A stretch of DNA of 64,000 nt from Heterodontus francisci (GCF_036365525.1 NC_090407.1:24766084-24830083); one strand, 5' to 3'; counted from the stretch's first letter, positions 1-64,000 are shown. Numbers and translations are program-made. Notes: a model not told the origin generated them from the letters alone.

Positions 1-324
1 CGCCCGCAACACACACCCATCCCCCCAAACTCTTATCTGTGTGACTCAGTACTTTCCCCCATCGGTGCATTTCCTGAACTACTGGAGGAAACAATTAAAC
101 CTCTCAAGATTAGAATATCGAGTACTCCCAAAATAAGTATCTCTCCCTGGTTACAGCTCAGAGCTGTAAAGTCAGTCTTGCTAAGAAAACAGAAGACAGC
201 CACACGGGACTGACAATTTGGAGAATAAACCATTGGAAAAGTGAATGTGTGAGTGAATGATAGCAGGTCAATGAGTGTATGAATTAATGAGCTAGTGTGA
301 GAATGCATACAGTTAGTGAGTTAT

Positions 325-3300
325 GGGTAGGCGGTGGCGTAGTGGTATTATCACTGGACTAGTAACCCTGAGACCCAGGGTATTTCTCTGGGGACATGGA
401 TTCGAATCCCACCACAGCAGAAGGTGGAATTTGAATGTAATTAATAAATCTGGAATTTTAAAAAAAGCTATAGCCATGAAATCATTGTCGATTGTTGTAA
501 AAACCCATCTGGTTCACTAATGTCCTTTGGCGAAGGAAATCTGCTGTCCTTACCTGGTCTGGCCTACATATGAGTCCAGACCCACAGCAATGTGGTTAAC
601 TCTTACATGCCCTCTGAAATGGCCTAGCAAGCCACTCAGTTGTACCTAACCGCTATGAAGTCAATAAAAAGGAATGAAACCGGACGGGCCACCCAGCATC
701 GACCTAGGCACCGGAAACGACAACAGCAAACCCAGCCCTGCCGACCCTGCAAAGTCCTCCTTACTAACATCTGGGGGCTTGTGCCAAGGTTGGGAGAGCT
801 GTCCCACAGACTAGTCAAGCAACAGACTGACATAGTCATACTCACGGAATCATACCTTACAGACAATGTCCCAGACTCTGTAATCACCATCCCCGGGTAT
901 GTCCTGTCCCACCGGCAGGACAGACCCAGCAGAGGTGGCGGGACAGTGGTATACAGTAGGGAGGGAGTTGCCCTGGGAGTCCTCAACATCGACTCCGGAC
1001 TCCATGAAGTCTCATGGCATCAGGTCAAACATGGGCAAGGAACCCTCCTGCTGATTACCACCTACCGCCCTCCCTCAGCTGATGACTCAGTGCTCCACCA
1101 TGTGAACACCACTTGGAGGAAGCACTGAGGGTGGCAAGGGCACAAAATGTACTCTGGGTGGGGGACATCAATGTCCATCACCAAGAGTGGCTCGGTAGCA
1201 CCACTACTGACCAAGATGACCAAGTCCTAAAGGACATAGCTGCTAGACTGGGTCTGCGGCCGGTGGTGAGGGAACCAACACGAGGGAAAAACATACTTGA
1301 CCTCATTCTCACCAATCTACCTGCTGCAGATGCTTCTGTCCATGACTGTATTGGTAGGAGTGACCACCGCACAGTCCTTGTGGAGATGAAGTCCCGCCTT
1401 CACATTGAGGATACCGTCCATCGTTTGGGTGGCACTACCACCGTGCTCAATGGGATAGATTTCGAACAGATCTAGCAATGCAAAACTGGGCATCCATGAG
1501 GCGCTGTGGGCCATCAGCAGCAGCAGAATTGTACTCAGCCACAATCTGTAACCTCATGGCCTGGCATATCCCCCAATCTACCACTACCATCAAGCCAGGA
1601 GACCAACCCTGGTTCAATGAAGAGTGCAGGAGGGCATGCCAAGAGCAGCACCAGGCATACCTCAAAATGAGGTGTCAACCTGGTGAAGCTACAACACAGG
1701 ACTATCTGCGTGCCAAACTGCGTAAGCAACATACGATAGACAGATCTAAGCATTCCCATAATCAACGGATCAGATCTAAGCTCTGCAGTCCTGCCACAAC
1801 CAGCCGTGAATGGTGGTGGACAATTAAATAACTAACTGGAGGAGGTGGCTCCACAAATATCCCCATCCTCAATGATGGGGGAGCCCAGCACATCAGTGCG
1901 AAAGATAAGGCTGAAGCATTTGCAACAATCTTCAGCCGGAAGTGCCGAGTTGATGATCCATCTCGGCCTCCTCCTGAAGTCCCCAGCATCACAGATGCCA
2001 AATTTCAGCCAATTCGATTCACTCCACATGATATCAAGAAATGACTGAAGTCACTGGATACTGCAAAAGCTATGGGCCCTGACACTATTCAGGCAATAGT
2101 ACTGAAGACCTGTGCTCCAGAACTTGCCGCGCCCCTACCCAAGTTGTTCCAGTACAGCTACAACACTGGCATTTACCCTGCAATGTGGAAAATTGCCCAG
2201 GTATGTGCTGTACATAAAAAGCAGGACAAATCCAACCCGGCCAAATACCTCCCCATCAGTCTACTCTCTATAATCAGTAAAGTGATGGAAGGTGTCATCA
2301 ACAGTGCCATCAAGCGGCACTTGCTTAGCAATAACCTGCTCAGTGATGCTCAGTTTGGCTTCTGCCAGGGCCACTCAACTCCTGACCTCATTACAGCCTT
2401 GGTTCAAACATGGACAAAAGGGCTGAACTCAAGAGGTGAGGTGAGAGTGACTGCCCTTGACATCAAGGCAGCATTTGACCGAGTATGGCATCAAGGAGCC
2501 CTAGCAAAACTGAGGTCAGTGGGAATTAGGGGGAAAACCCACCGCTGGCTGGAATCATATCTAGCTTAAAGAAAGATGGTTGTGGTTGTTGGAGGTCAAT
2601 CATCTGATCTCCAGGACATCAATGCAGGAGTTCCTCAGGGTAGTGTCCTAGGCCCAACCATCTTCAGCTGTTTCATCAATGACCTTCCTTCAATCATAAG
2701 GTCAGAAGTGGGGATGTTCGCTGATGATTGCACAATGTTCAGCGCCATTCGTGACTCCTTAGATACTGAAGCAGTCCATGTAGAAATGCAGCAAGACCTG
2801 GACAATATCCAGGCTTGGGCTGATAAGTGGCAAGTAACATTCGCTGCACACATGTGCCAGGCAATGACCATCTCCAACAAGAGAGAATCTAACCATCTTC
2901 CCTTGACATTCAACAGCATTACCATCGCTGAATCCCCCACTATCAACATCTTAGGGGCTACCATTGACCAGAAACTGAACTGGAGTAGCCATATAAATAC
3001 CGTGGCTCCAACAGCAGGTCAGAGGCTAGGAATCCTGAGGCGAGTAACTCACCTCCTGACTCCCCAAAGCCTGTCCACCATCTACAAGGCACAAGTCAGG
3101 AGTGTGATGGAATACTCTCCACTTGCCTGGATGGGTGCAGCTCCAACAACACTCAAGAAGCTCGACACCATCCAGGACAAAGCAGCCCGCTTGATTGGCA
3201 CCCCATCTACAAACAGTCACTCCCTCAACCACCGACGCAAAGTGGCAGCAGTGTGTACCATCTACAAGATGCACTGCAGCAATGCATCAAGGCTCCTTAG

Positions 3301-3615
3301 ACAGCACCTTCCAAACCCGCGACCTCTACCAACTAGAAGGACAAGGGCAGCAAATACATGGGAACACCACCACCTGCAAGTTCCCCTCCAAGTCACACAC
3401 CATCCTGACTTGGAACTATATCGCCGTTCCTTCACTGTCGCTGGGTCAAAATCCTGGAACTCCCTTCCTAACAGCACTGTGGGTGTACCAACCTCACATG
3501 GACTGCAGCTGTTCAAGAAGGCAGCTCACCACCACCTTCTCAAGGGCAATTAGGGATGGGCAATAAATGCTGGCCTAGCCAGCGTCGACCACATCCCATG
3601 AATGAATAAAAAAAA
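325..3615 (+). mobile_element. Near full-length single-ORF LINE (CR1/L2-group, APE endonuclease + reverse transcriptase) with a tRNA-like 5' head; frameshifted
   Basis: Consecutive ORFs from 640 to 3553 give APE motifs (ILTESYL, VGDINVHH, LDLILTN, RSDH) and RT motifs (PISLLSIISKVME, QFGF, ALDIKAAFDRVWH, GVPQGSVLGP, FADD). The 3' tail has AATAAA and ends ATGAATGAATAAAAAAAA. A box TGGCGTAGTGG at 335-345 and B box GGATTCGAATCC at 398-409. Confidence 0.92.
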
Positions 3616-4274
3616 GTACATATTCCTCCCATTTTGTCATTTTCATGTTATTGTTAAGGAATTTCAGTGTACTGCTGCTAGGTTGAGCCTAGTTTGGCAA
3701 ACAATTGATCCCTTAGGAACAATCCCTCAATGAAACCTTGAGCAGAGTCAGTGTTCAACCTTCTCCACCCAGCCTCACTCTGCTTCATCCGATTGGACAG
3801 GAAACCTGTAAATAGAGGGCCCCTTCCACTGGGACTACAGTGTTGATACAGGGGCAGCTCCATACGCAGTGCCTCAATAACATTTCATCAACAAATTTTC
3901 CTACATTAAAAATAAAACACATTATTTCCTATTTAATAAAGCTCAAATAATTCTCAAGAGATACATGACAACAGTGATTGCACTCAACGTAATTGACGAT
4001 GTTTTGTAATAAGGTGCAGTCTGAATACAATAGTTAGTAAGTTAATATACCCATGTTAAATAATCCAATTGGCATTAATCATCAGGAGACCATTCCAATT
4101 ACTGGTGTTGCTTTCTAGCAATCTCATTGGTCAAGAATTGGCCACCTAACATTTCAAGTGTTGATCACACTTCGAAGCAGCTTCATTGGCCAATAGCAAC
4201 GATGTGGCAATTTTGTGTGTCACTTTCTAGCAATTCTATTGGCTGTTAGCAAGCGCCTCGCCAACCTGCTTCCC

Positions 4275-4375
4275 CTGTTCTGATGATGAAAGGTCAGAGA
4301 CCTGAAACACTAACTCTGTTTCTGTCTCCATAGATGCTGCCTGACCTGTTGAGTATTTCCAGCAGTTATTTTGCT
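4275..4375 (+). mobile_element. Short remnant of a recurrent repeat (Penelope-like terminal segment)
   Basis: TTCTGATGATGAAAGGTCAGAGACCTGAAAC...GATGCTGCCTGACCTGTTGAGTATTTCCAGCA recurs in either orientation near 20920-21020, 34950-35015 and 47115-47210. The family name is from memory. Confidence 0.55.
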
Positions 4376-5239
4376 TCCCTTGTGATAGGCAGGGCTCTGG
4401 ACCAATGCCGGGTGAAGTGGAGGATTTGGGGGATTTCCATGGGGGACCGCTGTTTGTTGGGCTCTGGGATTGCAGCAAGGTAGATTAGAAGGAGAAGGTC
4501 AGCATTTTCACCCAATTTACTATAAAATTATTAAACATTAGAAATGTAATGTAGACAGGGAAATGGCAGAATAACAAGAAGTAGACTTCGTCCCTGAACA
4601 GCCACATAATATTTGGCTGGTTATTCATCGTTACTGTTCCACCAAAACAAAACTGTTGGATTATTGAACTGAAACTGTTTCTCGCTTCAGTCTTTGGGGC
4701 TGAATATATGGTAACAATGTTCAGAGTATATGTTGTGGGATTAAATCCGCGCCGTATCTCAAGTGATCGAACCATAGACACGGGCAGTAAAGCCAATTAA
4801 ACGAGTTTTGAATTGTCTATGGCCTTTTAAGCCTGCACTTCAGGAAGATAATGAAATTGTGAACATTTACTGAAATGACTGTGTGGGAACCGCCTGCTGC
4901 AGCAGTTGAAGTTTTATTCCAATTATTTTTTTTTTATTCCGTGACTAACATTGCAGTTTTGAAATTGATTTGTTCTGAAAGGCAGTTAAAGAGGGTTTGA
5001 AATAGCCAGAAGACGCACGTTCTGTTATCCTTATTACTTCATCTCGGCATTTTTCACACACCTCTTAATCCTGGGAGATCAACAGTGTTTTTATAACTCG
5101 GAGCTAATCAGATTCTGTGCCTCCTTCCTCCTGGATTAATGAACTCATAGCTTTTTAAAATCAGCTTCATCAAAACAGGATCATCTCAAGCAGAATTTTT
5201 TTTTTAATACCTTATTTAAAAACATCCGTAGTAAATCCC

Positions 5240-5770
5240 TCCACACCCTTCCCTGCCACAGCAGCGAGACAGCTCTTATCAAAGTCATAAATGGCATCCT
5301 ATGTGTCTGTGACAAATGTAAACTAACCCTCCTGGTCCTTCTTAACCTGTCAGCAACCTTTGATCCAACTGACCATACCATCTTCTCCTTGTCCAGGTGG
5401 GAGGGATCACACTGGTGGGATTGTTATCCATCCAATGATAGCCAGAGAATCACCCGCAATGACTTCTCTTCCCAGTCCCACACCATTACCTCCGGTGCTC
5501 CCCAAGGATCAATCCTTGCCCTCCTCTTATTTCTCATCTACATGCTGTGCCTCTCAACATCATCTGAAAACACAGCATCAGCTTTCCATGTACACTGACC
5601 ACTGCCAGCTCGTCCTCACCACCTTCCTCAATCCCTCTACTGTCTCTCAATTGTCCAATTGCTTATCCTACAACCAACACTGGATCAGCAGAAATGTCCT
5701 CCATCTAAAGAAGGGGAAGGACAAATCCATTATCTGCAGCTCCTGCCACAAACTCTGTTCCCTAGCCACT
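5240..5770 (+). mobile_element. Degenerate L2-type LINE RT fragment (3' tail resumes at ~7810-7990)
   Basis: Translation ITSGAPQGSILALLLFLIYML. An L2-like tail (GGAATTCCCTCC...AAAACCTACT...TATATAAATACAAG) follows the RTE insertion. Confidence 0.7.
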
Positions 5771-7775
5771 GGTTTGTGAAGCAGCGCCTGGAGTGGCTAT
5801 AAAGGCCAATTCTGGAGTGACAGGCTCTTCCACAGGTGCTGCAGAGAAATTTGTTTGTCGGGGCTGTTGCACAGTTGGCTCTCCCCTTGCGCCTCTGTCT
5901 TTTTTCCTGCCAACTACTAAGTCTCTTCGACTCGCCACAATTTAGCCCTGTCTTTATGGCTGCCCGCCAGCTCTGGCGAATGCTGGCAACTGACTCCCAC
6001 GACTTGTGATCAATGTCACACGATTTCATGTCGCGTTTGCAGACGTCTTTATAGCGGAGACATGGACGGCCGGTGGGTCTGATACCAGTGGCGAGCTCGC
6101 TGTACAATGTGTCTTTGGGGATCCTGCCATCTTCCGTGCGGCTCACATGGCCAAGCCATCTCAAGCGCCGCTGACTCAGTAGTGTGTATAAGCTGGGGGT
6201 GTTGGCCGTTTCAAGGACTTCTGTGTTGGAGATATAGTCCTGCCACCTGATGCCAAGTATTCTCCGAAGGCAGCGAAGATGGAATGAATTGAGACGTCAC
6301 TCTTGGCTGGCATACGTTGTCCAGGCCTCGCTGCCGTAGAGCAAGGTACTGAGGACACAGGCCTGATACACTCGGACTTTTGTGTTCCGTGTCAGTGCGC
6401 CATTTTCCCACACTCTCTTGGCCAGTCTGGACATAGCAGTGGAAGCCTTACCCATGCGCTTGTTGATTTCTGCATCTAGAGACAGGTTACTGGTGATAGT
6501 TGAGCCTAGGTAGGTGAACTCTTGAACCACTTCCAGAGCGTGGTCGCCAATATTGATGGATGGAGCATTTCTGACGTCCTGCCCCATGATGTTCGTTTTC
6601 TTGAGGCTGATGGTTAGGCCAAATTCATTGCAGGCAGCCGCAAACCTGTCGATGAGACTCTGCAGGCACTCTTCAGTGTGAGATGTTAAAGCAGCATCGT
6701 CAGCAAAGAGGAGTTCTCTGATGAGGACTTTCCGTACTTTGGACTTCGCTCTTAGACGGGCAAGGTTGAACAACCTGCCCCCTGATCTTGTGTGGAGGAA
6801 AATTCCTTCTTCAGAGGATTTGAACGCATGTGAAAGCAGCAGGGAGAAGAAAATCCCAAAAAGTGTGGGTGCGAGAACACAGCCCTGTTTCACACCACTC
6901 AGGATAGGAAAGGGCTCTGATGAGGAGCCACCATGTTGAATTGTGCCTTTCATATTGTCATGGAATGAGGTGATGATACTTAGTAGCTTTGGTGGACATC
7001 CGATCTTTTCTAGTAGTCTGAAGAGACCACGTCTGCTGACGAGGTCAAAGGCTTTGGTGAGATCAATGAAAGCAATGTAGAGGGAGGGGCATCTGTTGTT
7101 CACGGCATTTCTCCTGTATCTGACGAAGGGAGAACAGCATGTCAATGGTCGATCTCTCTGCACGAAAGCCACACTGTGCCTCAGGGTAGACGCGCTCGGC
7201 CAGCTTCTGGAGCCTGTTCAGAGCGACTCGAGCAAAGACTTTCCCCACTATGCTCAGCAGGGAGATTCCACGGTAGTTGTTGCAGTCACCGCGGTCACCT
7301 TTGTTTTTATAGAGGGTGATGATGTTGGCATCGCGCATGTCCTGGGGTACTGCTCCCTCGTCCCAGCACAGGCATAGCAGTTCATGTAGTGCTGAGAGTA
7401 TAGCAGGCTTGGCACTCTTGATTATTTCAGGGGTAATGCTGTCCTTCCCAGGGGCTTTTCCGCTGGCTAGAGAATCAATGGCATCACTGAGTTCCGATTT
7501 GGTTGGCTGTATGTCCAGCTCATCCATGACTGGTCGAGGCTGGGCTGCATTGAGGGCAGTCTCAGTGACAGCATTCTCCCTGGAGTACAGTTCGAGGTAG
7601 TGCTCAACCCAGCGGTCCATCTGTTTGCTTTGGTCAGTGATTATGTCCCCCGATTTAGATTTGAGGGGGGCGATCTTCTTGATGGTTGGCCCAAGAGCTC
7701 TCTTCATGCCATCATACATTCCTCTGATGTTTCCGGTGTCTGAGGCCAGCTGAATATGACTGCATAGGTGTTGCC
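5771..7775 (-). mobile_element. RTE-clade LINE, RT and C-terminal region, truncated at both ends, few disablements
   Basis: ORFs 7063-7719, 6297-7172 and 5730-6164: KAPGKDSITPE, YRGISLLSIVGK, QCGFR, AFIDLTKAFD, GVKQGCVLAP, LLFADD, LRWLGHV..DGRIPK, C-terminal CxxC..H (CSTCGRACHSRIGLYSH). Confidence 0.92.
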
Positions 7776-8519
7776 TATGAACCAGGTAACACTACGTATA
7801 ACACGAAGCTACGGAATTCCCTCCATAAACCTCTCAGCCTCTCTTCCTCTTTTTTTTTTCCTTGAGACACCCTCCTGAAAACCTACTTTTTTGACCGTCT
7901 GCTCTATTATCACCTTCTGTGGCTCGGTCTCAAATTGTAGTATAATGAAGTATATCATAGTTGTGTTAAATACGCTATATATAAATACAAGCGGCAGTGG
8001 TAGAAAATGAAATATTTTCTGAACCCTGTCAAATACTAATCATTGCAGCATAATTAGAGAATCTTTTTGAGGCTCCTTATTATTTATGTATCCCTTTCGT
8101 AGCTACACTTTTGCACTTCCTCCAGCTCCCATTTCTGATTGGGCTCTACCCCTTCAAGTAAGCCTTTGGTCAGTTCCCCAACTCTAATATCTGTTCCTGC
8201 TCATTTTTCGGAAGCACCTTTGTTCGAGGGGCTGCAAACATGCAAAATTGCTGTTGCTCAAAGTTTATCAGTTTAACCTTCTGAGACCGGGGCGGCCCAC
8301 TGCAACGTTGCAACAGCGCCGTTCAGTGGTGATATGTAGAACTGTCCCTCTAACGTGATACCAGTGGCTAGAGAAATGGACTGGTGTAGCAAAGAAATTC
8401 TGCCCTACCCCCAGTCTTCAATCAAGACTGATCTGTAATAATTTGCCAAAAAAAATACTTTTCAGGAAGTCAGCTTACCTCACAACCTTCTGGAGAAAAG
8501 AGTCCCATGGAGCTTTTCC

Positions 8520-8935
8520 TGATAATTATAACCTTTCAGCTCTGGTATTGTCCTAGTAAATCTTTTTACACCTCCTTCAGTGCCCTGATATTCTTTTTTT
8601 TTTGTTACATAGAGACCACACTTACTCCAGTACCTCACTGTATTCTAAGTGTGGTCCAACCAAGGTGTCTTATACGTTTATTGGAACTGCTCTGCTTTTG
8701 AATTCTCTTCCTCGAGAAATGAACCCCAATGCTTTGTTTGCATTTTTCAAAAATTGCATTGCTACCTTTAACGATTTTGAGTCTGTGCTCCACGATCCCT
8801 TTGTTCCTTCACCCCATTTAAATTTATTTTCCAAGGACTATGTGGTCTTCTTATTCCTCCTTCCAAAATCACACTTAGCTATATTGAAATTAATTTGCTA
8901 TTTACACACCCATTCTGCAAGTTTCTTAATGGTAG
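8520..8935 (-). mobile_element. Old CR1-type LINE fragment
   Basis: Degenerate reverse complement of the CR1 RT 3' region (CCAGTACCTCACTGTATTCTAAGTGTGGTCCAACCAAGG). Confidence 0.6.
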
Positions 8936-9599
8936 ATGTTTGCTAATAAACATATATGTGTGAAGTACATTCACCTGTATTGAGAGTTTGTGCAAAGCAT
9001 CTTCTACTAAAAAGCTGGAACAGTCACTGAGATAATGAGATAACTGGTGTAAGAGGCACAGGAGACTTCTGACCTGGACATAACCCATTACTGTCACAAT
9101 GGCGGCACCTGCTGGTCAATGTCAGTAATTCAGTCCATCATTTGAAAGCTGCTCACTGTTCTTTTCAGGCTATCTGCAACTAAGGATCTGGTCTCCTGGT
9201 CAGGAGGATAACTGTATCCTACAAGGAGGAAATATCAACAGGATAGGGAGAGGAGGAAAGAGACCAGAGCTGGACCCTTTCTGATTTCCCCCACCAGCCC
9301 CCCAACTCTGAGGACATCCTTTATCGCCCCAACTAACTCACCAGAGATCAACTCTGGGAACCCTCCTTGTTGTACAGTTCAGTACTGTACCAGGGGAAGA
9401 AACTGCTTCTTTACAATGCTACTTATATAAGACACAGCATTTAAAAGATTGCAGCATAAATAAGAAAGAGGAAAGGCCATTCAGTTCATTTTAATACATC
9501 CACGCAGTAAAACAGTAGTCTCCACACTTCAACATCTAATTGTTTCGGAAATTATTCTAGGGCTTTTGTTCCACTACTTGATTTAAAAGTCAGTTTCAT

Positions 9600-10850
9600 G
9601 GATTGTGTGAACTTCCTGATATCAGTCTGAAATCTTCATTGTATTAGTTTGTGTTTTTACCCTCTTTCCCCAGCCCACCATTTCAAAGTAATATTGTAGA
9701 TTTACCTTTTCCATTCCCTTATCAATTTTATATGACTCCACATCACCTGGCAATCACCCCTTTTTGAGGTTTCTAAACTTCGTTTTTTCAGTTTTCCCTT
9801 ATAACTCAGACCCCTGTCTCTAGATATTAACCTTGTGGTTTTTCTCTGCACTACCTCCAATGTTTGGATGTCTTCTTTAGCTCGGTGATCTGAACTGGAC
9901 AGACGAGTCAAGGGGCAATCTGGCCAGATCCAGTTTGATCATGAAATACTCCACTATTTTCACTGTGTTCACTGTTGTTCACTGAACAACAGATGCCCCT
10001 CTACATTGCTTTCATTGATCTCACCAAAGTCTCTCGAGATGAGGAGGCTCAAAAGAAAGAAGTTCAATATTCTATTGGTTTCGTTGATTGCTGCTCTGAA
10101 CTGTTTGGAGATGTGTGTAAAGTCTACCAAGTCTTTCACAAATTTATTCTTAGCTATTTCAGCACCAGTCATAGAGTGCACAGATCATCCATTTTTTTTT
10201 GTGTGGTCTGAACACCTTTTGAAAATCCATATACACAGCATCAACCACACCATCCTCATCAAACCTCTTTTATTTCATCAAAGAACTCAATCAAGCTTTT
10301 CAGATATGACTTACTTTTAACAAATCCAAATTGGCTGTCATTAACTAACCCATGTTTGTCCGAGTGAAAATTAATTTTGTTCTGTTTTCTGGTCTCTAGA
10401 AGTTTCCCCACTGATTGGAACATTGTAGCCATAGCCTCTGTTGTTTCCATCCTTACTTCCCACCTCAATCTAGGATGCATATCAGCCAGACTGGGTGACA
10501 TTTCTACTTTGAGTGCTACGAACCTTTTATGTCCTTTTCCTATTTTCATCCCATCCAATTTCTCTTACATATTTCGTACAACTCATTCAGAAATTTCTGA
10601 GCTGCCTCCTCCCATTCCACTGCCCCTCCTAATTTGGTAGTTTGCATTGAGTTTCTAAATCCTAGTCATTGATGTAAATTAGAAATAGCAATGGTCCCGA
10701 TATTGAGCTCTAGGACACCCCACTCAGTACTTCCCTCCCTCAGCATAACTCCTTTCAGTCACTTTCTTATCCATTCCTGCATTTGCAGAGTTTTGGATCT
10801 TCCTAATAATCTTTCCTGTGGAATTCAATGTATAGGAGTCATGAATATTT
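9600..10850 (-). mobile_element. Old CR1-type LINE fragments, interrupted at ~9960-10050
   Basis: Translations DIQTLEVVQRKTTRLI, KFVKDLVDFTH, SPSLADMHPRL, SQFGFVKSKSYLKSLIEFFDE. Confidence 0.7.
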
Positions 10851-11214
10851 CCTGTGATATAAAAGACAAACACACAAAAAAAAGCTTTAAAAATTATTTG
10901 CTCAAAAACACAAATTAACATCAATTATACAAAAAAATACTGGCATAGGAATTTGTTTAAATCAACATTGTAAACTCATGTTTTGTACAGATTTTAGCAA
11001 TAACTGAGGAAAAAATACAATAACTTTAATTGCATTAAAAATTATAAGAGCATTTTATTGGAAATACACATTATTGATTTCTGCCAAGAATGCATAAATA
11101 ACCTCCTGAATTTAAGGTAACCTGAAAAAGCAGACCAATGCCATTAGTCAGTGCAGATTAATCATCCCCAATTGGTGTAGAAAACGTTTCCCTTTCTCTT
11201 TGTACTGACAGACA

Positions 11215-11263
11215 GCACTGACCTAGATTGCACTGACCTAGATTGCACTGACCTAGATTGCAC
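11215..11263. repeat. Tandem repeat, 15-bp unit x3.3
   Basis: GCACTGACCTAGATT three times, then GCAC. Confidence 0.9.
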
Positions 11264-11289
11264 CTTCACCCAACTGAGCAAGTTCTGCA

Positions 11290-11900
11290 GCAACAGGCTG
11301 GCACTAAGGCTTTGTAAATAGATGCATGAGCACAAGAAGGAAGTTATGGTAAACTTTTAAAAATCATTATTTTGGCCTTTGCTGCAGTGTTGTTTCCAAT
11401 TCTGGGCGGCACACTTTAAAGAAGGACGTCAAGCCTTGAAAAAGGTGCAGAGGAAATTTATTGAATGATACTAGGGATGCGGGACTTCAGTTATTTGGAG
11501 GAACTAGATAAGTGGGATTGTTCTTAGAGCAGAAAAGTCGAAGGGGCAAATTAATAGGCGTTCAAAATTATGAAGAGTTTTGATATGGTGAAACTATCTA
11601 CTCGGTTTCCACTGTTAGGAGGGTCAATAACCAGAGGAGACAGATTTATGATTGGCAAAAAGAACCAGATGGCAGATAAAGGGAATTACTAATACTCAGC
11701 AAGTTATGATGATCTGGAATGTATTGCAAGGACAGTGAAAACAGATTCAATAGTAACTTTCAAAGGAGAATTGGAAAAGGAAAACATTGCAAGGCGATGG
11801 GAGAAGAGGAGAGTGGGAGTAATTGGATCGCTCCTTCAAAGAGCCAGCAGAGGCACGATGGGCTGAATAACCTTCTGCAGTGCCATATGATTCTATGAAA
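11290..11900 (+). mobile_element. Old CR1-type LINE 3' end
   Basis: CAATTCTGGGCGGCACAC...AGGTGCAGAGGAAATTTA, then tail GAGCCAGCAGAGGCACGATGGGCTGAATAACCT...ATGATTCTATGA. Confidence 0.7.
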
Positions 11901-14764
11901 AGCTACCAAGGTCAATGAAAGAGCTCAGCTCCTTTTAGCATTAGATAATTGTAAGTATTTAAATATTTTATCTGCTCCTTCAAAAATTGTTTTGCTAATT
12001 AAACTCAAAAGTTTTCTGATAGCAAATATTGTGTCTGATCTTTGAGTTGCTCAGCTGCTGACATTCCCATTTTTAAAAAAAATTCAGGAAGAAACAAAAT
12101 CCAAATATAAAAGGCAGGAGGCGGAGAAACATGCAAATATGGAAGTTTCCATGGCATATGCAGAACACAAACAGCATTTACATCATTGAAATCAAGATTA
12201 GAGTCACAAGAGAAATGGATGTCAGAAGATGCAACCAGTTAAATATGCAAAGAATTTACTTAATTGATCTATTATAGATATTATGTTAAAAGAAAAACCG
12301 TTAAATCACAAACCGACAGCTTTCAGTCAGATTAGGAAGTGCAATGTGTTGCAACAAATGTATAATGAATTCATGAAACACAGTTACCCTTTAAGTTGTT
12401 GACTTACAAACTGTAGCACCATTTACTGGCAAAAAAATAAAATTCCCTCCAAATCACAGATGTCCAAAACTGACCAGTTAATTTGAATAACCACAGATAA
12501 ACCTGCTAAGAAATAGAAGTGACTATTCATAAAGCTAATGTCCCTCAGCTCACTTTTGACATTTGGCTGGGAATAAAGCAGATCAGTCACCATCTAAAAG
12601 TGGTGAACATCCAAGGTGGGATGATTCTCTTCGGAAACACTAATCTGCCTTCCCTGTTTCAGATACTTACAGACCTGCGGTGTATGTCCAGCATTTTCTG
12701 TTTTCCTTTGCATTATGTAAATGTGAGCAAGTTCTTCCAGCCCAGAATCTACTCTGCCTATGGTATATCAAGCATTGCTTATAGTTCTAGTACACTCCTT
12801 CACAAGACAGTGTGATGCAGCACTCCAACATTCTGCCACTGACACTGGAATATCTGTTTAAGTTACTAAAAAAAAAATTCTCATTCCTGTGTTTGGACTC
12901 TCCCTGTCGTTAACCTGACAGTCGATCTCTGATCGAGCTTTTGGTACTGAGCCCTCCCAAGAGCCACACCTGTTCGTAAAACACCTGGGAATAGTTCTTA
13001 CATTGAAGGCATTACAGGGCAGTGGAAATCTGGAACTTTCTTGCCCGCAAAAGGCTGATGGAGGCTGGTTGAATAAATGAGGTCAATTGAAATATCAAAC
13101 CCGAGATTGATAGATTTTGTTAAGCAAGGGTATTAAAGGGATAGGAAACCACGGCAGGATTGATGATTGACTCAGGTCAACTGTGAGCTGAACATCTTAA
13201 ATAAATTGAGCATTTTTGAAATTCTGAATGATTTGCTCCAAGTAGTTCATGCGAGCTGGGCCCCCTCACTTCCCGGAAAGCGAGTGAGCCCGTGATCTCC
13301 AACCAGTAGTGGGGTTGGGTTTTTCTATTTAAAAAAAAATAGAAATCTTAGTGTAATCAGTCACATGTCTAAAATAATTTCAGTACATTTGTGGGGAAAC
13401 TTGTTGGCAACATTGCACCCATTTGTACTTCAATATGCTCATATTGCAAAAGCAGCAGTCAGACACTCCAGGGATTTGGACCAAACACTGTAGCTGGTAG
13501 TCAGCCTGAGAACAGTACACAGTGACGATCCAGGTTTTTAAAAAAATTCTGCTTTTATTGTAAAGCCTTAAATGTCAGTTTATACCAACATCTGAATGCA
13601 GCTCCCACCTTCACAATTAACTGGCAGGCAGAACATTATACCAATGCTAGTTAGCAGTTTAACAGCAAAAAAAAAAGTCATTTGCCAATCCATCTCTTTC
13701 TCCTTTTAGGATAAATGAAACAATTAATTTGCCAATCAGATCTCAATTTCAATGTATTTTATAACTGGTTATCAAAGGAGGTTTCTGAAAGTCGTGCAGG
13801 CCCAGGAATGGAGCAGTGAGTGGAACTGACTGCTGCTTATCAAACAAAACCAGGAAGAAAATAGCATTTCTTTTTTAAAATGCACGTATAAGTGACTATT
13901 AGTGGCAAGGAATTTCAAAAGTGGCTAAAAACCAGAAGACTTTAAAAAAAAATGTGCAACTTAAAATAAAAATGTTCTTGCATCCTTGGATAGAATGGGA
14001 AATATCCAAGTAAGCTTCTACACAATAAGTTCATATAAAGTGCAAAGTTATTCATAGTCTGTTCAAGGATAAACCTTCATCCAACATACAGACAGCATAC
14101 ATTTTTTTTTTGGATAATACTATGCTAATAGTCATAAGATGTAAAATATTTTTTAATGAAGGAAACAAGCTAAAAGCTCAAGTCCCAGGGTGTAAGACAG
14201 GAAACATTCTAAAAGAGTAGGACAGGAAAGGTAAAGGAGGTGACACTAAGTTTGGGTTTTAAAAGCTTGTCCAAATGTAGGAGTAAAGGAAGACTAGAGG
14301 AGGTGAAGACTAAAGGAGGGAAGAGTTTCCAGTTCAGTTTCTGCGGAAGAATAAGAGTAGATAATTCTCTGACTCTCGATTTCAACACAGCGAGGATGCA
14401 GAGAAGACGAAGTGTCTGTAGGACAGAATATTTGCAGCTTCCGAGGAGCAAGAATGGAAAAATCAAAAGGAGTACTGCCTAAATCTGTAACATATTAGAG
14501 TCCAAACCTTATGGCATCATTATTTTGCAGCTCCCTGACCCTAAAGGATACTGAAACCGTTATTAAGTGAAGGGATCCCAATGAGTTAAATCAAATTTCA
14601 GAATCGTTAACTTTGACATTTTCTAACCACATCCACACAAATTTCAGCAGACTCTGATTTGATCTCAAAACGTCATGTAAGACGTGGTAATGTATTCCAA
14701 TTCAAATTCACATGATGCATTTTAAAATGTGAATTGTGTTTACAGGTAACTTACATAGACACCA

Positions 14765-15460
14765 AGGACAGGATTTTTCCGTGGGCTTCCGAACCTGTTA
14801 AGCTTAAATGTGGGTCAGAAGGCCGCACTGTGTGGTAAACAGTCTCTCATTGCGATTTTCCTTGTAGTGGCCAATTAATGGCCAGAGAGTGTGCGTAATG
14901 TCCAATTAATGATGGCTGGTGGGCTCTCGCAGTTCCAGGCTCTTCCAGCTTGAAAGGAGATGCAGACTGCAATGGAAGGTGCTTCAAAAAGAAGCCCTCT
15001 CTCCAACCTTTTTTTAAAGTCTAAATTAAAAATGGCTTTTGCAGCCAGAACATTACTGTGGGGTGGGGGTGGGGGCAGGGGGAGGGGAGAGGGAACCTTC
15101 TACTGGGTGGGCTGTGGCTGCTGCAGCACCCAGACAGGCAGGCAGGGCCTCCAAGCCTGCTCTAGAGCAGTGGCCTCAGGGTCAGACAGTGGTAGGACAG
15201 CTCCAAGCAGGTAAACTGGCCCCTGCCACCTGTGGGAACATTTAATTAGCCCTGTGGCCATTAACAAATTGGATTGGTTATCCACCGCATGTGGGTGGGT
15301 ACCCCTGCCAACACTGCCCTCCGCCCACCACCCCATCCTGCCTCTGCAAAAATGGCCCAGGGGGTTGGACTGAGCTGGGGAACCAGCATGCAGGCCAGCA
15401 GCACTATTTATAGCGCCCACCTGCCTTAGATCCCAGCAGGGGCTAAAAATCAAGCCCCAA
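14765..15460. mobile_element. Putative MITE (non-autonomous DNA transposon)
   Basis: GC-rich island with imperfect inverted ends (GGACAGGATTTTT...AAAAATCAAGCCC) and internal CCAATTAA/TTAATTAG motifs also seen at 47262-47805. Confidence 0.45.
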
Positions 15461-16625
15461 TTGTTTAAGTTCCCATTTCTCCCTCCCTCTCATACATATC
15501 GATTCCCTTCTAGGATACAGGTTCTGCACTTTTTGCTACCTTGCTCAAGTGGTCATTTCCTATCCATGAACTTCAAACAGCAAGTGTTGGCAGGTCATTC
15601 AACTGTGGAAAGCATCACAACCAAGACTGACCATGTCCTTGCCCAATGTTTGTAGACATTTTTCTACAGAGGTTACTGGATAGCGATCAGGAATGTGGCT
15701 GATTTCTTCCCTATCCTAGGGGATGTTGTAACTAAGTCAGTACAGAACAGGAATCAAATCTTCCTGTTAGGTATGGCTCAGTACCATACTAGACAATACA
15801 TTCATCAGGGAACTATACCCTTCCATATTTAAACTGCTTTTTGTAGAGAGTAGCTTTTTATATTTAGTATTCTCGATTCAATAAAAGTCTAAATGTAAAC
15901 TATACTTGACTAAAACCACTGCATCATTAAGAAGAGTACCACCACATCATTAAAAAGGTAGCTCCACCTGTTATCCTGAGTTGCTATGGTTTCACTGGGT
16001 TGTAACAGACATTAATAGTTGGTCATTTCTGGATGTCACAGCCCCTGGACTGCAACATCACTTAATGAGAGGGATTTGATTTGACACTTCCAGTCTCTAA
16101 GTACCACTGGTCCATATTACTAATTGGTAGCAACATACAAGCAGGTCGAGTATCGGTCTCCAATGGATCAATATGGCATTCCTTACACATAGGCAGAAGT
16201 GATAAATCTCCTAATGCAGCTGATCGGACAAGCCAGTTGAAAGCACCAGTCCTAAACGAAGAATTGAAGATTAGAGATATTTTTATACCAACTCTGTCCT
16301 TATAATTCTGTTAGTGACTTTCGTATATTGATTGTTTCCAGTGGGACAGGTATTGTGTAGCGAATGTTTATCTTCCGTCAATGACAATATGATGCATGAA
16401 GAGAAGGTTTTTGTACGATGAGTTCTTAGGATTGAGATTTCTCTGGTGATTTCAAGTTTGGGTATTTGCCAAATTACTTTATAATAATGATTGAGCAACA
16501 CTTTGAAATCCAATGAAAGCCTGGGTGGGTATTACTTCTGAAGCATTTTCTAAAATAAACCAGGTTTTCCTGTTGATATTGGCAGCAGTGGTTTCGTTTA
16601 TTGTGAAGTTCATTTTTTTTCCTTC

Positions 16626-16724
16626 TCACTCTGCCTCACTGATAAATGTTCTCTGTCCTCTTTGAACTAATGGTTTTCTTTCATCCGAGTTCTGCTTTTG
16701 ATATTTGAAAAACTGAAACAAAAT
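16626..16724 (-). CDS. SLC66A1: SLC66A1/PQLC2 last coding exon
   Basis: cag acceptor; ILFQFFKYQKQNSDERKPLVQRGQRTFISEAE*; 99 nt; ExxxLV dileucine-like lysosomal motif. Confidence 0.88.
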   Translation of the reverse strand: MLFQFFKYQKQNSDERKPLVQRGQRTFISEAE

Positions 16725-18815
16725 CTGCATAGGCTTTATTAAGGAGAAGCAAACAGTTTTCAAAATGCTTTATTGATGAATGTGTGTGTGCTCGAGGTAA
16801 ATCATGTTGGTTATGTGAAAATGAGACATTTCCCACTTTTGTCACCCAGGGTCATCACCAGGCAACTCCAGATCAGGGCTGAGATCCAGGGTAGAGTTCC
16901 CTCTACTCTGCTGCAGCACATCTTAAACAAATTCTCTCTCCTTCACCTCAACTTCGCCCACTATAGCCATCTAGACAACTCCATAACTTGCCAATTTAAT
17001 GCCAAACATTCCCCTCTCAGACAGCATCAAAAGAAATACACACACACGTTAAGTGATCATTCCTTTCAGTGCTGTTTGTGGAATCTTATTCACAAAATGG
17101 TTGCCATGGTTCCCTACAAAACTGTCCCTGCATTTCAAAGTAATTCATTGTACATGAAGAACCTTGGCGAGATTCCCCAGAGATGCGATAAGGTAACTAT
17201 GGGTAATTTTGACCTGTAGGTCCATGTTCACGAGAAAAAAGACTGAACCAGCCAAAGTCATTCATTCATATTGGATCTTTCCTATATTGCAAGAGTGACT
17301 ACACTTCAAAAGCACTGCAGTGGTTGTAATTCGCTTTGAGATGTTCGGAGATAGAGAAAGGCACTATATAAATAGAAGTTTTTCCTTTCTTTACAACCCA
17401 CAGGAGTCACCTTCATCCAGTCTGTCCAGGCTGCATTCCAGCCCAACCCCAGTTTTCGCTGTAACAGTCCAACCAATGCACCAGGGTACCAAAGAAAACT
17501 TTAGTCTTTAACAACTAACCTCAAAGCAAAAAGTCCCTCATCACCACACACTACACTCCAGTCAACCTGCTCACAGGTGCGCAAGGCTGTCCTAAATTAC
17601 CACAACTTTCCCCTATTCCCGACTGCATTATTGTCGACTGAAGCTCTACATTCACGTGGGGAAAGCCTCCCCCTGTCCCGGGATATTGAGTTAAAAATTT
17701 CAACAGCAACAAATACGACAGAATAAAGGAAAGACTTTGGTTGCTCTGGTAATGTCAGGGGATCCACCAACTGACAGGGAACAGACATCCTACAGAAGAG
17801 TTATACACATCTGAAACTTGGGTTAAAATCCAAGATACAAAAATGCACTCTCTCTCTTCCAAGAGATTGCGGGTTCTCTGTAAAATAACTGTTATTTGGC
17901 CTCAAATGGACAGGTGCACAGGGTACGAACACCATCCAGATTAGAGTCTGGCATGGCCCCACTCTATGGAGGTTACCCGAGAGGCCATTAATACTGCTTC
18001 TAGGTTGTCAAGAGGCTTCCTTTAATGGGATACGAAGGGCCCAATCTTCCCTCCTTCTCCCAACTGTGAATGACTAACTCAGCATTTTGGAAAGCAATAG
18101 AATGAGCTGCCTACAGTACAGAGGCTGCAATCTCTGCTATTCGTACTGGGATTAGTGACCAGGCTGAGCTGAATTTTCACAGCAAACACTGACTCACTAC
18201 CCAGTAGAGAGTCAGTGTGAAACATTTTACCATCTCTTGCCTCCCTTACTGCACTAGATGCAGCTAAAGGTCAAAGTGGAGAGACTGGGTCAAGACTGCA
18301 CAGATGACATATTTACTGCTTATGCCATATCCAAACTATTTTTATCTCTTTATTTTTCTCTCCTCCTGTCCAGAAGGTACTTTCTGGGGCTTGGTTTAAT
18401 GAGCAAGCCACCCTCCTGTCCCTCACTCAAGTGCCCATTCTTCAGGTCTGAATCTAGATTATCAGGTTATTCAACTGTTGTAAGCATCACAACCAAGCTC
18501 AATCCAGCCTTCACCCCTCTTCCATGCATATGCAGTTCCCAGAAGGAGTCACTGGATAGTCAACATCATGAGCACCAGCCCAGAAGGCACTATGGCCCAC
18601 TGTGGCACCACTACAGCCACTCTGGCTGGTGCCAACAACACAGCAGAAACGAGAGCGCAAATCTGGACCTTTCAGGACTGTACAATGCCATTACACACTG
18701 CGTGGCAGTTATCTGCAGCCATCAGTGCAGCCCCTCCAAGATGATGATTTCAGAACATCAGACCACTAAGTACAGTTGAAGCAGCCAGAGGACTCTTCAA
18801 AGAGTAAAAGGATAC

Positions 18816-19001
18816 CATAAGATCGAGTGACATGGTTCCCAAGCTGCCGATCAACCAGGGAATATGATGCACCACGTAGTTATCCTCGCTTTGTCCTTTT
18901 CTTGGGATTTTCAGCAGCACACTCAGGCCATATGTAAGATTCCCAATAATCATCAGGGCAAAGAGAAAGGGGGAGATGCCTTCTGTCGACTTTCTTTTAA
19001 A
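18816..19001 (-). CDS. SLC66A1: SLC66A1 coding exon 6
   Basis: cag/gt; FKRKSTEGISPFLFALMIIGNLTYGLSVLLK...HHIPWLIGSLGTMSLDLM; 186 nt; matches the second half of PQLC2. Confidence 0.95.
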
Positions 19002-19169
19002 CTGAGAAGAAAAATGTAGAAAGTTTAGTAAAGAAAATACAAATGGTAACACAAGAAATATTTCTTACCCTAAATACACTCCTCTGAGTCTTGCTAGATT
19101 TTGGCTGCACTATACAGCTTCAGTACCACACAGTGCATAACCACCAGCTCAACAGCCTCAAACACTTAC

Positions 19170-19262
19170 GTTTCTGCACAGCTGAGGCAACCTGGATGCC
19201 AAGTAAAACACAGATGAAAAGGAGCCAATTGTAAATCCGATGATTTCTTGAGTAGAAAATTG
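19170..19262 (-). CDS. SLC66A1: SLC66A1 coding exon 5 (second PQ motif)
   Basis: cag/gtaag; QFSTQEIIGFTIGSFSSVFYLASRLPQLCRN; 93 nt. Confidence 0.95.
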
Positions 19263-19619
19263 CTGCAAAACGACAAAATTACAGACTAAATATAAACAGT
19301 ATAATACAAAAAAGTGAACCAATATTACAAACACCTGTAGAATGGCAGTTGAGCTTTATTTTCCCTGTAATTGAAGTTTGAGATTTTGAATGGACTGGAC
19401 GTGGAGTTTCCACTGGTATTGCTCAGTGTGTTAAAATCAAGCGTTCTAGCCGATTGGGGGTTATGTTAAATTTGACATATCTTGTAAGGAAGAATAAACA
19501 CATGAAATATACACTCAGTATATATTTAAGAATTAACAGAGGAGCAGAGGGAGAGGGAATAGAAATTCAGCTGCATAAATTTTTATAATGTTTTATTTCC
19601 CAGGTGAGAAATCTGTCAT

Positions 19620-20170
19620 AAGAGCATATAGGATCCTAGGCTTGAGAACTACAGCTATGGAGTTTTCGAAAAAAGAGGAAATGTTAAACCTGTAGAAATC
19701 ATTGATTTAAGCCAGTTAAAATATATTCAATTTTGGGTGGCCTGCTATAGGAAGGCTGGCAAGACCATGGAAAGGGTGCAGAAGAGATATACTAAGATGA
19801 AAGCATCTTAGGAAATATTTCTACACGCAAAAAGGTGGTAGAGGCTTGGAACTCATAAGCGAGAATGGCAATTGATACTAGATTGATTGTTAATTTTGAA
19901 TGAGATTGACAGACTTTAGTTAACTAAAGGTATTAAGGGATATGAGCAAAGGCAGAAATATAGAGTTAGGTTGCAGATCAACCAATGAACGTCAAACAGG
20001 CTTAAAGGGCAAAATGGTCTACTCTTGTTTCTACGTTATGAATAAGAGGCTTCAGTTATGAGGAAAGTCTGGAGAAAAAGGAAAGGGAGGGGAGTGTCTT
20101 TTTATTAGGGCAGAGAAAGTTAAGGTGATATCAGATAGAGGTGTTCAAAATGGAGAGGTTTTGATAAAGT
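19620..20170 (+). mobile_element. Old CR1-type fragments (one 3' end nested in another)
   Basis: GGAAAGGGTGCAGAAGAGATATACTAAGATGA is interrupted by a CR1 tail (GGTATTAAGGGATATG...AAATGGTCTACTCTTG) and resumes GAGGCTTCAGTTATGAGGAAAG. Confidence 0.55.
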
Positions 20171-20663
20171 CTTGAGGATTAAGGCTCTGTATTTCCATCA
20201 TTTTCTCACTTGCCAGCAAATTAGCTAAGAATTTACTTCTGCAATTCCCTCCCCTTGAAAACTTGCAGTTCTTAAACCAGAGCAGGTATTCAAACAGCTG
20301 CTCATAGGCCACATGCAACTCCTGAGCACTGGCAATTCAGCACTGGGAACCCAGACAACTCCACCTTTGTATTTCTCATTTGCTGGTTAGTCCAGTTTGA
20401 TGTTTTTTGGGGCCTGGAGGTTTTCAAAGGGCAGTTCTTAGCAGTTTTGACTCACTGGTGAATACATCCATAATAAAAGAATGCCAAATATATAGGAATG
20501 GGTAAACTTTACACAGCTGGCCCAGACTCCATGACACGCCTAATTAGCTCAAAGACGAAAAGGTTTGGAATTCTATGCCTTAAAGGATGTGTGTGGCTGG
20601 AGATAAACTTGCTGGGCAGATTATATCTTTTGTGCAGAAGGTGACAGTTAAGTTAGAACTGAC

Positions 20664-20815
20664 CTGGTTAGCAGAAAAATGAGGAACAGCCAACAGAGAA
20701 CGCCTAGTGAACTTCGGCATTTCTTCAATTGGAGACCCGAAGCCGTTGCCTGGTACCAAGCAGACAGTCGTTCCAAGCATCACAAACACGACAATTGCAT
20801 TGATTGTAGTTCCAT
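20664..20815 (-). CDS. SLC66A1: SLC66A1 coding exon 4
   Basis: cag/gtcag; (Y)GTTINAIVVFVMLGTTVCLVPG...FTRRSLLAVPHFSANQ; 152 nt; phase fits the neighbouring exons. Confidence 0.9.
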
Positions 20816-20914
20816 CTGTAAGAAACCACAGCTTTTGATGTCGTACACTTCTGAAACATTTCAATTTTTAAGAAGTAATTTGCTACATTTGCTAAGTGAG
20901 CAGTGACGGTTAAT

Positions 20915-21530
20915 ATAAATAAAAACCAGAAAATGCTGGAAATACACTGCAGGCCAAGAAGCATCAGTGCAGAGAGAACCTGTTAATGTTTCAAACTGAT
21001 GACGTTTTCGTCAGAACTGGAAAAAACTATTGCATCTCTTAACATTTAAGTACAGAGGCAGGGAAAGGAGAGAGGGGAGGAACAAAAGGGAAGGTCTGTG
21101 ATAGGGTGGAAGGCAGGAGGGATTAAATAACAAAAGGGATGATGCTGCAAGACAAAAAAGGGATGGTAATGGGACAAGTTTAGAAAAAAAAATAGATGGG
21201 TCTAGGGGAGCTGTAAGTGACCGTCACCCGGCATCTGGAAAATGGGAGCAGTAGTCATGGTCTGATATTGTCAAACTTAACGTTGATTGTAAGTTTGCAA
21301 AATACCCAAATGAAAGATAAGGTGCTGTTCCCTGAGCTTCATTCAAACAGTGTAAGATGCCGAGGTCAGAGTAGGAGGGGGGAGGAGCATTAAAATGGGG
21401 GGAAAAAAAATGACCGGTAGCTCAGGGTCACACTTGTGAACTGAACAGAGGTGCTCAACAAAGCAATCACCCAGTCTGTGTTTGGTCTCCCCAGCATAGA
21501 GGAGTCTTCATTGTGAGCAGCACTCGCATT
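20915..21530 (-). mobile_element. Penelope-like element remnant
   Basis: AAAAACCAGAAAATGCTGGAAATACAC...TCAGAACTGG, a purine-rich tract, then CAATCACCCAGTCTGTGTTTGGTCTCCCCAGCATAGAGG (reverse reads like a GIY-YIG YxGET segment). Confidence 0.55.
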
Positions 21531-23223
21531 GACCTTGGCCTCCTATACTGAGAAACAGTACCTCATCTTTTGATTGGAAGGGTCGGCTCAGTAAGAGATC
21601 ATGGCTTAGAGGTGGTGGGGTGAATGCAGGAAAATGGAAAGGTACTTCAAAGGCACTTACCTGCTGGATCCAGCAGTCCTCACCTCCCTTTAGCTGGTGG
21701 GTTTCCACAAGACACAAAAAACCTGGCTGGCCAGGGTGAAATTTAAAATGGAGATTAAATCTGAAGCATGCAGCCTCATTGTAATATTTAAATAACCAAC
21801 CCGCCTTTTGGGAGCTAGTTGATTGGTTGCCTGCCCCCATATCCCACCTCCATTAAAACCAGGTGGGTGGGTCGGATTTTGGCTTACATCCCACCTGACC
21901 CAAGACCACCCATTTTGGCGGTTAAAATTCCCACCTACGTTGAACTGTGTAGAGACTGTCATGAATGTGGGCAACCAAGTTAAAACTTCTTTCAATCAGC
22001 ACCCAACCCAACACTCATTAGTGCATTCATTTTTGGAGAGGAGTCTGACAACATGCTTTCCTGGAAAAGTTTGAATTTTAACATTGAAATGATACATTCT
22101 GGTTCACTTGAAACTTGCCAATTTATTAAATTGATAATAAAAGCTTAGAAAAATAAATGATATTTGGATTTATCCATTTCCAATAGACCATCATCCAGGG
22201 CATCATTTCCTCAATACCGACCTCAAATTACTCTTCCCTCCCCACCTCCAATCTCTCTGACCCACTTCTGCCAATTAACAATGGGTCTCCCCACCTCTGC
22301 TCACCATCCCAATTAACAATGGCCTGGCCAATCTCTTTTTAAAGTTCCTTCTCCCCTCATCATCTCCACACACACCCCACTACCACCGGCACTATTACTG
22401 CTCCAAGCAGGAATTCTCACAATAGGTCTGCATAATCAATCAGCAGGGACTGAAGAGTCACACTGACAAGTTAGGCAAAAACAAAGCTCATTTTCAACTC
22501 TTTGGCTACTTATAAGTGCACACACTGTGTACACTTGGGTATTTCCATAGCAGTGCAATCTATCTCTGACATGAAAATTAGACAAGATATGCATACTTTT
22601 GGGGAAGATAAGAAAATCAACCAAGTTTCCCTGGTTTGATCATCTACGAGCTCCTGCTGAAAGGTGTACCTAGCTATCAGGTGAGGGAAAGATAAGATTC
22701 CAACATGATGCGGCCACTGCTGATCGAATATCCTGCCAACAGGCCTTGCCTGGGCTCATGCAGGAAGGATGGTTATTTTGATCGATTCGAGCACTGCTGG
22801 CGTCTGTGGAACTGTATTGCAGCAATAGTCAGGAGAGGCACAGGGAGCTAATTTATTAATAGTAATCTTCCCAACAAAATTCAAGCCCCAATTCTACACT
22901 GGACAGAATGCGTCAAATAATATCAGATATTTAATTTGTGAAACCCAAAAATTCAGTATTATGCCCAGTGAATGGATGGCAAGTGCAGTAATCACACCAA
23001 TACATGGGCTGATGGGCTGTATCATTCTGCACTGTATCATTCGATGTTTACACATATTGTGTGTGCCTGCACCCAAACCGTGAGCAACTATACCCATTGC
23101 AGTACATGAAAAGTCAGAGACTTCGCATACTTCTTGGAAGATAAGCATGAGACAGAGAGAGAATCTTGCAGAGGGCCTCAAGGAGCAAGCAATACCATTC
23201 AATAGTTAGCATGAGTCACTCAC

Positions 23224-23311
23224 ATTGTCTGGGCTTATTCTTCATCGTGTAATAAGCATACATTGAGACCATTACCAGATCCACCACGACATAATACACG
23301 GCAGTGTAAGT
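23224..23311 (-). CDS. SLC66A1: SLC66A1 coding exon 3
   Basis: ctctttcag/gtgagt; TYTAVYYVVVDLVMVSMYAYYTMKNKPRQ; 88 nt. Confidence 0.95.
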
Positions 23312-24157
23312 CTGAAAGAGCAAGCAACAGCACTGGAGATAGGACAGGCAGCAACTAATTAAAAGAATTCTCTTCACTAAAGAAAAATCATCAGCAAAAC
23401 ATATTCTTTAAATCAAGTTTGTAATGGTCAGACTCTAGCGTAGTGCTGGTGTCTGGTTCGAAATGGAATCAAAACTGTCCCAATGCCTCTGTGCATAAAG
23501 CACCGGTAATGAGTTATTGAGTCACACTGACAAGATGATCCAGGTTCCATGCCCTGGGGGTGTGGTCTTCTGGTCTATTATTCAGTTTCACCCAGGGCTG
23601 TGCAACAGTCAGCAGGAAAGAGAATTTTCTTTTCAAATAATGATACTGATCTGGCTGGCTATCTTCAAGGTAAGGGGCACAGAGAGCCATCATGTGACCA
23701 GTGATGCAATGGAATTGGATCCAAGTGACTCCTCCTGCAATTTTATTGTGTTTCTGTCTTTCAGACCCCTTCCACCCCAACTGGAACTAATAGAGTGCTT
23801 TAAAATTTAATCTTACAGGGTCTGTAGGGAATCCTAAACCAACAGCTCACGAGAGATTTAATTACACAAGGTGCATTAATTGTTATGCCTATGATATTGA
23901 TTCACAATCCCATAATAACAGCTCAACTAGGGTCATTTAGTGGAGTTACCACAGTTCCACTCAATGCACAGCACAAATTGGTGCTGAATGCAAAACCAAA
24001 TCAAAAGCAGATCCTTTGAATCAGGTTGTTTGTTAGAGAAAAAGTCACATTGGAGTCAGTGTTGATCCAATTTTCAACTGCTTGTCTAACTGGGCTGTCA
24101 AAAGAATTCCTTGCATACAACACTATCATGCAACTTTATGGTGTGAAGACTGCTTAC

Positions 24158-24287
24158 CTGTATTGGCAATTGCTGAGCTAGGAAAGCACCAAGAAAATTG
24201 CAAGAGTCACCTGCCAGCCAACCCAATAGGAACCAAAGTGATACAGCTTGGTCCATGTTTCCGTTCTTACAGGAACTGTAACACTGC
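24158..24287 (-). CDS. SLC66A1: SLC66A1 coding exon 2
   Basis: cag/gtaag; (P)QCYSSCKNGNMDQAVSLWFLLGWLAGDSCNFLGAFLAQQLPIQ; 130 nt. Confidence 0.96.
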
Positions 24288-25269
24288 CTGAAGTAAAATT
24301 AACGAGTTAAAACCCTTTAAAAAAGGAAAACTGTAGACACCTCTTCCTTATGACACCCTGACTCAACAATGGGGCATTAATTTCTGGATACGGCAAGAGG
24401 AGGGAAGTCTGGTAGCGTGCTCCCCTGATCATTTTAATATGCTGGTTCACTTTAGACCTTAATTTTTTTTCAACATTGAAATATCTAGAAATAATGAATG
24501 CCACTTGGATTTATCCATTTTCAAGAGACCATCCAGATATATCATTTCCCCTATGGCTACCTCTTGTCACTATTTGCTCCCCTCCATGGAGAATAATCCT
24601 TCCCTATCAACAGGGGCAATCTCGAATCTCCTTTGGTGCTGCTTCTGCAGATGGCAAATCTAAATGTTCAAATCTAAGGTACAGAAACTAGGGATTAGAC
24701 TACTATCTATAAAATCACACACTTAAAATTTAAGTTACCAAAAACAATGAATAGTTGATTCCAAACTACTACGGAAATATTTGTTGTAGCATGAGATTTC
24801 CCAAGTTATTTTTCCTCCACCGTGCCCTAACAAAAGAGGAGAATATGACGAGATTTTTTAAAAATCAAAATGGCTTTGTTTGATTTTTTGTTTAAATTGG
24901 GCTTTACTGGATACAGCCAGAATTTGCTGAATTCACTAACAGATTTTAAAGAGAGTTGGTTCTTAATAAAGTGCTCTGTGCACAGATGATGGTGAACCTC
25001 ATCTTTTCAGGTAATTTTTGAGAGATCAGTTAAGGCATAGTCACAAAGAGGCCAGGATGTCCCATGCAGCAGGGAAAAATGTAACCAGGAAGTCCTATAT
25101 AAAAGAGTGATGAAATCATTTTAGCAGGCAGAGAAAGCACAGAGAGAGTGTGGAATAAAGAAAAAATTGCTCCTTTAAGTTAACTTGTGGACTTTAAAAA
25201 ATTCCCATTTATAGTGATTTTGATAGTTTCTCCCTATTTGCTCTCTTTCAAGAAGCAGGAATGTCAGTG

Positions 25270-25540
25270 ACCAAAGGACATAGATGTAAGGTAATTTAGC
25301 AAAAGAATCAAAAGGGAGAGATTTTTTATGCAATGAGTTGTTGTGATCTGGAATGCACAGCCTTAAAGGGTGGTGGAAGCAGATTCTACAGCAAGTTTCA
25401 AAAAATGGAATTAGATATATCCTTGAAAAGGAAAATAAAAATGCATGGCTATGAGGAAAGAGCCAGCGAGTGGGACTAATTGGACTGCTCTTTCAAAGAT
25501 GGGCCAAATAGCCTCCAGCAGTGCTGTGTCATTCTATGAT
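25270..25540 (+). mobile_element. Old CR1-type 3' end
   Basis: GTGACCAAAGGACATAGATGTAAGG...GATCTGGAATGCAC...GATGGGCCAAATAGCCTCC...ATTCTATGAT. Confidence 0.6.
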
Positions 25541-25834
25541 ATAGTAGGTCACTGACTACAATAGGTTACAAATAGCATGCTTGTAAACCAGGGTTTGAGG
25601 AGGAATCGTGCAAGCTTGGCAAAGAAATCCCAGCCTTGAAAAAAAATACTGCCAGCATTAAGTACACGGAATGTTCAAGTGTTCCTGATACCTGATGATC
25701 AGGATGCCTGGTACTGATTCATATGGACCAACAAGATTCCAGATTCAGTCTCAAGTATGTTTATTTTTAAAATTAATTCTCAGAATTTGGTCATCACTGG
25801 CAAAATGGCATCTATTAACCATTTATTAATATTA

Positions 25835-28470
25835 ACCAACTATTGTGTAATGAGAGGGGAATAATTGACAATCTAGTGGTGCGAGATCCCTTGGGGACGA
25901 GACCATAATATGATAGAATTCTTCATCAAGATGGAGATTGATGTAGTTGATCCTGAGATAAGGGTCCTGAATCTTAGTAAAGGAAACTAACAAGATGAGG
26001 CGCGAGTTGGCCATGACGGATTGTAAAACGTTACTTAAAGGGATGACGGTGGATAGGCAATGGCAAACATTTAAAGAGCGCATGGATGAACTGCAACAAT
26101 TGTTTATTCCTGTCTGGCGCAAAAGTAAAATGGGAAAGGTAGCCAAACCATGGCTTACAAGGGAAATTAGAGATAGCATTAGATCCAAGGAAGAGGCATA
26201 TAAATTTGCCAGGAAAAACAACAGACCTGAGGATTGGGAGCAGTTTAGAATTCAGCAAAGGAGGACCAAGAGATTGATTAAGAAGGGGAAAATAGAGTAC
26301 GAGAGCAAGCTTGTAGGGAACATAAAAACTGACTGTAAAAGTTTTTATAGGTACGTGAAGAGAAAAAGATTGGTGAAGACAAATGTAGGTCCCTTACAGT
26401 CAGAAACAGGGGAATTTATTGTGGGGAATAAAGAAATGGCTGACCAATGAAATGCATACTTTGGTTCTGTCTTCACAAAGGAGGACACAAATATATCAGA
26501 AATGTTGGGGAACCCAGGGCTTAGTGAGAGAGAGGAACGGAAAGAAATCAGAATTAGTAGAGAAATGGTGTTGGGGAAATTGATGGGATTGAAGGCCAAT
26601 AAATCCCCAGGGCCTGATGGTATGCATCCCAGAGTACTCAAGGAAGTGGCCCTAGAAATAGTCGATGCTTTGGTGGTCATCTTCCAAGATTCTATAGACT
26701 CTGGAACAGTTTCTACAGATTGGAGGGTAGCTAATGTAACCCCACTATTTAAAAAGGGAAGTGGAGAGAAAGCAGGGAATTATAGACCAGTCAGCCTGAC
26801 GTCAGTAGTGGGGAAAATTCTAGAGTCCATTATCAAAGATTCTATAGCAGAGAACTGTGGTAGAATGGGGCAGAGTCAGCATGGATTTACGAAAGGGAAA
26901 TCATGCTTTTTTAAAAATTCATTCATGGGATGTGGGCGTCGCTGGGCAGGCCAGCATTTATTGCCCATCCCTAATTGCCCTTGAGAAGGTGGCAGTGAGC
27001 TGCCAACTAAGTGGCTTGCTAGGCCATTTCAGAGGGCAATCGACAAGGTTTTCATGACCATTATGGCCATAATTCCAGATTTTTTTTTTTATTAATTGAA
27101 TTCAAATTCCACCTTCTGCTGTGGTGGGATTTGAACCCATGTCCCCAGAGCAATACCTGGGTCTCTGGGTTACTAGTCCAGCGACAATACCACTATGCCA
27201 CCACCTCCCCTGCTTGACAAATCTATTAGAATTCTTCAAGGATGTAATTAGTAGAGTTGATGAGGGGGAGCCAGCGGATGCGGTTTATTTGGACTTTCAA
27301 AAGGCTATCGACAAAGTCCCACATAAGAGATTAGCGTGTAAAATTAAAGCGCATGGGATTGGGGGTAGTGTATTGCGATGGATAGAAAATTGGCTGGCGG
27401 ACAGGAAACAAAGAGTAGGGATAAATGGGTCTTTTTCCGAATGGCAGACAGTGACTCGTGGGGTACCGCAGGGATCGGTGCTAGGACCCCAGCTATTCAC
27501 AATATATATTAATGATTTAGATGAGGGAACTAAATGCAATATCTCCAAATTTGCAGATGACACAAAACTGGGTGGGAGGGTGAGTTGCGAGGAGGATGCA
27601 GAGAGGCTTCAGGATGATTTGGACAAGTTCAGTGAGTGGGTTAATGCATGGCAGATGCAGTATAATGTGGATAATTGGGAGGTTATCCACTTTGGTAGCA
27701 AAAACAGGAAGACAGATTATCTGAACGGCTATAAACTGAGAGAGGGGAATATGCAGCGAGACCTGGGTGCTCTCGTACACCAGTCGCTGAAGGTAAGCAT
27801 GCAGGTGCAACACGTGGTAAAAATGGTAAATGGTATGTTGGCCTTCATAGCGAAAGGATTCGAGTACAGGAGCAGGGATGTCTTGCTGCAATTATACAGG
27901 GCCTTGGAGAGGCCACACCTGGAATATTGTGTGCAGTTTTGGTCTCCTTATCTGAGGAAGGATGTTCTTGCTATAGAGGGAGTGCAGCGAAGGTTTACCA
28001 GACTGATTCCTGGGATGGTGGGACTGACATATGAGGAGGGATTGAGTCGGTTAGGATTATATTCGCTAGAGTTCAGAAGAGTGAGGGGGGATCTCATAGA
28101 AACCTATGAGATTCTAACAGGATTTGACAGGGTAGATGTAGGAAGGATGTTCCTGATGGTGGGGGAGTCCAGAAGCAGGGATCAAAGTCTAAGGATACGG
28201 GGTAAACCTTTCAGGACTGAGATGAGGAGAAATTTCTTCACCCAGAGAGTGGTGAGCCTGTGGAATTTGCTACCGCAGAAAGCAGTTTGAGGCCAAAACA
28301 TTGTATGTTTTCAAGAAGGAGTTAGATATAGCTCTAGGGTCTAAAGGGATCAAAGGGTATGGGGCGAAAGCAGGAACAGGTTACTGAGTTGGATGATCAG
28401 CCACGGTCATAATGAATGGTGGAGCAGGCTCGAAGGGCTGAATGGCCTACTCCTGCTCCTATTTTCTAAG
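25835..28470 (+). mobile_element. 5'-truncated CR1 (HER1-like) LINE in an SLC66A1 intron, antisense to the gene
   Basis: ORFs 25995-28290: KSPGPDGMHPRVLKE, NYRPVSLTSVVGK, QHGF, YLDFQKA.DKVPH, GVPQGSVLGP, FADDTKL; tail GGCTCGAAGGGCTGAATGGCCTACTCCTGCTCCTAT. Confidence 0.93.
26909..27210 (-). mobile_element. tRNA-headed SINE / internally deleted derivative of the 325-3615 LINE, nested in CR1
   Basis: The reverse complement matches LINE 325-494, then ~609-642, then 3521-3615. It is flanked by TGCTT at 26904-26908 and 27211-27215. Confidence 0.9.
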
Positions 28471-28474
28471 TTTT

Positions 28475-28760
28475 TAACCATACTTAATTGCCTGAGAAGG
28501 TGGGTAACCTTCTTCTTGTACCATTGCAGAGGTTTGATACAACTGAGTGGCTTGCTAGGCCATTTCAGAGGGCTGTTAAGAGTCAACCTTGTTGGTGTAG
28601 GGCTGGTGTCATACAGGTCAGACCAGCTAGCAACAGCAGATTCCTAAAGGACATTCATGAGCAGCTGGGTCTTTACAACAATCCAACAGTTTCACAGTCA
28701 CTTTTACTGACACCAGCTTTTCATTTTCCAGTTCTTTAAACTGAGTTATGTGATCTCAGA
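28475..28760 (-). mobile_element. Older SINE of the same core/tail family (tail half at ~25760-25825), split by the CR1
   Basis: TAATTGCCTGAGAAGGTGG...CAACTGAGTGGCTTGCTAGGCCATTTCAGAGGGC is the reverse complement of the LINE core 609-642 and tail. Confidence 0.7.
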
Positions 28761-29319
28761 ACCCTGTATTTACAAACAGAAAAAAAAAGAGCAAGGGCTT
28801 CTGATTGCTATCCAGTCCATCCAAGCGAACAACTGAGTGGGGAGCAGAGCCAGGCACAATTATGATGTTGCCCAGGGTTGAATACCCTGTCTGATGCATA
28901 CTATCTAAGGTCCCACGTGAAAAAATGAACACTTTGGTCAGATGCTGGTGATCATTTGATAACTGTGGAACTCACACTCCAGAGTGAGGGTTTTCAGGAA
29001 GTTACAGAAGATTTTCAAAGGGTAAATAACACATTCACAGGTCGGCAATGAGGCTTTTTGGTTGAAATAATGGGGAAAACCGGCAGTACAAGTGAACTGA
29101 GACTTACAATTCATATTGATGCAAGTTAAAGTTCACTTTATTTCCTCATTCTGGTTAGTCACGACTTTGCTAAATTACCCAATGCTGCTCAGTCAGTGAT
29201 TTGTATTTCTCTATTTTATCTTCAAACGTGTAGAATGAGTCAGATATATTCACGGTGCTGTAGAACCACAATCAATAGATCCCCATTTCAGCACAGCACA
29301 ACCATTTATGACAATATGG

Positions 29320-29680
29320 CAAAAGTAGAAGGTGATTTAGTCAAAGTTTGAGATATTAAGGGGACTGACAGGGTAGAGAGAGAGAGAACTGGGGAGTCTA
29401 GAACCAGGAGGACATAGCCTAAAGCTTTAGAGCCAGGCCTTTCAAAAGTGAAGTTAGGAAACACTTAAACACACCAAGAGCAGTAGAAGTTTGGAACGCT
29501 CTTAAGCGAACAGCAAGTTGGCAATTATTAATTTTAAATCTGATTAATAGATATTTGTTAACCAAAGATATTAAGGGACAGGTATATGGAGTTAAGTTGC
29601 AGATCAGCATGATCTCAGTGAATGGCGGAACAGACTCAAGAGGCTAATTGAATTGGCCTACTCCTGTTCCTACATTCCTA
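29320..29680 (+). mobile_element. Old CR1-type 3' end
   Basis: GACAGGGTAGAG...AGAGCCAGGCCTTTC...GGCCTACTCCTGTTCCTA. Confidence 0.6.
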
Positions 29681-30337
29681 TAAAAGTAGAATGTTAACAC
29701 ATACTCATTTATCTCAATCCATTACTCTAAGTAAGTACCAGGTCAAACAGAAAAGGAAGATCTCAGGTTGATTGGCAGTCTTTGCTGAGTTAATAGATCT
29801 CAGCCAAAGCGACATGAAGAGTCTACAATTGGCCTCAGGATACTAGGGTGAAAGTCAGCTAACTCAAAGAAGGGGAGAAAAGTGGATTTCAGAAAACACC
29901 AGCAATTAAGAACATGAATGAGGGCTGATTGCTCAGCAAGTTTAGCTCAGCCGCTGAGACATAAAGACCAGTGAGATCCTAAATTCAATCGCCAGGCTGC
30001 CACGTACGGAATTGGAACCAGCAAGGAGTCTGCACCTTCAGATGAGAAGGGCAAAAAAAAAAGTTTAAAAAGCAGCTCAAAATATGTGCATGTGCTGTCA
30101 GGTTGATCTCATGTTATCCCAGGCGACGTTCAAACAAGAGGTGTAAAAGCAGAAAATCACAGGTCTTCTGTTCGTATTCATGGACAGAGACCTGTCAAAA
30201 CCAGATCAGAGCATTTTGAATGGAAGGTGACATTGAAAATACAAATATAAATATATTTTTCAGTGGTCGAAGGAACCTGAACGTTTAGGGGTGGACTGAA
30301 TATGAACGGCAATAGGAGCCCAGTAAATTGTACTTAC

Positions 30338-30498
30338 GGGAAAGCAGATACCATGAAAAAGACGATGGAGAATAACCCCAGAGCAACACTTGCTATGTCC
30401 CTGTTGTGTTCGGTGCACTCTTGCAGAATATTCCAAACGAACTGGGAGCCGTTCGGACAATCGTTAGTAAAATTTCGCGTGAAATGCTCAGCCATCAT
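30338..30498 (-). CDS. SLC66A1: SLC66A1 first coding exon (lysosomal cationic amino acid transporter)
   Basis: ATG preceded by an in-frame TGA; MMAEHFTRNFTNDCPNGSQFVWNILQECTEHNRDIASVALGLFSIVFFMVSAFP; gtaag donor. Probable upstream acceptor (polypyrimidine + tag) at 30572-30574. Confidence 0.93.
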
Positions 30499-31136
30499 TC
30501 AGGTTACAGTTATAATTGTCGTGTTATAGTTAGATTAGAAGACAGCTTCGGCAGCAAGAGCCCGGTCAACACTAGGGAAGAACAGAAACGGAGTCAGCAA
30601 GAAACAGAGCAAATGCAACATTGAAGAAACCAACACATCAACGCCATGGTTGGCAGCAGTCCAGCCTCTGCTGTGTCGTGAGCGGTTCTTTGGTGAAGGG
30701 ACAGAATGAAAAACAAACAAACCCTTTAATGTCAGCCAACTTTCTAAAAAGTTAAATAACGCCCGACTTGCGTTGAATTAACAAGGAGATGGCAGCATCC
30801 AGGAAATGCAGATTTTCAGGTCGCTACACATAGCAGCGACCTGTCTTTTCTGTCAGTTAATGGGTTGGCTTTGTACTGAGCTATTTTGATAATAGTTCAG
30901 TAATAATTACATTTGATCAGCGTTGTATTTTACCGGCTTTCTGAATCGCCCAAGGGGAGTCTGAATGAGATTCGATCCTCCAATCTAGTAGAGAAAAAAA
31001 TACAGACTCTCGCAGGCCAAACCAACTGGATATACAATCTGATAGCCCTCGCTATCACTGAGAATCCCCCCACCCATTAAATCAGCAGGTCCCAGAATAA
31101 AGTTAAGAAACGCTTTAAAGTTTAGAAGTTCTTTAC

Positions 31137-31260
31137 CACTCCTGCGATCGTCAGCTTTGACATCATCTCCAGACGGAACCCAGGGTCACATGACAAGTCA
31201 GGTGACAGCACCGGTCACGAGCGAGAACGCCCCGTCTGTGACATCACTGAGCGAGTGAAT
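31137..31260 (-). promoter_or_regulatory. SLC66A1: Putative SLC66A1 promoter / non-coding exon 1 with CLEAR/M-box-like cluster
   Basis: CpG-enriched; GTCACATGAC 31185-31194, GTCAGGTGAC 31197-31206, GTCACGAG 31214-31221; minus-strand donor GTG|gtaaag at 31136. Confidence 0.6.
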
Positions 31261-31583
31261 TAGCGTGAGTTCCAGGGTCATTCATTTATGTGCTCATCGG
31301 TAGTGCGGGATTCATTCATTGTGGTGCTGGCTTTATTTCTTTAAATGGGGTTTCAATTCGTATTATTATAGAGGGTCCGAGGATACTAGTGAAAGCCAGC
31401 ACATCCCCCGCCAAAAGTTACCACTTCAGTAATGCCCTGGTGGAAGGCTTTTAACACGTGAAAACCAGCGGTTGCAACGGATTTGAACTTTAACATTCAA
31501 GCATACTTCCAACATTCCTTCGCCTGTTTTGGAGGGGAAAGCCTAAATACATCAATTCAAATCATGAAAACATACTTCTGGAG

Positions 31584-32498
31584 CCGGGTTGTCCAACCTT
31601 TTCATGTAGGGGGCCACATTACAATTGTCTTACATAGGGGGTCAATGAGACAATTTCGAAAAGATAAAGACATTAAAAATTTATCTTACTATTAATTAAA
31701 ACAACAAATGTGCATTTGTGTGAAGATGCTTTAATGAGAAGATTAATTTATTGACTTACTTTCTCGTCACTACGTTCGACACTGATTCAGTGAGATACCT
31801 GGCATTTTTTTGTTTGCAGAAGTTGTCAATGTTTGCCCGCACACTTGTGGCGATGCGGAGTATTCCGAATAGATGTCCATCTGTGAGGAGTGATCTTGAT
31901 CACTCTCTTTCCCTCTTTGTCTCTCCCTGTGCCCCCCACCCCGTGTCATCCTCATTCTCTGTTCCTCTCTCTCTTGATCCCCCTTTCTCTCTGTATCCTC
32001 CCCATTCCTCTGTCTGCCCTCTGTCACCCCCTCTTTCCGGCCCTCCCTCTCTCTCTCTGTCTCTGACATTAGCAGAGATTGGGAACGCTCAGCAGAGTAG
32101 CTTTGTGGTTGGTCAGTTTTTTTTTAAATCGCATGTCAGTTTCATAGCTGACAGGTGTTGGGAGTGTGAACAGCAGTTTCCCAACTTCAGACAGATCCAG
32201 ACTTTTCTGGCAGGTTCTGATTTTTTTCTTAAAAGCCCACCAGAAAACCCCAAATCTGTCCAAAATTGGGAAACTGCTGTTCCCGCTCCCAGCGCCTGTC
32301 AGCTGTGAAATTGACTTGCAATTTTTTTTAAAGCCGGTGTGGAAGAAGAGGCCAATGAGAAATTTCTCATCTCTGAAATTACCAGTCACGGACCTCTGGC
32401 AAGGACGAGGAACGGCCTGGTAGTTTATATCCGCGGGCCGGATGGAAACCTTTGGTGTGACAGATCCTAGCCCGCAGGCCATATGTTAGACAACCCTG
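31584..32498. mobile_element. hAT/Charlie-type non-autonomous DNA transposon
   Basis: TIRs CCGGGTTGTCCAAC and GTTAGACAACCCTG; imperfect 8-bp TSD TTCTGGAG / TTCTAGGA resembling the NTCTAGAN target. Confidence 0.75.
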
Positions 32499-32839
32499 TT
32501 CTAGGAGGTCTGGGTGTATGCTTCCCCCAGTTTTAAACCAGATAGTCAAATTTTCAGATGGGCTGCCCATCATTTTGAAACCAATCAATAATGCTGTTTT
32601 GGGAAGCCTGAAGGGAGTGAGTGAGGAGAAGGGTTTCAGGGGGAAAACACCTCAAATACATACACAGTGCACAAAAGACAAAGTCAATTTTAAGTCAATT
32701 TTCATGTTATTTCTGTGCCAGAAATTAAATTTGCAAACAGATTTAAATTATTTCGCACTGTACATCACAAAACACTTTTCATCAGTGCTCTGCCTCCATC
32801 CCTGATCATTGCAAGCTGGTAAATGGTAACTATCATATC

Positions 32840-33264
32840 GGCCTCCCATCTTTAGGTCTCTTTGGTAGTACTCTCACTTCTCCATTTATGCTTGTGGATT
32901 CAAACACAATCCAGGGCTTGAAAACATAAGCTTAGGCTGTCACGCCAGTGCAGTACCAATGGAATTATGTATTGTTGGAGGTGCAGTCCTTCAAATTAGA
33001 CATTAAACTGAGATTCTGTCTACCTGTTCTGGTGATTTAGATGGACATTAAAGAACCCATGGACCAATTTAAAGAGTAGATAAGTTTTTCAGATGTCCTG
33101 GACAGAGTTCCTCCCTTGATCAACATTACCAAAAACAAATTAACTGGCTATTCATCTCATTGCTATCTGTGGGACAGATAGCTTCTACATAATCACAGTC
33201 ACTGTACTTCAATGGAATTCTTTCTGTGTAAACTGATTTGGGACATTTCTGAAAGCTATCATAA
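32840..33264 (+). mobile_element. DeuSINE-like (SacSINE1/AmnSINE-related) remnant
   Basis: AGGCTGTCACGCCAGTGCAGTAC...TGTTGGAGGTGCAGTCCTTCAAATTAGACATTAAACTGAG; a similar copy lies at ~59790-59900. Family recalled from memory. Confidence 0.55.
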
Positions 33265-33354
33265 GAAACTGTCAAGCATCCAATCTCTCCCTCAAAGAGG
33301 GGGGAATGGGAAACTGTCAAGCATCCAATCTCTCCCTCAAAGAGGGGGGAATGG
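33265..33354. repeat. Perfect 45-bp tandem duplication
   Basis: GAAACTGTCAAGCATCCAATCTCTCCCTCAAAGAGGGGGGAATGG x2. Confidence 0.9.
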
Positions 33355-33639
33355 GAAACCAGGAAGGTAAGTAAGGAGAACAACAGACCAGGAGGATTAG
33401 AAAAAGGAACAGAAGACTGGGGAGAAAATGGGAGACCAAGAGCCTAAAAGAGAAGCTGGAAACTGGGAGGTTGTAAGGAGGCTGGAGGCTGGGAGTCTGA
33501 GAGAAGGGAATGTAACTCTGGCCTGAGCGAAGGGAATAACCTAAGTGGTACTGATTCCAGAACACACAGGAACTGTGGGACCAGTCCAAAAGCAGGTAAG
33601 TGTATTCTCAAAATGAGCTATAGTAACATTCACTCTCCA

Positions 33640-34940
33640 CTAATTGGAGTCATATCTAGTACAAAGGAAAATGCTTGTAGTTGTTGTAGGCAAAACATCG
33701 AAGCCCCAGTACATTTTTGCAGGAGTTCCTCAGGGTAGCGGCTTAGGCCCAACCATCTTCAGCTACTTCACAAATGACCTTCCTTCCGTCATTAAGTCAG
33801 AAGTGGAAATATTCACTGATGATTGCGTTCTGTTCAGTACCATTCACGACTCCTGAGATACTGAAGCAGTCCAGATCCACATGCAGCAAGACCTGGACAA
33901 TAATTATGCTTGGACTGATAAGTGGCATGAAACATTCGCACGTCACAAGTGCCAGACAATGACCATCTCCAACAAAAGAGAATCTAACCATCTCCCCTTG
34001 ACATTCAATGGCATTAGCATCACTGAATTTCCCACTATCAACATCCTGGGGGTTACCATTGACCGGAAGCTTAACTGGACCAGCCATATAAATACCGTGG
34101 CTACAAGAGCAGGTCAGAGGCTGGGAGTTCTGCAGAATGTAACTCACCTCCTGACTCCCCAAAGCCTGTCCCACCATCTGCAAAGCACAAGTCAGGAGTG
34201 TGATGGAATATTCTCCACTTGCCTGGATGAGTGCAGCTCCAACAGCACTCAAGAAGCTTGATACCATCCAGGATAAAGCAGCCTGCTTGATCGGCACCCC
34301 ATCCACCACCAATGCACAGTGGCAGCAGTGTGTACCATAGTTCACTAGGCTAATTTCTGGGATGAAGAGATTGTCTTATAAGGAAAGGTTGGGCCTATAC
34401 TCATTGGAGTTTAGAAGAATGTAAGATAATCTTATTAAAACATGCAAGATTCTGAGGGGGATTGACAGGGTAGATGCTGAGAAGATGTTTCCCCTCATGG
34501 GGGAATCTAGAACTAGGGGGTGCAGTTTCAAAATAATGGGTTTCCTTTTTAAGATGGAGATGAGGAGGAATTTCTTCTCTCAGAGGGTTATTAGCCTTTG
34601 GAATTCTCTTCCCCAGAGAGCAGTGGAGTCTGGGTCATTGAATATATTCAAGGCTGAGTTAGATTTTTGATCTACAATAGAGTCAAAGGTTATGGGGGCC
34701 GACAGGAAAGTGAAGTTAAAGCCACAGTCAGATCAGCCATGATCTTATTGAATGGCAGAGTAGGCTCAAGGGGCCGAAAGGCCTACTTCTCCTATTTCTT
34801 ATGTTCATATACATATACACTACAGCAACTCGCCAAGCCTTCTTCGACAGCACTTGCAAACCCACAACCTCTACCACCTAGAAGGACACGAACAGCAGAC
34901 ACATTGGAACATCACCACCTGCAAGTTCCCCTCCAAGTCA
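33640..34940 (+). mobile_element. 5'-truncated older copy of the 325-3615 LINE family, interrupted by a CR1 3' end (~34340-34810)
   Basis: GVPQGSGLGPTIFSYFTNDLPS, FTDDC, ISNKRESNHLPLTFN. Resumes CTTGCAAACCCACAACCTCTACCACCTAGAAGGAC...CAAGTTCCCCTCCAAGTCACA. Confidence 0.85.
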
Positions 34941-35659
34941 CAGGTTACGTAATTTCAGTGCAGAGAGAAATAGAGTTAACTTTTCAGGTCAATGATCTCT
35001 CATCAGAACCAGAACAAGTTAAGAGATTTAACAGTTTAGAAGCAAGTACAGAGTTGGGAAAAGATTGGGGGTGGGTGCTGCAGGGGTAGAGTGGAAAAGA
35101 GGGGAAGAGGAAATGTAGAACTGCATTAAACAAAAGGGAAGGGCTGTGAAAGGGTGGAGTGGCAAAAGGGATGATTGGACCATAAAGAAACAAAAGATGG
35201 GTCCAGAGGAGGTGTAAAGCAAAGGAATGTTAGGTAGATTGAAATCTTATGTTATCAGTTTTGTGTAACTACTTATTTCACTTGTGTAGGCTTGTATCTG
35301 GGATGTTCTTGAGGTGTAGGCTTTTTGGGAATTCTGTTCACTATTTTACCAGCTGTTGGTCCTCTTTTTCTAAGTTGACCTGTCAAATTTTGTGTCACTG
35401 CTTATTTTCACTTGCTAGAGGTTTGCATGAGGAAATGTTCTTGAGTTGTTTTTCAAGCTGTTGGTGGCCCTTTCCCCCAATTTTCTAGGCTGGGCCTACA
35501 CGTGAAAGCCCCTGGCAACAAGATATTACCTTGGTACAGGATGAAGCTGTTTCCATGTTCTTTTTGGTTGTGCTTGGGGGCGAGATACTGCTAAAAATAA
35601 AGCTGCCATTTGTTTGGTTGGCGCTTCAGGCTCTGAACCAGCCTTGTGCTATTTATTAT

Positions 35660-35789
35660 TAGTGTTGCCGTGGTAACGGCGCTTGTTTGAGCTCATACTT
35701 GTCGAGTCCGGCGCTCCTCCGCGGCTCAAACTCCACCTCTTCACGATGCTGAAGGTCACGACGGAGGCCTAAATCTTTCGCCTGCAAAA
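35660..35789 (+). promoter_or_regulatory. PINK1: Putative PINK1 promoter/5' leader (CpG island edge)
   Basis: X-box-like GTTGCCGTGGTAAC 35664-35677; ERRE-like TGAAGGTCA 35750-35758; CpG-rich into exon 1. Confidence 0.55.
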
Positions 35790-36101
35790 ATGTCGGTGCG
35801 ACGGTTCCTGGCCCGCGGCCTGAAGCTCGGCCGCTCGGCTTTGCGCCTCTTCACCCCCGCGGCCAGAAACAGGGGAAGCGCGGCGTTTGTGCGGTCCTGG
35901 GCCCAGCAACCGCTCTGGGCTGAGCTACCTGCCCGTTACCGCTACTTCCGCCTGTCTGTGGGTGGCCTGGCGGCCCAGCTGCGGCGCCGGGCGCTCCGCG
36001 GGCCCGGCGGGGCTTTGCTGGCCTTCGGCCTAGGCCTGGGCTTCATCGAGCAGCAGGTGGAAGAGGTGAGGCGGAGCACTGCCGCCTGCCAGGAGATCCA
36101 G
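35790..36101 (+). CDS. PINK1: PINK1 exon 1 (mitochondrial targeting sequence, TM segment)
   Basis: MSVRRFLARGLKLGR...RYFRLSVGGLAAQL...LLAFGLGLGFIEQQ...ACQEIQ|gtaaaa; 312 nt. Confidence 0.95.
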
Positions 36102-36109
36102 GTAAAAAT

Positions 36110-37165
36110 ATACAAAGAACAACACAGGAACAGGCCATTCAGCCCTCCAAGCCTGCGCCAATCTTGATGCCTGCCGAAACTAACACCTTCTGCACTTCCG
36201 GGGCCCCATGTCCCTCTATTCCCTTCCTATTCGTGTATTTGTCAAGATGTCTCTTAAACGTCGCTATCGTATCTGCTTCCACCACCTCCCCCGGCAGCAA
36301 GTTCCAGGCACTCACCACCCTCTGTGTAAAAAAAACTTGCCTTGCACATCCCCTCTAAACTTTGCCCCTCGCACCTTAAACCTATGTCCCCTAGTAACTG
36401 ACTCTTCCACCCTGGGGAAGAGCTTCTGACTATCCACTCTGTCCATGCCGCTCATAACTTTGTAAACCTCTATCATGTCGCCCCTCCACCTCCGTCGTTC
36501 CAGTGAAAACAATCCGAGTTTTTCCAACCTCTCCTCATAGCTAATGCCCTCCAGACCAGGCAACATCCTGGTAAACCTCCTCTGTACCCACTCCAAAGCC
36601 TCCACGTCCTTCTGGTAGTGTGGCGACCAGAATTGCACGCAATATTCTCAGTGTGGCCTAACTAAGGTTCTGTACATTTGCAACATGATTTGCCAATTTT
36701 TATACTCTATGCCCCGACCGATGAAGGCAAGCATGCCGTATGCCTTCTTGACTACCTTATCCACCTGCGTTGCCACTTTCAGTGACCTGTGGACCTCTAC
36801 GCCCAGATCTCTCTGCCTGTCAATACTCCTAAGGGTTCTGCCACCTCCCACCTGCATTAGACCTTCCAAAATGCATTACCTCACATTTGTCCGGATTAAA
36901 CTCCATCTGCCATATTTCCGCCCGAGTCTCCAACCGATCTATATCCTGCTGTATCCTCTGACAATCCTCATCATTATCCGCAACTCCACCTACCTTTGTG
37001 TCGTCCGCAAACTTACTAATCAGACCAGCTACATTTTCCTCCAAATCATTTATATATACTACAAACAGCAAAGGTCCCAGCACTGATCCCTGCGGAACAC
37101 CAGTAGTCACATCCCTCCATTCAGAAAAACACCCATCCACTGATACCCTCTGTCTTCTATGATGT
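36110..37165 (-). mobile_element. 5'-truncated CR1 (HER1-like) LINE in PINK1 intron 1
   Basis: GVPQGSVLGPLLFVVYINDL, FADDTKV, QFWSPHYQKDVEALEWVQRRFTRMLPG; 3' tail next to the exon 1 donor. Confidence 0.9.
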
Positions 37166-38347
37166 TGGTTCAGGCAACATCTGAATACACAGGTTACGTT
37201 CCTGGGGTGTATTTTCATGTTGCTGCTCCGGCGTAAAACTGGCGTTGCCTCCCGGCCGCCTGATTCTCATTTGGGGATGAGTTCAATGTTAACCAGCGGT
37301 TTCTATAATGGTCATCCAATCCACAATTCAATTTTAGGCCCAAACAGCAAGTTAATAATCCATCCTTCTTGTCTGAACTCTTGACTCCTGTCCACTGGCA
37401 ATGGGCTGAAAAGTTTTAACTGATTAAACTCGCTGTGAATTTTGAAGTCAACAAATCTTGACTCTGCCAACTTGCATTTTAAGCTCTGATTTGATCACTC
37501 GAGTAAAGTATTGGAGGACTGTAGATGCCTGTGCAACCATATCCCAATGTGAATCAATTAATGGCCTGGTAAACGAATGGTGTTTGCCACTAACGTGATG
37601 CTGCCATCAAGATGAAAAGACATTCTGCCTATCACACAAATGAGTAATGTGATATATGAATTTCAATACTAGTGTGATGCTAGGTATATAGGCCGTACCT
37701 GCCAAAGACTGGCGATCGTATCAAACAACATGCCCCTTCCGCTGTTCGCAGCGGGCAAGGTACAGGCCGTACCCAACCAGCCCATGCTTGCAAAACTCAA
37801 AACACAGTGTCCGACATTAGATTAACAATTCACTTAGACTGGAATGGACAAGTCCTAAGTTTTTCTGGTGTGTTTAGTAACTCTATTATGTAAGTACCCC
37901 AATTTCATACCTTCCATATATTCCAAGGCTGAGTCTCTTGGTGAGGTACCAGTATAGCACAGCTTGTGGAGGAGCTGGGAAATCTGGACTGCAGCTTTCG
38001 GATTTCCATGTTTATTGTACATGCATGGTTGCCGGACATGCTCTTTAATAATATTTTTACAGCAAATTTGGGCTACTGTTTTCAGGGAATATTAGGAATT
38101 TTCCTGAATTTAATATCAAATCTGACCAGTCACTATTTAGGATGGACCATTGTGAATGTGAATTGATACCTCAGCAGAGTATGTATCTTTTGGGGGAGTA
38201 GGGAGCTGGGACAAACTAAAACTTCACTGAGCAACAAAGTGCATTAATAGTAAAGGTTCTACCACATTGATTTGATTTGCTTGATGTGATTCACTTCCTG
38301 CCCCGAAGTAGTTTCTAAGCACAGCCTGGAGAACATGCCCTATTGAC

Positions 38348-38711
38348 TAGATTAGATTATGATTAGATTAGAGATACAGCACTGAAACAGGCCCTTCGGC
38401 CCACCGAGTCTGTGCCGAACATCAACCACCCATTTATACTAATCCTACACTAATCCCATATTCCTACCAAACATCCCCACCTGTCCCTATATTTCCCTAC
38501 CACCTACCTATACTAGTGACAATTTATAATGGCCAATTTACCTATCAACCTGCAAGTCTTTTGGCTTGTGGGAGGAAACCGGAGCACCCGGAGAAAACCC
38601 ACGCAGACACAGGGAGAACTTGCAAACTCCACACAGGCAGTACCCGGAAACGAACCCGGGTCCCTAGAGCTATGAGGCTGCGGTGCTAACCACTGCGCCA
38701 CTGTGCCGCCC
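38348..38711 (-). mobile_element. HE1/V-SINE
   Basis: tRNA head (GGCACAGTGGCGCAGTGGTTAGCAC...GGGTTCGTTTCC), V-domain (TGTGTGGAGTTTGCAAGTTCTCCC...GGTTTCCTCCCA), HER1-like tail ending (CTAAT)n. Confidence 0.88.
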
Positions 38712-38954
38712 AGTGGTCAAGAACTTGATAGATTAGTAAGAGTGCTGATGGCAGAGCTGAATTTTTAGCAGTTCCACTCAAAGCTGATGAAGGTTTGCAG
38801 TTCATTCAAAACTAACTGCACTTGATAAAAGTTCCAATTTCCATAAATGTGTACCCGTTGGTATACTTTGGTTCATTACAGAATGACCTTGTGCTATTTC
38901 TCACCTCACTTCCATCTTAATAAGTTTAATTGTTCTATTTTTTCCATCTGCCAG

Positions 38955-39386
38955 ACACTTATTAAAAGGAAGAAAATTAAATATGAAAACTCCGTACCTT
39001 TGCGTACCCGTGGATATCGGTTTGAAGATTACAAGATTGGACACCACATTGGAAAGGGGTGTAATGCAGCTGTGTACAAGGCGTTTATCTCTGGAATAGC
39101 CAGCCCAAAGGAAAGCAATACCATCACAATGAAGGAGAAGCTCCAAGAGGGTAACAGGGAGGGAAACACTACAGCCACGGTACAGGATGTCTCCAGTGGG
39201 GATCCTGAACTAAGAAAGAGCATAGCGATTACACAGGAAAAATCGAGTTTGAGTTTTGTGATCTTGAAGAGAGAAACATCAACTGACCCTCAGAGTGCGT
39301 CCGAGGGAGACTCCTGCTACCCTCTGAGTGCATCTGAGGGAGACTTCTGCTACCCGCTGGCTCTAAAAATGCTTTGGAATATAAAA
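38955..39386 (+). CDS. PINK1: PINK1 exon 2 (Gly-loop, enlarged insertion 1, catalytic Lys)
   Basis: cag/gtaagt; GYRFEDYKIGHHIGKGCNAAVY...YPLALKMLWNIK; 432 nt. Confidence 0.95.
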
Positions 39387-40449
39387 GTAAGTGAAACACA
39401 AAAATGTACAGTGAAAGTTAGTTGCATCAGCCCAAAAAGAAGATGACCATATACTGCGGTATGTGGCATAAGACAGCTTGAATCCAGATCTTGTGCATAT
39501 AATGAACTCTCATTTTAAAATACTTCATCCTCCACCTTGTTGTAAAAAGAGTTATTTTTCATGTAATATTTTTCCTTTAAAAATACAATTGCTTGATTAA
39601 CAATGTAATTAGTAGCCCTAACAATAACTAACGTCAGGATGGAAACAAAGCAAAATTATATATCAAAAATATTTGTAGTGGATGGATAATGTCCCTAGTT
39701 ACATACTGTCTAATTGTACACAGTACATCGAAACAAATCTATCCACTAGAATAAGCTTCGTCTGGCGTCCAGCCTGTGGGGGATTTAAAAGTCACTGCTC
39801 TGGTTACAACACTTACCAATTCATAACGAGGTGATTGTCGAGGAATATTCAACTCTTTGCAGGCGAATAGGTGGTTATGAAGATACATTTTAATATTTTT
39901 CTATCATGTTCAAACCACTCCATGCCCTAATCCTTGAAGATCTGCCATTTCAATTTCCTCTCACATCAAAATATTGTTTGGCATGGGAGGAGCGCTGGAG
40001 ATCAATTTGGGAATTAGCCTTGGATCTGCCTGAATCTTGATCCAGAGGTGGCCCAGCCTGGAAAAGCTGATACTAGCTCTTTTCTGTGCTCCCACCTGAC
40101 ATCAGAGCCAAACAATTTGACATTTCTGTGCTTTTTGATGGGTTTGACTGGACCACGTTACTTAACGTGCAAAATAGTTGTTGATGCAATTCTTCCCTTG
40201 GGTAAAATGACAGGAACTTGAGAAAATAGGGGTGAATTGATGGGAACTTTATTGTTAATATTTTATAGATTCCTGAGATAGATATCTTGTTTTCACTGTC
40301 GTCCTCTCCCATTTTAAACGTGGTAATTTTGAATGTAAAGTGAAAAATGAAAATACTTAAGGTGAAAAACATTTTAAAGCAAGCACAAGTGTTTTGCACA
40401 TTAAGCCATACAGGATTCAATGTCTTAGTGCTTGAACTTCTTATTGTAG

Positions 40450-40547
40450 GCGGGGTCCTCCAGTGATGCAATCCTGAGAGCAATGGGCAAGGAGCTGGTT
40501 CCAACCATCCCCAATGCTTTTACTGGAGAGTTTGGCAGAACCAAAGG
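40450..40547 (+). CDS. PINK1: PINK1 exon 3
   Basis: tag/gttagt; AGSSSDAILRAMGKELVPTIPNAFTGEFGRTKG; 98 nt; GSSS autophosphorylation motif. Confidence 0.93.
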
Positions 40548-40639
40548 GTTAGTTACATGTGTGCTGCAGCTTTGTTAGCAACTTTTTGCCTCATCAGTAT
40601 GAATGTTATAAGATAAGTGATCACAGATATCGTACAATC

Positions 40640-42365
40640 GATTAAATACATTTGCTTGTGGGTGGATTTTTCTTTTGTTTTGCTTAAAATTCTTGTCTGT
40701 GCAGTCCAGTCATTATGTATTGTTTCCGAGCCCAGAAGGCATCGAGATAACAGACATAACTGTATCAAGCTGAAAGAAAAAGCGAATGCAAACGTGAGGA
40801 AATGTAGAAATCCAGCCAATGGGAGAATTATAAATAGCAACAATGGGATACAAAAAAGTAATCGGAACTGCAAAAGAGGTGTATGAAAGATAAATACTTG
40901 CAAGGGATCTTATTGCCAACAGCAAACGTTTCAATAAATATAGTGAGAAAGTATGGTAAAAGGGAATGTGGGCCCATTAAAGACAGATGGAGGAGAGACT
41001 TAATGGATAACTATTAAATACATGTTAAATGAGTGCTTAGTATCTGCTTTTACAGTGGAGGAAGAGGACAAAAATGTGTGGTAAAGGGAATATGAAAATA
41101 AGCAGAGGGGAGGAACCTGGTGGGTTTAATATAAATAAAATAATTGCAATGTAGAAAATAATGGAACTTAAGATGGACAGATCTCCAGGATCTGATGGTT
41201 TCCACCCAAGGTATTAACAGAAATAGGTGAGGAAACTGCACACCTGTCAATTTAACATCAGTGGTGGGGAAGTTACTGTTTATATCATCAGAGACAGAAG
41301 TGACTGAGCAGTTGGACAAGTATCAACTGACTGAAGAGTGTCATATAATCATTAAATAGATCAACACAGAAGGAGGCCATTCAGATCATCAAGTCTGCGC
41401 CAGCTCTTTCGGAGAGCAATCCAGTTATTCCCACTCCCCCACTCATTCCCAATTTAGGTGTCCATGTACACACATCACTAAAAGCTAGTGCAGAGGTGCA
41501 AAAAGTAGTCAAGAAGAATAATGGAATATTGGTCTTTGTCTCAAGGCACTTGAAATTCAAAAGTGAGGAAGTGATGCTTAAGTTGTACAGAGCCTTGATC
41601 AGACCCAATATAGTGTACTGTGTTCAGTTTTGGGCACCGAACTTCAGGCTTGATATTTTGACTTTGGAAGGGTTACAATGCAGATTCACAAGAATGATAC
41701 CGGGGCCTAACAAGTTAAAGTATGAGGACAGGTTACATAAACTTAGTTTGTATTCCCTTGAGTTTAGAAGGTTGAGAGATGATTTAAAACAGGCCTTTAA
41801 AATGACAATGGAATTTGATAGGGTAGATACAAGGAAACTGTTCTCTCTGGTGATGGAGTCCAGAATAAGGGGTATAATCTTAAAATTAGAGCCAGGCCAT
41901 TTAGGAGTGAAATCAGGAAGCACCTTTTACACACAAAGGATGATAGATCATATCATACAGCACAGAAGGAAGCCATTCAGCCCATTGTGCCTGTGCTTTG
42001 AATGGGCTATCAAATTCGTCCCATTCCTTTGCCCTTTCCCCATAGTCCTGCAAAATTTCTCCAAGTAATTATCCCAATTCTCTTTTGAAAGTTACTATTG
42101 GATCTTCCTCCACCACCCTTTCAGGCAGTACATTCCAGATCATCGTAACAAGGGTGGTGGAAATCTGGAACACTGTTCCAAAAAAGGCTCTAATGCTGGG
42201 TCAGTTGAAATTTTCAAGACTGAGATATGGATTTGTGTTGAGCAAGAGTCTCAAGGTATAGGGAACAAAGGCAGGTAAATGGGGACGAGGTACAGATCAA
42301 CCATGCTCTGGTTAAATGGTGAAAGAGGCTCAAAGGGCAGAAATGCTATGCCTGTGTTTTCTATG
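40640..42365 (+). mobile_element. Decayed CR1 LINE with two nested antisense CR1-tail fragments
   Basis: LYRALIRPNIVYCVQFWAPNFR...LYSLEFRRLRDDL; antisense inserts at ~41350-41450 and ~41945-42150 (GAAGGAGGCCATTCAG...). Confidence 0.75.
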
Positions 42366-42658
42366 ACGTGAAAGAGTGGCTTCGGGTGACTTCCTCTTAC
42401 CTCACAGTTACGGCCAAGATAGAAATTCTGCACTTGTGGCAGTGAATCTACTCCTTAATGTCGTGGCATAAGATGCTGCTCTACCAGTTTACTGCACTGC
42501 AGCTCCACCATCATATTGGAGTATAACAGCAATTTCAATTGAAATCATGTAATATTATTATCTTATGTGCTACATACAGGGACAAGGAGACACACATTAC
42601 ATGAATTTTCCTCCTGAATTGTCCTTTACTTCATAATTTCTTCTATTATTTTGGTCAG

Positions 42659-42841
42659 ACCCTACAGTCATAACAGAAAGAAGATGAAACCACATCCAAA
42701 CATCATCCAGATTGTCCGAGCTTTCATAGACAATGTTCCTCTCTTGCCTGGAGCTTGGATAGAGTACCCTGATGTACTGCCAACCAGATTGAATCCTAGT
42801 GGGTTTGGATACAACCGCACCCTCTTTCTGGTGATGAAAAA
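42659..42841 (+). CDS. PINK1: PINK1 exon 4 (insertion 3 region)
   Basis: cag/gtaag; [49 protein letters not shown]; 183 nt. Confidence 0.96.
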
Positions 42842-43949
42842 GTAAGCAGTTTGGACCCTGCAAGGTGTGTGTATTTGGGGGCCCCCAGCTGAAGAATTAT
42901 CTCCGGTCCATCATGTGATGTACTTGAGTTTGTAAGGGAAAGAAACCTGAAAGCAGCCATGGTAAAACACACAATGTAGGTCTCTGTGTGGGATGTAAGG
43001 AATTGATTAAGTGCTAGATATTGGACATCGATTCTATATAGCCGATTTAGTTAGGCTAGCCCATGATTCAGCGATCCCGGAATGATATTGGTTAAGCAGT
43101 GTAGTTATTGGCAGGACTATCAAATTTTTCATTTAAGATCAGTGTACAGTTGCTGGAAGGGGTTCAGAATTGTTTTTAATGTTTATCTGCATTCCCTTTT
43201 TGCTAAAAATGGTACAGAATGGAAAGCTTGTGAACCCTTGACTGGGAAATAACTATATATGTTACGGTATTGGTTGCAGTAGTAAACCCAGCTTGGTTTG
43301 AGGATTCAGATTATTTGAACCTGTGTATGTATTAGTGCTGTGGTGCCACAATATAGCCTTTGGGGGACACTTGCAAACCACACACCTTTGAGCTGGTCTG
43401 CAACGAATGTCCTTATATTGCTGCGGGATATTGCTAGAGTGAGGATTCACTGTTGTTCCAGCCTTGCTTGCTGTCCAGTGAGAGGGAGAGAGAGAGAGCA
43501 CAGTAATGTTAGGGATTTCTGCAGTGTCCCCATAGACCTTATAAAATATAATTGTTGGTACTGTAGATTTTCCCCCTTCCTGTTGGGAAACACTCAGCCT
43601 CTACTTGGGAACAGCCTGGGTGACACATTGGAAATTCACAACTCACTCTGGTGAAGCATATTGCAACATTCTAGAGAATGACTTTTGAGCAAGACTTGCT
43701 GTAGATTGCAACCAAAACAAAAAGTTGATTAAACACTGATGACTCAGCTGTTTGTGGCAGATTAGGAGGGTCAAATATTCTGTCACTGGTCTGTGCTGCA
43801 CTGAGTTCGCTGATCTCAATTGGGACCCTTGTGGCTCTGTGTTAGGGATCTGGTTCTTGATTGCTATCTACTGACCCTTGCTGGAACGCCTTTGGAGATT
43901 GAGTCAGAACAGGAAAGACTTTGGCTATGTTGTCCCTGTTGTGGAGTAC

Positions 43950-44415
43950 TGTTGAGAACTCACACGAGACAGCTGTAGGTGAAGCAAACAATATTTATTC
44001 AGAGATACAAGTATGCATACAGGGGAGTACATCTCTCAGTGAGATCCAAGAAGGGACTCAAAGCTCCTTTGTTTAATCCATATACTTGTACATTAACTTC
44101 ACGTGACATTCTCTGCGTCAGCTATTTTCACATATTCACATGGCCAGCTGCTTATTCCAACATATGCCTTCCTTTGTTCTGACATATCTAGCTGTTCCAA
44201 GGCCATCGGTCTGTGGTTCGATCGCTCAGTCCCTTCCTTTGTTCTTGTCCCTTGCCCCAGTCACGTCTCACTTTTTAATTATATCTTCACAGTTGAAGTT
44301 ATACATTATTTGCAGTGTTAGCAGTTTTCTACTTTGGTGGCCTGCCTAGCAGTGTTAGTATTTTTTAGCATTCTTCTTGCTAATTATCCCATGATTCCCT
44401 ACTTCAGTCACCACA
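43950..44415 (-). mobile_element. Putative solo LTR (466 bp) inserted in an LF-SINE-like copy
   Basis: TGT...ACA termini; flanks GTAC/GTAA (3 of 4); TTTATT near the left end (AATAAA on minus); the host SINE sequence resumes after 44415. Confidence 0.6.
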
Positions 44416-44705
44416 GTAAAAAGCCTACTAATACTTGCTACCTGGACTCGTGCCTAAAGAATAATGGCTTGGGTGAGGCACCTTTGCATCTGTGGAGTTG
44501 TATTGCAACAAGAGTCAGCATCTTTAGGAGAGGAACAGAGAAAATTAGCATAAAAGGAATAGGGTGCAAAAAATTTTTTTAGACAACAGGCATTTTGACT
44601 ATGTGAGACTGTATGATGCTTTTGGAAGAACTGCTGCTATTCAAGTAAAACATCTTTTTGGCAGGACAAAATGCAGAGCTGACATTTGTGTATTTTGTGC
44701 CTTAG

Positions 44706-44869
44706 CTATCCATGCACCCTGCGCCAGTACCTGCAGATTTGTAGCCCCACCGCAAAGTATGCTACCCTGATGATTCTTCAGTTACTGGAGGGAGTGGATC
44801 ATCTGGTTCAACATAGCATTGCGCACAGAGACCTGAAGTCTGATAATATCCTGGTGGAGTTTGATTCAG
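44706..44869 (+). CDS. PINK1: PINK1 exon 5 (HRD catalytic loop)
   Basis: tag/gtgatt; YPCTLRQYL...[31 protein letters not shown]; 164 nt. Confidence 0.96.
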
Positions 44870-45406
44870 GTGATTGTGCAAATTGAGTGGGAGCGGGAAG
44901 AGCCTATAAGCAATCATTAAAATTTAAATTTTTGAATGTTATATCAACTCTACAGGCACAAAACAATTTATTCAGTAAGAGATTCTGGGCATATCGTATC
45001 AGAACAAGGTAAGGGAGGATTTGTGCAGAATTCCAGTCTTGAGGCACAGGATTCTGTACAGGATAAAGCTCTGGCTCAGTATTTACACAATGTATAGTGT
45101 ACTCAAATTTGTATATTATAAATTCTTTCGCCTTTTTTAAAATGCAGTGAGAAAGATAGAAGGATTTACAGTCAGTATTGCATGTAGGTCACTGATAGCT
45201 GCAATCATTCTCTGGCACCTCAAAAGATTGTTTCTCTGCTATTATTTTGTAGATCAGGTTTTTTTTTTATTTAACAGTTTTAATTCTACAGAAAATAAAA
45301 TTAATTTTCAATTCATAGCACTCTTGCCTCAGTTGTTAGAATTGCTGATTCAAGACCCACTGATAAAGCTCAGTATAAATGTGAATCTTTTTTGTGCACT
45401 GTTTAG

Positions 45407-45534
45407 TTGGCTGCCCACGTTTGGTGATCACTGATTTTGGTTGCTGTCTGGCAGAGGAAACTCTGGGTTTACGGCTTCCCTTTACCAGTATGGATGTCGA
45501 CAGGGGAGGAAATAGCTGCCTAATGGCTCCTGAG
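45407..45534 (+). CDS. PINK1: PINK1 exon 6 (DFG to APE), GC donor
   Basis: tag acceptor; [15 protein letters not shown]...[11 protein letters not shown]|gcaagt; 128 nt. Confidence 0.93.
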
Positions 45535-45712
45535 GCAAGTGCACTGAAAAAATGTGTAACATTTTTTGAAGCTGGTACTTGTGTTAATGTTTGTAGTGTG
45601 ACATACTTGTCTGTAACTGCAATCAGAGCCACTTGTTTGTGGTAACTGAACAAGTCAAAATTTGTTGACTAGATAGTACACAAAGTCTAATCCCTACTCT
45701 TGTGCTTTCCAG

Positions 45713-45949
45713 ATTTCAACAGCAGTCCCTGGACCCAATGTAACTATTGATTACAGCAAATCAGATGCCTGGTCAGTGGGTACCTTAGCCTATGAGATCC
45801 TGGGTCTTCCCAATCCATTTTATGGATGTGGAATGGATTACCTGGAGAGCAGGAACTACCAAGAGAATAAGCTGCCGCCTCTGCCAGGCTCCATTCACAG
45901 AGATGTGAAGCTGGGGGTGAAGCTTTTGTTGTGCAGAGATCCTAAAAGG
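45713..45949 (+). CDS. PINK1: PINK1 exon 7
   Basis: cag/gtgagt; ISTAVPGPNVTIDYSKSDAWSVGTLAYEILGLPNPFY...RDPKR; 237 nt. Confidence 0.96.
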
Positions 45950-47261
45950 GTGAGTACAGCAGCAATAGTTGAAACTGTTCGTTGACTTGAAATTAAGAGA
46001 TCCTTTTGTAAGTGCCCTTGGTAGAAACCACCTTGTTTTTGTGAACATTACAAAATTGACAGGCAGGAAAAAACAAGCTGATTCATCAAGTCTGTCCCAT
46101 GCCTTGACGGCCACAGCATAATTACCAGATATCTCCTCTCCGTTCTACTCTCCCCTCACCCTCCACAACCTCACAGTCATGTGCTCTCGAGAGAAAAAAC
46201 CCAGAGCCAATAAGGAAAAATACTCTGAAAAATTCGTCTCCAACCCCCTGAGGTGATTGAAACCAGTCTGGGAAATCACAATCAAGAACAGGTCCAACTG
46301 CCTCTTGAAGGCATAGATAGAGTCAACATCACCACACCAGCTGGCAATGTATTCCAGAGGCTCTCTAATCTCTCGAAAAAGAACTGCCTGACATCCAGTC
46401 TGCCTTTGCATAGTTTTAACAAACATTTTAATGGCTTCCTCATACATATATAATCCCTATCTGATTCAGGATCTGCAACATATTCACCTTTATAACCTAT
46501 TATTTGCATGGATGCTAAAGAGAACATGGTCATGAGGATTTTGTTGAATTTGAAATGAAGTTATATCGTCACTAACCGGTTTTCCCTGCATCAGTTCCAG
46601 TCACACACTTGGTTTGTTAGTATTCCCTTGTACCCTTTACAACCTGTTTCTTTTCTGTTTTGCAAATTTTTCCACCTCCTCTCATAAAGATGCTGACTTG
46701 CTGGGGTACAGGTTCAATGACTTGGTACCTGGCTAGTCATCATGTTTGAGCCCTGGGCAGTGAATGCCAGCAGGCTTATTCAAGTAAATAGTGTCACAGC
46801 CAACCCCAAACATGATCCTGTCCTCACCTAATGTCCATACAGCAAGGATCACTGGATAGGGAAAACGCAGCTGATCATGAGGCCAGTTGTAGTGCCCCCA
46901 CTGCTACCCTGACTCAGGTAACTCTTTCAGCATAGACAGGCAAGTCATCTGCTGGTAGGGAGGAAGGAGTCTGGTGATTAAATCAAAATTAACCTATTTG
47001 GACCATTGGGATTTTGCTGTACTTGCCCAATGTTTCAACACATGTAGTTATGCAGATGCCTTCCAACCAGCAGTGCCTACTCAGCTGTCCATAGAAGTGA
47101 AGATGAGAATTTTGAAATAAAAGCAGTGAATGCTGGAAACATTCAGCAGGTCAGGCAGCATCTGTGGAGTGAAGAACATAGTTAGCATTTCAGGTCAATG
47201 ACCTTTCATTATGACTCTCTGGGGCAGAGGGAACCCATGGAGTTTGTAAGGAAAGATGAAT

Positions 47262-47805
47262 GGCTGGATCTTGTGCTGGAGGTGGGGCTCCTGGTGCTGG
47301 GCCAAAAAGGCAGAGGGATCCCCCGCCCTGCCGAGTGGTACTCTGGTCTTTTTTTTTGGAAATGTCTTAGGAGGCGGGATCCCTGTCCCTTTTAAAGATG
47401 GGGATCCCGCCTCCAAGAGCTGCTGCCCAATCACGGGACTGGCAGCTCGGCAGTATTGGCAGCACCACAAATTGCCCACGAAGGAGGGACACACCCTAAG
47501 CCCACAGGGAGGGCGCCTCGTTTTACAAGGCATCCTCCCTGCATGGCAAAGCCCCCCCCCACCCCAGTAAGATCCCAGCAGTGGTGGGAAGAGGCTCTTA
47601 ATTTGCCCTTAATAGGCCACTTGAGTGCCTCTGGGCGGGAAGGCTGTCGTCTGCCTATTCCGCCTCTGGGAAGATTGCTGGGCAATATGGAGGCAACAGG
47701 CCCCTCCGTCCTGCCACCCGCACAATTCTCCGTGCCCCCCCACCCCCCCACACTGCTTCCGATCCCGCCTCGGGGTAGGGGGGGGGGGGCCATAAGATCC
47801 CAGCC
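47262..47805. mobile_element. MITE (PIF/Harbinger-like) inserted in a Penelope-like remnant
   Basis: TIRs GGCTGGATCTTGTG and CATAAGATCCCAGCC; GAA next to both ends; GC-rich interior. Confidence 0.6.
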
Positions 47806-47993
47806 GAAGTTATTGTCTCCTCCACACGTCATTCAAAGGCCTCCTAAAGACTTTACTCTACTGGCTGTTTTTCCCAGTTTTTAGCATTGGATCACTGAGG
47901 CTGTCTTTCCTCCCATCGCAGCTAAAAGTGTGGATTTTCATTATCTGTTGATCTGTATAACCTAGAAATTAAAATTTTTCTTCCTTTTCACAG

Positions 47994-48251
47994 CGCCTGT
48001 CAGCAAGAGTTGCTGCAAACATGCTGCATCTACATCTGTGGGGGGCGGAGCTCCTTGCCTCAGCTCAGATGAGCGTAGACAAGGTTTTTGACTGGCTTCG
48101 GTGCCAGACTCTGCTCACCTGCCTGCAGGTCACAATGAGTTGTGAATTATCTGTCGAGACCGAACTAAAGAGAAGCTTCTTGGCAAATCTCAGCTTTGAA
48201 GAACTGAAGCTGGGACTGGATCTACTGCTACATGGGAAGAGCAACCTCTAA
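47994..48251 (+). CDS. PINK1: PINK1 exon 8 (C-terminal extension, stop)
   Basis: Polypyrimidine + cag; RLSARVAANMLHLHLWG...VETELKRSFLANL...SNL*; 258 nt. Confidence 0.95.
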   Translation, partial: RLSARVAANMLHLHLWGAELLASAQMSVDKVFDWLRCQTLLTCLQVTMSCELSVETELKRSFLANLSFEELKLGLDLLLHGKSNL

Positions 48252-48271
48252 ATGCAACACGAGTTCACAGC

Positions 48272-48353
48272 AATAAATAAAACAGTGGGTTCTAAAACCA
48301 AATTTACTGAAATTAATTAATTATTAGCTATTAATTAAAGACCTAGGAATAAA
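48272..48353 (+). terminator. PINK1: Candidate PINK1 polyadenylation signals
   Basis: AATAAATAAA at 48272-48281 and AATAAA at 48348-48353, just after the stop codon. Confidence 0.5.
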
Positions 48354-48488
48354 ACTTTGTACTCAGTTATGAGGTGAATACGAGCTGAAAAAGTATGTCT
48401 GGGACTTATCCTGTTCCAATAGTTAATGATAAGTGAATGCTATCTCTTACCCTATAGTACTTGACTGACATCATGGGGCAAGAACCAT

Positions 48489-48800
48489 GGGGTGACACAG
48501 TGGCGCAATGGTTAGCACCGCAGCCTCACAGCTCCAGAGACCTGGGTTCAATTCTGGGTACTGCCTGTGCGGAGTTTGCAAGTTCTCCCTGTGACCGCGT
48601 GGGTTTTCCCTGGGTGTTCTGGTTTCCTTCCACCGCCAAAGACTTGCAGGTGATAGGTAAATTGGCCATTGTAAATTGCCCCTAGTGTAGGTAGGGAATA
48701 TGGGATTACTGTAGGGTTAGTATAAATGGGTGGTTATTGGTCGGCACAGACTCGGTTGGCCGAAGGGCCTGTTTCTGTGCTGTATCTCTAAAACAAAAAA
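48489..48800 (+). mobile_element. HE1/V-SINE
   Basis: CACAGTGGCGCAATGGTTAGCACCGCAGCCTCACAGC, V-domain, tail GGCCGAAGGGCCTGTTTCTGTGCTGTATCTCTAAAA. Confidence 0.88.
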
Positions 48801-49515
48801 GAAATTATAGGCTTCTGTAGATCTGAAACAGCTGGGAAATAAATACATGAATGTGTGACTAACTGTGTTTACTGTAGACTGTCACTGACCCTGCCAATCT
48901 AAAATGGATGCTAGCTCACCAATGAATTGTGTTTCTTGCACAATTTGTACCTTGAAGTCGAGCTCTGGAACTCAGCACTTTTATTTAGCAAAAAAACCCA
49001 GATGAAAGTCCAAGGTCCACAGTGCACGGCATCATCAAGTTGTAAAGTGCATGAGAAGAATGAAGACAAATCATTAAGTAGTGGTAGGTGACACTGAGCC
49101 TAGGTTTTAAAAGCCTGTGTAGCTTGTAGGAGGAAAGGGAGACTGAGGGGGTACAAGAAATTCCAGTTTTGAGATTTTGGGGAGGGAAAAATAAGTTTGC
49201 AGACATAGGAAATATTAATCCTGTGGGCAGGAGCTGTTGGTCATGTGCAGGTTCCATTTAGGGAAGAAATCTAAAAACTAACTGGAACATTTTTCTGCAT
49301 ACCTTTCTTGTTTTTCCTGTATTGCAGCAGTTTCACAGCTAAATTAGTTGCTGAGCTAATTAACTAGCCGTTTACACTGATGCACAGGTATGTTTTCAGT
49401 TTGCATTTACACTGTAGTCCTGTTTAAAGTAATTTAAATAAAGTTAGTACTATCTGAAATTTGAACATTGATCTCATTTTCATTTCCCTTAGCCCTTTTG
49501 TTTTTGTTGCTGTTC

Positions 49516-49871
49516 TATAAATCATTGATATCCAGCACTGTGATCTCTCATATGATATAAATCATTGATATCCAGCACTGTGATCTCTCATATGATATAA
49601 ATCATTGATATCCAGCACTGTGATCTCTCATATGATATAAATCATTGATATCCAGCACTGTGATCTCTCATATGATATAAATCATTGATATCCAGCACTG
49701 TGATCTCTCATATGATATAAATCATTGATATCCAGCACTGTGATCTCTCATATGATATAAATCATTGATATCCAGCACTGTGATCTCTCATATGATATAA
49801 ATCATTGATATCCAGCACTGTGATCTCTCATATGATATAAATCATTGATATCCAGCACTGTGATCTCTCAT
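49516..49871. repeat. Perfect minisatellite, 40-bp unit x8.9
   Basis: TATAAATCATTGATATCCAGCACTGTGATCTCTCATATGA; ATCATTGATA recurs every 40 bp from 49521 to 49841. Confidence 0.97.
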
Positions 49872-50379
49872 GAGACATCAGCGATTTAAATTTTCAGATG
49901 TGAACTAAACTTCAAAAATGCTTATCAGGACTGATTCTTCTCAAAATTGGATTTTTTTTTTAACCACCTAAAACTCCAGCCATAAGATTTATTTGTAGAA
50001 CATAACACACTTAATCACCCACCATCCACTCAGACTGAGACATAGCTCTACATGAAGTGCACAACAGAAAGAATTGTTTCTCCCCTGGCCTCATGCCTCA
50101 CACCTCACACAAGGTTCATCCCACCTTACTTCATCTAACCCCATCAGCATAACTTTCCATTCCCTTCTCCCTCATGTACTTATCTAGCCTCCACTTAAAT
50201 GCATCTATGTTACTCAGTACAAACACTCCATGTTATTTTTTTCCAAAGGGAACTAAACCCAATGAAAGATGACCTCTATCATTGACTGACATTTTAATTA
50301 AGTTTGTATGGGCTATTGGGAATTGTTACTTATTTGAACACAAACAGGCAAGTAAACATAAGCACGCTCTTCTTATCGA

Positions 50380-50730
50380 GGAGGGAATTAGATGGTTAGG
50401 TAGACAAATGCACTGCCCACTTAGCCATAAATGCCAGAACTGTCCCAGTTTCAATCTTGGTCTATGCTGAGTTAGTTGATGTGCTACAGTTGTCGTCAAT
50501 GCCCCAGGACTGTGGAGGCAAAATCAGCCACGGTTTGCATTCCTGATCATTATCCAGTGACCCCAGCTTAAAAGTGCTCTTTTGGATGGCAGATGAGAAC
50601 AGCATTGGGCTCGGGTACGATGCTCCCTGCAATGAAATATCTTGCTGATGCTCGCTGCCCAGGTTTACTCATGAAGAACAGCCACTTCACTGCAGTACCA
50701 GAGGGTGACCTGCAGGATGGGTCAGTACCT
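50380..50730 (+). mobile_element. LF-SINE-like element (best preserved of many copies)
   Basis: TGCTGAGTTAGTTGAT...AAAATCAGCCACGGTT...TCCTGATCATTATCCAGTGACCCC...ATGAAGAACAGCCACTT...GTACCAGAGGG. Family recalled from memory. Confidence 0.6.
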
Positions 50731-51409
50731 TCAGGGCAGGCTTTAAAAAAAACTTACAAACTGGGATTATTTGAGGGTCAGAGTCAATGTTAGCCAAAAT
50801 GCAATGGTGCCATCTGTTACAGAACAGCCGATCAGATTCCAAAAATGAAGCTGTGGCCTCTGGACCAAGCTGTGGTTTAGTAAGGGATGCGATCTTTTGA
50901 CAGCTGTGGAATAATCACTGTTGGTTGTTTCGATCACTGGCAGAGTTGTTTTGAATAAAGCTTTAAGCAAGTAAGTGTTTTTCGGGGAGGAAGGAGCAAA
51001 AAAGTTGTTCTATGAGTGCACTTGCGACGCTTTTGTCACAAAGATGTCACAAATACCCGAGGCCGGCTGTAGCATGGAGACGAAGACAAGGAAGCAGGCA
51101 ATTCAGCCCAAGGCTGGTGGTCTGCAAATAGCTCGAGTGACATTAGCAGATGGATCAGGGTGGGTCACTTGTCCGTCACCCTCAGACTGGGAAATGGGAG
51201 AGAGTTTGATGGCTCCAAAGGAGAGAGAAAACTACTTGAAATAAACTCTGAGACCTGAGTAGACTTGCTGTAGCGACAAACCCGGAGAGTCACATCTGCC
51301 AAGGTTGTGTAATGTGGGCGGAGTTGCAGCTGGTAAATACAGTTCCATTAGCGCACAGTTCGTATTTACTTTTAAAACTACTAAGATATTTCCAAGTTTC
51401 TCAGCAAGA

Positions 51410-51651
51410 ATGGAGCGGATTCTCCTGCGCTGTGTCCCTTCTGTACTGAAGCCGGGGTATCTGCACACTCTGTCCCGCCGGAGCTCTTCCTCGTCCCGTT
51501 TCAACGTGCCGCCGAGCGCCGCCGAGATAGCCCGCCCGGTCGGCGTTTGCTCCATGATGCGCCTCCCAGTGCAGGATTCCTCGCAGGGCCTGGATGCTGC
51601 TTTTGTTGGGGTACCTCTGGACATTGGAACCTCGAACCGGCCCGGTTCCAG
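51410..51651 (+). CDS. AGMAT: AGMAT exon 1 (mitochondrial presequence + start of ureohydrolase domain)
   Basis: MERILLRCVPSV...FNVPPSAAEIARPVGVCSMMRLP...AAFVGVPLDIGTSNRPGSR|gtagga; 242 nt; GC box GGGCGGAGTT at ~51316. Confidence 0.93.
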
Positions 51652-51929
51652 GTAGGAAACACAAGCAAATTTAGGAATGAATTGACAAACGTACAGTTCA
51701 ATCACTAAAATCTGTTAATTAAATAAAAATCTGAGCATATTAATTTAGTTTAGGATACTCCCAGTTGGGTTCCTATTTATTAATAACCCGCATATAAGCT
51801 TGTTCCTAATTTAGCATCAATTTAGGCACATTGTTGGGGTATTTTAATGTTTCATATAGACAGTTGACTGGCAGGTTTGGTGAAAGCCTGTGTGTATACA
51901 GCAACTTCAGGCGAAGAGCAGATGCGAGT

Positions 51930-53455
51930 TCAATTTTTTTCCAAAAATATACTTTATTCATAACATTTGTAAAAATACATTACAAAACAATTCATATTGG
52001 ACATTTCATAAAGTGCAATAAAGATCAGTTTCTTTCAATACAGAACATGAGGTACAGTCATAGAGATGCCTCACTACACTTGCCATTTCAGGTTATATTT
52101 ACAATGTACGTTTGCATTACATACCAAAAACATTCTCTGGTGCATGTAGCCTGAGGGGTTTTATATGGGTTCCAGCCCCCTGGTATACTATATCGGGAAG
52201 GCCTTCCCCATTGGGCCTTTGCAGCGGCTGCCCCAAGCTTTAGTGTGTCCCTCAGCACGTGGTCCTGGACCTTGGAATGTGCCAGTTTGCAACACTTGGT
52301 CTTTACACTGGCAGACCAGAGTATGTCTTTTACCGAGTTGATGATCCTTAAGTTGATGTTTATCTCCGTGCCAACTATGTCTTGGTGTTATTTTGAAAGT
52401 TCTGGTGATGAGGCATTCTGCCAAATGAGTTTGACAGTCTGCTCAGGGAACCATCCAACAGGATCCACCATCTCCTTTTCCCGCAGGACCTCGAGGATGT
52501 TACTTGCGAACCACTGCCTGATGGACTTGTGATGTAAGGTGTTTTTATGCACAAACCATTTCACAAGGGACAGATGGTAGAGCGTGGTCCCACTGAAAGG
52601 AGTGTTCTGCGTTACGTGGCCAGACCCATCCTTCGCAACACCGAGGACAAATAGAGCCTCAGCACATACTTGGTATTTGCATACCATACACACAGCTTGA
52701 TGTAGTTGCAGACAGAATGAGGGCAACATTGGGTATGTTTTTCCCCTTTATCTAGAGGTTTGACCATTGTCTCCCTGTGGACATGGTCCATTTTGACTCT
52801 CTAGATAAAGCAGAAAATGGTTAATGTGACCGCCACTGCGCAGGAGTGGGGTAGGTACCAGACCTGCGTCATATACATCAACACCGAGAGCACCTCACAC
52901 CTGATGACCAGATTTTATATGCCAATGGTGAGAGAGCATTGCTCCCACATGCCAATTTCTGTTTCACCATGGCTATACACTCCTTCCAGTTTTTGGCGCA
53001 TGTCCCAGCCCCTCCAAACCATTTCCCAACACCTTCAGGTAGTCTGACCTGACAGTGAAGGGGATAAAGGATAGGTCTGCCCAGTTCCCAAAGAACATGG
53101 CCTTGCTCTTGCTGCAATTTGGCTTCCGAAGCCAGTTCAAACTGGTCGCAAATGCTCATCAGTCTGCGAACTGACAGCAGATCCAAGCAGAAGACGGCAG
53201 TGTCATCCATGTACTGGGAGGCTTTGACCTGAGTGCCTCTGCTGCCTGGGATTGTCACCCCTCTATGGCCGCATCCTTCCTGATGGACTTGGCAAAGGGT
53301 TCAATACAGCAAATGACCAAGACAGGGGAGAGAGGACAGCCCTGGCTGACTCCAGATTTGATGGGTAAACTTGCCGATTCGAACCCATTGGTTGAAACTG
53401 TGCTGCTGATGTTTGTGTACAGCAGTTGGATTCAGTTGCAGATTCCCTCCCCTCT
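51930..53455 (-). mobile_element. Tx1/L1-clade LINE 3' portion in AGMAT intron 1
   Basis: Reverse translations GVSQGCPLSPVL and SQYMDDTAVF; 3' end TTTTTTCCAAAAATATACTTTATTC (AATAAA + polyA on minus). Confidence 0.75.
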
Positions 53456-54449
53456 GAGTTTAAATGTTAATATCCAAAAGGTGCTGTCTGAGCTGCTCCA
53501 CTCCACTGTTAGCATTGCAAATGGCATCTCTATCTGTCTCACCTTCTACCTGCATTAAATGTCACGAAGTTGCTGTATTTGTGTGGTAGATATGAACTTA
53601 AATGCCTCAGAAAGGAAAGTTTTGTCATTTCACGCCTAAGTATCATTTTAATGGTGATAAATGTTAATTACTGCCAAACATCCTCTCTGGCACTGAAAAT
53701 TAATTATGAGTGTGTAGTCTAATTTCTTCAGGTTTTAATTGTTGTTGGAGATTTAAAAAAAGTTTTAAAGTTCTTTTTGGCTTTTTCTTTCTGTTTCTTT
53801 TCTGTCTGTGTTAACCAATTTTTCTTTTCCTCTCTTTATTTCTGTACCTGATTTAACAATGAATTCACCCACTCTAATTTACATTTCCTTCTCTTACCTT
53901 GCACGACAGATTTCACAATCCTTCAATCTGCTTTGGTTAAGGAGATATTCTGTTCATTCAGGTCCCAGATGCCATGTTTCCTCGTTGTGCCGTTACCAGC
54001 TCACACACCTAACAAGTTGCCATGCAAAAAATTAAAAAACCTAAATGTGAAAGGCAAGTTTAACTAATGGCAGACATTTTTATATGTCCTGCTACAGCAA
54101 ATTATGGACCAGTGTCTAACAATATTCAAAAGAAAACTGCCAATTGATAAAACAGTAAGTTACATATCCTGCCTACTTTTGACACAAAAGAGATGTCAAT
54201 CAAACTCTAGATATGGTTCAGCAATCAGAAACTTCCTGTTCAGTGACTGAGGGCAACTAACTATGCTATACCTGACCTGGAAGTCTTTTGATGCTGACAA
54301 TGGCTGCCTGGCAATAACATCCCTCAGCTTAAATAAAAAATTGGCAAAAGAAAATTCCAAGTTTTATATCATTTGATGGATACTGTTTAATGATGTCTTT
54401 ATATTCAGAATAGGGGGGGGAAATCTTTCAATTTTGTTTTTACGTTTAG

Positions 54450-54652
54450 ATTTGGACCGCGACATATTCGAGCAGAGTCGGCCATGGTCAGAGCCTACAA
54501 TAGTGGCACCAGGGCAGCCCCTTTTGAATCTCTGATGGTAGCTGACATTGGTGATGTCAACGTGAATCTTTACAACCTGAAGGACAGCTGCAAGATGATC
54601 AGGGAATCTTTTAAGAAGATTGTGTCCATGGGCTGTATACCACTGACAATGG
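54450..54652 (+). CDS. AGMAT: AGMAT exon 2
   Basis: tag/gtatgg; FGPRHIRAESAMVRAYN...VADIGDVNVNLYNLKDSC...IPLTM; 203 nt. Confidence 0.96.
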
Positions 54653-54803
54653 GTATGGATGTGTGTGCTGGCCTGACTCAGCAGCTCTTGCTGGGGAGTA
54701 GGAGAGAAAATTGAATAAAATTCAGAAACAGATGAAAGAGAATTTTAAATCTTTTTATGCTGTGTGGCAAAAGCACTAATTATGTCTGTCTGTTGTGGCC
54801 TAG

Positions 54804-54852
54804 GTGGTGATCACACGATAACATACCCCATATTGCAGACAATGGCAGAGAA
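54804..54852 (+). CDS. AGMAT: AGMAT exon 3 (GGDH motif)
   Basis: tag/gtaagt; GGDHTITYPILQTMAEK; 49 nt. Confidence 0.95.
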
Positions 54853-55567
54853 GTAAGTCTCGTTCATGTTATTATTGAAATGCATGGAACTTTTTGGTAA
54901 CAAATCCTGAATTCCACTTAAGGAGCTATACTCTTCACCCAAACTGTTTCGTATATGACCTGGAATGCTTGATGGGGCAGTGTGGAGGTATCTTTGCTTT
55001 GCATTCATAATTTGCCTGAAATTGTGCCATTTGATCACTTGAATGAGCTGGAGTGCACTGCAGGAAAACATGTTCTACATTTGTGCTGCTCTGCCAAGTC
55101 AGTAATGGAAAACAGTCACAAAATTTGATTTCAAACAAGGTTGAACATTTGAAAGCAGATTCTTACAGAAAATGGGAAGAGGCAGCTAAATTTTCAAAAT
55201 GATTTTGCTCTTCAACATGTTCCCCTCTGCTCCTCTTCCGAATGTTGTAAACATCGGGGTTCATTTTGGTGGCTATTGGCCTTTTACTATTTTGTCTGTG
55301 GCCATGACTTATTATGAGCCTAGAAAGGCTATTGTAATGTGAGCAGCATCACAGTTGACCTGATCTTCACCCGACATCTACCTCATGCGTTTCCAGCAGG
55401 GGTTATTGGATATTGATCAAGAATAGAAACCTTGCCTTAATATCTGATTGTGGGGCACTGATGCCAATTGCATCACCACTGCTGCTTCCCAACTGAGATC
55501 AGGTAACTCAGCACAGTGCAGAGATTGAATTTGGGAATTTCCTGGAATGTTGGACTTAGCTACTCAC

Positions 55568-55920
55568 GGACAGCCCAATGGCACAGTGGTTAGCACTGCA
55601 GCCTCACAGCTCCAGCGACCTGGGTTCGATTCTGGGTACTGCCTGTGTGGAGTTTGCAAGATCTCCCTGTGACTGCGTGGGTTTCTGCCAGGTGCTCCGG
55701 TTTCCTCCCACAGCCAAAGACTTGCAGGTTGATAGGTAAATTGGCCATTGGAAATTGTCCCTAGTATAGGTAGGTGGTAGGGAAATTGAGGGACAGTGGG
55801 GATGTGGTAGGAATATGGGATTAATGTAGCATTAGTATAAATGGGTGGTTGATGGCCGGCACAGACTCGGTGGGCTGAAGGGCCTGTTTCAGTGCTGTAT
55901 CTCTAAATAAATAAATAAAA
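55568..55920 (+). mobile_element. HE1/V-SINE
   Basis: TGGCACAGTGGTTAGCACTGCAGCCTCACAGC...GGGTTCGATTC, V-domain, tail ending (TAAA)n. Confidence 0.88.
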
Positions 55921-56138
55921 ACTGTTGCAAAAACTGGTACAGAAGTTAAAGAAAATTCCTGGAAAGATAAAATAAAAAAAATAAAAAATGGGCATAGTAA
56001 GGACTAAAGTAACTGGTTAGGTGGTGGAGGAAGAGGAATTGGAAGGCTTGTAGAGTTACTCATGACCTGTTCTTGTGAAGTCTGAATTGTTGATTGTAAG
56101 TCCTGTCCCATCATAGCTTCCTGTTCTGTTTTTATCAG

Positions 56139-56334
56139 ATATGGTCCAGTAGGTTTGGTTCACATCGATGCACATACTGACACGAGTGATACTGCCCTAG
56201 GGGAGAAGATATATCATGGAACGCCATTCAGGCGCTGTGTGGATGAGGGGCTGCTTGACTGTAAACGTGTGGTACAGATCGGGCTCCGGGGTTCAACTTA
56301 TGAACCAGATGGTTATCTTTGGGGCAGAGAACAG
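56139..56334 (+). CDS. AGMAT: AGMAT exon 4 (DAHxD metal motif)
   Basis: cag/gtaagt; YGPVGLVHIDAHTDTSD...YHGTPFRR...VQIGLRGS; 196 nt. Confidence 0.96.
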
Positions 56335-56829
56335 GTAAGTTGCTTTTTTATTTTCTTTTCTCCCTCTTTATGTCCCTTGCATAGCTGAGGGGTTGGACAG
56401 GGTGAACTGTGAGCTGGACTTTGCTAATTCTGATTGTCCAACAACTATTCTCCCCTTTCTTTGTCTTCTGAAGTCACCTAAGCCTTTCTGCCCTACATTT
56501 CCACAGGTGCCAGTGGCTACTGTGCATTTGTAGGTTAACGCAGTGAGGGTTAGCAGGCTATTTGACAGGCATCACTGCTGAGTCTCATCCTGTATTCACC
56601 CAAAGTCACACAAACAAGGATCACTTGAAAGCATACCAGAGCAGCAACCCTGGCCAACTTTCTTCCTGATGTAGTGACACTTAGGCCAATTGTCGCACTC
56701 TGATTGCCACCTGGCTGAGATCAGCTAACTAAACGCAGACCAGCGTTTAAGACTCCCCCCATCTGTACAATGAGCAACTCACTGACAAGACAACTGGAAA
56801 ATTGAAAAAGACTAATATTGATCTGTAAC

Positions 56830-57060
56830 TACATCAACTTGCATTTATATAGCGCCTTTCATATAGTAAAATGACACATGGCACAGGAGCATTAGCAAAC
56901 AAAATTAGACACCAGGCCACATAAGGACAGGTGACTAAAAGCTTGTTCAAAGTGGTGGCTTTTAAGAAGCATTTTAAAAAAGGAGAGAGGTGGAGAGGCT
57001 TAGGGAAGAAATTCCAGAGCTTAGGGTTTAGGCAACTGAAATCATCCCCATTGTGAATGG
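56830..57060 (-). mobile_element. L2-type LINE 3' tail
   Basis: CAACTTGCATTTATATAGCGCCTTTCA...AAAAGCTTGTTCAAAG...GGGAAGAAATTCCAGAGCTTAGGG. Confidence 0.65.
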
Positions 57061-57834
57061 GAGCAGCTGAGGACGAACCTCCCTCCCTGTGCGAGAGCAC
57101 ATGATCTCTTCAATTCACCTAAACAACGTTCTTTCTAATGTTCTCCCCTAATCGATGGGGAATTCATGATGTCAGCAAACCATGAGCACAAACTCCCATC
57201 TTACCTCCATACTACAGGGTGACACAGCTTCACCTCAACACCCCAGTCCCCCAGTAAAGTCCAGCTGCATTTGTTTGAAAGGTAATCAATCTCTGCTATT
57301 AATTCCATGTATTTAAACCCATGGGTGGCTGAATCTCTCACTGCTGTGTATGAACACAAAGCCCCATGTGGTAGGACATTGCTAACTGTATTGAGAAGGT
57401 GGAGGGCTAAGGATCCCTGTTTCTATTATAGACATTTGTCATTCTTGCATTGCAACACTCAGTAGACAGATTACTTTTGTGATTCTTTTAAGAATCTATA
57501 GGCAGCTGCAATTTAGCTGTGATGCTAAAGTCTATCTTCAACTTAAAACCAATGGGAATGCATCATTGATCCAGTAAGATGAGTAAATGGGAGTGTGAGA
57601 TATGGTGAGAAAGTGGGTTTGAGATGCATCCTTGAATCAACCTGATTGAGCCTCTTCTTTTCCTATCTTATGTTCTGGAAGCTGGATCTTTGATTGCTGT
57701 AATACTTGTAGTCAGTTCATTTAAACCCATGACCTGTAATTACTTGAGTAAAGCAATTGTTTCAAAGTCAAGTAGCTCAGATTTCAGTCCTTTCATCACT
57801 GATGCTTCTCATCCTGAATGTTTATTATCTCCAG

Positions 57835-58014
57835 GGTTTTCGAATTGTTAGTGGACAGGATTGTTGGCTACGTTCCCTTGCTCCACTTATGAAGGAGGTG
57901 AGGCAGCAGATGGGAGATGGCCCTGTGTACATCAGTTTTGATATCGATGGCCTGGACCCAGCCTTTGCTCCTGGTACTGGAACCCCTGAAATCGCAGGTC
58001 TTCAACCCAGTCAG
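57835..58014 (+). CDS. AGMAT: AGMAT exon 5 (SFDID motif)
   Basis: cag/gtaatt; GFRIV...[31 protein letters not shown]; 180 nt. Confidence 0.96.
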
Positions 58015-59573
58015 GTAATTGAGCACAATATAGAGTATCTCACACTTCGTTTGTCAGCTGTACTTCTATAGTATCTGTCAAGCTTCACAGCAGAGAAGCA
58101 GTGATACTGGCCTTTAGCATTTGATCAAGGCATTTGTGAGTTCTACAGTCAAAGGGTGTTCCTGATTCAAAGTTTTTGTGCATCCTCTCCATCATGTAAT
58201 GGGTGACCAACACTGCTCGCACCCTTGTGGACCCAACCATGATGCAGCGTCTTATGGCTGCTGTTGCAGCTTCAATTTCAACACAAGCAGCAACCCAGTG
58301 TCTGAATGCTGCAGTGGAAGCTCAGATTGCTGTAATGCAAGTCTAGCTTGCGACCATAGAAGCTCAGACGGCTGCCTTCATGGCTGTGGATTACAGTATG
58401 CAAAGGGACTTGCAGGGTGTCATAGCAGTCCAGTAATCTGTCCTCTAACACATTTCTAGGATTGCTGAGTGTCACCCCAGAGAAGTGGCAGTAGCTCCAT
58501 AGAACACAAACCTGCTGTCCTCTCAGGAAGACAGCATTTCTTCCCCAATCCCGACCACTCTGCCAGTGCCCATCATCCAGCTAGCCCAGATTGCTGCAGT
58601 TGATATCAAGATGGTGCAGTTTGCAGCTGGCCCTTCTAGGCCCAAAGCTGTTTCCAAGTCCACCTGCAGTCTCCTCCACTGAAAATCAGCAGCCTTCCAC
58701 CAGCCATACTGCAGCCACTGGAGTTGCATTGCATAGGAGCACTAGGACAGGTAAAAGCACAAGGAAGACAGGCACTAAGGGAATGCACAAGGGTGATCAG
58801 TTGACTTTTATATGGAATATGGCATAGTTTTAACATATAAATTTAGGTTGGAATTTTTATTTTGTGGTGGCTTTTATTTGTTGCATTGTAGCCAAAGGAA
58901 TGCAGGACCTGCCCCACATAGGACATAGGAACACCACTCCCTTGCAACTTGAAACAACTATAGAAAGCATCAAACTCTGTTGAATCGCAGCAACAAGAAA
59001 AATAAATCATCCAGCAACTAACCTTCAAGTAATTGATGATCCCATTAAATAGTGTTGCTGGGGGCAGTCCTTCCTATCCTGAACATGTGTTCAGCTATGT
59101 GAGGTTAAGAGAGGGCATTGGCTGGAGGGTTGAGCTCTAAAATGGCACCGCTGAGATCAAATCAGCATTGCATACTGATTGACCTCATGATCTGCCTCTT
59201 CTGCATACTTCCAGCATATATTCACTTCATGCATGCACGCTAATGCTTGAATCAATATGGCATATGGCACAATTTGCACAAGTGTATGCGTGCACTGCAT
59301 GCCATTTTGGAGCTCTAAGGGCATACGAAGTGCCCAAAAAACGGACACTAATTTCTCACCCCTTGCACCTGCATCTGACTAGGTAAGTACTACCACTAAC
59401 ATTGAGCCAAGTATCCAATTGTCTGATGCTTAAATTATGGGAAATATTTGAGGAAATAGACTTCAGTAAGTGTATAGTTATATTAGAAAAGCAAATTTTT
59501 GGCAGTTCAAATTTCCTTAAGAAATCATTCAATATAACAAGGAATTAAAAAGCTGCTGTTTGTGTGTTCACAG

Positions 59574-59658
59574 GCTTTGGAAATCATCCGGGGTTGTCAG
59601 GGGATGAAAATAATCGGCTGTGACTTGGTTGAGGTTTCACCGCCGTACGATACTTCTG
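59574..59658 (+). CDS. AGMAT: AGMAT exon 6
   Basis: cag/gtaag; ALEIIRGCQGMKIIGCDLVEVSPPYDTS; 85 nt. Confidence 0.96.
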
Positions 59659-60236
59659 GTAAGAAAACAATGAAACTAAAATGTTGCGTTATTATAACTG
59701 TGGGTTTCTATCAACTGCACAACTGCAACAAGCAGGTAGGTCACAATGACAGCATGAATGAGTTGGTAATACAGTCACCACTGAATCAGAACATTGTAGT
59801 CTCGAGCCCCACTCCAGGACTTGAGCACATTGTCTAGGCTGGCACTGCATTGCAAGACAGAGGGAGTGCAGCTTTGTTGGAGGAGCTGCCCTTTAAGCGA
59901 GGACTAGCTGCTGGTTTGGGTGAATATATAAATTTGGGAAATCCTACCCACAGCTTTTCTGTGAATTAAAGGTAATAGGTGGAAAATTGCAGGTGTCATG
60001 CCCTGAACATCCTGTTGCATGTGGCATACTGGCAAGGCTTTCCCAATAGTTTCCCAGTTAGTACTACCTCGCATATGCAGCTGTGGGTATTAAGTATTAA
60101 CACTTTTGTCCCACCATCACCAGTTATTATGTTGATAAATAGTTAACACTCAGTAATATTGCATAAAAGGGAAGTCTGAGGAGAAAAGGATCAATATCAA
60201 TTTATTTCAACAAGTTCACAAGTCTGTTTCTTTCAG

Positions 60237-60310
60237 GTAACACAGCTCTGACAGCTGCCAATCTGCTCTTCGAGATGTTGTGTGTTCTACCAAACGTTAA
60301 GTATTACTGA
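60237..60310 (+). CDS. AGMAT: AGMAT exon 7 (stop)
   Basis: tttcag acceptor; GNTALTAANLLFEMLCVLPNVKYY*; 74 nt. Downstream AATAAA at 60946, ~61030 and ~61756. Confidence 0.95.
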
Positions 60311-63300
60311 GCTTTGTATGCTGTTTGGGTCACACTGCTAGTATAACCTTACATTGATTATTACTCATTATAATCAAATCTATTTGATAACTGCATTGTT
60401 TGACTGACTGCATTCCCACACAGCTGCAGAGGTTATAAAAATGGCTTAATCTGTATTATGAACTCAAACTTTATGCAACTTGTAATGTGCAGCATTTCAC
60501 ATGAAAAAGCCTGTTGTAACTGGGTATGCTGTATGTGAAAAATTGCAGAAACATCTGTTTGTTGTAAGTTTTCCTGATTAAAAAGTAGTTAAGAAGGTTG
60601 CATTATATTCATATTACAAACTCCCACCTTAAGCAGCCTATTAAACAGCTGTTCCTTGGCACTGATTGGCAGTGTAGATCTCAAAATATTTCTCAACTTA
60701 CTCTTTATTCACTATATCGTTTGTAGCTATATCAACTTCTGATTTTCATAACATACTCATAAACAGCAAGGATTTAAGGCAGGAAAGTGGAACAACTGGA
60801 ATTTTACTGTCATAAGTTTGTGAACAGTGACACTGCAAATTGCAGATTAACATTTTCAGTTCTCATAGTATCTTATGTGATTTGTAAACAAATCACTTAT
60901 TAAAAGTCAGCATTCATCTAGTTCGTAAACTCATCCAGCTCAGTTAATAAATGCACCACCTGGTGTGAAACCATAAAAAGGACCCGGGCATGATCACTGG
61001 CCTGCACTTCGATAGCTGTTTAAGATAGTAATAAAGGCTACAATTTTACTCAGTGCCTCTTGGTTAGAGACAGGAAGAATTGACAAGGATTCCTGCGTCG
61101 TCAACCACAGCAAAAGTGAGTGCCTTAGAGGAAAGAAAGCAGATACAACTGAATTTCAATCTGCAGTTGTGGAATAATCCAGAGAGTAGGGGTGTGGTTA
61201 AAAACAAATGAGGCCATGGAATAAAAATAGGCGGATGGTTCTTGTTTATTGCAGCATGCAGGGATGGATGGGCTCTACTCACGTCAATCAGTACACACAA
61301 TGATCCTAACTTCTGCGTTGGCAAATATGTACCTATCTGCAATTATGTGCTTAACATAAATCTGTACCTAGCTAGAATATATCGACCATTGAAACACTAA
61401 CATGGCTCATGTACACAAGGATGAAGAGCAATCACCCAGATCCATTACACGTTCACCATCCAGTTATAACCAACTTAGGAACTTTTGTCAAATTATGTAT
61501 TTAGAGTATAAAAAACACAAACCTCATCAACAAATGTGGGCATGAAGTGCACAATTTAAAATTAGCTGAAGCCCAGTAAAACCTCACTGACTATGATGTA
61601 CAGCTTTAAGGGCATTAGCGGAGTAGCTTTTTGTTTTATGTTAATGCAGAGTGCAGCTAAATGTGTGAACGAATATAAATTTTATTCTACTTAAAAATGC
61701 CTACAGTTTGCATATTTAAAGTGACATTTAGTATCAAACATTCAACAGTGCATACAATAAACTGAGAACTTCAAGTGCAATTTAACAGCATGTTGCAAAA
61801 TTAATATTGAATTCTTTTGTGAACTCTTTGTACAGGTTCGATCAATGACTGAATGGCACCATCTGGGTATAGTACTGAATGACATTCCAGATGGTCATAG
61901 GTTTCTTCCCCTGCTCTGTGCTGATCTTAAGTTAGAGCAGAACTAGGGCTGCAACAATTGAGGCCTCGGGCAGGTAGGGAGAAAGAAAATAGCCAGAGTT
62001 CCCATTCTTAATCACTATTGAGTGATCAGAGTTAGAAAGACATTGGGTGAGGTCAGGATCAGTCTGGTCTCACACAAAGAATGGCCACACAAGGTACTGG
62101 AGGGCGTATGGGGCCAGTGGAACTGGACTCTAGCAGAGATGGAAGGGAAGAAAATTGAAAAGAAAAATGCAACTCTGCTAAATGGCAAGTTGTGTCAATT
62201 GATGAACACACAATCTTGGTCACTGCCATTTCACTGAAACCTCCCTAGGTAAAGCTGATACTCAAGAAATCACACTCCAGGATCATAGCTTCATCTGTCA
62301 AAAATGTATACAATAGGGAATTCAGGCATGCATTCTCCACAATTTCCCATCACTTAAGACAAAAAATACCATGGACACTGCATATATGACCTTAGTGAGT
62401 GAGACTCCATGTCAGCAGTGAGATTTCATTAAATTACTCCCATTGTGTGAAACAACATTTTCTGTAACATTTAATTTAAAAAGCGAGGTGTCACGAATGT
62501 AGTGTATACATAAAAAATATTCTGGCCAGTGGCAGCAACTACACAAAGGATGGGTAAAATCAGGGAAAGACTTGATAAAAGAAAACTGCAAATCCTGGAA
62601 ATTTGAAAAAAAACCTAAAATGTCAGAACCACACTCGGTCAGCATCTGAGCAAAAAAAACAGGTTCGCCCAGAAATATGGGGCATGCGGGGCCGCAGGGA
62701 CCAGGGAGTCCTGGGGAAACTACTTACCACTTTGGCTGGGTCTAGCAGCCTGTCCCCTTGGCATGGTTTCCCTGAGCAGAACTGGTGCTGTCATGAACTG
62801 CCTCAGGGCAAACCAATCGTGGGGAGGAGGTCTCAAACAGGCAGTAGGTTCCTTATTTGCACAGGCAAAGGGCCTGCTTTACAGGTGGGTAAAGCACCTT
62901 TTTTGTTCGTACCCAATATGGCAGGCGGTGCACTTCCAGCCCGAAATGAGCACACGTTTCCTAACCACCATATTGGGTCTTAGTAGTCTGACTAACATCA
63001 GGAAAAGGGGCAGTGTGCAGACTAATTTTTAGCGAGTTATTTTTTAGGTGTCTCTTCACCTATTCTTCCCTATCAGATGCTGATCGACATGCCATGCAAT
63101 AATTTTTTGCCTTTATTTCAGACTCCACTCTCTTGCTGTGACAGAATATACAGACAGCAAGCCAGCTATAAATAATTCTAAACTTGTAACATTTAATAAA
63201 TAGATTAAATACAGTTTATATTAGTTGCATTAGCTACTGGTATACAGTGACCAAACACATCAAAGTGTTGTTTCAGAAAGGTGCAGAGTACATTATTTGT

Positions 63301-64000
63301 TCACTGGTTAACATTTATGGTTCAAGTCTGCTAACACCTCATCTAGTCTAGTAGACACAAACTGTGTATCTGAACCTTGCTTCATTGATATTCTTCTGCA
63401 ACTTTTCACCCGGCATCCTGCAACTGAGATTACAAAAACTACAATTAGCAAAATGCTTCTCAATGCCTCAGATGAAGCCACCACAGTTTTGCACTAGGCC
63501 ACACAGATCAGCAGGTGCTGGTTCAGAAGGTTCAAATTCCTGGTCTGTCCCAATATCAGCTCTCAGCATGGACAGTGGGGGTAAGAAAGGATCACAAATG
63601 GTTTCAACACCTTACGCTGAGGAATGGGAAGGTAAAAATTCTGCCAGGTTCCCACTCCTGATCACTATCCAGTGACTGCTCCAGGGAAGTGCATGTATGT
63701 GCCTGTGGACATCAGATAAGGACAGTAACTGGCCGAGCTGTGGTGTCCCAACAACAAAAGAGGCTGCTGACATGCTGTCTAGACTCCCACATTTGGGTGA
63801 TGACTTTTAGTTTCAGTACTTCAGCAAAAGTTATCATTTTCAGGACAGGATGGAGAAAAGTGAGGCAAGGATGCAGCTGACAAGTGCATTAGGCAACAAA
63901 GTAAAGCTTCAGAATAACTAACTTGTTACACTTAATTTCTGAAAAGTCTGATGATACCTGCACTTGATTTCAACATGGGGGTGAGAGTTTCATTCTCTCT

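Follow-up and report, generated by a model that had tools for sequence, protein, structure and literature searches.

The element at positions 325–3,615 of the window (the whole 64,000-nucleotide stretch of Heterodontus francisci DNA analyzed here) raises the question of how a protein-coding retrotransposon that begins like a SINE is transcribed. In the standard division, LINEs code for protein and use Pol II, and SINEs are non-coding and use Pol III (PMC10886601). A reading made from the sequence alone had interpreted this locus as a coding LINE transcribed by Pol III. Our results partly support that interpretation, in which we infer both Pol III transcription and cap-independent translation. 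We lean toward a single-ORF APE + RT LINE that has its own tRNA-derived 5' end with A and B boxes and would be transcribed by Pol III from end to end.

Anatomy and coding capacity of the element

The element lies on the plus strand. A G run at 325, the defined 5' end of the family, opens a tRNA-derived head with a long variable arm (325–420). The A box, TGGCGTAGTGG, was confirmed at 335–345, and its majority letters are identical in the old and young subfamilies. The B box, GGATTCGAATCC, also lies where the sequence-only reading had placed it, at 398–409, but it is not intact: the family form is GTTCRAATCC at 400–409, and base 400 is mutated to A here, compared with G in other copies. An AT-rich linker (421–495) leads to a conserved core (496–642) that is common to the SINE forms and is a candidate translation or RNA-structure element. 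After a shared TAG at 625–627, an open basic (K/R-rich) leader (628–750) runs in the same frame as the APE domain. The distance from the 5' end to APE is ~425 nt, with stops in all frames, and this leaves no room for an ORF1, as had been proposed.

The APE and RT coding sequences and the tail were found in the places first assigned to them. The APE endonuclease domain spans 751–1420, an extent defined by aligning the window sequence to a full-length homolog from the NIWGL motif onward, and includes a Pfam Exo_endo_phos_2 match (E 9e-11) at ~1104–1376. The reverse transcriptase domain lies at 2219–2965 (Pfam RVT_1, E 3e-15 and 2e-12). Both belong to a single family-wide open frame of 975 codons (628–3553), and the element ends at 3550–3615 with a stem-loop, whose internal loop holds AATAAA at 3562, an ATGA repeat, and a short A tail. 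The window copy is a dead member of an abundant shark-type retrotransposon family. Its frame carries two frameshifts, caused by 1-nt deletions near 1102, which breaks APE, and near 1424, and three stops, ending at 1831, 2044, and 2569.

A column-wise stop count over 25 aligned near-full copies showed that the only stops shared in this frame are those at 625 and 3551, so that it is free of shared stops from 628 to 3551. One copy elsewhere in the genome, L172, retains a natural open frame of 939 amino acids. The family ORF is under purifying selection during amplification. When 39 older headed copies were compared with 99 young ones, they differed at 103 of 3292 columns; within the ORF, 56 differences were synonymous and 21 nonsynonymous over all codons (pN/pS 0.116), and 42 and 18, respectively, after removal of CpG codons (ratio 0.126). 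The same ratio for changes among young copies was 0.56–0.61. The low value between the old and young waves indicates selection on the protein of the headed lineage throughout both.

Named shark and ray records match parts of the protein at 72–87% identity, which is why we call the family shark-type, and the closest full-length homologs, at 39–45% identity, are invertebrate elements or elements without a name. The family ORFs cluster apart from the CR1-like and RTE-like ORFs of the same genome at 65% identity, the labels of these controls being our own reading of their sequence. Relatives in metagenomes, used as a control, are distant only (best 35% identity to L172) and have no similarity to the head or core; among viral contigs there was one weak match. 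Five annotated shark or ray host proteins (P0124, P0133, P0137, P0139, and P0140) contain pieces of the family's LINE protein, probably as gene-model errors or exonized fragments.

The window holds three further pieces of this system. A SINE form on the minus strand (26909–27210), inside a CR1-like copy, consists of head and core joined at 642 to the tail at 3520 and has, in addition, a private internal deletion. An older, degraded core-plus-tail fragment lies at 28470–28700 on the minus strand, and an older 5'-truncated LINE copy of the same family, split by another repeat, at 33632–34942 on the plus strand. Other repeats in the window are a near-perfect 40-bp tandem array (49436–49971); another SINE-like repeat with a CR1-type tail, which we take to be HE1-like (38368–38717, 48484–48804, and 55568–55919); and an inverted repeat with 85-nt arms 29 nt apart (32126–32324), possibly a small DNA-transposon remnant.

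The head as a family trait

A SINE that happens to lie beside, or is fused to, a 5'-truncated LINE would give the same picture at a single locus, with the true master carrying an ordinary 5' UTR and ORF1. SINE-LINE chimeras formed by template switching are a known route (PMC5786205). We looked at how often the head-core-APE junction recurs. A search of the 6.0-Gb genome with the core-APE junction (600–900) returned 3013 loci, which are candidates and not a copy count. The junction thus recurs at thousands of candidate loci and is not unique to this one, an outcome that the sequence-only reading had named as a refutation. All 39 other scored matches were retrieved, and 34 of them extend into the head: 25 begin at 325–327 and 9 within the head, and the remaining 5 are truncated in the linker or core. 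Their flanks are unrelated.

To avoid the bias of a junction query, we also took 60 of 149 copies found by their RT protein (the first 56 plus 4 with long frames). The head was reached in one alignment in 13 of the 60 and by colinear pieces in 3 more; 2 apparent chains proved to be separate SINEs, and 3 copies extend no further 5' than 428–661 (linker, core, or leader). The other 39 end 3' of position 700, a pattern of frequent 5' truncation, a fixed 3' end, and dispersed copies. Among these 60 RT-picked copies, which are the only ones in which alternative 5' ends were checked, there was no other shared upstream part, no ORF1, and no full-length copy with a conventional 5' UTR.

The same head is present in an older wave (39 copies, ~10% from the column majority) and in a young wave (~3.5%); searches with the older window copy retrieved mostly the young family. 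Contigs of five other organisms (C, D, E, F, and G) also bridge the core-APE junction. Headed copies in two age waves, an ORF pN/pS of ~0.12, the lack of an alternative 5' end among the 60 RT-picked copies, and a junction found in the contigs of several other organisms are difficult to reconcile with a chimera that is non-autonomous or due to chance. This explanation is largely refuted, and we give it very little credence. That the headed architecture and autonomy are real and family-wide is, in our judgment, close to certain.

ARAGORN called tRNA-Thr(AGT) in five of six family loci and tRNA-Ile in the sixth, with no tRNA call on the window copy. An Rfam E-value scan of one head plus core gave only sub-threshold matches, the best being tRNA-Sec at 19.7 bits against a gathering score of 47, and no ribozyme; the window had no Rfam match at the gathering score. 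Between old and young copies the head has diverged by 8.8%, about the synonymous rate. The changes miss the A and B boxes, but by a rough chance estimate (P ~0.1) this conservation is not statistically significant.

The base preceding the 5' G run is A in 18 of 35 LINE and 13 of 22 SINE copies, which would fit either a start that sometimes lies at this A or a bias in the choice of target site. Two full-length copies, L169 and L208, lie within ~15 nt of each other's position in a shared upstream repeat (84.5% identical), which we read as two insertions into the same repeat type, by chance or through a mild target preference.

Terminators, start codons, and the choice of polymerase

The proposal of Pol III transcription had drawn in part on the near absence of T4 runs. 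The sense strand indeed has TTTT at 456–459, in the linker, and none in 460–3615; the neighboring CR1-like copy has five T4 runs in 2326 nt of sense strand, and the SINE-form copy at 26909–27210 reads TT at the place that matches 456–459. This T4 is private to the window copy (1 of 25 aligned near-full copies). Shared T4 runs number zero in both waves, compared with 15 A4, 10–13 C4, and 8 G4 runs, and the A, C, and G runs agree with expectation. On the last of the three refuting conditions named by the sequence-only reading the outcome is mixed: T4 absence exceeds what base composition alone explains (0 against 4.9 expected, P ~0.01), but it loses significance once TT depletion or codon context is kept (dinucleotide null, P 0.08–0.15; codon shuffle, P 0.05–0.17; CpG-context codon shuffle, P 0.16–0.42). 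Taken alone, T4 absence is no more than suggestive.

The deficit is clearer for T3 runs and for T|T codon junctions; L172 has 6 T3 runs against 10.5–13.3 expected (P 0.001–0.03), and RTE-like ORFs likewise avoid some T|T codon junctions. Seven-nucleotide windows with at least five T number 0–1 against ~14 expected. Phe, which needs TTY, makes up 2.0% of L172, and all 98 long homologs are higher (lowest 2.3%), a comparison uncontrolled for GC content.

The minimal Pol III terminators are TTTT and TVTTT (PMC8466645). L172, the longest natural ORF, has none of either against 4.0–4.5 expected (P<=0.003), and five other natural family ORFs gave P values of 0.000–0.13; the six family ORFs are one lineage and not six tests, and the TVTTT set was chosen after the T4 test, from the published definition. 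In five CR1-like or RTE-like ORFs from this genome the deficit does not reach significance (P 0.065–0.97), with two of them leaning in that direction too (P 0.065–0.12). In 64 distant LINE ORFs, T4 counts mostly follow the codon shuffle, with 3 of 64 at P<0.05.

The entire older subfamily and the ORF are free of T4 and TVTTT. The youngest head has one TATTT, a moderate Pol III terminator motif, at 381–385 (31 of 47 young copies), and this motif is not shared in old copies. TATTT stopped 42–50% of Pol III transcripts in mammalian assays (PMC8466645), and its presence in the youngest head is a complication that counts against Pol III. The SINE copies tabulated have a different base at this site. 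No SINE form was seen among the 43 youngest heads that make up the TATTT group, within a SINE sample that is query-biased.

The same architecture could also be served by Pol II, which would make the full-length coding RNA from a promoter in the head or core or by read-through. The A and B boxes would then mainly serve the SINE offspring, and the T-run deficit would reflect avoided U-rich splice, polyadenylation, or decay signals. We regard this as a serious but less probable explanation. It fits the general finding that LINEs are Pol II transcripts (PMC10886601), the TATTT of the youngest head, and the lack of significance of T4 absence alone under the dinucleotide and context nulls. AATAAA occurs at 443, 663, and 3562, and a Pol II RNA would presumably gain from the lack of U-rich downstream elements. 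Less easily accommodated are the common first nucleotide of the LINE and SINE, ~10 nt before the A box, and the CR1-like and RTE-like controls, presumed to be Pol II transcripts, which are without the terminator deficit. A cap leaves an extra G at the 5' junction. Such a G is not in excess before the 5' end of the LINEs (8 of 35, compared with 3 of 22 SINEs), although this is a weak test. RNA-labeled contigs cover the element; these contigs carry no information on start, strand, level, or cap.

A further point concerns translation. No conserved in-frame AUG precedes APE in either wave, and in old copies no in-frame ATG was present within the first 260 codons scanned. In contrast, 9–11 ATGs are shared in the 5' region (eleven in young copies). 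Many upstream AUGs and no in-frame AUG are poorly suited to cap scanning by a Pol II transcript. Two candidate start codons were rejected. ATG 655, the sole ATG in frame ahead of APE, is the CpG-decay state of ACG: it was present in 28 of 39 copies of the query-biased first sample, compared with 1 of 29 RT-picked copies (ACG 15, ACA 13, ATG 1). ATG 674 is out of frame and not common to old copies. Because no conserved in-frame AUG is available, initiation would have to be non-canonical.

The core is a candidate for this role. At its non-CpG sites, old and young copies differ at 3 of 145 (2.1%), compared with 7.5% at synonymous sites, indicating that the core is constrained. Most young copies (50 of 56) and about half of the old ones (15 of 31) have a 120-nt spacer, and the leader length preserves the frame in most copies. 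The core showed no unusual fold (z = -0.12), head plus core is no stabler than its shuffles, no IRES-like fold was detected, and there was no Rfam match to the core at the gathering score. The core and tail of the family presumably resemble those of the salmonid AvaIII SINE.

Roles could also be divided, with Pol III making an uncapped template and the protein coming in trans from a small number of copies that neighboring host promoters express through Pol II. Such an arrangement would explain the promoter position and the terminator loss with no need to translate an uncapped RNA. The missing AUG would still be left over, and the purifying selection that the ORF experienced as the lineage amplified is easier to understand under cis action. 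We consider this division improbable, and end-to-end transcription by Pol III is the reading that we retain.

SINE forms, element ends, and relation to known systems

The SINE forms are short (~0.4 kb) and non-coding, compared with a 3.3-kb LINE with a selected 975-codon frame, and SINE and LINE begin at the identical nucleotide with the same flank pattern. Their internal junctions vary (641/3540, 642/3520, 644/~3500, and 678/3484), with the 3' breakpoints falling within the last codons of the ORF, and the same joints recur in contigs. In a tree of 118 5' modules (84 LINE, 34 SINE), for which the bootstrap was not fully settled, LINE and SINE modules occur on both sides of a 100/97 branch, which forces at least two label changes. 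The simplest reading is that the SINEs arose by repeated internal deletions of the headed LINE, although repeated exchange of heads could produce such mixing as well. The head itself was probably first captured from a SINE or a tRNA gene.

At the 3' end, the stem-loop has a predicted fold of -23.9 kcal/mol (z = -3.8; 0 of 200 shuffles were equally stable), and most copies end alike. The flanks of 54 full-length copies, LINE and SINE together, were compared with a shuffled pairing. Target site duplications (TSDs) of at least 3 nt were present in 22 (~10 expected) and those of at least 5 nt in 7 (~1 expected). The TSDs that the sequence-only reading had anticipated are thus short and confined to a minority of these copies, and no clear long ones were found among them.

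A run of at least four T precedes the A tail in 25 of 112 element ends (e.g. L048, L051, L057, L069, and window positions 26909–26920). The combined length of T and A stays at ~10–11, and few ends have exactly three T. We considered this run as a built-in terminator and did not adopt that reading, as the run is of variable length and short A tails are reported to gain T after insertion. The terminal T runs are probably such changes at T/A junctions; they would function as a Pol III terminator.

These features can be assembled into a mechanism. TFIIIC and TFIIIB would start Pol III at ~325. With TTTT and TVTTT purged from the coding strand, the polymerase would be able to continue for 3.3 kb and would stop at the first T run that it meets in the flank. 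Translation of the resulting RNA, which would lack a cap, would begin at a non-AUG codon within the conserved core or shortly after it. Once bound to the 3' stem-loop, the protein would prime reverse transcription at a nick, leaving a TSD that is short or absent. As the element has a SINE-like promoter within its own sequence, transcribable SINEs would arise repeatedly by internal deletion. For the model as a whole (a terminator-purged 3.3-kb Pol III RNA, uncapped non-AUG translation, and SINEs spawned by internal deletion), we judge the case to be evenly balanced.

The family unites LINE coding and a SINE promoter in one long-lived unit. If the RNA is made by Pol III, it would be a long messenger produced naturally by that polymerase, and it would allow initiation without a cap or an AUG to be tested in a vertebrate. 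If Pol II makes it instead, the family would still provide a route by which a SINE can arise in a single step, together with a candidate source of the conserved SINE core, which Kojima 2018 called enigmatic (PMC5786205). If the model is true, a conserved SINE core can serve as a LINE translation leader.

Among the titles and abstract openings searched, a set with Repbase, Dfam, and most subscription papers outside it, there was no shark coding LINE with a tRNA head and no Pol III-transcribed autonomous LINE; the family may already be catalogued in Repbase or Dfam. Earlier work has reported mRNA made by Pol III, and Pol III has also been claimed to act at the human L1 promoter. Cassandra, Helenus, and Ajax TRIMs likewise carry Pol III promoter sequence but are non-coding LTR elements (PMC10886601). 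RTE-1_DAn is a LINE said to hold a tRNA-like sequence, with its position and role unstated where it is mentioned (PMC5786205), and within the literature searched it is named in that one paper only. MetaSINE has a 66-bp Meta-domain directly after its tRNA head, and the post-head region of our family is, by eye, unlike the bivalve alignments (PMC4824008).

Closer parallels are found among the SINE2 elements, tRNA-derived SINEs that end in a LINE tail (HE1/HER1 and SacSINE1 in sharks); they likewise have a tRNA head with A and B boxes, a conserved core, and a 3' stem-loop tail common to a LINE (PMC3747384; PMC5499810). In the present family, by contrast, head and core reside on the coding LINE itself, and all of the SINE sequence, not the tail alone, is common to the LINE; HE1 and SacSINE1 were compared by description and not by sequence. 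Bipartite non-autonomous LINE derivatives (RTE, Ingi, Vingi, and R2 SIDEs) are likewise short elements in which an internal deletion has left only LINE 5' and 3' ends (PMC5786205; PMC3774820). The published model has a Pol II-type bipartite element that later gains a tRNA head by template switch (PMC5786205), whereas in our family the autonomous parent already carries the head.

ORF1-less APE-type LINEs likewise have one ORF with APE and RT (PMC3894237). Upstream of the distant relatives we found no tRNA gene (ARAGORN, 39 metagenome loci) and no A/B-box pair. R2, as well as L1Tc/Ingi, likewise has a single ORF, and its coding RNA, as we propose for our family, is not an ordinary capped mRNA; R2 RNA is cleaved by a ribozyme from a 28S rRNA co-transcript (PMC3774820). 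The endonuclease of R2 is restriction-like, its target in the rDNA is fixed, and it uses an HDV-like ribozyme, whereas our family encodes APE, has dispersed targets and an internal promoter of tRNA type, and gave no Rfam ribozyme match. Among these systems, R2 offers the best functional precedent for cap-independent translation of a LINE.
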